Assembly: GCF_001194135.2 (NCBI RefSeq)
Contig: NC_068985.1
Span: forward strand, 33,112,603 to 33,167,650
Length of the DNA stretch: 55,048 nt
Direction of reading: 5' to 3'
Origin: Octopus bimaculoides
Lineage: Eukaryota
The notes beneath the pieces are model-generated. The model did no database searches and was not told the origin of the DNA. It saw only the letters and a list, made by a program, of their open reading frames with translations. Below, in pieces: positions 1 through 55,048 of this stretch; position 1 is the first letter of the stretch; the number at the start of each line of letters is the position of its first letter. Position numbers and translations under genes: made by a program.

Positions 1-390
1 AATTGCTTTATCTACCCTGGTACTGTCAATTCGGATAGCTGGTCCCTCTATTGGGTCGACATTTGGCAGACCCACTTTCTCCCATTCATTCTCTTTATTG
101 AGCAATCTTTCATAGTGGCGTCTCCAAACCTCTTTCTTTGCAGCCTCGTTTAGTGCAAGCGTACCATCATCCATGCGAACACATTTCTCTCCCACGACAT
201 CACGATTCTCTCACACACACACTGTCTAGCAACACGAAATACTTCAAGTCTTTGGTCCTCACGGCACAGAACATTGGCAAATTTTTTCTTATCTGCTTCC
301 CCGTTCTTCCAGTCCTTCCAAGCCTGTTTCTTTTGTCTAATAGCCCTGTCAACCACATTGTTCCACCACCACCACGTTACTCTGGGTCAA
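1..390 (-). mobile_element. RTE-clade LINE internal fragment (region upstream of RT), decayed
   Basis: Minus-strand translation VDRAIRQKKQAWKDWKNG..EADKKKFANVL.REDQRLEVFRVARQC..HYERLLNKENEWEKVGLPNVDPIEGPAIRIDSTRVDKAI resembles RTE ORF; frameshifted; runs off the window edge. Confidence 0.8.
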
Positions 391-489
391 GTGGGAACTT
401 TATGTATGTATGTATATAAATGTGTATATATGTATATAAATGTGTGTATATATGTATATGAATGTCTATTTATATATGTATATAAATGG

Positions 490-1160
490 CAGTGAAACAT
501 GGTCTGTGATAGCCAGAAATGAGGCCAGTATACTTCACTGGATGTGCAATATCAGTGTGCATATATGACAGAGTAAACCTCTTGAGAAGAAAATTGAGCA
601 TAAGAGGCATCAGATGTGGTGTACAAGAGAGACAATTGCGTCTGTATGGTCATGTGATGCATATGGACTAGGACAGCTGTGTAAAGAAGTGCTGATCACT
701 AACTGTGGAGGGAACCTGTGGTAGAGGTACACCCAGGAAGACATGGGACGAGATGGTGAAGCCATGAAGGCAAGTGAAATGATAGTCATGAGTGATGCTG
801 GTGTCACATAAGTGGCACCTGTGCCAGTAGCACATAAAAAGCACCTTTCAAGCATTGGGCCTCACAGAAGCATTGGCCGAGAACTTTGGCATTATGTCAT
901 GCTTGAGAGGAAGACCCATCAAGCCAAGTGAAATTGCAGTCATGGCAGATACCAGTGTCATGTAAATGGCATCCATGCCGGTGGCACATAAAAGCACCTG
1001 TAACACTCTTGGAGTGGTTGGCATTAGGAAGGCCATCCAGCCATAGAAACCATGCCAAATCAAACTGGAGTCTGGTGCAGTCTTCCAACTTGCCAGCTCT
1101 GGCCAAGCCATCTAACCCATGCCATCCTGGGCAACAGAACTAAATGATGATGATGATGAT
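490..1160 (+). mobile_element. RTE LINE 3' end (C-terminal coding remnant, 3' UTR, (GAT)n tail)
   Basis: Remnant RGIRCGVQERQLRLYGHVMHMD..GTCGRGTPRKTWDEMVK, then the family 3' UTR (catccagccatagaaaccatgcc..aacccatgcc) ending in (GAT)n. Confidence 0.8.
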
Positions 1161-1190
1161 ATGTTCACATACACAAAATCATACACACAC

Positions 1191-1191
<1 letters not shown>

Positions 1192-1229
<38 letters not shown>

Positions 1230-1239
1230 NNNNNNNNNN

Positions 1240-1277
<38 letters not shown>

Positions 1278-1375
1278 AACCCATGCCAGTATGGAAAATG
1301 GAGGTTAAAGAATGACAGAACATACATGCATACATACATACATACATACATGCATACATTCATTCATTCATTCAT
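1192..1375. repeat. (TA)n and (CATA)n/(CATT)n microsatellites with a 10-N gap
   Basis: Seen directly; source of the spurious IYIYIY ORFs. Confidence 0.95.
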
Positions 1376-1704
1376 ATTTGTATATGAGTTGACTGAATCA
1401 GAAACTGAAAAAAGAAGTATGGTGAAGGGATAGAATTTACTACTAAAATGGTACATGAAACATTTTCTTGCTTTTAACATTATAAATATCTGAGTTTGTT
1501 AACAAACTGCTTTATGATAATTCTTAACATGTAGTTTGATGTATTCTGTTACCTTTGCATGCAGTGTTGTATGAGTTGCATAATAAAATCATATGCACAT
1601 ACATGCACATTTGAATTTTTTTTTATGTCTGATACTTTGATATATTTGTATCAAATTTCTTTGGCTGTTGGCTTAAATTTCTTTTTAAATTAATTTCTTT
1701 GCAG

Positions 1705-2101
1705 GCTTAAAAGAAAATATCAAGAGCCTGCTGTCCTCTTTCAGAATACATTCTATGCTCAGATGAAAAATGACAGTGAGACTGTACCTGCAGTGCCAAT
1801 TACAGAAGCTGTTGCCAATAATACCTACTGGAATACAAATGATATGAATGTCTTATATGAAGAAGTCAGCAAACCAACAAACCATGGGGTCAATGATATG
1901 GAAAATGCTCTCTCGAATAACATCAACAAAACATGCACAGCTGAGGCAGGTGCTGTGGCTTCTGGATATGACAGTAAACTAGACAAAGATGCTAATAAGC
2001 ATCATACAGTGAAAGTAATGAACAACGAAATTCATGTAGAATCAGAACAGAATGTAATCAATGAAAATTTATATGAAGATATGGCTGCACTAAAGAAGTG
2101 A
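1705..2101 (+). CDS. Terminal coding exon of an unidentified gene (upstream exons outside the window)
   Basis: Acceptor tttctttgcag at 1694-1704; phase-2 open frame LKRKYQEPAVLFQNTFYAQMKNDSET...ENLYEDMAALKK to TGA 2099-2101; complex non-repetitive peptide. Confidence 0.7.
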
Positions 2102-2561
2102 CAATGTAGCTACTGTTAAGTTGTTAGCTAACAGTAAATGGTTGGTGCAGTATTAATACTCATACAATGTGAAAAACAGAATGATTGAAAACAGAGCCAT
2201 AAACAAAGCGTTTCACAAATTATGAAACACTTATTTTATTGGTCAATTTTATCAACCCCAGTACTTGTTTAGTACTTCATGTTTTAAATATGAAGTTCAA
2301 TCAAATGTCCACTTTAGAATATTGGTCACGATTCAGTTAACTTGATTATACATTATTAGGAAATATTTCAGATGTTATTCTTTTGTAATATTTTCTGTTA
2401 AGTTTCTTAATTTTTGTTTTTTTATCAATGAAGAAAGACCTTATTGCAGACATTGATATTGTTATAGTTCTCAACTAGTTTGTACCATCATCATATCATG
2501 ATCACACACTGGTATCCTTTCAAATTGTTTCAGCATTCCATTTGTACATCATGATTCTAAT

Positions 2562-3655
2562 CATCATCATCATCATCGTTTAACGTCCGCTTTCCATGCT
2601 AGCATGGGTTGGACAATTTGACTGAGGACTGGTGAAACCGGATGGCAACACCAGGCTCCAATCTAATTTGGCAGAGTTTCTACAGCTGGATGTCCTTCCT
2701 AACGCCAACCACTCAGAGAGTGTAGTGAGTGCTTTTACGTGTCACCCGCACGAAAACGGCCACGCTCGAAATGGTGTCTTTTATGTGCCNNNNNNNNNNN
2801 NNNNNNNNNNNNNNNNNNNNNNNNNNNNNNNNNNNNNNNNNNNNNNNNNNNNNNNNNNNNNNNNNNNNNNNNNNNNNNNNNNNNNNNNNNNNNNNNNNNN
2901 NNNNNNNNNNNNNNNNNNNNNNNNNNNNNNNNNNNNNNNNNNNNNNNNNNNNNNNNNNNNNNNNNNNNNNNNNNNNNNNNNNNNNNNNNNNNNNNNNNNN
3001 NNNNNNNNNNNNNNNNNNNNNNNNNNNNNNNNNNNNNNNNNNNNNNNNNNNNNNNNNNNNNNNNNNNNNNNNNNNNNNNNNNNNNNNNNNNNNNNNNNNN
3101 NNNNNNNNNNNNNNNNNNNNNNNNNNNNNNNNNNNNNNNNNNNNNNNNNNNNNNNNNNNNNNNNNNNNNNNNNNNNNNNNNNNNNNNNNNNNNNNNNNNN
3201 NNNNNNNNNNNNNNNNNNNNNNNNNNNNNNNNNNNNNNNNNNNNNNNNNNNNNNNNNNNNNNNNNNNNNNNNNNNNNNNNNNNNNNNNNNCCTTTTACTC
3301 TGAGTGAGAGTCCCTTTGTCGCCAGCAGGGGTAAGAGCTCTCTAAACTTTGCCCAGGCTATTCTTATTCTAGCAGCTAAACTTTCAGCGCACCCACCCCC
3401 ACTACTAACTTGGTCGCTCAGATAGCGGAAGCTATCGACTACCCCTGGAATGAGATAGAAGTTGTTTCCTGTTTGTTTACTGTCTTTATTGCACCTGAAC
3501 ATCTGCCACAAACAAAAACTAACTTGCTAGTTAACCTGCCTTTGATGTTGCTGCACCTCTTATGTGTCCATAGCTTGCACCGGGTACATCTTATAGAGTT
3601 ACTACCTACTCCTTGTCTACATACTGAGCAGAGCCATCTAATCAACTTATATATT
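2562..3655 (-). mobile_element. 5'-truncated RTE LINE (RT C-terminal region plus 3' tail), spanning an N gap
   Basis: Minus peptides WLCSVCRQGVGSNSIRCTRCKLWTHKRCS and FRYLSDQVSSGGGCAESLAARIRIAWAKFRELLPLLATKGLSLRVK; 3' UTR with (GAT)n tail at 2562-2789 is nearly identical to the copy at 45100-45370. Confidence 0.85.
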
Positions 3656-4146
3656 CATTTTTGATATAAAAATTTATTACTCGAAGCAATTTTTTTTTCT
3701 GGTGAAAAATCACTCACCTGCATCTATAGAAACAAAGTAAATGAAACTTTGCAAGTCCTAGTCAATTGCTAATGTACTTTAGAATCATATTCTTTGTTTG
3801 AAACAAACAAACACACACACATTACAGACTCACTCATACACAATCTTCAGTCTGCTTCCTTCATGCATTGTTCTCTAAATTTTGTTTATCAACCTATATA
3901 TTTATTGTCTGAAATGTCAGTATTATATATTCACTTGAGAATTGGATAAACTTTAAATATAAGGTAAAATATTTCTACTCTCTAAAAAGTAAAAAAAAAA
4001 AACTTCCACAAAACACTCATGCTTAGTGTTGAAATTATTTTGTATTGTCATATTTGACATTGTTTGTATTTTATTTTATTTTTTTCCTTTTCCCTTCAAT
4101 TAAATTTTGATGCAATTAGAAACTGAACACAAAGCCATATATTTAA

Positions 4147-4370
4147 CACTTTTGTTACTATATTTCCATTGAAATACACTGCCTTTTGTTTCAATTACTT
4201 TTGAAAATGGTGAAGAATTTAGTTAAGTAACTTTGTCATTATTTAAGCTGGTGTTTAGAATATAAAGTAACATGAAATTCTGATGAAAGGTTTTAATTTA
4301 GGACATTTTAAAATAGTGAATTTGTATCATGGGACTAGAAGAAGTCTCGAGAGGGATGGTATCAAAAGGG
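4147..4370. mobile_element. piggyBac-like MITE
   Basis: TTAA at 4143-4146 and 4371-4374; imperfect TIRs cacttttgttac / gtatcaaaaggg. Confidence 0.6.
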
Positions 4371-4683
4371 TTAAACTCGATAAAGCAGTTGTAACCATGC
4401 AGTTTTACATTTAAAGCCAGTCATTTCATAAATGAGGCTTGGTGACTGCTTGGTTTTGGGGATGACTTGCAAATCACCGAAAATCAGGTTGCCACAGTTA
4501 TTTGTCTCTACTTGGTTAAGGAAGGGGAAGTTCCAATCCATTTCTATAGCTCAGTGGTTAGCAATACAAAGTGTACCCAGCTGCACAAAATGTTGTTTTC
4601 AACAGCATTAACAACTAAAACAAACCCTTCCATTTTCATGCTTTCTTAATAGTTTGAAAACTGCATAATAATAAAAATAATAA

Positions 4684-4891
4684 TTCTTTCTACTGGAAGC
4701 ATAAGGCCTCAAATTTTGGGGAAGGGATTAAGTTGATTACATCGACCCCAGTGCGTAACTGGTACTTATTTAATCAACCCTGAAAAGATGAAACTCAACC
4801 TCGGTGGAATTTGAACTCAGAATGTAGCAGCAGACAAAATACTGCTAAGTATTTCACCCAGCGTGCTAATGATTCTGCCAGCTCACCGCCT
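4684..4891 (-). mobile_element. tRNA-derived SINE (aggcggcgagctggcaga-head family)
   Basis: Reverse complement of the head and body seen at 48915 and 35682. Confidence 0.8.
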
Positions 4892-4921
4892 TAATAATAA
4901 TAATAATGATAATGATAATGT

Positions 4922-5240
4922 GGACAATGAAGAGAGTAACTATCATCTCAGTAGTTGTATAGGGGCACTTGAAGCGTTAGCAACCAAGTTTAAGACATTT
5001 GACATGAGAGCAGAGCATGCCCCAAAAACTGCTCTATTGGGGACAGCTAAGATTTTCAGATTGATACTTGGGTGTTGAGTATCTTCTATGATACTTAACA
5101 GCTATGTACCAAGTCTTATAATTTGTGGAAAGAGACCTTGTGAGACTTTTGACAACAGGATGCTGCTCTCACAGGATTAACAAGAGCAAATAAGATCAAG
5201 ATCTCTGAGAAATCATAAATATACTAATAATAATGATGAT
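4922..5240 (+). mobile_element. R4/Dong-like (RLE) LINE 3' fragment, copy 1
   Basis: IGALEALATKFKTFDMRAEHAPKTALLGTAKIFRLILGC* resembles the RLE C-terminus (GALG...QKTALLGTARI); flanked by (TAA)n/(GAT)n. Confidence 0.65.
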
Positions 5241-5560
5241 GATGATGGTTTCTCACTTAACTACAACACCAGCTGTATTAATGAGAGTGTGTTAGTCAGT
5301 TATATCAACCCCAGTACTCATTTAGTATATCATGTTATCAACCTCAAAGGGATTTGAACTCAGAATGTAAAGAACCAGAATAATTATAGCAAGGCATTCT
5401 TTTTTTTTTTTCTGCCCCCTAATGCTCTAATGATGTTGTCAATCCACTGCCTTTACTTGTTTCTAATTTTGGCACAAAGCCAGCAATTTGGGGGGGAAGT
5501 GTTAGTTTATTACATCATTTCTTCACCACTTCACTGCTTAACTAATAATGATAATAATGC

Positions 5561-5722
5561 AGACAATGAAGAGAGTAACTATCATCCCAGTAGTTGTAGG
5601 GGCACTCAGAGCATAAACAACCAAGTTTGAGAAATATGTCAGAGAAATTGGAATTGACATGAGGGCAGAGCATGCCTCAAAAGCTGCTCTGTTGGGGACA
5701 GCTAGGATTTTTATCAGCCTCA
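5561..5722 (+). mobile_element. R4/Dong-like LINE 3' fragment, copy 2
   Basis: Same 5' junction (gacaatgaagagagtaactatcatc) as 4922; RAEHASKAALLGTARIF. Confidence 0.6.
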
Positions 5723-6130
5723 GAGAAATGAAAAGCAAATTGAACCCTGGTACAATTGAATCTCAAGACATAAAAGAGCTAGAAGAAATACTGCAAGGTA
5801 TTGTCTCCAATGCTCTCATGATACTGTCAATCCACTACAATAATAATAATTATTATTATTATTAGTGGTGGTGGTGGTGGTGGTGGTGGTGGCAGTAGCG
5901 GCGGCAGCGGTGGTGGTATGGGGGCATACACTGTAACAGCATGTCACTGCATCACCATTTGTTGGTGATTTCCTATTTCTGTTGGATAATGCTTTTGCAC
6001 CACTTGGCAACAACTCTTCAAGATTTGAGGAGACTTGTCACCAAACCTCAAGATAAAATGCCTGCTAACTAAATTAATATGCACTAACGTAATAATAATA
6101 ATAATAATAATGATGATGATGATAATTACA

Positions 6131-6358
6131 ATAATAATGGTTTCAAAATTTTTGCACTAGGCCAGCAATTTTAGGTGGAGGGGGCAAGTCAATCATATTG
6201 ACCCTAATACTTAACTGGTAATTTATTCTATCAATCCCAAAAGAATGAAAGGTAAAGTTGGCTTTCAGTGAAATTTGGACTCAGAACATGAAAAAGATAA
6301 AAGAATGCCACTTGGCGTGTTGTCACGCAGGCTCATGATTATGCTGGCTCAACCCCTT
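6131..6358 (-). mobile_element. tRNA-derived SINE, decayed
   Basis: Similar to 4684-4891; flanked by (TAA)n. Confidence 0.7.
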
Positions 6359-6384
6359 ATTATTATTATTTATTTATTTATTTA

Positions 6385-6690
6385 TTTATTTATGCGCACT
6401 TTTTAAAGCCTAGCCAGGCTCATGGGCCCGGTTTCTGTGGCGTATGTGTTCCCCCCCAGCTGGACGGGATGCCAGTCCATCACAGCATTACTCAAGAAAC
6501 AGGAAGAAAGAGTGAGAGAAAGTTGGGGCGAAAGAGTACAACACGGGTCACCACCACCCTTTGCCGGAGCCTCGTGGAGCTGAGGTGTATTCGCTCAATA
6601 AACACACACAATGCCCGGTCTGGGAATCGAAACTGTGATCCTCCGACCACAAGTCCGCTGCCCTAACCACTGGGCCATTGCGCCTCCACA
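6385..6690 (-). mobile_element. tRNA-derived SINE (tggaggcgcaatggcccagtggttagggcagcg head)
   Basis: Minus strand starts with a tRNA-like A box and B box (ggttcgattccc-like); head and core shared with 18505-18828. Confidence 0.8.
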
Positions 6691-6729
6691 TTATTATTAT
6701 TATTATTATTATTATTAATAATAATAATA

Positions 6730-6920
6730 ATAATCCTTTCTACTATAGACACAAGACCTGAAATTTTGAGGGGATGGGGAATTCAGTTACATCAATTTCA
6801 GTACTTGGACAAAAGGCAAAGTTGACCTCAGCTGAATTTAAACTCAGAATGTGGAGCTGGAAGAAATGCCACCAAGCATTTGTCCAGCATGCTAGTAATT
6901 CTGTTGGCTCATTGCCTTCA
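6730..6920 (-). mobile_element. tRNA-derived SINE, decayed
   Basis: Same family as 4684-4891. Confidence 0.65.
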
Positions 6921-7319
6921 AAATAATAATAATATAGTCTTGCACATCAGCCTCTTATTAGCTTGGGAAACCCCAAAAATTATCTAAAAAGAAAAAGATC
7001 TCCATGCCACTTTTTTCACAGGTATTATCCTACTCCAACATTGTATTGTGGGTAAAGAAGTATAGGGCTAAATAAATAATTGGTTTTTGTTTGATAAAAA
7101 TTCATATCGTACCTATAAAATTACCATATTCTATGCTTATAAACACCAAAAATGTGAACTATAAATATCATAAATATCAAAGCAGATATTGAATATACTA
7201 GATGTTGTTTTACTAGTGTTTCATTATCACACTATCATTTGCTGGTAAAAGGAGGTCACCATGTATATCAGTGATAAGAATAATAATACATACAAAAAAG
7301 TGCTATAATATATGGTTAC

Positions 7320-7700
7320 ATCATCATCCTCAACATTTAACATCCATGCTGGCATGGGCTGGAAGCTTGACAGGAACTGGCAAGGCCAGGGGCCACCCCA
7401 AGTTTCATAGTCTGTTTTGGCTTAGTTTCTTCAGCTGGATGCCCTTCCTAATGCCAACCATTTTACTGAGTGTACTAGGAGCTTTTTAAGTGGAACCATC
7501 ACAGTGCTTTTTACATGGTACCATCACAGTGCTTTTTATGTAGAACCAGCATCAATACCAATATTTTTACGTGGCACTTTGGTTTTAGGATACCAATTCT
7601 GTTGTGGTGGGCAGGTCTTCTTGAGTACAGCTATGCACTACATATCTCAGTCCTGTTACCTCCTTCATAAAGCTCAGCATTTTGAGATTGGCTTTCAATA
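7320..7700 (-). mobile_element. RTE 3'-tail derived repeat
   Basis: catcatcat..catttaacatccatgctggcatggg..ctggatgcccttcctaatgccaacca family sequence. Confidence 0.7.
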
Positions 7701-8269
7701 ATTCATGTTTTTTAAAATTTTCAAGTCAATACGACACATTACCTTAGTAAGTCAGTCCTTTCAATTTACTATCACATTGAAATTTAAATAACTTCCTGAC
7801 TATTCATGTTAAATTAAGAAGAAAAAATTAAGATACATAGTTATTTCAAGATGTTACTTATATGGAAATAGGGTTAGTATACTTATGTTTTGTTACATTG
7901 ATTAACTAAGTTTACAACTGAATAGATGCTGCTTATGAATGTATTTAGGTGAGTGTCTTATCAAAGGCTTCATATTTTACCTCTTTCTAAAAAATGTTCT
8001 TTAATAAGAAAGTACTACTTTTTAGACGTCCCTGTTAGGAAAAAGCAATTAAAGAAAATTCATAGAAAAGTCTGATTACTCACAAATTTTCACAATGAGG
8101 AGTATTTCTGTTTTCAATTTTTAATATTTTAAAAATTACACTCATTTTGATTGTTAATTTTGAAAGATATTAACTCTAGAATTATTTTAAATAAGGTTTT
8201 CTTTGCATTGTAGTACTAATGTCAACTAATCAATAGTTCTTTTTTATAATTCACTGATATATTACCAAT

Positions 8270-8600
8270 TGATTAACAACTTGTGTGGTAAACTGTTTGC
8301 TTTCTAAACACGCAGTTCCAGGTTCAGTCCTATTGTGTGGTATCTTGGGCAAGCTTCTTCTAGTACAGCTCCAGGTCAACCAAAGCCATGTAAGAAGCCA
8401 GTCATATGTATGTGTGTGTGCCTTTGTTTGCATTTTACCGCTGTTACTGCTTGATAACTGGTGTGGTTTGTTTACATCCCCATAACTTAAAGGCTTGGCA
8501 AAAGAGCCCAACAGGATAGGCACCAGACTTTAAAAAAAATATAAAAATATGTACTGGGGTTGATTTGTTTGATTAAATCCTTCAGGGTGATGCCACATCT
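8270..8600 (+). mobile_element. tRNA-derived SINE (gtgtggtaag..ggttcagtccc family), decayed
   Basis: Similar to 12385-12837, 26125-26260 and 41322-41470. Confidence 0.7.
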
Positions 8601-9677
8601 AATGGTTGAAATAATTAAAAAATAAGATAAGTCATATTATCAACTATGAAGTTTTCTTGTAGACATTTAGTGTAACCATTTAATAATGGCTGAAACCACA
8701 CAGTAGCTTTTGTGAAATCTCAATGCATTTTATAGTTCCTCATCTCTTTACTCTTAAAAGAAAATTGAACATCATTTAAGAGACATGGAGATGTACATAT
8801 GATTAAGATAGCTAACCACAAGACTCATATATCATAAATTATATCTTATATCTATCTCTGTTGTTGTCACTAACTAAGAAACCAATATTATTTGAAAGAT
8901 GGTATGTCTTATTTTTCTGACATGTTATAAATTATTACTCTTACATTATCTTTTGCAAAGTTCAGTTTCTGAATTTTTTTTAGTCCTTTCACATTCTATT
9001 GACAAATGATAATGGCAACAAATAATTTCAGACAGAAATTCTTTCAGTGAAGCAGTGAAAAGAAATTCCAGATATGTCTCTACATCAAAATATATATACA
9101 ATTAGGATTCCTCACAATCTCTTATCATTCAATATGAGAAACGTTTAAATGCCAAATTACAAAAGAAAACAAAATCAGTTACTTTCTACTATAACCATTC
9201 GTACTTCACTTACAATACAGTCCATTTAATATGAATGTGCCAAAAATGTCAACATTACAAAGGTTATGAGAAAGGTGGAAAATATATTATGAATTTATTT
9301 TTTGACACGTTTTGTTTTGAATTTTGTCATTGAATTTTTTTAAGTACTTTATAATACAATTTCAATCAAACATTACAAGCGTGAAAAATACAAATGAGTC
9401 TTATATTGCTAAATGTTCATTCATTAAGTTGAAAACAGACATCATTTTTCAGCTGTGACCACCAATTTTATATGTGAATTGCACATTATTTCACCCTTGT
9501 AAAGTAATTTAATATTTAAATAAATTTTTTTAAATTTTCCAGTTATCATAAAGAAAGGCTTTTCTATGGATTAATAAAAACAAAGTTGCAACAAAAATAT
9601 GCCCAAAATTTTACATATAAGTATGGGTAGTGGCCTCAATTCAATAAGGGAAATAACTTGTCTGAAGGAACAAGTCA

Positions 9678-9773
9678 CTCTCTCTCTCTCTCTCTCTCTC
9701 CCTCTCTCTCTCTCTCTCTTTCTCTCTCTCCCTTTCTCTCTCTCCCCCTCTCTCTCTCTCTCACACACACACA
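9678..9773. repeat. (CT)n followed by (CA)n microsatellite
   Basis: Seen directly. Confidence 0.95.
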
Positions 9774-12384
9774 CCATGCAGGAATGCATATTAGTACTCT
9801 CTAATAAGAGAAATGACTCATAGCAATCACTGTCATGACAGTGAAATTGTATGTATATATATTTTATATCAATTATCATATCTTTGCTTATTATTTCTTT
9901 TATTTAAATCTAGATTATTGGCATAAAATATATAAACTGAGACTGGTAAAAGAAAATGAATACTAGAAACTTTTAGAAATATCCCATATCTATGAAAGAG
10001 GGAACTTGTATAGATGGAAAAAAAGTGCTAATCCAGTTCCTCTTTGCATCTAAATTCAACTTTTTACACTTTTGCTTTAGCCTGGCCTGTTCTATGTTTT
10101 GATTTTGTTTGTTTTTTTTAGTTTTTTTCAAAGAAATGTGAGTGACTTGATCTTACTTTAGTTATCTCATGGAGACATTTTGTCTCTATAAAAATTGTTT
10201 AGCCCAAATCCGGCATTCTTATTTTTCAAACATGTAGGAACATGTCATTCAATGTGTTCTATTTTTAAAGATGGTGTGAATGTGATTTGAAGATTTAGCT
10301 GTTATTTCTAGTAGATAGAGTGGCCATATAGAGGTTCTGTAGAGCAAAAGGAAAGAGTCAGTAAGCAAAACTGGCTGAATCTTCAGTAAAATAAATTTCC
10401 ACTATATTGTGTGTGCATATGAAAACGTTTAGAGATACAGATATCTCTAGTTCTAGTTAGCTACCATAACAAGCACATAAACTGAATTTTCAATGTTTAA
10501 TCAAAGTAGACTCTTCATACTTTACAGTAGAAGTAAGTTTTTTTTCCCCCTTTTACAAGTAAGTATTGCAGCTATGTTGCAGCTTGTATCAACTTTCAAG
10601 GCATTTAAAGGAAGTTTCTCTCATTTTCTTCTTTTGCTTTCAACTTTCTTTCTCTATATCGAAATGTCATACCTGTTGCACTTTATTCTCATAAGTAAAT
10701 TGTAAAGAGGGACTGCTAACTAATAAAACTCATTTAATTACAGGATGTCTTCTTTTTACATGAATAAACTTCCATTCACTATTACATATTCTACTGCAAA
10801 ACAGATTGGGATATTTGACAATTAAGGTACATCACTATTCCATTGGCATAGATCATCAAGAGGTCTTTCAGTTAGTTTACTTTGCCATAATATGCAGAAA
10901 AGATTGTAAAGTTTAAATATTTGTAATAATTTAGTTGAATTATATTATATCACTTGCCAGTATGACAATTTATTTCTGTTTGTTTTGCATTTTTTTTTTT
11001 TTTTGTATGGATATTTTTACTTCATTATTTTCTTTATATCCTCATATTTGACATCTCAGTAAGGCATCATCATTTATAGATTTAACAAAATTCACCTTCC
11101 AAGAAATGTGCCACTTTGACACCATAATTGCACTTATTAATATATCGATGAAAAGGTCTTAAGCTCAGAATTTTTGAGGATTGTTTAATCAAAATGGACC
11201 CTTCATACTAAAGTCACTTTTTAAAAAAATCATTTATGGCTTGCTCTTAAGTTTTCATTTATTTTATTTTGTTTTTCAGAAAAGTTTTGCTCTGACAATA
11301 ACTTTCCTAACATGACTTTACCACTGCTACACTGTTACACTTACAAAATGCAGTTCATGAAAGAACTAAGATTATTAAAATATCAACACTGTTGTTTTTA
11401 ATATTTGAACAATATATCGAAATATTCAAATTCTAATTATTTCACATTTTACAAAGTATTGTGTAGTTTTAAATATATAAATATATACTTTATTTTTTTT
11501 AAAAAAATCTCCCTTTCATCATTTTTACAATAACCATAAATCACAGGTAAGAGGAGTAAACTGACATCACTCAATTGAAAATCAAATCTTTTCTTTGCAA
11601 ATTCTGATCATTTAGACACAGATTTGCATTTGCATGTGTGCGTGCATGTGTTATCTATGCATTTATGCAAGTGTATATGCATTCATGAGTGCATGTATGT
11701 ATATATGTGTATGTACTCCTGACTATTCATCAGACACACTCTCCTATGAGTGAACATCACCCTTCTACACTTCTAACTGCTACTACTATCCATCCCTCTC
11801 CCCCAGTTACTCATTAATTTCTGTCACACTCTCGCACCTTTGACCATTTCCACAACTAACTATCACTTGCTCTCTCTTGTTAGCAAACATGGAGCTTCCA
11901 TTAGTCTCTTTCTTATTACCATCAGCTATTACTATCTCTTTTATTTCTCAATTCTTATCTCATTCCAGTTCATTTTCTGCAATCATCTTTTCTACTCAGT
12001 CTGTTGGTCATTTTACCCAGAATGAACAGTGAAGACCTTTTTCTCTTGTGGGGAACATGACAATCTCACTATCACTGATGCATTTCATGCATCAGTGTTT
12101 GCACAACGAGTAGGAAAAGGATGACTCCATAGGCTTGTCTTATCAAAGACATAACAAGACCTCAAGTGCTGGTGCCATGGTAAAATGCACCCAGTAAACC
12201 CAGTGGTTGGTGCTAGAAAAAGCATCTGACTATAGAAACCAAGCCTAAACAAGACATGGTTCTCTGGCCCATGTAGGAGGGTTGTAACTCGAAATGAGAA
12301 CTGATTCATATCTTGATGGCCCATTCATATTATTCTAGCATGGAAAGCAAACATAAAATAATAATGATGATACATATATATATA

Positions 12385-12837
12385 TTCTTTTATTTGTTTC
12401 AGTCATTTGACAGCGGCCATGCTGGAGCACCGTCTTTAGTCGAGCAAATCGACCCCAGGACTTATTCTTTGTAAGCCTACTACTTATTCTATCGGTCTCT
12501 GTTGCTGAACCACTAAGTTACAGGGACGTAAACACACCAGCATCGGTTGTCAAGCAATGCTGGGAGGACAAACACAGACACACAAACATATACATACATA
12601 TATATATATATACGACGAGCTTCTTTCAGTTTCCCCCTACCAAATCCACTCACAAGGCTTTGGTTGGCCCAAGGCTATAGTAGAAGACACTTAGCCACGG
12701 TGCCATGCAGTGGGACTGAACCTGAGACCATGTGGTTGATAAGCAAGCTACTTACCACATAGCCGCTCCTGCACCTATACTTACCACACAGCCACTTCTG
12801 TGCCTATACTTACCACACAGCCACTCCTGCGCCTATG
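12385..12837 (-). mobile_element. Near full-length tRNA-derived SINE with triplicated 29-bp 5' head
   Basis: Family body (cagtcatttgacagcggccatgctggagcacc..aaggctttggttggccc) plus three tandem acttaccacayagcc.ctyctgygcctat units at 12750-12836. Confidence 0.85.
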
Positions 12838-12855
12838 TATATATATTAATGAGTA

Positions 12856-13256
12856 GATGGATTTGGTATTGATCTTTATTCTGTACAACATTCGTTTTGA
12901 CTGGTCCTGCTATTGCCTTTTATGTGTGGGACTCTGTTCAACATGTGTTGCTTCAATTTTGCAGTCTAGGTCTCATCAGGTACATTAATAAAGTTGTGTC
13001 TCACTACAGATCTTGAGTGTTGGCTGCCATGTTGTTATAATGCCCATCTAGTTAGGGAAAACTAGATGGGCATATAACAACATAACAGCCGACACTCAAG
13101 ATCCTTAGAGAGACACAACTTTATTGATGTACCTGATGAGACCTAGACTGCAAAATCGATACAACACATGTTGAATGGAGTCCCATACATAAAGGACAAT
13201 AGCAAGACCAGTCAAAACGAATGTTGTACAGAATAAAGATCAATACCAAATCCATC
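12856..13256. repeat. ~400-bp imperfect palindrome (two ~198-bp arms, ~5-nt loop)
   Basis: gatggatttggtattgatctttattctgtacaac...cccatctagtt versus aactagatggg...gttgtacagaataaagatcaataccaaatccatc; about 17 differences by manual alignment. Confidence 0.95.
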
Positions 13257-13416
13257 TTATCACTTAATATAATTACCCTAACTGACACTGTGGAGTTCCT
13301 GAAGTAGATACCATGACTGCAGATGACAACAGGTAGCCTAAACTGTGTCAGTGCTCTACTCAACATTTAAACACACTAATTGACTTATACCTATTAGTCC
13401 AAAATATTTATTATTT

Positions 13417-13420
<4 letters not shown>

Positions 13421-13483
<63 letters not shown>
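13421..13483. repeat. (TA)n-(CA)n microsatellite
   Basis: Seen directly. Confidence 0.95.
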
Positions 13484-13484
<1 letters not shown>

Positions 13485-15595
13485 AACTCATACAGATAAA
13501 ATATGCATATCCATATACTTATCACCATCTCTACCTCTTCTGACTATCATCTTATCCAGACAACCTCAAAAGTTCTTGCTCTTAGCATTTCAAATCTAAT
13601 GGTTGTTCCAAGCTGACTGCTTTTAGAAGCAAATGGATCATTTAAGATGGCTTAAAAAGTACTTGATACAGTTAAAATCCACACAAGTGGTTCAGTTGCA
13701 GCTGTACTTAGGTTACAAAGATGACAAGCACAACCTAGAAACATTTAGAAGTAGTTGCCCACTATCACCAACTTAGTTGTGTTTACACACAACAATAATG
13801 CCAGAAGTCAAAAAAAGGATACCTTTTGTGCATCACACAGCCAGCAGGTTTTCAGGTTTTCCCTTCTTGTAAATTACAGCTATGTTTTTTTTTTTAGTTT
13901 ACTGCCAAGGAGGTCTCTCATACATTGCAGAATTTTTCTACTCATGATTGCTCAACCAAGCACGTCTTGATAAAGCCACCATATTCACTGCCTTTCAACT
14001 TCCTTACTTCACATCAAACCCTCAACAAAACTTTCCTCCACTTCATCTGTCTCATCACCACTCACAGTTACCAAACATAGAAACTTTTTCAGCTCCTAAA
14101 CTTATGTGATCTAGACAGTTGGCCTTCCATTCTTTTCCAACTGCCTGCCTGCACCAAACTCTTCATTCTGCAGAAACACACTTCAACATGTTCAATTCCC
14201 CAAAAGTTTCTCTCTTACCCTAACAATAGCTGTTGACTTTGATATTTGTAATGCATTAAGTTGATTTGGCATGCAAATCTAAGAAAGAAATCATTGCAAA
14301 TAAATAAATAGATAAAATATATAGAAATTTTAAAAAAAGAGGCTGGAAAAAGGAATCAAGGTAGGAGCAGGCCTGGATATGGGCAAGCATTAACTCAAGT
14401 GGAAAATGATATACAAACAAGTGATTAGAGTCTGTTAAAGTAACTGTAAAAGAGAATATAGCTCCAGAGGGGGCAAATAATCAAGTTCTTATTAGTGAAA
14501 GTTTGTCTATCAGATGGATAAAATAACTTTTTTCACAAGCTCCTGCTCACACCTAGATCAAAAGTTTCAGTCAGACCACTCCATGATATTGAGCATTGAT
14601 TAGGCTCCCTCCCTTCTGTAAATGGTGTAACTCAGAATGGTTATAGCATGAATCTGTACGTTAATGACTTTACTAATTTAAGGTTATTATTAATGTATAA
14701 TATTTAAGGCCATGATTGAAGACATGTCTAAGGTGCCACACAGTAGGATTGAACCCAATAACTCATTATTGCAATGTAAACTTTTAAACTGTTTGTCACA
14801 CATATGCACTGCTATGCAGGTCTCATGGCCACTCTTTTTCTTTTAGATAATAATAATAATAATAATAAACTATATACACATGTGTGCATGTATAAACCTG
14901 TGTAAAGATATGTAAGCCAAATAGAGTAGATTTTTTAAATTTATTTATTGATGAAACAGTTGCACTTTGGCTAATACACCAGAGTATTATTTCTTTACCT
15001 TCTCATTCAGGTTCCAGATATATTGGGAATGTGAAGTGAAGCTGTTTTTGCTTCTGAATCTGAGGAGAGGGTGAGCTTAGAGCACTTGCTCTTGAACATA
15101 TTATTCATGTACCCAGTGTAGTTCTTCAGATTATAAATGATGCCTTATCTTTGTCTAGCTGAGAAATATAACATTTTCTTGAGATAGGAGATTGTGTTGA
15201 AGTGTAGACACAAGAACAAACATCTAAAAACTTCTTACAATTGTACACAAAATATGGTATTAGGACCTGCCAAACTCATCTTGACAACAGCTATTGCATT
15301 ACATTCCTTGTCCAACTGTCTCATTGAGAAACACTCCCTACTACCAATGTAATACTCCTGCTGAAAATATGTCAACCACAAAATTTTAAAATAGCTATAA
15401 TTTTCACAAAGCTGCTGTTGATTAGCAGTTAGTCTAAACCAATTGCTAACCAACTGACAAGAAATCAGGACAATAATTCTCTTGCCATTAGAAAGTAGTC
15501 TCCTGCTAGTCACTGTGGAGAATGTTCTAGAAACAAGAAACTCAGAATAGCAACATAATGAAGACTCATCTTCAAACAAATGAATATGTGAAAAT

Positions 15596-15652
<57 letters not shown>

Positions 15653-18029
15653 CATGCATGCACACTTTTACATACATACAGACTTTTATACATGCATAAC
15701 TTCATCATCAGTCAAATGATAGTAAAGCATGATTTTAGCATTATATCAGAGTATTTTTTATTTTTTATATAGGCTTAAAATGTGTATATTTACACAGTCA
15801 CACGTATGTTTCCCAATATTTATTCATTATGAGAGAGCAAAGCAGATGTTTTCATTTTATTTTTGTATTAATTAGCCTGAGGAGGAGTAGCACTGCTCAG
15901 AGACTTTTCAGTCCCTTCTAGATTGTGAGTTAGTGATAACTAATTGAGTACAGTTAATTTAGTTTTTGTTCAGTTTGAATTGTAGGTTAAGAGTTGTGAA
16001 ATATGGGAAAGAAGAATATTTCAGAAGAATACAATTTTTGCAAAAAAAAAAAAAGTCTGGAAGAAATGAATCAAAGAGTAGGCATGGAGATGGGTGGTAT
16101 AGGTGGTAGGTGATATACAAACAAGTTAAAATAACTAATTTTAAAAAATGGATATAACTCCATAGTGAGCAAATTATCATTTCTGATGAGGAAAGCCTTG
16201 TCTATCAAATAGATGGGATGGCTTTTTTATAGATAAGACTTAGGATGTGCATAATGAGAGTAATATTGTGATGTGTAAGAAGTACTTCATTGGAAGGTGT
16301 ACTTCAGGTATTTACAGAGCACTGATAAAATGTTTTCTACATACCTTGGGTCACTTGTTTTGGGACAACACTATCATCAACACTTTTACTAACAGCAACA
16401 TCTTAGAGGCTGAGATCCACTCAATGAGTGCTGCTATGAGAGTCAAGGATGGTAAGTGATGCTAGTATGCATCACTACTTGATAAATATTTCTTTGAACT
16501 TGTGGCATGGAACCCATCAAATATCATTAGTAAATCAACACTGAATCGACACATCAATGTCTTCAAAGCAAAGACAGATAGCTGAAGCTGCTACAATGTC
16601 ATGGCTGTGACAGTGAGTTAGCCTAACAATCGTTTTTATTTAAAGCACTCAAATAGATATAATGATATATGAAAAGTATAATATAAATTAATGCAAAACT
16701 TTTAAGAATGCTCTAAAGAAACAAATAGTAATATAACTTGCAAACAAACCTCAAGTGCATTAGTAACTAAAGTGAAATAAGCTCATGGACAATATTTCAT
16801 ATATAAAAAATTTAGGTAGACTAGGCTACCAAAACTTTCTAACCAACTTTTTGTAAAACCTTACTTTAAAATCTCTTATTTAGAAATTCAGATAACATCT
16901 GATACATTTCTACATTTGTCTTTCTTCTTTTCTTGTTTGTGTTTTCTAATAGATTCTATCCTCATGAGAAAATTCTCTTGCAGATTGATGAGAACTGACA
17001 ACATTCAGAAAAAGATTTTATTCTTCTCTTTCTCTGGCTATCAAGAAAAAGCTGAAGTACTCACCATTTAATAATAATAATGTTGAAACATGTTATTAAC
17101 TGTAGAAATGTAACAATTTTGAACAAGATATGAGAAACCTAGAGTAAATAAATTGTCTGTAAATATTAAATTTTTGCTGTTTTGTCTTTTTTTTAAATCC
17201 AATTTCATTTCCCATCACACTTTCCTGCATCATTTTTTAACTATCTGCAATTTCTAATAAAGCTAGCAGCATTTGATTTCTTTAAGTAATGAAATGAAGT
17301 GTCAGAATATTATAAATACGCTTCAAATGTAACTGTTGCTTTCTTAAGCAGTTTTATGAAATACATATTATCGTATTTGTGCATATGTGTGTATGTTGGG
17401 TAGAGGTGGAAAATTGATTTCTGTTTGTGTCTATGTTAAGCCCAATTTCTGTGATTTCAGGGTAATTTGGTTGCTACTTTTGACAAGTCTATTGTATACA
17501 GGCCCACTTGTTGACTCTTCACTTTAATATAGAAAGAAGGTAATATAGTTGAGTTTAGTAACATGCAGCGTATAACATTGTGTAGCTCTTAGCAGGATTC
17601 CAATATTTTCATCAGGTAGCTATTAAGTTATATTTTAAGGCTTACACCTTTAAATAGTCTTTTCCCACATAAGTTGGGTTTTTTCTTTCATGTCAAGTTG
17701 TTAACCAGTTCATCCACCTGGCATAGAAAGCAGAACACTATCATGATTCTGCTGCTATCTTGTAATTTCACTTCATGAGGTAGTGATATAAACTGTTATT
17801 CCAGCTTTCTTAGACACCCATTCTTACTGGGCTTATAAGATGCTGTCTCCTACTCAGCTTAATCTAATAATGGTGTAAATTGTTAGTACTACAAAAGTAT
17901 GAGTGCTAACAGCTTAGCTATTTATGCACATAAAATGCCATGAACAGAAATAAATAGGCCAAAAATAGTTAGTATGGTTAATATAAATTTTATGAGTTTT
18001 TTTTTTTTCATGACTTTTGTGCCAATGCA

Positions 18030-19230
18030 ACACACCTGACTGCCAATACTCTAAATCACAAAACTAACAATAAAATAACATCGAGGAATTAGCAGCATCA
18101 AGAATAGTTACACCATACACTTCCAGGTCACAATAATAATCTTAAATAATATATCCATGCTGTAACACCAAGCAAATGCCTATGCAAACTCTCAAAACTT
18201 CTAGAAAGGTAAATGCATAATATCATTAGCCTACACACTTTTTCCAAATTCCAACATATATTCAGACCACCACACTACTCCCAAATCTAACGCTGAAAAT
18301 ACATAATAACTTCAACACAAAATCTCCTATGTGCTCCATTTTAACTAGCATATTTTCAACTCCATTCCCTTTTGTCCACTTGCACAAAAAATACTTAACA
18401 CCACCTTTCAAAACAGCACAAATCACTGACTAGCAAACTACTTGTCTGATCATTAAACCTATGGCAATCCGTCAGTTACAACAATGAGGGTTCCAGTTGA
18501 TCTGATCAATGGAGCAGCCTGCTTGTGAAATTAACATGCAAGTGGCTAATCTCTCCACAGACACATGTACCCTTAACGTAGTTCTCGGTGAGATTCAGCA
18601 TGACATGGAGTGTGACAAGGCTGGCCCTTTGAAATACAGGTACAACAGAAACAGGGAAAGAGTGAGAGAAAGTTGTGGTGAAGGAGTACAGCAGGGTTCG
18701 CCACCACCCCCTGCCAGAGCCTCGTGGAGCTTTAGGTGTTTTTGCTCAATAAACACTCATAAGGACCGGTCTGGGAATCGAAACCGCGAGACCGCTGCCC
18801 TAACCACTAGGCCATTGCACCTCCACATTAAACCTATACAATATACAAGAACAGTACAATAACCTGTAATTTCCTGAATGACATACAACAAGAATCCATC
18901 TTTGCAGCTATATTCTAACTCATATCTACACAACATATTCACATCTCTACAAAACATGTCAACAGCCTCATATGCAGAGGACATCACATTTGCATCTTTG
19001 CATGATTCTCTAGACACTACAACACTACACAACTATTGTAAACTTATTTAATCACATAATAACCTGACTTCGTAATAACATACTTAAAGTAACAGACAGC
19101 AAATCCACTATCTCCCTTCTTAACAACAATACCAGAGAACACCAATACAACCAACCATCCTAATCAACAACATAAACATATCTCATGCATAGAAGATGCT
19201 ACAAAGCAACAGTACCAATGACAATACTAA
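18030..19230 (+). mobile_element. Heavily decayed I/Jockey-like LINE RT remnant, interrupted by a SINE
   Basis: AC-rich strand; remnants SKLLER..FQHIFRP and YAEDITFAS (YADD-like, about 18970-18995); many stops. Confidence 0.5.
18505..18828 (-). mobile_element. tRNA-derived SINE (head shared with 6385-6690, different 3' tail)
   Basis: Shared agaaacagg.aagagtgagagaaagttg..gcctcgtggagct..gggaatcgaaac..gccctaaccact.ggccattgc; distal half unrelated. Confidence 0.8.
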
Positions 19231-20016
19231 AAGAAATTAAATGAATATAGATCAAAATATATATATATAAAACAGAACAACTAAAGCATTTACAAACAAA
19301 GAAGATTAATAAAGTATCTTTTCATAAATTGTAGTTGAGGTGTATTTCTAGTATTTTCAAACTCTACAAAATTTACATGTAGAAAACAGCAAAGAAAGTT
19401 AAACAAAGCATAAACATACTTAGAACATTCATGAGTAGCACAATGGGCCAACAGAAACAAACAACAATAGTGCAAAAATAGTACTTGAAATTCATCATGA
19501 ACTTTACTAGTCCTATCTGGGCATCTATTCTCTCCACAATAAACTATGTAAGATAACATAAAGTAACATATACCACACTCACAGACTATTTACACAACGA
19601 AATTAAAATATTAAGTGCAAGTCAACATACAAAGAATACAGTTTGTTACTGCAGGAAGTTTCAACTGTCCTAGTCTTTGACACTACACAAAACAAAACTC
19701 TTCTAAACACACAGACATACAACTATTACAACATTCTAAAAGTAAAAAGAAAAATGCAGAAAACCAAAATGTTGAAAGAGTCCACTGTTGTTGTCATTGT
19801 CAAGTACTGTGAACCTTTGTGTTGTCATTCAACCTGCTGGAAATAGTAACCAAACTTTCCTAAAACCACACTGACTATCTTAAAAAAAGAAGGAAGGATG
19901 TATTGGATACAAAGATGCATTATGTCCAAATGAAAGCTGGGATGATCATAGTTGGAATCTCTTTGATCATATGTTTGCTCAAACAAGGCTGATCAGGGTT
20001 TAAACAACCAAAAGAA

Positions 20017-20077
20017 TAAAGATTGCTTGCCAACATAACAAGGCAGTCCTGGTTTAGGATGAATGTTGCTGTAATTT
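20017..20077. repeat. 61-bp direct repeat, copy A (partner at 22145-22205)
   Basis: taaagattgcttgccaacataacaaggcagtcctggtttaggatgaatgttgctgtaattt; 4 mismatches to partner. Confidence 0.95.
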
Positions 20078-20177
20078 AGCTCCAGGAGACATCGTCTCCA
20101 GCTGGCTATACGACACGATCTGTCCTTATATTTTCAAACAAGGGAATCTAGCACCCCCACTCAGCTCAAAACAATAT

Positions 20178-20220
20178 CTGTGTATCATGATTTCCAGGTT
20201 ATTTCCCTTCATCAGCACAA
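20178..20220 (-). ncRNA. Minimal type I hammerhead ribozyme-like motif
   Basis: Minus strand reads TTGTG CTGATGA AGGGAAATAACCTG GAAA TCATGA TA CACAG: stem I ttgtg/cacag, core CUGAUGA, short stem II, GAAA, palindromic stem III ATCATGAT, AUA cleavage triplet. The base of stem II has one non-canonical nucleotide. Confidence 0.6.
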
Positions 20221-20239
20221 TAAATGTTCGGTTAGAGGT

Positions 20240-22003
20240 TTATTCTTTATTCTAGGCACAAGGCCTAAACACAGGGAACATACACAGACATGCAGGAACA
20301 AAAACTCATGAAAGGATGAATGTAAAATGAATTAAATTACAATGAAAATGAGATTACCATCTCGCTCCCACTCCGAGATGAAACCGTGAATTCCTTTTTC
20401 CTTTAAAACTTTACATTTTAAATAACAATTTCCAGCCCTGCTCTGAAGCGAAACCACAACTTTCCTTTTCGTTTTCACCTTACAATTTTAAAGAAAACAA
20501 TTTAAACAAATGTTCTTTCAATAGATACAGGATTTACTTATTTTCCATTTTTTTTAACAAAAACTTTAACCAAATGTTTTTCTCAGTCCTTCACAGTCTT
20601 TAAAATAAATTACGACTTACCACTTCATCTTCTCCTTTTCATCCACATAATTCACCACCAAGGCGCAAGGATCAACATCTACCTCCGGCCCCAGTGGATT
20701 CACTCTTTCATAATGTCTTTCAATTCTGAAATTTTTTTTTAACTTTTGGGTGTCCTATTTCATTTTAAAATCTTGCTTCTATTTGTGTCTTGCGTGTTTG
20801 TGTTTTTTGTCTCTGCATTTCTTTAATTCTTGGCTTTCCTGTGATTGTGTCTGTGTTTCCATGTGTTCATTTGACTGTAATTCTGCGTGTTTCATCTGTG
20901 TTTATGTTTTTAGGTTTCCGTAATTCTGAGTTATCTTGTTTCTGTTTGTCTATACTTCTGTGCTTTTGCATGTCTGTGTGTTTGAGTATCAGGGTCTGAA
21001 TGTTTCTGTACTTGTAAGACCTTTACTGGTGATCCTACTGGTAAATCTTCCCTGTTTCTCGTCATAGGTTGGGTTATCTCTTCCATTGCTTTGTACTTCT
21101 TCAATTCCACTATCGTTGGTGATTTCCTCCTCTCCCTTTTCCTTGCTTTCACCTCCCCAAAATTCCTGTCTTGTTCTGTTATCTGTTTTTGCTGTTTCTC
21201 CACCATTATATTCTCCTGAATACTCTCCTCTACAATTTCCACTGCTGCTCTAGGGCATTTCTTTCTCAAGTGCCCTCTTTCACCACATTCGTAACACTTT
21301 GGAGGTCTCCCCTCCAACATTATTTCCAGCTTTTCTTCATTTGGTAGCTCTAAAGTTTCAGGTCTTTCATTGTAATATTTCAGGCTCACTGCACAAATCA
21401 TCTCTAATCCGTAGCCCCATCACTTCACTTGTTGGGTTCAGCCCATCTCCATGTCTTCGCTTTCCTTCCTTATCTCCAAATAAAAAATTGCGGCTATGAT
21501 CCACTCTGGATCTATCCACAGTGGGATTCTTCCCATCCTAATTCTTACAATTCTTTTGTCCAAACAGTTTGGCATCAAAGTTCATTTTTCTCCTTGTATC
21601 AGTCTGTTGGAGGTTTTTTTCCGCCTCCTCTTCTGATATAAAGGTTACCACTATAGATGCATATCTCTTTCCTCTTCTTCCTGCAGCACGTATTCAATTC
21701 TTCTAGTTTCATTCGAAAATGTTCTGAATATGACTTGTCTTCTTTTCCATTTTCACTTTTTCCTCCCCTGGCCGGGTCATTTTTATATTTGACCCTTCCT
21801 TCTCTATCATACTACTATATTTCTTTATGAGCTCTCCATTCCACTGTAATATCTCCTGTTTCAGTACACGTGGGTCTTGGAGAACTTGATCACCAGTAGC
21901 TTCTGCATAACTTCTCATTTTTCTCAATTATTCACTCCCACCCAACAATGGTGGTTTCACACAAAAAATTCAGCTAGAGTTCTTCAAAAAACAACAAAAA
22001 AAT
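20240..22003 (-). mobile_element. ORF1/gag-only retroelement cassette with CCHC zinc knuckle, decayed, between 15-bp direct repeats
   Basis: Broken ORF from about 21918 (MRSYAEAT) via RIRMGRIPLWIDPEWIIAAI to LEGRPPKCYECGERGHLRKKCP (CX2CX4HX4C) and a basic tail; no endonuclease or RT follows; 3' end aataaagaataaa; flanks tgttcggttagaggt (20225-20239) and tgttcggctagaggt (22004-22018). Confidence 0.75.
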
Positions 22004-22144
22004 TGTTCGGCTAGAGGTGGTGCTGCCAAATTCCCATTCGAAATATATCATTTTCAAAGTGACAACTAGTCACTGATCTATAAATTAGAAAATTACTATT
22101 TTTAAATCTCACCACAAGAGATATTCAGCAACAGTACTCTGGAG

Positions 22145-22205
22145 TAAAGATTGTTTGCCAACATAACATGGCAGTCCTGGTTTAAGATGAATGTTACTGT
22201 AATTT
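22145..22205. repeat. 61-bp direct repeat, copy B (partner at 20017-20077)
   Basis: taaagattgtttgccaacataacatggcagtcctggtttaagatgaatgttactgtaattt. Confidence 0.95.
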
Positions 22206-22504
22206 TCTAACAACCATCAGATTCTGGATTTCTAACAAAACTTTTTATTCATATTCCTTAAAATCTTTATTTCAATCTTTTTAATAATTTATAATACCTA
22301 AAATTTTGGGGGAAAAATCAACAAAGTAAATATTTGATAAGTTTTATTTCACTTTTGAAATAATATTCATTCATCTTTGTTACCCTCATAGCTTGTATAA
22401 TATTATCCCTTTCCCACAGTAAAATTAACATTATAAAAATAATATCCTTTTCAAACGAAATTTGGAAACAAATTTCAATAAAACTTTTTATAATAAGAAA
22501 TATA

Positions 22505-22510
22505 TTTATT
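22505..22510 (-). terminator. Candidate MAT2B polyadenylation signal AATAAA
   Basis: First minus-strand AATAAA seen, about 120 nt past the stop, in an AT-rich 3' region. Confidence 0.35.
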
Positions 22511-22630
22511 GTAAGTTCTTAATGTAGTTCATTTCATAAAGTTCAAACAAATAATTAGAATTTGAAGTTCTATATTGAATTAAGAACCAAAACAATATTA
22601 TAACCAAAATTCTTAAGAAGCAAACACACA

Positions 22631-23085
22631 CTATGATGAAACAAAAGGACATAGAACATCTTTTATTCCATTTCTGAATGGTGTTCTGTCAACTTTAATC
22701 CCAAGATTTTCAAGACGTTCAGAAGAAAGATGAGCATTATAGGGGCGCTTTGTGCCTGGATTACTTTTATCATCAGCAACAATATGTGACATGTCCAAAC
22801 CAAAAATGTCAGCCATTGCAATCATCATATCATATTTGGTCATGTTATCATTCCCACTCCAGTGGAACACACCAGATATTTTCTCTTGCTGGAAACACTT
22901 TTTTTCTGATATTAGCATAATCAGAGAAGCCAAGTCATCACAGTGGGTCGGGTAACGTCGCTCGTAATGAGAAGAGTGCAAAGTAACACCAGAATTCAAA
23001 ATACTTTTTAGTAAGATTGTTACAGCACTTTCTTCTAAGAATTCCACTTGACCGTAAAGAAGTGGGACTCTCAAGATAGCAAAGT
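22631..23085 (-). CDS. MAT2B: MAT2B last coding exon
   Basis: Acceptor ttccatttgcag; (G)AC-FAILRVPLLYGQVEFLEESAVT..RRYPTHCDDLA..GVFHWSGNDNMTKYDM..RPYNAHLSSERLENLGI..TPFRNGIKDVLCPFVSS*, matching MAT2B C-terminal motifs. Confidence 0.95.
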
Positions 23086-23434
23086 CTGCAAATGGAAAAT
23101 AATAATGAAAGTTGACTTTTAAACATAAGCACAAAAAAAATGTTTAATATGTATAATGACAGATTTTATATTTACTGTTTCTCTTCACACACATTATTTC
23201 TGTGCACATTCTTTTTCAACTGCATGTATACTAAACTAGATTATTATCTAAGCTTCGGAAACTGATCACAGTAGATCCCACTTAATGTATCCAAAATGGA
23301 TTGGGATGGAATTTTTACACATAAAATCTCTTGTTTAATAAATCCAAACCATCACTTAGTAAATCCAATTGTTGCTGCTTCTTTCTAAAGTGTCAACAAG
23401 TGGCAGCGAATGAATAAAGTGTTTTTTTTTCACT

Positions 23435-23700
23435 CTTAAATACTGATAGGTAGGCACCAGCAGCCACAGCCAGCCAGCTGTCACGTGGTACACTCCATCA
23501 TCCAAAAATAGATCAATAAATATGTAGTAGCGGGTGGTGGCTGCTGGAGCCTACCATACAACACTGTCATTCAAGTGAAAAAGTAGGCTCCTGGACACCT
23601 CATGTCAAAATTACGTGCCCTTCTCATTCATTGAATGATGGAGTATACCACTGACAGCTGGCTGGTTGTGGCTGCTGGAGCCTACCTGTCAGTATTTAAG
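23435..23700. mobile_element. MITE-like inverted-repeat insertion (~70-bp arms) in the Tigger 5' region
   Basis: cttaaatactgataggtaggcaccagcagccacagccagccagctgtcacgtggtacactccatcatcca matches the reverse complement of 23632-23700. Confidence 0.8.
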
Positions 23701-24153
23701 AAAAAAAACACATCATTCGTCATTTGAACAGGCAGACACACACATACAAGTTGTTCAAAATGAAAAGAGAGAGGCAGGACAAATCCATGGCAGAAAAGAT
23801 TCAATTGTTAGAATGTTACAAAGCTCTTGGGAAAACAATTCAGCTGGAAGCAGCACAGAGTTTGGGAATTTCAAGAAGTCTGCTCCAGTATTTGCTAAAG
23901 AATGAGGATAACCTTCATGCCAAAGAATACGATGGCTGCTCATCAAAGAGAAAACACTGACAAGAAGGAAAGGACCAACAGACAGACTGTGCTCTCTACA
24001 ATTGGTTTCAATTTATTCGCTTGAGAAATGGCCCGATCCTAATGCACAAAGCCAACACCATTGCTGAAGCTGCTGGACATGATTTTAAGGCATCCAAAGG
24101 TTGGTTTTATCGTTGGCAAAAAGGACATGGAATCTTTTTTATGGTTCTAAAAG

Positions 24154-24225
24154 GTAAGTTTTGTAGTTCAGTAGTTCACATTTTTCTCATTAGAGAACAC
24201 AAACTAAACATTTCATATTTTGCAG
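24154..24225 (+). other. 72-bp GT-AG intron within the Tigger transposase
   Basis: AAAG/gtaagt...ttttgcag/GTGAT; splicing gives HGIFFMVLKGDAAETD, restoring the usual Tigger spacing. Confidence 0.75.
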
Positions 24226-25716
24226 GTGATGCAGCTGAAACTGATGTCAATGGAGCCCATCAACTTCATGAGACAACCATGCAGCTTCTGTTGAAATTGT
24301 ATCAGCCACAGGACATCTACAATGCCGATGAAACTGGGATCTACTTTCATACATTACCAGGGAATACATATGTCAATGAGAGTTGCAAAACTGTGAGGGG
24401 CTTTAAAATGGCAAAGGACCGTGTGACCTTGATGGTGACTTGCAACATGAATGGAGACAAAGAAGACTTGCTCTTAATCAGAGAGGCTGGTTCACCAAGA
24501 TGCTTCAAAAATGTCAAAACGCTTCCAATTCAGAATGACTTTTCAACCAATGCTTGGATTACAGAAAATATCTATGGAAGATGGCTCAGATCTTGGGATC
24601 ACCGTTTGCAGGAATCTAGAAGACAAATGGTGGTCCTACGTGACAATTGCTCTTCTCATGTAGTCGTCGATGATCTCAAGAATATCACTTTAAAATTCCT
24701 TCCTCCCAACACGTCAGTGCTGTAGCCCTGTAACATGGGGATAATGAAAACCTTGAAAGCCTACTTCAGACATGAAATGCACGAGATCATTGATGTTATG
24801 AAAGACACTAAATGTGACATTTCTGCCCAAGAAGTTGCAAAGTGGATCACCATTTTGGATGCCATGTGCATGTTAAGCGTAACTTAGAAGAAAGTCTCTA
24901 ATCAGACAATCAAACATTGTTGGACCAAAGCTAGTTCCATGTCAGCCGAAGAACCAAATGAAGCCATAGATGTTAACAAAGATTTGATCCTGCCTTCACC
25001 GCCTACAGGACTGACCAAAAGGCAATTCGAGAACTGGTTGCCCGTAGATGATGGTGCTATTGTTGCTCCAGAGATCATCACTGAAGAAGAAAAACTAGAT
25101 GAGATCATTCATGAATTCGGCAATCTGAGAAGGAAACTGAAGGAAATGAAGATGGTGATGCTAACATTGATGTTGATGAAAGAGTTCCGGGGCTTCCAAC
25201 ACCAGCTGAAATGAGACACTATCTCACTTGATTAGAAAGTGACCTTGAAAGTTTTGATTTCAGTGATATGAATTTTTTTTAGAACTCTTAAAGAAAAAAA
25301 ATCAATGCAGAGATGCGAACAAAGCGTCCACCAAAGCAAACAGCATTCAACAAATTTTTCATTCAATGACATTGTTTATAATGTTTTTATTCATGTATTC
25401 GCATATGTATTTTAATTAATACACATGTTTAATCAATCAGTGAATTTTGTCCCCTCAGTTGATAAACTCCTCATTTAATTAATCCAAAACAGGCGGTCCA
25501 AAAATGGATTTATAAAGCAGGGTCCTGTTTAAGGTTGTTAATCTTAATTAATTACAATAATTAAAAGTGTCCACTAAAATAGCACACATCATCTACATGT
25601 CTATAATTGTACACAATCTAGATAAAAATTAACTGATTATAAGTAAATATAAACTTCTGATGATGAGATTTTAGCTTATAAACACAAATGCATTAATTTA
25701 AAGGAACAAAAGTTAC

Positions 25717-25869
25717 CTGAGCTAATGCTCTGTACAGCTTTTTCACCCTGCAGTTTAGAAAGGCCATATTTGTTCAGCGGATTCGGTGCATCAGTAACGT
25801 TGTATGGAGGACTGGTGCCATCAAATACATAGTCAGTGCTAATATACAAAAGCCAAGAAGAGGATTCCA
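25717..25869 (-). CDS. MAT2B: MAT2B internal exon (153 nt)
   Basis: Acceptor ttttctgtag, donor G/gtaact; [50 protein letters not shown] with the SDR YxxxK motif. Confidence 0.96.
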
Positions 25870-26124
25870 CTACAGAAAATTTGAAAAAAAATCGGAAAGA
25901 AATATAAAATTAAATACATTCTTTTGTTAAGCATTGATTTTATTACAATAGTTCTGTATCCTTATGGTCATCATCATATAATAGTTTTGTTTATATTGTC
26001 ATCTTGTCATGATCAGCAATAATGATACAGCAGTGTCTGTTAGCTGGTGAATACTTTTCAGTCAAAATGCATTGAGTGGAAGACTACAAACACACATAGT
26101 TCATCTACTTTTAAATAAACATGT

Positions 26125-26260
26125 AGGCGCAGGCACGGCTGTGTGGTTAGGAAGCCTGGTTTCAGTTCTGCTGTATGGCACCTTGGGTAAGTGTTTTCTA
26201 CTATAGCTTCAGACCAACTGAAGCCTTGTGATTGACTTTGGTCGGTGAAAGTTTCTGTCA
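26125..26260 (+). mobile_element. tRNA-derived SINE 5' part
   Basis: aggcgcaggcacggctgtgtggttaggaag..ggcaccttgggtaagtg. Confidence 0.75.
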
Positions 26261-26899
26261 TGTGTGTACATGTGTGTGTAAGTGCTTGTGTTTCCGAACA
26301 GAGAGGAGGTGGATTCCTCTTCTAAGTAAGGATCTTGAAGGGTAAACTTTCTTTATATAATGGGTGTTGCTCTGCACTGGTGGAGAAACTAAAGTAGCAG
26401 CAACTTACAGTTCTGGCTTTCTGCAGTACATGTATAAATGAATTTTTTCATTGTTCCCATAAAATACTTCATGTGGTAAAATCCAAACTGAATGGGAGAC
26501 CTTGTTATGCAAATACAGAATTCAGACAAGAAATCACATGCCTTGCTGATGCTGATGAGAGCCCCTCAACCTCTAGTCAATAACTGTATCCATAAATAAT
26601 GTCCAGCATGCAACCACTTGATATGAAAAGCTCTAAGAAATACAAAGCAGCCTAAGATCACAGAGTAGAAGGAAGTATGGGTAAGATTAGTAAGTTCACA
26701 TTGGATTGGAGTAGGACTTGAAACTTGACATGGAATACAGGCCCAAAAAGTCTCTCCTGCCATCTTAGCAATGCCTGAAAATTAAATGTTAATCTATATA
26801 AGCCATATCATCTTTATGATACTGCAGTGATATAATTTTGTAGTATTGGCATCTTCATCAAACAATGGTCATGAAGAATGATGCAACCTGAAACAGTTT

Positions 26900-28910
26900 G
26901 TCTTTAAATAGAGCAAAACTGGAAAGATTTTGAACTTGCCACTTGCATGAGCTTCAGTAGTTAAGCCTTGCTGTGTTGCCATTCTAACAAGCTTCTAAAG
27001 ACAATGTCTTAAGGAACTGCATTCTTTGCTCTGAGTGAATGTATGCTTTAGTTGTGTTATTCTTCAAAGTCTGATGATGGGAATGTTGACTGACATAGTC
27101 TGCCAGATTCTTGTCATTTTTACCAGAATGATAGAGTAAACTGCACTAATTTAGTACAAGGCAAACTATCCAACATTCTATGTCATGGCTGGCCTCTGGC
27201 TTTTGATCATGCCTAGAAGTAGCTTGTGGTGACATGATGGTAAACTTTGACCAGAACAAGATGAAAATACTTGACAGCATGCACAACAATCAGTATTTAT
27301 TTTCAGTTTGGGAGTAGTATTGTTCCACCCCTGTTAACAATCAGGTTATGTAACCAATGATCTTACCTTCTTGCATCAACAATGGCATGTTTTCTTCTTG
27401 AAGATGAAATAGACTCTCAAACTTGTTTTAGTTAGTATTTCCTTAAGTTTGTCAATAACCAGCTGCTACACCTCAGAGCATCTTCTAGAGGATGTTCTGT
27501 CTTGTGAGGTCTCAGAGGGGGACACATTTGGCTTCAAAGTGGGGGCGAAATCTAGAGACGTATTGAGCTATACCTCTAATTAAGCAGATTACTCCAAAAG
27601 TTTTTTGTAGTCTACATCTAATGATGGTCTGCAATTTTTAAGGATCAGATGAGACTCCCTTTTCATTGAAGACATGACCACAGAAAGTGAGCTTCTTGAC
27701 AGTAATCAGGCATTTTCATTGGATTGAGAATCCTGGAAACGTTCCAAGATTGCCTTCAAGCTTGCTTCATGTATAACCTGATTCTTCTCATGAATATTCT
27801 CAACGGAAGAAACCTGCAACTGCTTTTCAGAAAGATCTCGGATGCTACTGCAACACCAAATAGCTGCCCTTTGTATAGATACAGCCCTCAGTGCCAGGTA
27901 TACTTTGTTATATACTGACATGATTCTGCCAGTTCAAGCTGGTGATATGTATTTAACAGGTTCAACCTGCTTATGTCTGTAGATGAGTCGAGGTCAGCAA
28001 TGAGTCATTAACAACTAGCATGGAAAGCTTCTCCCTCTGATGACCTCATTCACTTTTCACATGTTAGCACAAACTCTTACTCTTTATTTTCTTGGGTATC
28101 ATTATCATCACAGGACTCACCAAGTGTGTGGGACTCATAATCTTTTCAATGTTATCTAGCTGTTCTAATTATGCACTGTCTGTTTCCACATCTTTCCAAA
28201 CATGATCATGATCACAGAAATTTTACCAACCTTACTACTGAAAGGTGATTGGTCAGGGTTTACAGAATGATGAAAAGGCAAAATGATCCATATGCATAGG
28301 TGAAAGCTGATTGTTTCCACATGCTGGGTTTATCATGCATAGAGTAAAGGATAAAGACCCTTTTTGGTCATGAATGACCATGGGATTGCACCTAGAAAAT
28401 TACCCTCCAAGACACAAGTTCGAGCAAGGTTGTTTATGGGAGACCAGCAGTCGCCCATGCATACCAGCCTCCCCTCTCCATGCCACTGATGTTATCCAAA
28501 GGAAAGCACTGATGTTATCCAAAGGAATACAGCTTGGCACCAGTGATGCTGCAACTCATTTCTACAGCTGAGTGAACTGGAGCAACATGAAATAAAGTGT
28601 CATGCTCAAGAACACAACACACAGCCCGGTCCATTAATCAAATTCACTTCCTCATTATTGTGAGACCAATGCTTGGATGCCATAATTATTCTCTATTACT
28701 GATGTTGGCATCAGAATCAACTAAGAATGTTACCATAGTGCCATTGCTGCAAATAATAATGGTTGGAGTTTTTGATATGTGTGTATGCATGTTCTTGATT
28801 GTAAAGACAGATTTGTTACTGGATGGAAATGTCCTCATTTCATTCTCAGGTCCAGGAATATGAGAAAAAAATCTGAACTGACAAACATTAGCAAAAAGGT
28901 TCATCTTACA
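26900..28910 (-). mobile_element. Decayed Gypsy LTR retrotransposon pol remnant (protease, RT, connection) in a MAT2B intron
   Basis: VTFLVDSDANIS (protease-like, about 28700-28740); LEQLDNIEKIMSPTHLVSPVMIMIPK..KVRVC (RT start); HEASLKAILERFQ; GIAQYVSRFRPHFEAKCVPL*DL. Confidence 0.75.
28320..28632 (-). mobile_element. SINE inserted into the Gypsy remnant, with a ~23-bp internal tandem duplication
   Basis: Family motifs gagtgaactggagcaac.tgaaataaagtg..gctcaagaacacaac; cactgatgttatccaaaggaa occurs twice. Confidence 0.65.
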
Positions 28911-29635
28911 GCAGTTTCTGCATTTTTTACCTCTTAGCTAGACAGGAAGCATGGAATTATGAGTCAACACAGAAGTGGCAAACTGCTAAATCATTGACCT
29001 ATATGGAGTACTGGAGCCACATCGAGACAATGTTACAGGGCATCATGAAAACTGACAACTAATAACAAGAACTTGCTTCCTAGAATAATTGTTTTTCAGG
29101 GCTTTGTGTCTGATACTTGTGGAAGAACAGCTTATCAAAACTTATGCAAAAATTTCTCTGCTCACATTGTTAATCTTACATGCTGCAGATAAACGAAAAT
29201 AACTTCATACCTGACAGATTACTGAAACTCACAGGCAGACTTCTTTTATTTATCAACAAGATGTCATTTTGTGCATCAATAAACATACTTCTACAAAAAT
29301 TATAACTTTGCTATACTATAGATGCTAGTTTACATATGAAGGAAAGATGTATATAAATGTGTGTAGAAATACTACAAAATAACCCACAACTAGTTATCAA
29401 AATGAGACAAAACACTAAAATTTGTCATTTCAACTCAAAACTGACAAAGGAAAGTAAGATATATTTATAAATTTTGTATTTTCCAATAACCAAGACTTAT
29501 CACATGAAAATAACTTTCTTCAACTTTCAGCTTCTGTTCGTTCATCTTATTTGAATTTGTTGCACTAATACCAAAGTTAACCATTTCTTTTTTTAATTAG
29601 TAAGCTTCAAACCAAAATAAATTAACTGTCAATAC

Positions 29636-29750
29636 CTGCAGCCTTACACAATGCCATTGTGGCTTCGACATTCAGTTTATAAGAAGCTTCTTCATTATTT
29701 TCTACAATATCAGGTCGTCTCTCAGCAGCACAGTGAATAATAACATCAGG
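29636..29750 (-). CDS. MAT2B: MAT2B internal exon (115 nt)
   Basis: Acceptor ttattccag, donor G/gtatt; [38 protein letters not shown]. Confidence 0.96.
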
Positions 29751-30119
29751 CTGGAATAAGAATGTTAATATTCAAGAATTCTGATTTCATAACAAATCAA
29801 TATTTTTATAAATTTAGCAATATACAAAAAAATACATCATTTATATTATGTTTTTATGCTCCATATCATATCAGTTACATGTAATTAGCTAGTGGTTTTA
29901 GGTATTAATTCAAACAGTAACAGAGTTTTTAAAAATCAATAGAAATCTGAGAGCTACCTACTGATAAACTCTGCAGTTTAAGGAATTCATTTCTATATTA
30001 AGATGTAACAGTTATATTATACAATAAACACCAGTACTAATGATAATAACAGAAAGAATAATGAAGATAGTAAACAATATAGGTTTGCAGAAATTGGTTC
30101 TTAAAGGTAAATACATTTC

Positions 30120-30546
30120 ATCAGAGGAAACCTGTGGAAGGAGTAGACCCAGGATAACATGTAACAAAGTGGTGAGAAAGGATCTTCAAATGCTGGGCCT
30201 CACTGAAGAAATGATAAGGGACCGAGAGTTGTGGTGATTTACTGTACTTGAGAACACATGTCAAGCTAAGTACAATCAAAGCCATCCACACATACACACA
30301 GGCATGTCCTTTACAGATGCCAGTGTCACATAAAGTGCACTTATGCTGGTGCTGTATAAATACACCCATTCCAGCAGCACATACAAATGCACCCAGCACA
30401 TTCTGTAAAGTAGTTGGTGTAAGGGAGGGCATCCAACCATAGAAACCATGCCACAGCAGACAATTGGGGTCTGGCCAGCTCCTGTCAAACCGTTCAACCC
30501 ATGCCAGTATAGAAAACGGATGTTAAACGATGATGATGATGATGAT
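30120..30546 (+). mobile_element. RTE LINE 3' end
   Basis: EETCGRSRPRITCNKVVRKDLQMLGLTEEMIRDRELW plus family 3' UTR and (GAT)n. Confidence 0.8.
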
Positions 30547-30554
30547 CACAGGTC

Positions 30555-30793
30555 ATTATTACAAACACTGTTGCAGTCCCTACAATAAACAGCAGTGCTA
30601 AGGTCCTCTTTACAAACAACAATGTTTGGTTCCCACCATGAACGGCAGTGTTGAAACCCATGCAACAAACAACAATGTAAACTCTCTACTACAATCAGAA
30701 ATGCTGAAGCTGCCACAACAAACAACAGTGTAAAGTGTCCACTATGAACAGCAATGATGTCTACATTGCAAACAACAAAATAAAGTCTCTACT
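30555..30793 (+). repeat. Degenerate ~30-bp minisatellite (acaaacaacagtgtaaaggtccctact-like)
   Basis: About eight diverged units sharing acaa(a/t)aac..agtg.taa. Confidence 0.6.
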
Positions 30794-31794
30794 TTAGTTA
30801 ATTAGGATAAGGGATCCTCTAATTTGCTGGTCAGCCTGCGGGGAATAGCAGCTAAGTATCTTCAAATTACACCCTATCACCATCATCATCATCAATATTT
30901 AACATCTGTTTCCCATGCTGGCATGGGTTGGAAGGCTCGACAGGAACTGGCATGGTCAGGGGAAGCACCAGATACCATAGTCTGTTTTGGCTTGGTTTCT
31001 AATGCTGGATGCCCTTCCTTATGTCAACCACTTTACAGAGTGTACTGGTGCTTTTTATGTGACACTATCACCAGTGCTTTTTACATGATACTTTGGTTTC
31101 AGGATCTCAATTCTGTTGTGGTGGGAGTGTCTTCTCGGGTACGGCAATGCGGCACATATCTCAGCCCTCTGTCATTTTCTTTGTAAGGTTCAGCATCTTG
31201 AGATCGACCTTTAATACTTCATTTCATGTCTTCCTGAGTCTCCTTCTTCCACGACTTCCCTCCACTTTAAGTGATCGGCACTTCTTTATGCAACTGTCCT
31301 CATCCATCCACATCACATGACTACCAGCACGGTCTCTCTTGCACACTGCATATAATTCCTCTTATACCCGACTTCTCTCTCAATATATCAATGCTCTGTT
31401 GCATATGCACAGGCATCACACATCCAGCAGAGCATACCAACTTTGTACCTCTCCAGCCTTTGCATGTTCTCTACATTCAGGGCCCATATCTCACTACCAT
31501 GCAGCATTGCAGTTCGTACACATGCATCATACAATCTTCCCTTCACATGGAGAGACCTTTGGTTGCCAACAGAGGTAAAAGCTCTCTGAACTTTCTCCAT
31601 CCTATTCTTATTCTAGCAATTACACTTTCTGTACAGCCTCCTCCTCTGCTAATTAGGTCAACTAGGTAGCAAAAATTATCTACAACTTCCCAAGAGTCAC
31701 CAGGACATTTAAGGAAATCACTTTCCCAGCTCCCATACATCTTCCACAAACACTACTTTCTCTGTTAACCTTCCTATTATTCCACTGCCATTTG

Positions 31795-31890
31795 TCCAGG
31801 CATTAGACAACTTTTTAGAAGGAAAAAACTTCAAATCTGAAGAAGATGCAAAAACAGCCTTTCATGATTTCATCACCTCTTGCTCTCCAG
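31795..31890 (+). repeat. 96-bp exact copy of mariner 33580-33675 embedded in the RTE
   Basis: tccaggcattagacaactttttagaagg...catcacctcttgctctccag is identical at both sites. Confidence 0.95.
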
Positions 31891-32225
31891 TATACTGAAT
31901 GGAATTTCTGCCTACACTTTTCTTACATATCAAGCAGGACCATTTACCAGAAGGGTGAAGGGTCCTGTCCAATTTCCTGTTTACTAAGTACTTGGTCATT
32001 TCTAAGTTTACTTTAAGATCACTGTCCTCTAACTTTACTAACAGCACCTCTTCACATGGCCTGTACTGCTTCCACAAGCCATTTATCTATTCCTAGTTTC
32101 CTCAGAGACCACCATATCACAGAGCAAGGAACTCTGTCAAAGGCTTTCTCTAGATTAACAAATGCCAAGTACAACAGCTTGTTCTTAGGTAAATACTTCT
32201 CTTGAAGTTGCATGACTATGAAAAT

Positions 32226-33824
32226 ATCAGGTCATTAAGAATGAAATGTCCAATTTTTTTATGCACCAAGTTTGACAGTCATTAACTCTAATGTTTAATC
32301 CTGACAATTCTTTGTTTTACAACATTGAAGAGTTACATCATTACTTTGCAAAATGCAATTCGTTGTGTCTGATTATATTGCGAGTTTTCTCTTGTAAATC
32401 AATTTTTCTGAACCCATGGATAGATCAAAAATTCATGTTGTTTATGAATATGAGTTCCATCATGGAACCAATGCATCCCAGACAGCTCAAAACATCAATG
32501 AGGTGTTTGGTGAAGATGTGGCAAATGAGCACACTGTACGTCAATGGTTTGAGAAATTCCGGTCTGGTGACTTTACTCTTGAAAATCAGCCCCGTAGTAG
32601 ACCTAAGATCAAGGTGGATAATGATGAGCTGGAAACTGTAGTGGAAGTGGATATATTTCAAACTACATGTGAGTTAGCAATAAGGCTTGAAGTTTCAATT
32701 CCAACTGTATTGGACCATCTGAAACAAATCGGCAAGGTAAAGAAACTGGACAAGTGGGTACCACATGAACTGAACGAGCATCAAATGACATGTCATCTTG
32801 AAACTTGCTGTTCTTTGCAGTCACAGCATAAAAGCGAACCATTTTTGCATCATAGTGTTACATGTGATGAAAAATGGATTCTTTTCAACAATAGCAAGCA
32901 TTCTGCATGGTGGTTGGATAGAGACGAAGTGCCAAAACAGAATATTCACCAAAAAAAGCTAATGGCGCCTGTTTGGTGGTGAAGCACTAGTGTCATCCAC
33001 TACAGCTTCATGAGACCTGATAAATCAATTACAGCGGATGTATATATTAACCAATTGGACGAAATGATGAGCGAACTTGCAATTAAACAACCAAGATTGG
33101 TTAATAGAGACAGGCCAATTCTCTTGCAAAAAATGCTCAACCACATGTTGCACAAAGAATCATCATCATCATCATCATCGTTTAACGTCTGCTTTCCATA
33201 CTAGCATGGATTGGACGATTTGACTGAGGACTGGTGAACCATATGGCTACACCTGGCTCCAATCTGATTTGGCAGAGTTTCTACAGCTGGATGCCCTTCC
33301 TAACGCCAACCACTTCGAGAGTGTAGTGGGTGCTTTTATGTGCCACGGGCACAAAGGTCAGTCAGGCGGTACTGGCAATGGCCATGCTCAAAATGGTGCA
33401 TTTTACATGCCACCTGCACAGGAGCCAGTCCAGCAGCACTGGCAACGACCTCGCTCGAATGTCTTTTCACGTGCCACCGGCACAAGTGCCAATGCTACTC
33501 AAATTACGGGAACTGAACTTGGAAGTACTCTGTCATTCACCATATTAACCAGACCTTGCACCAACTGACTATCATGTTTTCCAGGCATTAGACAACTTTT
33601 TAGAAGGAAAAAACTTCAAATCTGAAGAAGATGCAAAAACAGCCTTTCATGATTTCATCACCTCTTGCTCTCCAGAATTCTTCGCTGCCAGCATAAATGA
33701 GCTACTGATAAAATGGCAAAACTGTGTTGATAATTTAAGTGCATTTAGCTGCATTGCTTTTTGTTGCGATAAAGTAAAATAAACTTTCAGTTCAAAATCA
33801 GACATTTCATTCTTAATGACTAGA
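32226..33824 (+). mobile_element. Mariner (DD34D) transposon, full length but inactivated
   Basis: TA at 32224-32225 and 33825-33826; TIRs tcaggtcattaagaatgaaatgtcc / gacatttcattcttaatgactaga; transposase from 32416 with WVPHEL, TCDEKW, SPY*PDLAPTDYHVF. Confidence 0.95.
33161..33490 (-). mobile_element. RTE-tail retroposon inserted in the mariner transposase
   Basis: (CAT)n tail and body homologous to 2562-2789; AAT duplicated at 33158-33160 and 33491-33493; removal restores HVAQRMLLKLRELNLEVL. Confidence 0.9.
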
Positions 33825-34677
33825 TAGCATCCATGGTGCTTCTCCTTTTGTTCTAATCTAGTTTAATTTTGTTCCTAATTAATTGGGCTATAACTCTCTA
33901 TGCAACTTTCATCACCCTCTCCAACAATTTGATGCCTCTATAATTACTTCTATCTAAGACATCTCCCTTGTCCTTGTAGCAACTGTTTATGATGCTAATT
34001 CCTCTTGGTTGTTATAACCACAATAATCCAACCATTGTATCCTCTGGTTTTGTTTAGGAATCTATCATATTCCCAGAATTTGGACCCAAACCCTTTATTA
34101 AATCCACGAGGGTAGGTTATTCACATTACATTGGCCATACTGGAAATATTCTCCTTCTTAGTTATTTTACTCCTTGTGTTGCTACTAATTTATTATGCTT
34201 TAACCAGAATGTGTATAACTTGACTGACTTTGTGATTGAACTCACACTACTAGCTGAACTATTACACTTAATACTTAATCCACACTTTTATTCACAATTC
34301 CATCATCCAATAGACTTAATAATGGTTTTGGTATTAAATGCCAAGAACATTACTGAATATGACACATATCAAGACAGAGGGTACAATAGATAAAACATTG
34401 TGATAATAGCAACCAACGGATAAAAATTCACATTCTGTTGTCTTACAAAAAAAAAAAAAAAGATGGTTTTGGCTGAATTACTTTCAGAAATTGACCTAGA
34501 AATAAACAACAGGACCATTAGTGTTTAGAGCTCACTAGCAAATTAGTACTTATTATAGTAACTCAAATTTTAGCATACAGTATCATATCTTTCATCTAAT
34601 CCAAGAAATAGGAAATAATATGAAAAAAAGATGAAAAAAAAAAATGAAGAAAAATCTAAAAAAAGAAAATTGCTTAC

Positions 34678-34741
34678 TTTGAACTTTGATACTGTCTGAA
34701 ATACCTCTTTTTCATCTGTCAAATCTAATTTATGAAGTGAC
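34678..34741 (-). CDS. MAT2B: MAT2B upstream coding exon, 3' part (remainder hidden in the N gap)
   Basis: SLHKLDLTDEKEVFQTVSKFK followed by donor gtaagc, phase 0, joining PDVIIHC; matches the region preceding [15 protein letters not shown] in MAT2B. Confidence 0.88.
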
Positions 34742-35175
34742 NNNNNNNNNNNNNNNNNNNNNNNNNNNNNNNNNNNNNNNNNNNNNNNNNNNNNNNNNNN
34801 NNNNNNNNNNNNNNNNNNNNNNNNNNNNNNNNNNNNNNNNNNNNNNNNNNNNNNNNNNNNNNNNNNNNNNNNNNNNNNNNNNNNNNNNNNNNNNNNNNNN
34901 NNNNNNNNNNNNNNNNNNNNNNNNNNNNNNNNNNNNNNNNNNNNNNNNNNNNNNNNNNNNNNNNNNNNNNNNNNNNNNNNNNNNNNNNNNNNNNNNNNNN
35001 NNNNNNNNNNNNNNNNNNNNNNNNNNNNNNNNNNNNNNNNNNNNNNNNNNNNNNNNNNNNNTTTAATGACAACTTAAAACTGTAGTAACATATAATCACA
35101 AGAATTGTTTGTATTTGGAGTATTCAAAATTCATAAATATAACATACAGACACTGAAATTATTATTTAGAATCGG

Positions 35176-35560
35176 TAGGGCAGCGAACTGACAGAATCAG
35201 TAGCATGTCAAGCAAAATGCTTAGCAGCATTTCATCAATCTTTACATTCTGAATTCAAATTCAACTACCTTTCATCTTGGGGGGGGGGGTGTCAATAAAT
35301 AATTACCAGTTGACCACGGGGTTCAATGTAATCAACTTATACCCTCCTCTGAACTTGCTGGCTTTGTGCCAAAATTTGAAACCAATATTTAGAATTACTG
35401 CATCCAGTTAACATTAGGAAAGATATCCAGCCATAGAAACCATGCCAACATTGACATTGGAGCTCAACATAGTCCTGCAACTTATTAGACAAACCATCCA
35501 ACTCATGCCAGCATGAAAAATTGATGTTAAATGCTGCTGCTGCTGCTGATGATGATGATG
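35176..35560 (+). mobile_element. Decayed tRNA-SINE fused to an RTE-tail fragment
   Basis: agggcagcgaactgacagaatcagtagc head; catccagccatagaaaccatgcc..(GAT)n tail. Confidence 0.65.
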
Positions 35561-35681
35561 ATTGCATTAGTTTACAAATATCAAACTATTTAATAAATTT
35601 TAATGTGATTTTTTAAAATGAGAATAAATTGCTTGGTAGGAAACTTAACTTTGAGTGTGTGATATGTTCAGGCAGGGACAA

Positions 35682-35897
35682 GGTGGCAAGCTGGCAGAAT
35701 TGTTAGCACGCCAAGCAAAATGTTTAATGGCATTTCATCTGTCTTTGCATTCTGAGTCCAAACACCACTGAGGTCAACTTTGCCTTTCATCCTTTTGTGG
35801 TTGATAAAATAAGCACCAGAAGAACACTGGTGTCGATTTAATCAACTTACCCCTTCCTTCAAACCTGCTGGCCTTGTACCAAAATTTAAAACCAATA
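35682..35897 (+). mobile_element. tRNA-derived SINE, CpG-decayed
   Basis: ggtggcaagctggcagaattgttagcacgcc..; same family as 48915. Confidence 0.85.
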
Positions 35898-36699
35898 TTT
35901 TGGAGCAGGAATCATTATGATAAAAAATTTGGAGAGTATGTTGAATAGTCACCTTTCCAACCTTTTCTGTTTCTTTTCTTTTTCAAAATTTTTTGGGGGA
36001 TTCCTATGTGTTCTACAACAGAGATTATGATTTTAAAGCTTGTCCAATAAACATGATGAAAAAAGCAGAAGTATATAGATGCAAACGATATTTTGTCTTC
36101 CCACTAATAAAAAGGGTGGAGGGGAGATTTAATGTTTCTGCGTGAGCTGGTAAGAGAGAGAGAGCAAGAATAAATATGCATGTGCATTCCTTATTACTCA
36201 GACAGATCTTATTATTTCAGAATCGTGAATTTTTCTTTTTGTGTATATGGGACTATATCACCCTATGTTTTCTTTCATTGTATGTGGTTTGAAGGAGATT
36301 TGGCTGTTATTTCTAGCATGTTGAGCCACTATACTGAACCCTTCCTCAAGATGTCTGCGGAATCAGTTGGTATCCACGCACGCGCATATGAACGGACAAG
36401 TTTCAAAGTAACCTGATGATTGGTTCTGAGATGGGTGTGGATATTTCGAAAGCCTTAACTTAATTGTTTTGCTTTAAATTGTCCAGTCTATTTTTGTACA
36501 TTTTCAGTTTCATCTTTCTTTCATTTTCACGTTAAGAAAATACTGGTGCCCCCGTTTTGAACAAGATCCGGAAAGTATTCTACTTTTGCTAACCCATCCT
36601 TTTTTTAATTATAATAAACCATTTCTTACATTGAAAACAGGTCACAAATTTTAAAAAAGAAAACTCATGAATAGTATCGATCAGAAATTGACTTTATCA

Positions 36700-38800
36700 A
36701 GGTGAAAGTCTACACAGACAATATTTAAACCGAGTGAACGTGAACAAGCTAGACATGGCGGTATTATTAGTCATTTAGCTTAGGATCCAATCGTTTAGGC
36801 ATTGCATTTAGGTCACCAATTTATTCATTCGAGCCTTGTTCTTGACTGGTACTTATTTTGGTATATCTAAACAAGTGTGTCTGCCAAAATTTGTTTCCTC
36901 TTACCTTCCAGAGAAATGGATACTTTTTGATGAAATTTTCTACAAATACCCTTCAAATGGTGCAGAACCCAATTATATAGGAATCTGTGAACAGGCTGGA
37001 GAGAGAGTTTCGGAAAATTCACAAAAGTCGACTTTGCTTCCTCATAATGGGTATTTTTTGATGAAATTTTCTACAAATACCTCTCAAATGATGTAGATTA
37101 GGATTATATCGGAATTTAATATGAAAAAAAAAATGGTGACCACACACCAAAAATATCAACAAAATGAAACTGGGAATTGGGAAAACGTAGTGTCAGATTG
37201 TACATGTGTGTGCTCACTTTCCCCCCCCCCCCCCCCCACATTAAATTCCGATATACTCGTAATCTAAAGCGTCTGAAAGGTATTTCTTTAAAAAATATTC
37301 ATTTTTCTGAAAGTTATGAGGAAACAAAGCCAACTCGTATGAATTTTTCTGAAACTCCTCTCAAAGAAAAAAACTTTTCGCCACATATAGCGATATAATT
37401 GGAATCTACACCATCTAAAGCGTGTTTGTAGAAAATTTCATTGAAAACATATCCGTTTTTCTGAAAGTTACGCGGAAACAAATTCAGGGAGCATATGTAC
37501 ACAAGATGTATACACTTGTGTACATATGCTCTTATTTTATCACTCAAAGTTGCCGAATAAGTACGTAAACAACGACCTAAAGTACAAAACGGAAGGTTCC
37601 CGCCTTGGCTCATTTATACTATGCATGTTGAATCCCCAAATATCAACAAATATTCTAAATCGTGTTTTATATTTATAAAATATAGCTACCATATAACGAC
37701 AATTAACTCAGTTTAATTATTCCTAGTTGTCACTTACGTAAAATGATTTGTAAATTGGATCTATGTAGCACGTTATTTCTATGTGAACCTTTACATTTTT
37801 GTACTGGAAGTCGTTGTTTATGTACATTACAACTACCAAAGGATCCATAAACAACGGTTAAGAGCGGCAGATAAAATACCGGGAATGTCCAAAGTTCATA
37901 TCCTCAGTATTTTATTTTATCCAGTCTGGGAAATAGAAATACGAAGTACCAAAGTCGATGCCTTAAATGCATCCTAGATAAGAGAAGAAACGGATTAGTT
38001 GACTTCTTTCACTTTTTTTTTTAATTATAAAAATGACTGAATTGAATTTACAACTAGGTTTCTCGTACTTACTGAAACTGAAATGACACAGGGAATATAT
38101 AGGGAAAATGCATTAACGTCATATATAGAAAAACTGTCTTAGAGTAAGAGATAATGAAACTATGAGACAAATTAAACTCGAAAGAGAACGTAATTTTATA
38201 ATCGGAGAATGTAAACGTGGACATTAAGTTTTTGAAAGCATAAAGAGAAACTATTTCGCATCGTTCTTCTTACTTTGAAATATAAACTTCCTTACAAGAG
38301 GTTTCAACATTTTTTAAAAAATATTACTAAAGATTACCTTTTATATCAAAATTTAACGGAAATAAATTCACATGTTCGAAGTAATTTTTTTACAAATAAA
38401 ATATCAGACAGGTCCTTAAATGCTATAAATAACGATTTCGTTTAATTTACTGAGAGCAGATAAAAATTAGAGTTATCTCCCTTTAGATAAAACAAACATT
38501 TCTTGAGAACGTAGTTTTCTATTAAAAAACATTCCCAATGCAATAAATTTGAAGCAGTTTCGAACATCGTTATTATTATAATAAAAGAGAAACAAAAAGA
38601 AAATTTTATTTTTGGTGGGGAAAGTAGGGTTGCTGAGAAATGTAACCCATCCATGGAAGAAAAGTATTAACTTAGTCAAACGCTGACGTTTGCCTGATAG
38701 AAAACCGAAAGCGCTTCTTCGTCGTGAGGACTCAATGAAAGTGAAAGAATTAATGTTTCCGGAAGTTATCACGGTAACTACTAACACGAGTGCATTTTGC
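36700..38800 (-). promoter_or_regulatory. Putative MAT2B promoter / 5' UTR exon region
   Basis: CpG-retaining zone upstream of the first coding exon; YY1-like CATGGCGG 36754-36761, E2F-like TTCCCGCC 37597-37604, ETS-like CCGGAAGT 38759-38766. Motif matches only; no transcript data. Confidence 0.3.
36870..37490. mobile_element. Foldback-type non-autonomous element: long inverted arms built from ~135-bp subrepeats
   Basis: gatgaaattttctacaaatac..aaatg.tg.aga units tandem at 36920-37100 and inverted at 37260-37480; poly-C near the centre. Confidence 0.7.
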
Positions 38801-38861
38801 ACCAAAATCCAATATGAGAGTTTCTCTCATGGTAACTACTGCAGTATAGTTTGTTCCAACA

Positions 38862-39047
38862 CAGTGCTCTGCAACTGGGATGCCGCTGCACACTGGCGTA
38901 CCACGAGACGATTCTAGGTGTGCCGCAGTGTAACTTGAATATAATTTTTTCCCCTAAAGTTTTAGTTATATTTTTAGTTCAGGTGTACCGCCGAATTTTG
39001 AAAAGAATATAAGTATACCGCAAGTGAAAAAAGGTTACGGAACACTG
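38862..39047. mobile_element. hAT-like MITE (~186 bp)
   Basis: TIRs cagtgctctgcaact / ggttacggaacactg; internal gtgtgccgc motifs; 8-bp TSD not preserved. Confidence 0.65.
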
Positions 39048-39894
39048 TCGCTCACGTTCAAGTGGGCATAGATGTTATAAGAAGTGCTTTCAAGGTCAAA
39101 TAATGAAAGTGTTTGCGTGGGTGAATGTATTTTCAAAGGCGGAAAGTTAAATTTGATGAATTTTTTTAAAAATACAAGTTGTGTATTTTCATTTATTTTC
39201 TTGACCTTTGACTTGTATGAGTCAAAGGTCAAGATCATCAAATAGGAGATATGTTCCACGTAAACTGGACATTTGGTAACCTTAATCTAGCTGGCTCTGT
39301 ATAGTCTGTCCATTGTTTTACTTCTTCGTTCCAAAAGTTACATATTGTAAGAAAATTCTTTGATGATTCTTCATATCAACCTTTTAAAATTTGTAGGACG
39401 AAATCTGCAAAATTGAATAGATGAAATGCTCCCATGTACACAAACATTAAACTTTTCGCTCTTCGCTCGTATGTGTGTACACTTTCCACTTGGTAAGGAG
39501 GGTGGAGAGGGACCGCAACCGTCTAATAAATTTACAAGAAGGTAGGTGAAAGTGGTGAGTATGGCTCAATCGATTGGATCTTCTCTCAGTATGCGTAGGT
39601 CAGTGAACGACTGATGGAAGAAGGCATTTATGCTTGACAGTGCTCTAAGATCTGTGATGTTCTTTGATTGACACTTAGTGGCGGTCATTTTCTGAGAACA
39701 CTGGAATTTTTTATACTGTGTAGATTTCAACTTCTTTGACACTCGTTTGGATTTATCGTAACATCACCACCACCACCATTTAGTAACAGTCTATGCTATG
39801 CCCTCTCGCCTATTGTCTTAATAGTAAATAAAGAAAACAGTACAGTTACCGTAATCGTTTTAATTATTGGGCATACCACCTACACAAGTGTCCA

Positions 39895-40085
39895 CCTTTG
39901 ACTTTGTTTTCTCATAACTTCCAGAAAGGTATATATTTTTAAAGAATTACTTTTTATGACTATGCTTCAGATGGTGTAGATTCTGATTATATGGGAATTT
40001 GGTGTGAAAAAAATTTCCCGGTGGTGGGGACAGGAGTTTCTGACAAATTCACAAAAGTTAGCTTTCATAACTTTCAGAAAAATTA
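39895..40085 (+). repeat. Fragment of the 36870-37490 foldback family
   Basis: cataacttccagaaag..cagatggtgtagattctgattatatgggaattt..aaattcacaaaagt..cataactttcagaaa. Confidence 0.65.
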
Positions 40086-40498
40086 GTATTTTAATTAGTA
40101 AGCCAACGGAAGAATTTAGTATACCAAGCTATAGTTGAAGCTAAAGGTAAACACTTTTTCTACATTGGTTCGACGAAATCTTATATGAAAATACGTTTGG
40201 CCAACCACGAATATTCTTTTAGGAACTCTGGTAAACGTTCTTTCATTAGTCTTAGTAAATTTATCAGGAAATTAACACAGTAATATCAGTTTTAAGATTA
40301 GATGGAAGATTATATGTTCTGCAAAACCTTAACACGCCCCCCTCCCCCCCGCCGATAGAAATTGTCAGCTCTGCATTTCGGAACGCTATAATATCCTTTT
40401 ATAAAGCAATGAATTATTAAGCGAGTGAGTTGAAAAGTTCTTCCCATGCCTACACGCTCTTAAATATCTATTTTATAAATATCATTAATCATTCTGTA

Positions 40499-40810
40499 AT
40501 CTCTATATATAAAAATGAGAATGTAGGTCTGTCTGTCTGTCTGTGTTAATCTTTAAAACTTGAGAACTACACAACCAATTTCATTCAAATTTTACACATG
40601 CCTTATTTAGGGTCCATGTAGTGTCATAGACCAAAACAATTTTTTAACTTCTTGCCTAGTTCGAGCCCAGAGCAATATCATATCTCCTCCATTATTTCAG
40701 TATTACGTGTCAAAAGTGAAACAATAATATCTTTCTGTTGTAATGTCAGATATTTTCACTTTAATAGTTTCACTTTAATACTGAAACTATTAAAGTGAAA
40801 CTATTATCTC
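40499..40810 (+). mobile_element. Helitron-like non-autonomous element, 5' part
   Basis: atctctatatataaaaatgagaatgt..(ctgt)n..aactacacaaccaatttcattcaaattttacaca is the 5' layout typical of animal non-autonomous Helitrons; 3' end not seen (microsatellite and gap). Confidence 0.5.
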
Positions 40811-40814
40811 ACAT

Positions 40815-41305
40815 ATATATATACAGGCATACATACATACATATATATACATACATACATATATATATATATATATGTATGTATGTATACATCTGCACAA
40901 ATGTATATATATATAGATGTATATATATGCATGTATATATATACATGTATATATATACATCTATATATATACATTTATATATATACNNNNNNNNNNNNNN
41001 NNNNNNNNNNNNNNNNNNNNNNNNNNNNNNNNNNNNNNNNNNNNNNNNNNNNNNNNNNNNNNNNNNNNNNNNNNNNNNNNNNNNNNNNNNNNNNNNNNNN
41101 NNNNNNNNNNNNNNNNNNNNNNNNNNNNNNNNNNNNNNNNNNNNNNNNNNNNNNNNNNNNNNNNNNNNNNNNNNNNNNNNNNNNNNNNNNNNNNNNNNNN
41201 NNNNNNNNNNNNNNNNNNNNNNNNNNNNNNNNNNNNNNNNNNNNNNNNNNNNNNNNNNNNNNNNNNNNNNNNNNNNNNNNNNNATATATATATATATATA
41301 TATAT
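40815..41305. repeat. (TA)n/(CATA)n microsatellite around an N gap
   Basis: Seen directly. Confidence 0.95.
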
Positions 41306-41321
41306 ACCCATACACACATAG

Positions 41322-41470
41322 GTGCAGGTGTGGTTGTATGGTAAGAAACTTGGTTCCAAAACACATGGTCCTGGGTTCAGTACCACTGTGTGGTGACTTG
41401 GCATGTATCTTCTGCTATAGCCTCAGACGAACCAAAGCCGTGAATGGATTATGTAGACAGAAACAGTTAC
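41322..41470 (+). mobile_element. tRNA-derived SINE 5' part
   Basis: ggtgcaggtgtggttgtatggtaagaaacttg..ctgggttcagtaccactg. Confidence 0.7.
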
Positions 41471-42337
41471 ATGCAATTGAAGAATTAGACTTTTCTGTTA
41501 TATTTTCTGTAATGAACTGGATACCTATGATTCGAATTTCATCAAAATTGCAAATGAGGGTTCTTTCCCTCTTTATACACCCTAAAAAAATTCTAATCAT
41601 GACACATGTATCCCATACTACTGATCTTTATGTACAGATTCCAGTCTTATGGAACCTGTTAAAAGGATTTTGCTCCTGAAAAATGGAGGTCATGGATCTC
41701 TAAAATGTGGGAGTTAAGGCCCCTATTGGGAGTGGGTGTCTTAATGTCAACCAGAGAAGTTGAATTGTTGAGAACCTTTTTAACTTGGGTCTTATACGTA
41801 TTGTATGAATTTCTTTGAAATAGGAAATATATGTATGTTTACTGGGTTTGTAAAAGCGAGCAAAGCTACAGGAAACCAAAATAGGAATGATCACAATAAG
41901 CAGTCAGCTACCCTACCGTAGTCGTTACTACTCCCCAATGTAAGATTCCTCACCATACAGGTGACAGGCACAGCTGTAAGATGCATTACGGATCTATAGC
42001 AATTGGAAGGGCGTGACCCAACTAAAACATTAACAACTGTGTGACGTGAGGGCTAAGGGGAAATGAAAGTGTCACCTCTGGAGTTTTCAAATTACCACTA
42101 TACCGATAGGTAACTGGACAGAATAAATTTACAATCTATAAATGTTTTTCAATAACCAGTCACTCATCTGGGAAGGCCTTGAAATCAATGTTACCATCGG
42201 TAACATTGACCCAGTGATAATAAAAAGACTGAAAGGAGGACTAATATGTGTGTGTGTGAGTGTATATATGTATAGATGTCTTTATCGGCAAACGGCATGA
42301 TAAAGAGATTCCACAGGTAACAAATCAGCCATACGTG

Positions 42338-44004
42338 CATGTCCAGACATAACCAACTAGATGGAATTCCTTCCTCTTATTCTACTCGGTATCTGTGTAT
42401 CTATTAAGGACGACATTGGTCACTCACCAGCTGAGTTAGTTCACGGCACCACGCTGGCCCTGCCAGGGCAAATGATCGCTCCAGTTCCTCCAAAGGATAT
42501 TCTTGATCCCACATTTTATGTACATCGTCTCTGAGCACATATGTCCCATCTCTCACCTAACGCACCCCGTTCGCAGAAAACCGACACGTATGTTCCCTCG
42601 GACATTAACCAATGAACGCACGTTTTTATCCGGAACGATGGAATACCATCACAAATCCGTCCACCGTATTCTGTACCCTATAAAGTACTACAGAGAAAGG
42701 AGAAATACTTCGTCGTCGACATGAATGGCAAGCCAAATACTATTAGTATCGATCGACTTAAGAAAGCTATCGTCGAACCCGATTCCTCCTCATCATCGTC
42801 GACTCCCGCAAGTACCTCAACGTCTTCACAGCAAACTCGAACAAGAAACAGGCGAAGAGTCTACTGTCCGGCGAAATACATACAAGTTTTCTATTTCAAA
42901 AAATTCCAGGTGAGTGATTTACAGGCACCAATGCCTTAATTTCTACACGAACAGCTACACAACTTATTTCTTTATATTTTTCTTTCCACTGAACTTCACA
43001 AGGACAATACCTGTAACACATTGCATTAATTCAAATTCCTGTCTGTCATATTAAATCAAAATTGATTCTGCTTGCATTCTGTCAGACTCAAATGAACTGA
43101 ACATTTTATTCATGAACTGAACATTTATTCATCACCTGAATTCATAAGCTGAATTTTTGTTTGCGTACCTTCTCAATTTTATTCATATTTTACACTTCCA
43201 CTTTCTTTCAGTCGAATTGTCGCACGTTGCATTTTACATGTACATATTTTTTTCCTCGTTCACTTTGAAAATGTATTGTTGCATATACACACGCATGCAC
43301 CTTTCCTCAGCACCTGGCCTTGCGCACGCATCTGCACACATAGTTCATACACACACACATGCTCTGTCACAGTCATGCACCACATATTCCTTTTTTTTTG
43401 CTTATTTTCCATGCTCAATGCACCAGTGTAGACAAAACTAATCTCTGTAAGACCCTAGGACGGTCACGCATACACAGAGAAAGTTGTTTATCCCTTACAA
43501 TTCTCCAGTATTCCACACTCTTGCCCCTGCACGTTCGATGCATATAATACTTCATGCACCGGCTGTCATATTCAACACTGCCTTAATCACTGGCATATTC
43601 AACACCGTACACTGTATCTGAATCAATGCACTAGCATTACTGCTTCAGCCTTGCAAGCCCTATTGCACATATGCACCCCTATTATGCACATCTACCGCCT
43701 TCTTTTAAAACACGTCTGTGTAGCTCAATTCTTCTCCCGACTCAAAGCACATCGGATGTTCACATGCTCTGCGCTCATGTTTAGACATAATTTCCCCCTG
43801 TTAGACCCTTGACTAAGAAAATTATCTCTCTCGCGCATCACTCCAGCATGCTATACTATCGTCCTTGCTAATCTCAGCAAGTAACCACGACAACAGCACC
43901 AGACACATTTCACCGCTGAAAAACATTCCAGGGCATTTACCATACATTTCTTTCTCAGCTTCGATTGTTCGTTTCCTTTCCCGGAACCTCACTGGGGAGG
44001 GGAG
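42338..44004 (+). mobile_element. Gypsy retrotransposon 3' part: integrase C-terminus, long 3' UTR, polypurine tract
   Basis: LPLILLGICVSIKDDIGHSPAELVHGTTLALPGQ..THVFIRND..RPPYSVPYKVLQRKEKYFVVDMNGKPNTISIDRLKKA (GPY/F module); PPT ggggaggggag at 43994-44004. Confidence 0.85.
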
Positions 44005-44813
44005 TGATGTTGGATCTTGCAGGCATGAAGTGAATTCGATCCACTTTAGCCAAATTTAAATTAACAGTTCAACAGAACTTTTCTCACGGTGGAACAATGG
44101 TTTTTCTCTGACAGCAGTTTTACATTTTCCAGATGCCTTTGCTAGGCCGAAATAATGTCTTCCCCACTTGACCCTTTCTAAACTCTTCTACTTCACCAAA
44201 AGCTAGAATAGAGATAACAAGACCACCGACTAAATCTATTGTTCTCAACGATATGTCTGTCTTTCTGGATAGTTATAAAAGCAAGAACCCCAAGCAAAAA
44301 GACAGTCAGTCGGCTCGTGACAACTCAATAAGTTAGTTAGCGAATGACGACCGAATCGGAGACAGCTATCATCATTTAAGAAGCGGAATGCTAGAATCAT
44401 GATCGTAATCATGGCAGCGACTAAAGACAATGGTCAGCGAGAGAAATGAAATTTACTGTCAGCAACTGTGAGACAACGTCCCACAACCCTACAACTTTCA
44501 CTAGCTCTATATCTGTTCTTTTACAACATCATTCTATCGCTATCGATGCCTTACTGCTAAGAGAACGTGTACACATAACTATACAAAGAAAAATTCCACC
44601 ACATCTAATTTTCTTTCGCATGCTCCCGGATTTTATAACCTGCCCGACGAGGCAAGGTATTTTCAACGTAACGGTAAATAAATACTTTCTTAAAACTTCA
44701 TGCATTGTTCATCTTCCACATCCTACAACATGCCGTTATAACAATAAATTTTTATTGTTACAACTGCTGACTCCGACATTTCATATTATTGTGTACCTAA
44801 TCAACCTTAAACG

Positions 44814-44818
<5 letters not shown>
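44005..44818 (+). mobile_element. Putative 3' LTR of the Gypsy remnant
   Basis: TG directly after the PPT, TATAAAA 44274-44280, AATAAA 44743-44748, ends gttaCA; no 5' LTR available for comparison. Confidence 0.4.
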
Positions 44819-44855
<37 letters not shown>

Positions 44856-45099
44856 GAATCATATCATCTACTTTTATGGCTGACTGGATGCTCTTCCTGT
44901 CGCTAACCTTCACTTATTATCAGGGAATATTTCACCATAACCAGACGTTTACATAGCAGATTGAAAACGAAGAACAACCTCTTATATGACAGTGACACTT
45001 ACTTACTACCATTGCCCGATGTCAAGGCAAGGAGACAGTAAAACACACACACACAGAAGAAACATGACCTGAAATATAATATTTTCTACCCTGAAGTGA

Positions 45100-45371
45100 G
45101 ATCGTTGCCAGTGCCCCTGGACTGGCTTGTGCGGGTGGCACATAAAAGACACCATTTCGAGCGTGGCCGTTTTCGTGCGGGTGACACGTAAAAGCACCCA
45201 CTACACTCTCTGAGTGGTTGGCGTTAGGAAGGGCATCCAGCTGTAGAAACTCTGCCAAATTAGATTGGAGCCTGGTGTTGCCATCCGGTTTCACCAGTCC
45301 TCAGTTAAATCGTCCAACCCATGCTAGCATGGAAAGCGGACGTTAAACGATGATGATGATGATGATGATGA
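45100..45371 (+). mobile_element. Young RTE-tail retroposon
   Basis: Near-identical reverse complement of 2562-2789; (GAT)n tail; CpGs intact. Confidence 0.9.
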
Positions 45372-45714
45372 CGGAGGCTCAATTTATTTCCTTCCAGTAC
45401 GACCTCCATATTATGGTGAACTACATCTACCAACATTATGGTGGATCTCCGAGCCTCCAGAAACAGCTGTTGGATTTATAACATCTTACTTCTTCCCCTT
45501 TAATTTTCTTCGCCGTTTGTACTCTGTGTAAGTTTGATCTATTAATATAAATATCGATATGTTTATCGTTTGAAAGCCTTCAGTCTTTGCTTTCTTTCCG
45601 TTTGCCTGTGTACATATATATATTGTATATATTTTGCATATCAAACCCAAGCTGCTATATTTAATTTGTTTATCCGCATAATTGCCTCCATATCTGCTCG
45701 CCTTGTTTCCTCTT

Positions 45715-47585
45715 ATAGAATATTATATCGTGAAAAAGTACATATATCCATGTGTAGGCATCTTATCAATCACTCCGAAAATCTGTAAATTTTTTCCTTG
45801 CTCAACAATTTGCATAACGATTCTTCTGGTATTGTAAAAGCATTGTGAGATATGATCTTTGTTAAATGCAGACAACTCTGAGTTCCAAATTTTCCGGAGT
45901 CTGCAGAAGTACTCTTTTGTTATTCTGACTTTAGTCACAGTACCAATGTATGCAACATTCTCATCGATTCCAAGGTATTTGTAACTTTCATCATTACAGG
46001 TAAGGGAGATAGACAGGCTGTCGATGTACATTTTGTCTACGTGGTTGACAATCTTTCCTCGATTGACTATCATGTATGAGCATTTATCTTGTCCAAACTC
46101 CATTCCTGTATCACGTGAGAATGCTGTGACTAGTTATAATTGTTTCTTGATGTTGGTCATACTACCGGAATATAATTTTAGATCTTCAACAAAAAATGTG
46201 TTAGTAACTTTATACTTTTCTGCATATCCCAGTATGTAGCCTTGGCATTTTGTTAAACAGGGCTGACAAAGGATTTACTGCCAATACAAATGGCATTACA
46301 GATAAACTATCACCCTGGAATATGCCTGTTGATAGCTTAATTCTGTTTGTAACAATAGGTGTTACTTTAGTTGTCAGTGATAACTGTGTGGACCATGTTG
46401 CAGTTAGTTTTTCAGTGGCATTCACTATAGCATCTGGTGCTTTGGCACCATGAGTGGGGTACAGAGACGAACGCCTTCTTGTAATCTAGCCATATTGTTA
46501 GGAGTTTACGGTGATGTTGCTTGGCTTCCTTAAGGACAATTTTGTTGAGGAGGAGCTATTCAGCACAGCCCCAGACTTTTTTTCTTCCTGCCTGTTCATC
46601 GGTTACCATTCTATTTGTTTGGCAGTGACCTTGAAGAAACATATTCAGACAACCTGTGTACAGTTTATACATAAAATTTAGGCATGTTATGGGCCTATAG
46701 TTTTTAGCCACATGGGTCTCTTTGTTCTTGAGGATAATAGTAATCTGTGCGACCGTCAGCCAATCTGGTATAGGAAGCTCAGCATCCATTGTTTTCTTGA
46801 ACAGGTTCGTGAGATTTTCCCTGTAGAACGTTAGCTTTTTGTACCAGTAGCCTCCTATCATGTCTCTCCTAGGTGATTTTCCATTCAGCAATTTCATAAT
46901 AACCGTCAGGAGTATTTCACTGGCGATGTTATATGTTTTGGAAAAGGCATTTACGCAGGATTCACTTCGTAGTTCGTTTTACCATGCTGCATCACCGTTG
47001 TATCTTTTGTTTTCATTCCCGATTCCCCATCAGAATGACTCTAAGTCTTCCTGGGGAGAAGCATTTACTACCTTGGTGGTATTGTCTTTCATATTGCAAT
47101 ATACAGATTGTGGATTTCGGGCAAACATTCGGTTTATCACTTTCTGTTCACGTAATATTTTACAATATCGAAGTTTCCACTCACCACTCGTAGATCATAT
47201 TTGAGGGTCGTAAGTTTTCCTGTGAATGTTTCTCGGCGGCAGTCCCCATACAATTTGAAGAACCTTTCATGCAGTCGTAGCTGATAATTTGTGAACTCAT
47301 TTTTAGTTTTACATTTGATGATAGTGTCCAACTGTCCTATCTTTTTCCTAAGACCGTTGATGTTATTTTGGAAGGAGGTAATCCATTTTTGGCTCCATAT
47401 GATCGGTCTCTCTGTCTGCCATCCGTTGGTGCACAGTTACCGCGGCACAATATTGCAGGGCATTTATTGTCCAAAAGTTGGGAGTTTGAATTTGAGCAAC
47501 TTGTTCTCTCGCAATTTCGTCGATCACAAATAACATCAGGTCAGTGGGGATTTTTTCAACTCTTATCGGTACTGTTCTCTTATTC
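45715..47585 (-). mobile_element. R4/Dong-clade LINE RT region, decayed and 3'-truncated
   Basis: KSPRRDMIGGYWYKKL..PDWLTVAQITIILKNKETHVAKNYRPITCLNFMYKL..EQAG; GIFQGDSLS..FVLAVNPLS; FFVEDLKLY; MEFGQDKC; YKYLGIDE. Confidence 0.85.
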
Positions 47586-47589
47586 ATTC

Positions 47590-47655
47590 ATTTATGCATG
47601 CATGCATGCATGCATGCATGTATGTATGTATGTATGTATGTATGTATGCATGCAC
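47590..47655. repeat. (TGCA)n/(TGTA)n microsatellite
   Basis: Seen directly. Confidence 0.95.
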
Positions 47656-48914
47656 GATAGCTTTTTTCAGTTTCCAAGCTACAGTAGAAGACTCTTAGGA
47701 GACATCTATACATAATTCATTCTTGTCGTTATACATGCTTCCAGTGGATGTTTTAAATTTTAAAAGTTTAAAAAATACTGTCAATTTATAAGGCATATTT
47801 TAAATATTGAAATTTTGTTATAACTTAAATGATTCAAGTACACTCTCTTACATATTTTCTTTAATAAGGATTTCTTTTGAAATTCAAATCGAAACCCGAG
47901 TCAGAATTTTAATGAGTTTTTTTCCAGTAAAAAAAAGGTTCATCTTGAGAGGAAAGTCAAGATTTGCATGTGTTTAAATGTACATTTGGTTATATATACT
48001 TATTTAACTATTGAAGTGAGGAATTTGATTAGCAATCGACAATTTACCGTCTGTAGTAACTTGGATTTAAATCTTCATAACACTTCAAAGCTGTTAATAT
48101 TTTTTTCAAACTTATTACATTCTCTCTCACCCTCACCTACTCTAGCTGGGTCAGCAGTGAGCATAGATAGCATATCTGTGTATCTGTGCTACAAATCAAA
48201 TCATTGTTTAGATTCTCTTCGATTTTTAAAAATAATTTTGTTAAAGATAAACATGACAATATTTATGTTTAGAGTGACCTTCCTCTAATCTTAATATTTG
48301 AAACCTATTATGTTTCAGGCTAGTTTAAAGGTCAGACTTTTTATTTGATTACTATCAATTTCCTGTTAATATATACGGAAAATTTCAACAAAACTTTGCT
48401 CAATCCGTAGAATTGTTATATGTTGTATTGAAGTTTGAAGAAAGTTTCATTATTCCTACCCCTACTCATGAGTAACCGAATCAATACCACTACCACCACC
48501 ACCACAAAAAAAAACACCGCCGCCGCCACTACCGTCACTATTATCATTAGGAAATCAAAGTATCCATAACGGAGTTCTAACAATAAAAAAAATATATGAC
48601 TTGCTAAACTATTTTCCTCCCCATAAAACACATTTTATGCATTGATGATGCGGAAATAACGCGTTGTCCATTGCTGGGATATAAGTAACAATAACAACGA
48701 CGACGACAATAACAACAACAACAAAAATGTGTAATTTAAATTTTTAAGCCCCACCCCCACCAAACCAAATAAGGCCATGTGTGTNNNNNNNNNNGTGTGT
48801 AAGAAAATAAAAATATTTACTAACAGAAAAGTACGCTAGTAAAATAATCTCTTACATACCCCTTTTTAAAATCCCAGCAATGACCCCAGGCTCTCCAATA
48901 TTTTACAATTATAA

Positions 48915-49054
48915 GGCGGCGAGCTGGCAGAATCGTTAGCACGCCGGGCGAAATGCTTATCGGTATTTCGTCTGTCTTTACGTTCTGAGTTCAAATTCCG
49001 CTGAGGTCGACTTTGCCTTTCATCCCCCAAAATTTCCGGCCTAGAGTAGAAAAG
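48915..49054 (+). mobile_element. Young, internally deleted tRNA-SINE with a perfect 18-bp TSD
   Basis: aatattttacaattataa at 48897-48914 and 49055-49072; head ggcggcgagctggcagaatcgttagcacgccgggcg. Confidence 0.9.
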
Positions 49055-49838
49055 AATATTTTACAATTATAAACAGAAACAATGGGGGGAGGGGAATGGG
49101 GTTGAAAAATCATGTGTTTTCAATTTTTTTTAAAGTAGCATAAATGTGTTTATGGGAAGAAAAACATCAGTACATGTAAGAGTGACTAAGAAGCGGTCAT
49201 TGGACTATGGCCATGCGGGAGCACTACCTTTTAATCGAACAAATCGACCCCAAAACTTATCTTTATTAAAGACTGACATTTCGAATTGCGGAATTCTGGT
49301 TTAAGCACCCCATATAACTCCTCCTGACATTTTCTTGGAATTTTCAGGGGATTTTTCTGGGGATATGTCAGTGACAAACAAACAAGGATATTATAAGGTG
49401 GTTGTGAGATATACTGAAAATAACAGCTAAATAACCCTTAAATTGCACACAATTTTTTTTTCTGCATAATCGTAATAAGCATTACGATTATGCAGAAACA
49501 TTGGATCTAGGTCTGATCACAGGCAGGAAGAAAGTTATACAATTACTCGGAGGCCCAGAGTCGCAGAATATCCCATCAACGAGCCAGCAATTGGATAATC
49601 CGCGGCTCCAGATGTTTCGTACATCAAACGTTACAGATGTCTGCACATCACGGAATGTACCTGTCAACGTCCATACGAGTCGATTTTCCTTTCTTCTCTT
49701 CGTCGTTCGTTAAATTCTCATCTGCTGGACGGAGTTAAGAGAGTGCATTTAAGCCCTGCATTGCCAGTGTCCTGTGATTCTTGCCCCAGTGTGCTGCATT
49801 TCCGGTTATTAAACTTACAAATCTATTTCGTCTTTAAA

Positions 49839-50990
49839 ATGTCTAGTGCTCCTCCGGTTAAGAGAAAAAGGAAACTGAACGAAGAAGGGTGAGTGTTTTA
49901 AGAAAAATGGGAATTACAGTATTTTTGCACAACGGTGAATGGAAAGATACATTGTTTAATTTGCAACAACAGCATTGCCACGTCAAAAAGACATCATGAA
50001 ACGAACCATCGATTTTACGATAAATATGAAGGGTCAATGCGTGTTTCAAGGCTCAAGGAATTGAAGGCTAACTTGACACAGCAACAGATCTGGTTTACGA
50101 AAAATCAGAAAGGGAATGTCATTTCCGTTACTGCAAGCTATGAACTCATCCGAATGATCACCATTACAATGAAGGCGATTTCGTAAAGCAATGCCTTGTA
50201 GAAACAGCTGAAATTGTGTATCCAGAGAAAGCACACTTATTCAAAGATATTTCATTTACCAGGAACACTGTGGCTGAACGGATTGATGAAATATCAGGTG
50301 ATTTGAAACAACAGTTGAAGGCCGCATCATCAAGATTTGAACATTTTTTCTATTGCTATTGATAAGACCGTTGACATCACTGGAATAGTACAGCTTGCAG
50401 TCATCATCAGGTCCTGTGACAGTAAATTTAATCTTTATGAAGAACTGACTGAACTCTTCCCCATGCATGACACTACAACAAGCCAGGACATTTTTGAGAA
50501 AGTCAAACTGGTTCTGCACGACTATGGTTTTGATTTGAGTAAATTTGCGTGCTTATCTACCGACGCTGCTTCGAATATGGTTGGCAGACGTAATGGTGTT
50601 GCTGCCAAGTTATGAACAAAAATAGACAATTTGCATCCGAATTCTTCATTTGCACATTTTCACTGCATTATTCATCAGCAACATTTGTGTTCAAAGATTT
50701 TAAAATTGGATCATGTGCTTAGTTTGGTCACAAAGACAGTGAAGTATATCAGAGGCCGTGTTCTCAACCACTGTCAATTCAGCCAGTTGTTGGAAGATAT
50801 GGCAGTTCCATTCTACACAAGTCCGCTGGTTGTCATGCTACAAAGTGCTGAAAAGATTTTATTTGTTGTGACAAGAAATAATAATGCTTTTGGAGATAAA
50901 AGGCCAAAACACAGAGGAAATAAAACATGAGGGTATGCTCCAGGATCTGGACAATTAATTGATCTCAATTTGAAATTACAAGGTAATATA
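49839..50990 (+). mobile_element. hAT transposase pseudogene (GTF2IRD2/SPIN/Buster-like)
   Basis: MSSAPPVKRKRKL..CLIC..KRHHETNH; FSIAIDKTVDITGIVQLAVIIR; CLSTDAASNMVG; FHCIIHQQHLC; several frameshifts; C-terminus missing. Confidence 0.88.
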
Positions 50991-51935
50991 TAATTCCTGT
51001 ACATCACCTCCAAACCTCCTAATATATATATATATATATATATATGTAGAAAAAAAACCGGTCACCGTCATTGAACTGAAACATAAAAGAATATAAAAAT
51101 TACACTTTTGCTTTCAACTTGTCATTTTTTTTTTTTACCTCATTATGCCTAGGAAATCTTTCTAAAAAGGTAAGTACAATGCTAATACTAATTACTGAAT
51201 GCAGACTTTTATCGCAGACTCAATCTCTCTCTTTTCAATAAACNNNNNNNNNNNNNNNNNNNNNNNNNNNNNNNNNNNNNNNNNNNNNNNNNNNNNNNNN
51301 NNNNNNNNNNNNNNNNNNNNNNNNNNNNNNNNNNNNNNNNNNNNNNNNNNNNNNNNNNNNNNNNNNNNNNNNNNNNNNNNNNNNNNNNNNNNNNNNNNNN
51401 NNNNNNNNNNNNNNNNNNNNNNNNNNNNNNNNNNNNNNNNNNNNNNNNNNNNNNNNNNNNNNNNNNNNNNNNNNNNNNNNNNNNNNNNNNNNNNNNNNNN
51501 NNNNNNNNNNNNNNNNNNNNNNNNNNNNNNNNNNNNNNNNNNNNNNNNNNNNNNNNNNNNNNNNNNNNNNNNNNNNNNNNNNNNNNNNNNNNNNNNNNNN
51601 NNNNNNNNNNNNNNNNNNNNNNNNNNNNNNNNNNNNNNNNNNNNNNNNNNNNNNNNNNNNNNNNNNNNNNNNNNNNNNNNNNNNNNNNNNNNNNNNNNNN
51701 NNNNNNNNNNNNNNNNNNNNNNNNNNNNNNNNNNNNNNNNNNNNNNNNNNNNNNNNNNNNNNNNNNNNNNNNNNNNNNNNNNNNNNNNNNNNNNNNNNNN
51801 NNNNNNNNNNNNNNNNNNNNNNNNNNNNNNNNNNNNNNNCATTCAATTGTTTCTGTTTATATAATTCTAAAATATTGGAGAGCCTGAGAAGATTATTGCT
51901 GGGATTTATCTACAGTGATTTTAAGGTGGAGCTGG

Positions 51936-52660
51936 ACGGAGATTAACAATATGGCAAACAAAAAAATTAATCAATTTCGAATTTTATATGAAAAACTCCA
52001 AATTTGATCCACACACCCCTCGCCACCCAACAAAAAAGGGTGCACGCGCGCAACAATCTCTACAGCTCAGTGAAAATGAACGGCTGAAACAAGTGGAACA
52101 GCATGTTTTACATACCTGTTGTATATGTCGGTCTTGTTTTTTCGCTTTAAAGATAAACGATTCTCATAGAAACAAACACGATATTAAATAATTCTCCGTC
52201 ATACGTCTACTAAAAATTTTAACAAACTTCCAAAATTGATCCATACACCCCCTCGCCACCCAGCAAAAAGGGTGCATGCGCGCAACAATTTATACAGCCG
52301 ACTGAAAATGAACGGCTGAGGATGTAACCCATGAGCTCCACACATTTTTAGTTAGACGTACGAAATAACAGCCAAATCTCTAGTTTTATTTTTCTTTCTT
52401 TAATTATTTGCTAACAAATTCGGAAATAACAGTTGGGAAAAAAATTTATTTTACAAAATTCCCATAAATAAATCTACAAAAATATCTAATTTGAGCAGTT
52501 CAACATATAAATACAAAGACTAAAATTGAATAACAGAACAGAAGACACTTTACAGGGAAAAAAACGTGCACAATTAAAATGACTTGCAACAAACTGGAAT
52601 TTACTGAGGATAAACCTCAGCAATATGTAATTTTTTGTTTGCCATATTGTTAATTTCCGT
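51936..52660. mobile_element. Non-autonomous TIR element with two ~96-bp internal direct repeats
   Basis: Inverted acgga.attaacaatatggcaaacaaaaaa(a)tta at 51936-51969 and 52628-52660; direct repeats at 51993-52087 and 52224-52319. Confidence 0.65.
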
Positions 52661-53179
52661 ATTTTTCCACGTAGATTGAAAAAAATATTCGGAAAAAGTT
52701 AAAAACTTGGGGTGGCGAATTTCAAATTTCAAAAACGTGATTTTTTTTTGTATATTCGGAATCTCCGTCATCGAAAGCCTATGAATCCGCTGAGAGAAAA
52801 AAAATTCCGAAAGCTCGGTTTGTGTGTGTGTGTGTGGGGGGGGGATTGTTGTCCAGCTCCACCGATTTTAATAAGAGGTATGTAAAAGGGTGATTTATTT
52901 TGATAGCATAATTTTCTTTCAGAAAATGTATTTTTCTTACACACACACACACATATACGGCCTCGTTCGGTTGGGGTGCAAGTCAAAATTTAAATTACCA
53001 TTTTTTTTTTTTGTCTTGCTTATATCCCAGTAATGGACTACGCATTGTTACTTTGGCATCATCATTTCATAAAATGTGTTTATGAACAGAAAAATATTGA
53101 AAAACATCAATAGATGTGAGAGTGAGAAAGAAACGAGAAGGGAGATCTTGGGATGTGCTAGAAACAACCAGATCTCCCT

Positions 53180-53715
53180 TAAATCACAGATTTTCCCCTG
53201 AAATTATTAACAATTTGTCTTTTTTTAAACCGAAAATGTTTTTCTCGCGGGTTTCNNNNNNNNNNNNNNNNNNNNNNNNNNNNNNNNNNNNNNNNNNNNN
53301 NNNNNNNNNNNNNNNNNNNNNNNNNNNNNNNNNNNNNNNNNNNNNNNNNNNNNNNNNNNNNNNNNNNNNNNNNNNNNNNNNNNNNNNNNNNNNNNNNNNN
53401 NNNNNNNNNNNNNNNNNNNNNNNNNNNNNNNNNNNNNNNNNNNNNNNNNNNNNNNNNNNNNNNNNNNNNNNNNNNNNNNNNNNNNNNNNNNNNNTTGTAT
53501 AAAATTTCATTAAAAAATACCCATTTCCTTGAAAGTTATGAGGGAAAATGTCGGGTCGTGTGAATTTTCCGAAACTCCTCTCCTGAGCCCCTCCTCTGAA
53601 AAAGTTTTTCCAACAAATCTTTATAAACACTCAGTCTACAGGATCTAAACGATTATTTGTTGAAAGTTTCATTAAAAAGTATCCATTTTCCTGCAAGTTA
53701 AGGCAACAAAATCAA
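53180..53715 (-). repeat. Further copy of the foldback subrepeat family, around an N gap
   Basis: aaatttcattaaaaaatacccatttccttgaaagttatgagg..gtgaattttccgaaactcctc, similar to 37270-37480. Confidence 0.65.
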
Positions 53716-55048
53716 TGGGGTATACATCTGTAGTTATGCGAAATTTATTGCATGGAGAAAGCTGAATTGTTTTTTTCTATTTGTTTTAGTGCGTCTGTAG
53801 ATCCTGGTATTGGCTACAACGAGGGTGAATCGTGCAGGTATCTCTGGCGATGTTTATTACTTACTTAGAACTAATAAGGTTATTGCTGTAGTTATTGTTC
53901 CCTGTTTTTATTTTTATTTTGCTGGACCTAGTGCGAGTAAGCATTATGTGTTTAGACTGGTGCTGAAGTAGGTTGTGTTGTAGAATTTGCTACTTTAACC
54001 AGCCTTTTAAAAACACATCGCTGTTTCAGTTAGCCACTTGGAGCCACATACTTGCAAAGAACTTCGAGGTTTGTCTATAAGAGCCAAACATTTAACATAA
54101 ATTCAGTCGTGAAATATCAATAATTTCTCCCACTTAAACTAAGCTTGCATCGCAGATTTAAACGAAAACCACCAGATATCGAAGAGACAGTATGACTAAG
54201 GATCTTAAATCTTGTTCCTTTTGAAAACCAAATGTAACTGGAGGAATTTGTGGCAAGGCAGAGATTTTTTTGAATCTATAGTCTCTGAATCTAGAGACCT
54301 TCAGCTAAGACTACTTAGTTGATTCTCATTAATGTCCTGAAGAACTTCGCTGGTCTTTCTCACAAAACTTCTCTAGGTTGCTGAAGTGAAAGTTTCACTG
54401 GCCGTATTCAAAACATTGAATAATGAAAGTGTTTATATCCCTCTGTCGATTTCTTTTTGTGTCGGTTTCTAAGAAATCGAAAATACTTTCAGTTTCCGTT
54501 TCTCGCAGTAGCGCGTATATGAAACTGAAATTTCGTTGTTTCTGTTGCGGTTTTTCATTTTATCTTTTACTTTCGTGTCAATCCGATTTATTCCCTTTGT
54601 ATCAGAGATTAACTATTTCCTTCCATTCTGTTACTCTGTTGGGTGTGTCATAGCCCCATTTAAGAAATATTTGTTGAGCACGTCTGATGAAAAATACCTC
54701 GCTAAGACAAATTACGAAGTATTTATGTCAGTGTGATCTGCGCACAGACTGTACGGGGTATGTTTGGGATCTAGTTTAAAACGGGGGCACCAGTATTTTC
54801 TTAACGAAACACTAACGAAACACTTTGAAACTTGGAACACTGGTAGAATGTGTCATATAAAACATCTTTTACTCTTAGTCTTCTTAACAAAAAAAAAAAG
54901 GAATTTGCAAGTTATTCCATGTTAAAGTTGTCGTATTTCTGTAATTTCAACCAATCACTGACGTCTATTCAGCTGAATAGAGTTACTGCTGGGCGGTCAT
55001 AAAAATGTTATTCCCTGTGACATATTTCATCCGGTTTAATCGTAATTT

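Follow-up and report, generated by a model that had tools for sequence, protein, structure and literature searches.

On the minus strand of the 55,048-nt stretch of Octopus bimaculoides DNA that we analysed (the window), we identify, with moderate confidence, two nested retroelements: an octopus-specific ORF1-only derivative of an L1/Tx1-type LINE and, around it, a Penelope-style non-autonomous element of ~350 nt, into which the LINE derivative has inserted site-specifically. The original prediction had left two options open, an ORF1-only L1/Tx1-type element with a fixed site in a hammerhead-ribozyme repeat and a composite element whose RNA 3' end is defined by self-cleavage. The first option is better supported. 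Its homology to LINE ORF1, the use of the same site in 5/5 copies and the target duplications stand, but the description of the target as a hammerhead-ribozyme repeat is not supported: no covariance model matched the motif, and its core is changed or absent in relatives. The window copy was compared with four related loci from Octopus vulgaris, L001-L004. The features of the window copy are listed in Table 1.

Table 1. Features of the nested element in the window, in minus-strand order
Feature	Position	Strand	Evidence or remark
T', partial upstream copy of segment T, the outer element's 3' terminus (pseudo-LTR)	22142..22218	-	firm core 22205-22142; direct repeat with 20077-20014
Segment E, first ~48-55 nt past the T end	22094..22141	-	in relatives the 3' 'tail' extension of insertions
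H, 5' body of the outer ~350-nt element	22019..22093	-	upstream of the cassette in 5/5 copies; L003 copy begins exactly here
Left copy of duplicated target, ACCTCTAGCCGAACA	22004..22018	-	identical position in L001
LINE-derived ORF1-only cassette, 1.76 kb	20240..22003	-	collinear with L001, L002 and L004, all without ORF2
Decayed ORF1/gag	20617..21918	-	several frameshifts and in-frame stops
CCHC zinc knuckle CX2CX4HX4C, CYECGERGHLRKKC	21255..21296	-	Pfam zf-CCHC PF00098, 22.1 bits
GGTAAGT, matches the 5' splice-site consensus and overlaps the stop codon	20615..20621	-	kept in window, L001, L002 and L004
Pyrimidine tract, then AG/GCCTTGTGCC	20255..20272	-	alignment of window, L001 and L004
Right copy of duplicated target, ACCTCTAACCGAACA	20225..20239	-	
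Hammerhead-like string UUGUG-CUGAUGA-AGGGAAAUAACCUG-GAAA-UCAUGAU-A/CACAG	20178..20220	-	descriptor match
3' module of the outer element, M (20177-20096) and terminal segment T (20095-20014)	20014..20177	-	

The cassette consists of a T-rich 5' end, an 85-nt 5'UTR, ORF1 and a 3'UTR of ~370 nt, and ends in AATAAAGAATAA without poly(A); AATAAAGAATAAA lies at 20251-20239 of the minus strand. Alignment with an intact 404-aa relative from O. bimaculoides (P0002) showed that ORF1 extends from an ATG at 21918 to a TAA at 20619-20617, so that the reading frame originally proposed was too short. The protein comprises an N-terminal region, an RRM-like region, one CCHC knuckle, a low-complexity linker and a C-terminal NPLGP..VVNY..MKW motif. 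The knuckle exceeds the Pfam zf-CCHC cut-off of 20.8 bits and no RT or endonuclease domain was detected in any frame of the cassette, in agreement with the predicted 1.76-kb CCHC cassette lacking both enzymes. The frameshifts and stops in ORF1 likewise bear out its description as decayed, and the window copy is dead. A PDB profile search with the gag matched the CCHC knuckle only, and an AlphaFold2 prediction of its structure, based on 8 aligned sequences (pLDDT 38), was too poor for use. In two members of the family, P0009 (379 aa) and P0003 (257 aa), the reading frame is open. Comparison of the L002 and L004 gag sequences gave a dN/dS of 0.11 (pN 0.27, pS 0.74), and by this estimate the gag is evolving under purifying selection.

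The GGTAAGT string at the ORF1 stop codon is retained within sequence that otherwise diverges among the four copies, and may act as a 5' splice site. The pyrimidine tract and AG block is the best-conserved stretch of the cassette 3' end in the alignment of three copies, and could be the corresponding 3' splice site. The distance from the ORF1 stop to the cassette end is 400-700 nt in the window, L001, L002 and L004, which are collinear in this part.

A search with a profile of octopus gag sequences only revealed 456 proteins from Octopus vulgaris, O. sinensis, O. bimaculoides, Argonauta hians and eukaryotic ENA contigs. Further protein searches detected mostly distant ENA relatives, with P0009 as the sole added octopus locus. 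The gag profile aligned with P0157 (hhalign 96.8%, E 2.3e-10), which in its locus (L005) is followed by Exo_endo_phos and RVT_1 ORFs; in a PDB comparison the RT of this locus was closest to human L1 ORF2p (3e-35). L003 also contains, at 63.9-68.5 kb, an octopus LINE in which APE and RT follow an ORF1 of the gag family. It terminates in ...AATAAAGTAGC without poly(A), as the cassette does, and the similarity between the two 3' ends is marginal (p ~0.05 against shuffles). Judged by these profile and domain comparisons, the gag is homologous to the ORF1 of APE- and RT-encoding LINEs of the L1/Tx1 kind. L1-Tx1 and Penelope families have both been annotated in O. vulgaris (PMC13282606). Cassettes that run on into an ORF2 would have spoken against the original prediction, and none was found among the four informative copies. 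L003 is ambiguous in this respect, as at 10934 its ORF1 directly adjoins the central part of an RT, which is most simply a nested 5'-truncated LINE. An autonomous LINE with the UTRs of the cassette, or inserted in its target, was not found in the ~190 kb of octopus DNA examined.

In vertebrates ZCCHC3 is a domesticated ORF1, and the octopus gag could be a host gene family of such origin, multiplied by gene duplication and only incidentally flanked by repeats. The purifying selection on the ORF, the annotation of intact ORFs as genes in three octopus species and Argonauta, and the presence of a splice-site-like signal and an AATAAA are compatible with this. Against it, the copies are numerous, dispersed and mostly decayed, they possess retroelement termini and target duplications, they lie at non-syntenic loci, and the gene models containing the gag are chimeras with unrelated domains. 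We regard a host gene family as very improbable; nothing found suggests a host role for the element.

The outer element is AT-rich and is composed, in this order, of H, the target site, X, M and T. In the window its terminal segment forms a direct repeat of 64 nt with 92% identity (22205-22142 and 20077-20014, minus strand), which the original prediction had given as 61 bp (22205-22145). The similarity probably reaches ~83 nt, starting from 22218 and 20095 respectively, and no third copy of the repeat was found within the 55-kb window. The predicted empty monomer of 349 nt is arithmetically right (2128 minus 1779). Altogether the window holds 1.2 units with one hammerhead-like motif, with no further copy in 55 kb and no tandem array. 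The insertion terminates at ...AATCTTTATTC, the end of the 3' module. Homologues of the M-T module form the 3' ends in L001 and L002 as well as the tail of a tRNA-headed SINE in L003. Solo, SINE and inverted copies in L001, L002, L003 and L004 terminate at ...GAGATTTAGAAAT... inside segment E. We rejected TGGTTGTT(T)A, which flanks the whole unit, as a target duplication of the outer element, since the upstream instance belongs to the T segment in the alignment. The window copy is situated ~415 nt downstream of a MAT2B-like gene.

Partial tandem copies upstream of the element were found in the window (22218-22142), L001 (9091-9172), L002 (9620-9780) and L004 (9770-9820). The upstream copy is 5'-truncated, which is the pseudo-LTR arrangement of Penelope-like elements. 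Adjacent inverted copies are present in L001, L002 and L004 and missing from the window copy. A solo element without gag at L002 6880-7150 reads (TA)n, inverted T, T plus E, (TA)n, and (TA)n also flanks the copies in L002 and L004. The 3' ends lie either at the T end or ~50 nt beyond it, and the tRNA-headed SINE in L003 carries the same 3' module as the outer element. Tandem and inverted copies, tail extensions and (TA)n targets match the insertion features described for Penelope-like elements (PLEs) (PMC8557442). Inverted-plus-direct structures can in principle also arise by routes other than Penelope-type insertion. No Penelope RT with the 3' module of the outer element was found in the ~190 kb of octopus DNA examined, and scanning metagenome contigs with a T-segment pattern gave 0 matches. 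The evidence, taken from sequence comparison, shows the repeat to be a Penelope-style non-autonomous element rather than an established hammerhead-ribozyme repeat.

The cassette occupies the same site in the same orientation in 5/5 copies. Its left boundary follows the homologous sequences GCAGCACC, GCAGCCCC, GCAACGCC, GCAGGCC or GACAGCC in all five, which represent three subfamilies, and its right boundary differs among copies. In the window the two flanking 15-mers, ACCTCTAGCCGAACA and ACCTCTAACCGAACA, are identical at 14/15 positions (ACCTCTA[G/A]CCGAACA twice); two such matches were observed where 0.03 are expected, and 0/100 shuffles reached two, which confirms the 15-bp repeat noticed originally. 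L001 carries ACCTCTAGCCGAAC twice and L004 carries TGCTGGGTTCG[T/G]CTA(G)CTCT twice, with TGCTGGGTTCGTCTAGCTCT as its left target copy in place of ACCTCTAGCCGAACA. The duplications measure 14-20 nt in these three copies, the only ones in which the right-hand duplication can be checked, as it is deleted in L002 and missing in L003. The flanking duplications agree within each copy and differ between subfamilies; L004 has a lineage-specific insertion of 8 nt in each of its two halves, which both halves of the window and L001 copies lack. This pattern points to independent target-site duplications and thus to site-specific insertion. A break in BLAST alignments at ~22001 was considered as proof of cassettes free of the repeat and was rejected, because a divergent outer element is present in L002, L003 and L004. 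The sample consists of five cassette copies from ~190 kb of octopus DNA, all found via the gag protein, and is therefore small and biased.

The same arrangement might instead have arisen if a gag cassette had inserted into a Penelope-style element on one or a few occasions, and the composite had since spread as one non-autonomous element. The unit T', H, cassette, X, M, T would then be transcribed from the upstream repeat and moved by a Penelope-like RT/GIY-YIG enzyme with affinity for the shared 3' module, with the gag as an RNA chaperone, as in the second option of the original prediction minus the ribozyme. The parts of the outer element are arranged alike in 5/5 copies, and the junctions of the window and L001 copies, which lie at unrelated loci, are identical and accompanied by the same ~83-nt upstream copy, so that these two could equally be copies of one composite. 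L001 was considered as an ortholog of the window copy and rejected, as their flanks have only dispersed repeats in common. A single composite is also consistent with the exact T end shared by three copies, with the start of the L003 copy at the 5' end of the outer element and not inside the cassette, and with the occurrence of the 3' module on the SINE and solo fragments, as expected of a tail for trans-mobilisation. Moreover, the GGTAAGT...AG signals are retained, and PLEs are known to keep introns and include one with an upstream zf-CCHC ORF, Chlamys-2_cBra (PMC8557442). On the other hand, a single insertion followed by independent drift would not produce duplications that are nearly identical in each copy and differ between subfamilies, in one case by an 8-nt indel in both halves. 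The cassette has conserved LINE-like termini of its own, and no Penelope RT partner was found in the ~190 kb examined. The chimeric L003 copy also speaks against a single composite: its outer segment resembles that of L002 (85%) more than that of the window (78%), and its ORF resembles that of the window (87%) more than that of L002 (70%); this chimera could have arisen by recombination between composites. Against nested insertion, an unoccupied full-length outer element was not found in the ~190 kb of octopus DNA examined. We consider spread as one composite possible but distinctly less probable than nested site-specific insertion.

The hammerhead announced by the original prediction begins 4 nt past the second 15-mer. 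Its core elements CUGAUGA, GAAA and U-A follow each other in the correct order at 20215-20183 of the minus strand, with a notional cleavage site between 20183 and 20182. Position and complete core were thereby borne out, but identity as a ribozyme was not. Searches with the Rfam hammerhead models (Hammerhead_1, _3, _II, HH9 and HH10) gave no match at E<=10, either in 3.2 kb or in a slice of 121 nt, and at the gathering score no hammerhead was detected in the window or in L001-L003. A descriptor relaxed just far enough to include the string finds 0.107 matches per shuffled window, and 9% of shuffles contain at least one.

As a minimal type I ribozyme of a retrozyme-like repeat, active now or in the past, the string would define the 3' end of the template RNA: the co-transcript would be cut 56 nt downstream of the cassette, and tandem copies would release a circularisable RNA of unit length. 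Besides the ordered core, helix I has 5 bp and helix III is the palindrome AUCAUGAU, which would pair either as 3 bp around a 2-nt loop or between two molecules; palindromic helices of this type work in dimers (PMC7229834). The string lies on the sense strand ~165 nt from a Penelope-style 3' end, where the hammerheads of PLEs are located (PMC8557442), and from the descriptor rate in shuffles the chance of finding it in these ~350 nt and on this strand is ~4e-4. The size and low GC content of the monomer resemble animal retrozymes (PMC7229834). In L001 all three helices I-III are retained, helix II through a CCU-to-CUC swap, and the core has a single change (GACA for GAAA). However, helix II comprises just 3 pairs, of which one is G.U, an A.G mismatch occupies positions 10.1/11.1, and the stability of the fold does not exceed that of shuffled sequences (z = -0.68). 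The 8/43 differences between the window and L001 motifs equal the background of the element and give no sign of constraint. L004 has two core substitutions (UUGAUAA) and cannot form helices II and III, the core is absent from the SINE that shares the 3' module, and each locus has one motif without a tandem array. An active ribozyme, present or past, is therefore unlikely in our judgement; as part of the outer element, the string may be a relic of a Penelope/retrozyme-type ribozyme.

Under the preferred reading of nested, site-specific insertion, the cassette would retain a LINE 5'UTR, an RNA-binding gag-like ORF1 and a LINE-type 3' end after loss of ORF2, and an autonomous octopus LINE of the same superfamily would provide endonuclease and RT in trans. 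A nick at a single, constant position in the bottom strand of that element's target (top strand, outer element: ...GCAGCACC/ACCT...) would be followed by target-primed reverse transcription of the cassette RNA, while a second nick at a variable position would leave 14-20 nt of the target duplicated. The cassette is always in sense orientation to the outer element and is thus probably co-transcribed from the upstream repeat of the latter. The outer element itself would be moved by Penelope machinery, and a 5'-truncated copy placed directly upstream would yield the repeat of 64-83 nt as a pseudo-LTR. A more elaborate version, in which the gag-only LINE is specialised on one site immediately 5' of a functional hammerhead of the minimal type, and in which the surrounding Penelope-derived retrozyme gives it a promoter, the pseudo-LTR, and 3' processing defined by the ribozyme, seems to us slightly less likely still than ribozyme activity as such. 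A template RNA ending in target sequence would in that case prime precise re-insertion, and LINE, Penelope-like element and ribozyme would form a three-way dependency.

If the insertions are indeed site-specific, octopods hold a selected gag-only LINE lineage that lives exclusively inside another class of retroelements and relies on an RT encoded elsewhere. This would extend the nesting habit of Tx1-type elements to a Penelope-style target and an ORF1-only element, and would offer a natural system for studying the contribution of ORF1 proteins by themselves. In genome annotation, the family accounts for a set of 'uncharacterized CCHC proteins' predicted in Octopus and Argonauta, some of them in chimeric gene models. 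The comparison also documents that Penelope-style non-autonomous elements and a SINE have one 3' module in common.

Mammalian HAL1 and Drosophila HeT-A likewise encode only an ORF1/gag that is kept under selection, and obtain RT in trans. HeT-A belongs to the Jockey clade and is targeted to chromosome ends, whereas HAL1 is not site-specific; unlike the octopus cassette, neither is nested in a Penelope-type repeat. The outer element resembles non-autonomous PLEs and non-LTR retrozymes (PMC8557442; PMC7229834; bioRxiv 10.64898/2026.07.22.740005) in its length of ~350 nt, its AT-richness, pseudo-LTRs, inverted 5' copies, tail extension, (TA)n targets and the hammerhead-like string near its 3' end. 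Animal non-LTR retrozymes form head-to-tail arrays in which every unit measures 170-400 nt and has an active type I hammerhead, and give rise to circular RNA. The octopus outer element differs in having no tandem array, in the putative status of its ribozyme and in that an autonomous PLE sharing its 3' end was not found in the ~190 kb of octopus DNA examined; retrozymes are moreover non-coding, whereas the outer element contains a nested protein-coding unit.

The combination of a CCHC gag-like ORF, Penelope-type termini and a 3' hammerhead position recalls Athena/Terminon PLEs with ORF1 and Chlamys-2_cBra, a Chara braunii PLE that has a canonical hammerhead at its 3' end and a zf-CCHC ORF upstream (PMC8557442). 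These elements, in contrast to the octopus cassette, also encode the PLE RT, and the octopus gag is homologous to LINE ORF1 and bounded by target duplications, which argues for a separate insertion. Similar in habit are LINEs of the Tx1 clade, which insert into other transposons: Tx1L into the piggyBac-derived Tx1D transposon in Xenopus, the crocodilian Tx1-Mar into Mariner-N4, and Tx1-8_Crp and Tx1-4_AMi into LTR retrotransposons (PMC4494074). The octopus cassette shares with them an APE-type lineage, a defined site in another transposable element family, the formation of composites, a precise nick and a target duplication; similarity to the L1-superfamily RT is known from PDB comparison for the relatives of the cassette and not for the cassette element itself. 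It differs in having no ORF2 and in its target, a short Penelope-style retroelement in place of a DNA transposon or an LTR element. ORF1-only LINEs and Tx1-type targeting of other transposons are both already known, and the octopus element is a variant of both.

The direct repeat, the paired 15-mers and the CCHC cassette without reverse transcriptase (RT) or endonuclease that the original prediction described on the minus strand are real and lie at the described places (see table). The 1.76-kb cassette is located between the two 15-mers and terminates in AATAAAGAATAA; its CX2CX4HX4C knuckle scored above the Pfam zf-CCHC cut-off (22.1 bits). The window contains two matches to the 15-mer at up to 2 mismatches, compared with 0.03 expected, and within its 55 kb no further copies of the 64-nt repeat or of any other part of the region were found. 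The window copy is dead. It starts ~415 nt 3' of the stop codon of a MAT2B-like gene on the same strand, which places it within the 3'UTR or immediately past it. Short dispersed SINE-like repeat families occupy window positions 12383-12782, 4680-4893, 35180-35900 and 48911-49025, with many copies in the related loci L001-L003.

Coordinates of the analysed features (window positions unless a locus of O. vulgaris, L002 or L003, is named)
Feature	Position	Strand	Remark
64-nt direct repeat	22205-22142 and 20077-20014	minus	92% identity
Left 15-mer ACCTCTAGCCGAACA	22018-22004	minus	one of two matches with <=2 mismatches
Right 15-mer ACCTCTAACCGAACA	20239-20225	minus	one of two matches with <=2 mismatches
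Single decayed ORF of the cassette	ATG 21918 to TAA 20619-20617	minus	three-frame translation
Hammerhead-like string UUGUG-CUGAUGA-AGGGAAAUAACCUG-GAAA-UCAUGAU-A-CACAG	20220-20178	minus	4 nt past second 15-mer
Last coding exon, MAT2B-like gene	22634-23134	minus	Pfam RmlD_sub_bind 57 bits, profile positions 142-282 of 287
Octopus LINE, decayed, near full-length	L003 63900-68560	plus	gag-family ORF1, then APE, RT
Second octopus LINE, decayed, near full-length	L003 53950-48840	minus	gag-family ORF1, then APE, RT
Gag-less solo	L002 6880-7150	plus	(TA)n, inverted T, T + 55 nt, (TA)n
SINE	L003 39850-40490	plus	tRNA-like head GGTTAAGAG...GAGTTCGATTCC

A stitched translation of the window ORF matched Octopus proteins only, and the contigs encoding these proteins gave L001-L003 (O. 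vulgaris). The profile search covered 1.84 billion representatives and yielded 456 hits, the named ones belonging to O. vulgaris, O. sinensis, O. bimaculoides and Argonauta hians, after which a fourth locus with an intact 379-aa ORF (L004) was obtained. Orthology of L001 and the window was ruled out, their flanks having only dispersed repeats in common; the complete arrangement is nevertheless present in L001, with ACCTCTAGCCGAAC at both junctions.

The cassette represents an ORF1-only unit of LINE type. Alignment of the octopus-only profile with P0157, the ORF1 protein of a LINE, gave an hhalign probability of 96.8% (E 2.3e-10, 179 columns); Exo_endo_phos and RVT_1 ORFs come after P0157 on its contig, and the best match of that RT is human L1 ORF2p (3e-35; R2 1e-14). 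Two LINEs of L003 lie outside the outer repeat and are candidate relatives of a trans-acting partner. The one at 63.9 kb terminates, like the cassette, in ...AATAAAGTAGC (also given as ...ATTGAAATAAAGTAGC) without poly(A), and the wider 3' similarity is just marginal. ORF2 is missing from the collinear cassettes of the window, L001, L002 and L004; it is the continuation that had been named as speaking against an ORF1-only element, and L003 is the one possible counterexample. At L003 10934-12289 (plus strand) a window-type ORF1 directly meets the mid-part of an L1-like RT (junction 10934), which shares 72% identity with that of the 63.9-kb LINE, and the far side is lost through SINE insertions. 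We read this RT as a nested 5'-truncated LINE, the alternative being an autonomous relative with an internal deletion. The ORFs of L002 and L004 differ with pN 0.27 and pS 0.74 (dN/dS ~0.11), so that the protein was maintained by selection during diversification of the family.

The insertion architecture of the surrounding ~350-nt outer element (in order H, target site, X, M, T) points to a Penelope-style non-autonomous element. In the "64-bp repeat" the 3' terminal segment of the element recurs as a 5'-truncated copy immediately 5' of the full unit. Such an upstream partial copy is also found in L001 (83 nt), L002 (>200 nt) and L004, in all three adjoined by an inverted partial copy. All copies end at the T end or ~50 nt beyond it (E), within sequence that also starts the full unit, and those of L002 and L004 are set in (TA)n. 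Two gag-less relatives were chance finds: in the L002 solo an inverted T copy adjoins a direct one within a (TA)n microsatellite, and the tail of the L003 SINE, r-X'-M-T plus ~50 nt, contains GTAGCCGAACA and shares homology with the r-X-M-T-E module of the outer element. Such features are listed in PMC8557442 for insertions of Penelope-like elements (PLEs) and their non-autonomous derivatives: pseudo-LTRs in partial tandem, a 5'-truncated inverted copy alongside, a short tail at one terminus, and targets in microsatellites. Octopus contains PLEs (PMC13282606).

This description fits the repeat better than the label "hammerhead repeat", which is not earned. In the window string no core nucleotide is missing, helix I has 5 bp and helix III is palindromic; helix II consists of 3 pairs, one of them G.U, stacked on an A.G mismatch. 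Searches with 3.2 kb or 121 nt matched no Rfam hammerhead family at E<=10, and no hit at the gathering score came from the window or the related loci (112 kb). A descriptor barely loose enough for the string gave 0.107 hits per dinucleotide-shuffled window (at least one in 9% of shuffles), and the fold is unremarkable (z = -0.68). Taken alone, the motif is no more than chance. It lies on the sense strand of the outer element, ~165 nt before the 3' end, where PLE hammerheads are located; a chance origin is therefore less probable than the raw figure of 0.1 per window implies. A real relic is favoured by L001, which retains all three helices with one core change (A14 to C). Three observations speak against it. 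The L001 motif differs from that of the window at 8/43 positions, as much as elsewhere. The L004 equivalent reads UUGAUAA and misses helices II and III, in outer repeats only ~10% diverged from each other; the core is missing from the L003 SINE. Descent of the window string from a real ribozyme of the outer-repeat lineage appears about evenly balanced, and it is improbable that the string is active or put to functional use by the cassette.

A second hammerhead-like string, at L003 62614-62670 (plus strand; CUGAUGA-GGGG...CCC-GAAA-...U-A), has a better helix II and sits within a ~400-nt unit with terminal inverted repeats at about 62425-62505 and 62750-62830; it has no Rfam match and is probably due to chance. 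A pair of descriptor hits in L002, 5943 (minus) and 6038 (plus), has one and the same string, TTTTCCTGATGATTTCATTTGAATGAAAC...; both are located in an insertion that interrupts a copy of the common SINE-like repeat.

Among five copies the cassette was never seen apart from the outer element: the ~125 nt 5' of it were found in all five in diverged form, and the downstream part in every copy with a surviving 3' end. This constant pairing raises the question of whether a single composite is mobile or one site was hit repeatedly. Duplications, boundaries and a chimera in L003 lead us to favour repeated insertion at one site. The flanking duplications are near-identical inside each copy (14/15 in the window, 14/14 in L001, TGCTGGGTTCGTCTAGCTCT and TGCTGGGTTCGGCTACTCT in L004) and different between subfamilies. 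Both halves of L004 contain an 8-nt stretch that neither half of the window or L001 has, a pattern expected of fresh target-site duplications in diverged targets and not of drift after a single ancestral insertion. The left boundary follows homologous GCAGCACC, GCAGCCCC, GCAACGCC, GCAGGCC or GACAGCC in 5/5 copies and the right one varies (about 2, >=10, 14, 15 and 19-20 nt), the pattern of a precise first and a loose second nick. The outer segment of L003 is nearer to L002 (85%; first block 32/34 identical, by eye) than to the window (78%), whereas its ORF is nearer to the window (87%) than to L002 (70%). The proposal of an ORF1-only element at one site was largely right, apart from the ribozyme nature of its target. 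The duplicated targets of the two subfamilies, window 22004-22018 and L004 9905-9924, have the 10-mer GTTCGGCTAG in common only with orientations reversed; the window reads CTAGCCGAAC.

Two pairs of signals are conserved in the cassettes. GGTAAGT overlapping the ORF1 stop (window 20615-20621, minus strand) and a pyrimidine tract followed by AG/GCCTTGTGCC (20264-20272, minus strand), 25 nt 5' of the cassette end, are kept in four copies from three subfamilies and may represent a retained ~350-nt intron or a U1-binding signal; splicing, if real, would extend the protein by no more than Pro-Cys-Ala. Two 3'UTR hairpins (~20455-20425 and 20385-20355, minus strand; GGTTTCGC...GCGAGGC-type and CATCTCG...CGAGATG) are kept across subfamilies, in L001, L002 (there duplicated) and L004, despite diverging flanks and could serve as an RT-recognition element.

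In the literature searched, no gag-only element with such target specificity was found described for cephalopods. Both of its ingredients are of known kinds. The annotation of O. vulgaris includes L1-Tx1 families (PMC13282606), and other transposons are known targets of Tx1-clade LINEs: Tx1D for Tx1, Mariner-N4 for Tx1-Mar, and LTR elements for others (PMC4494074).
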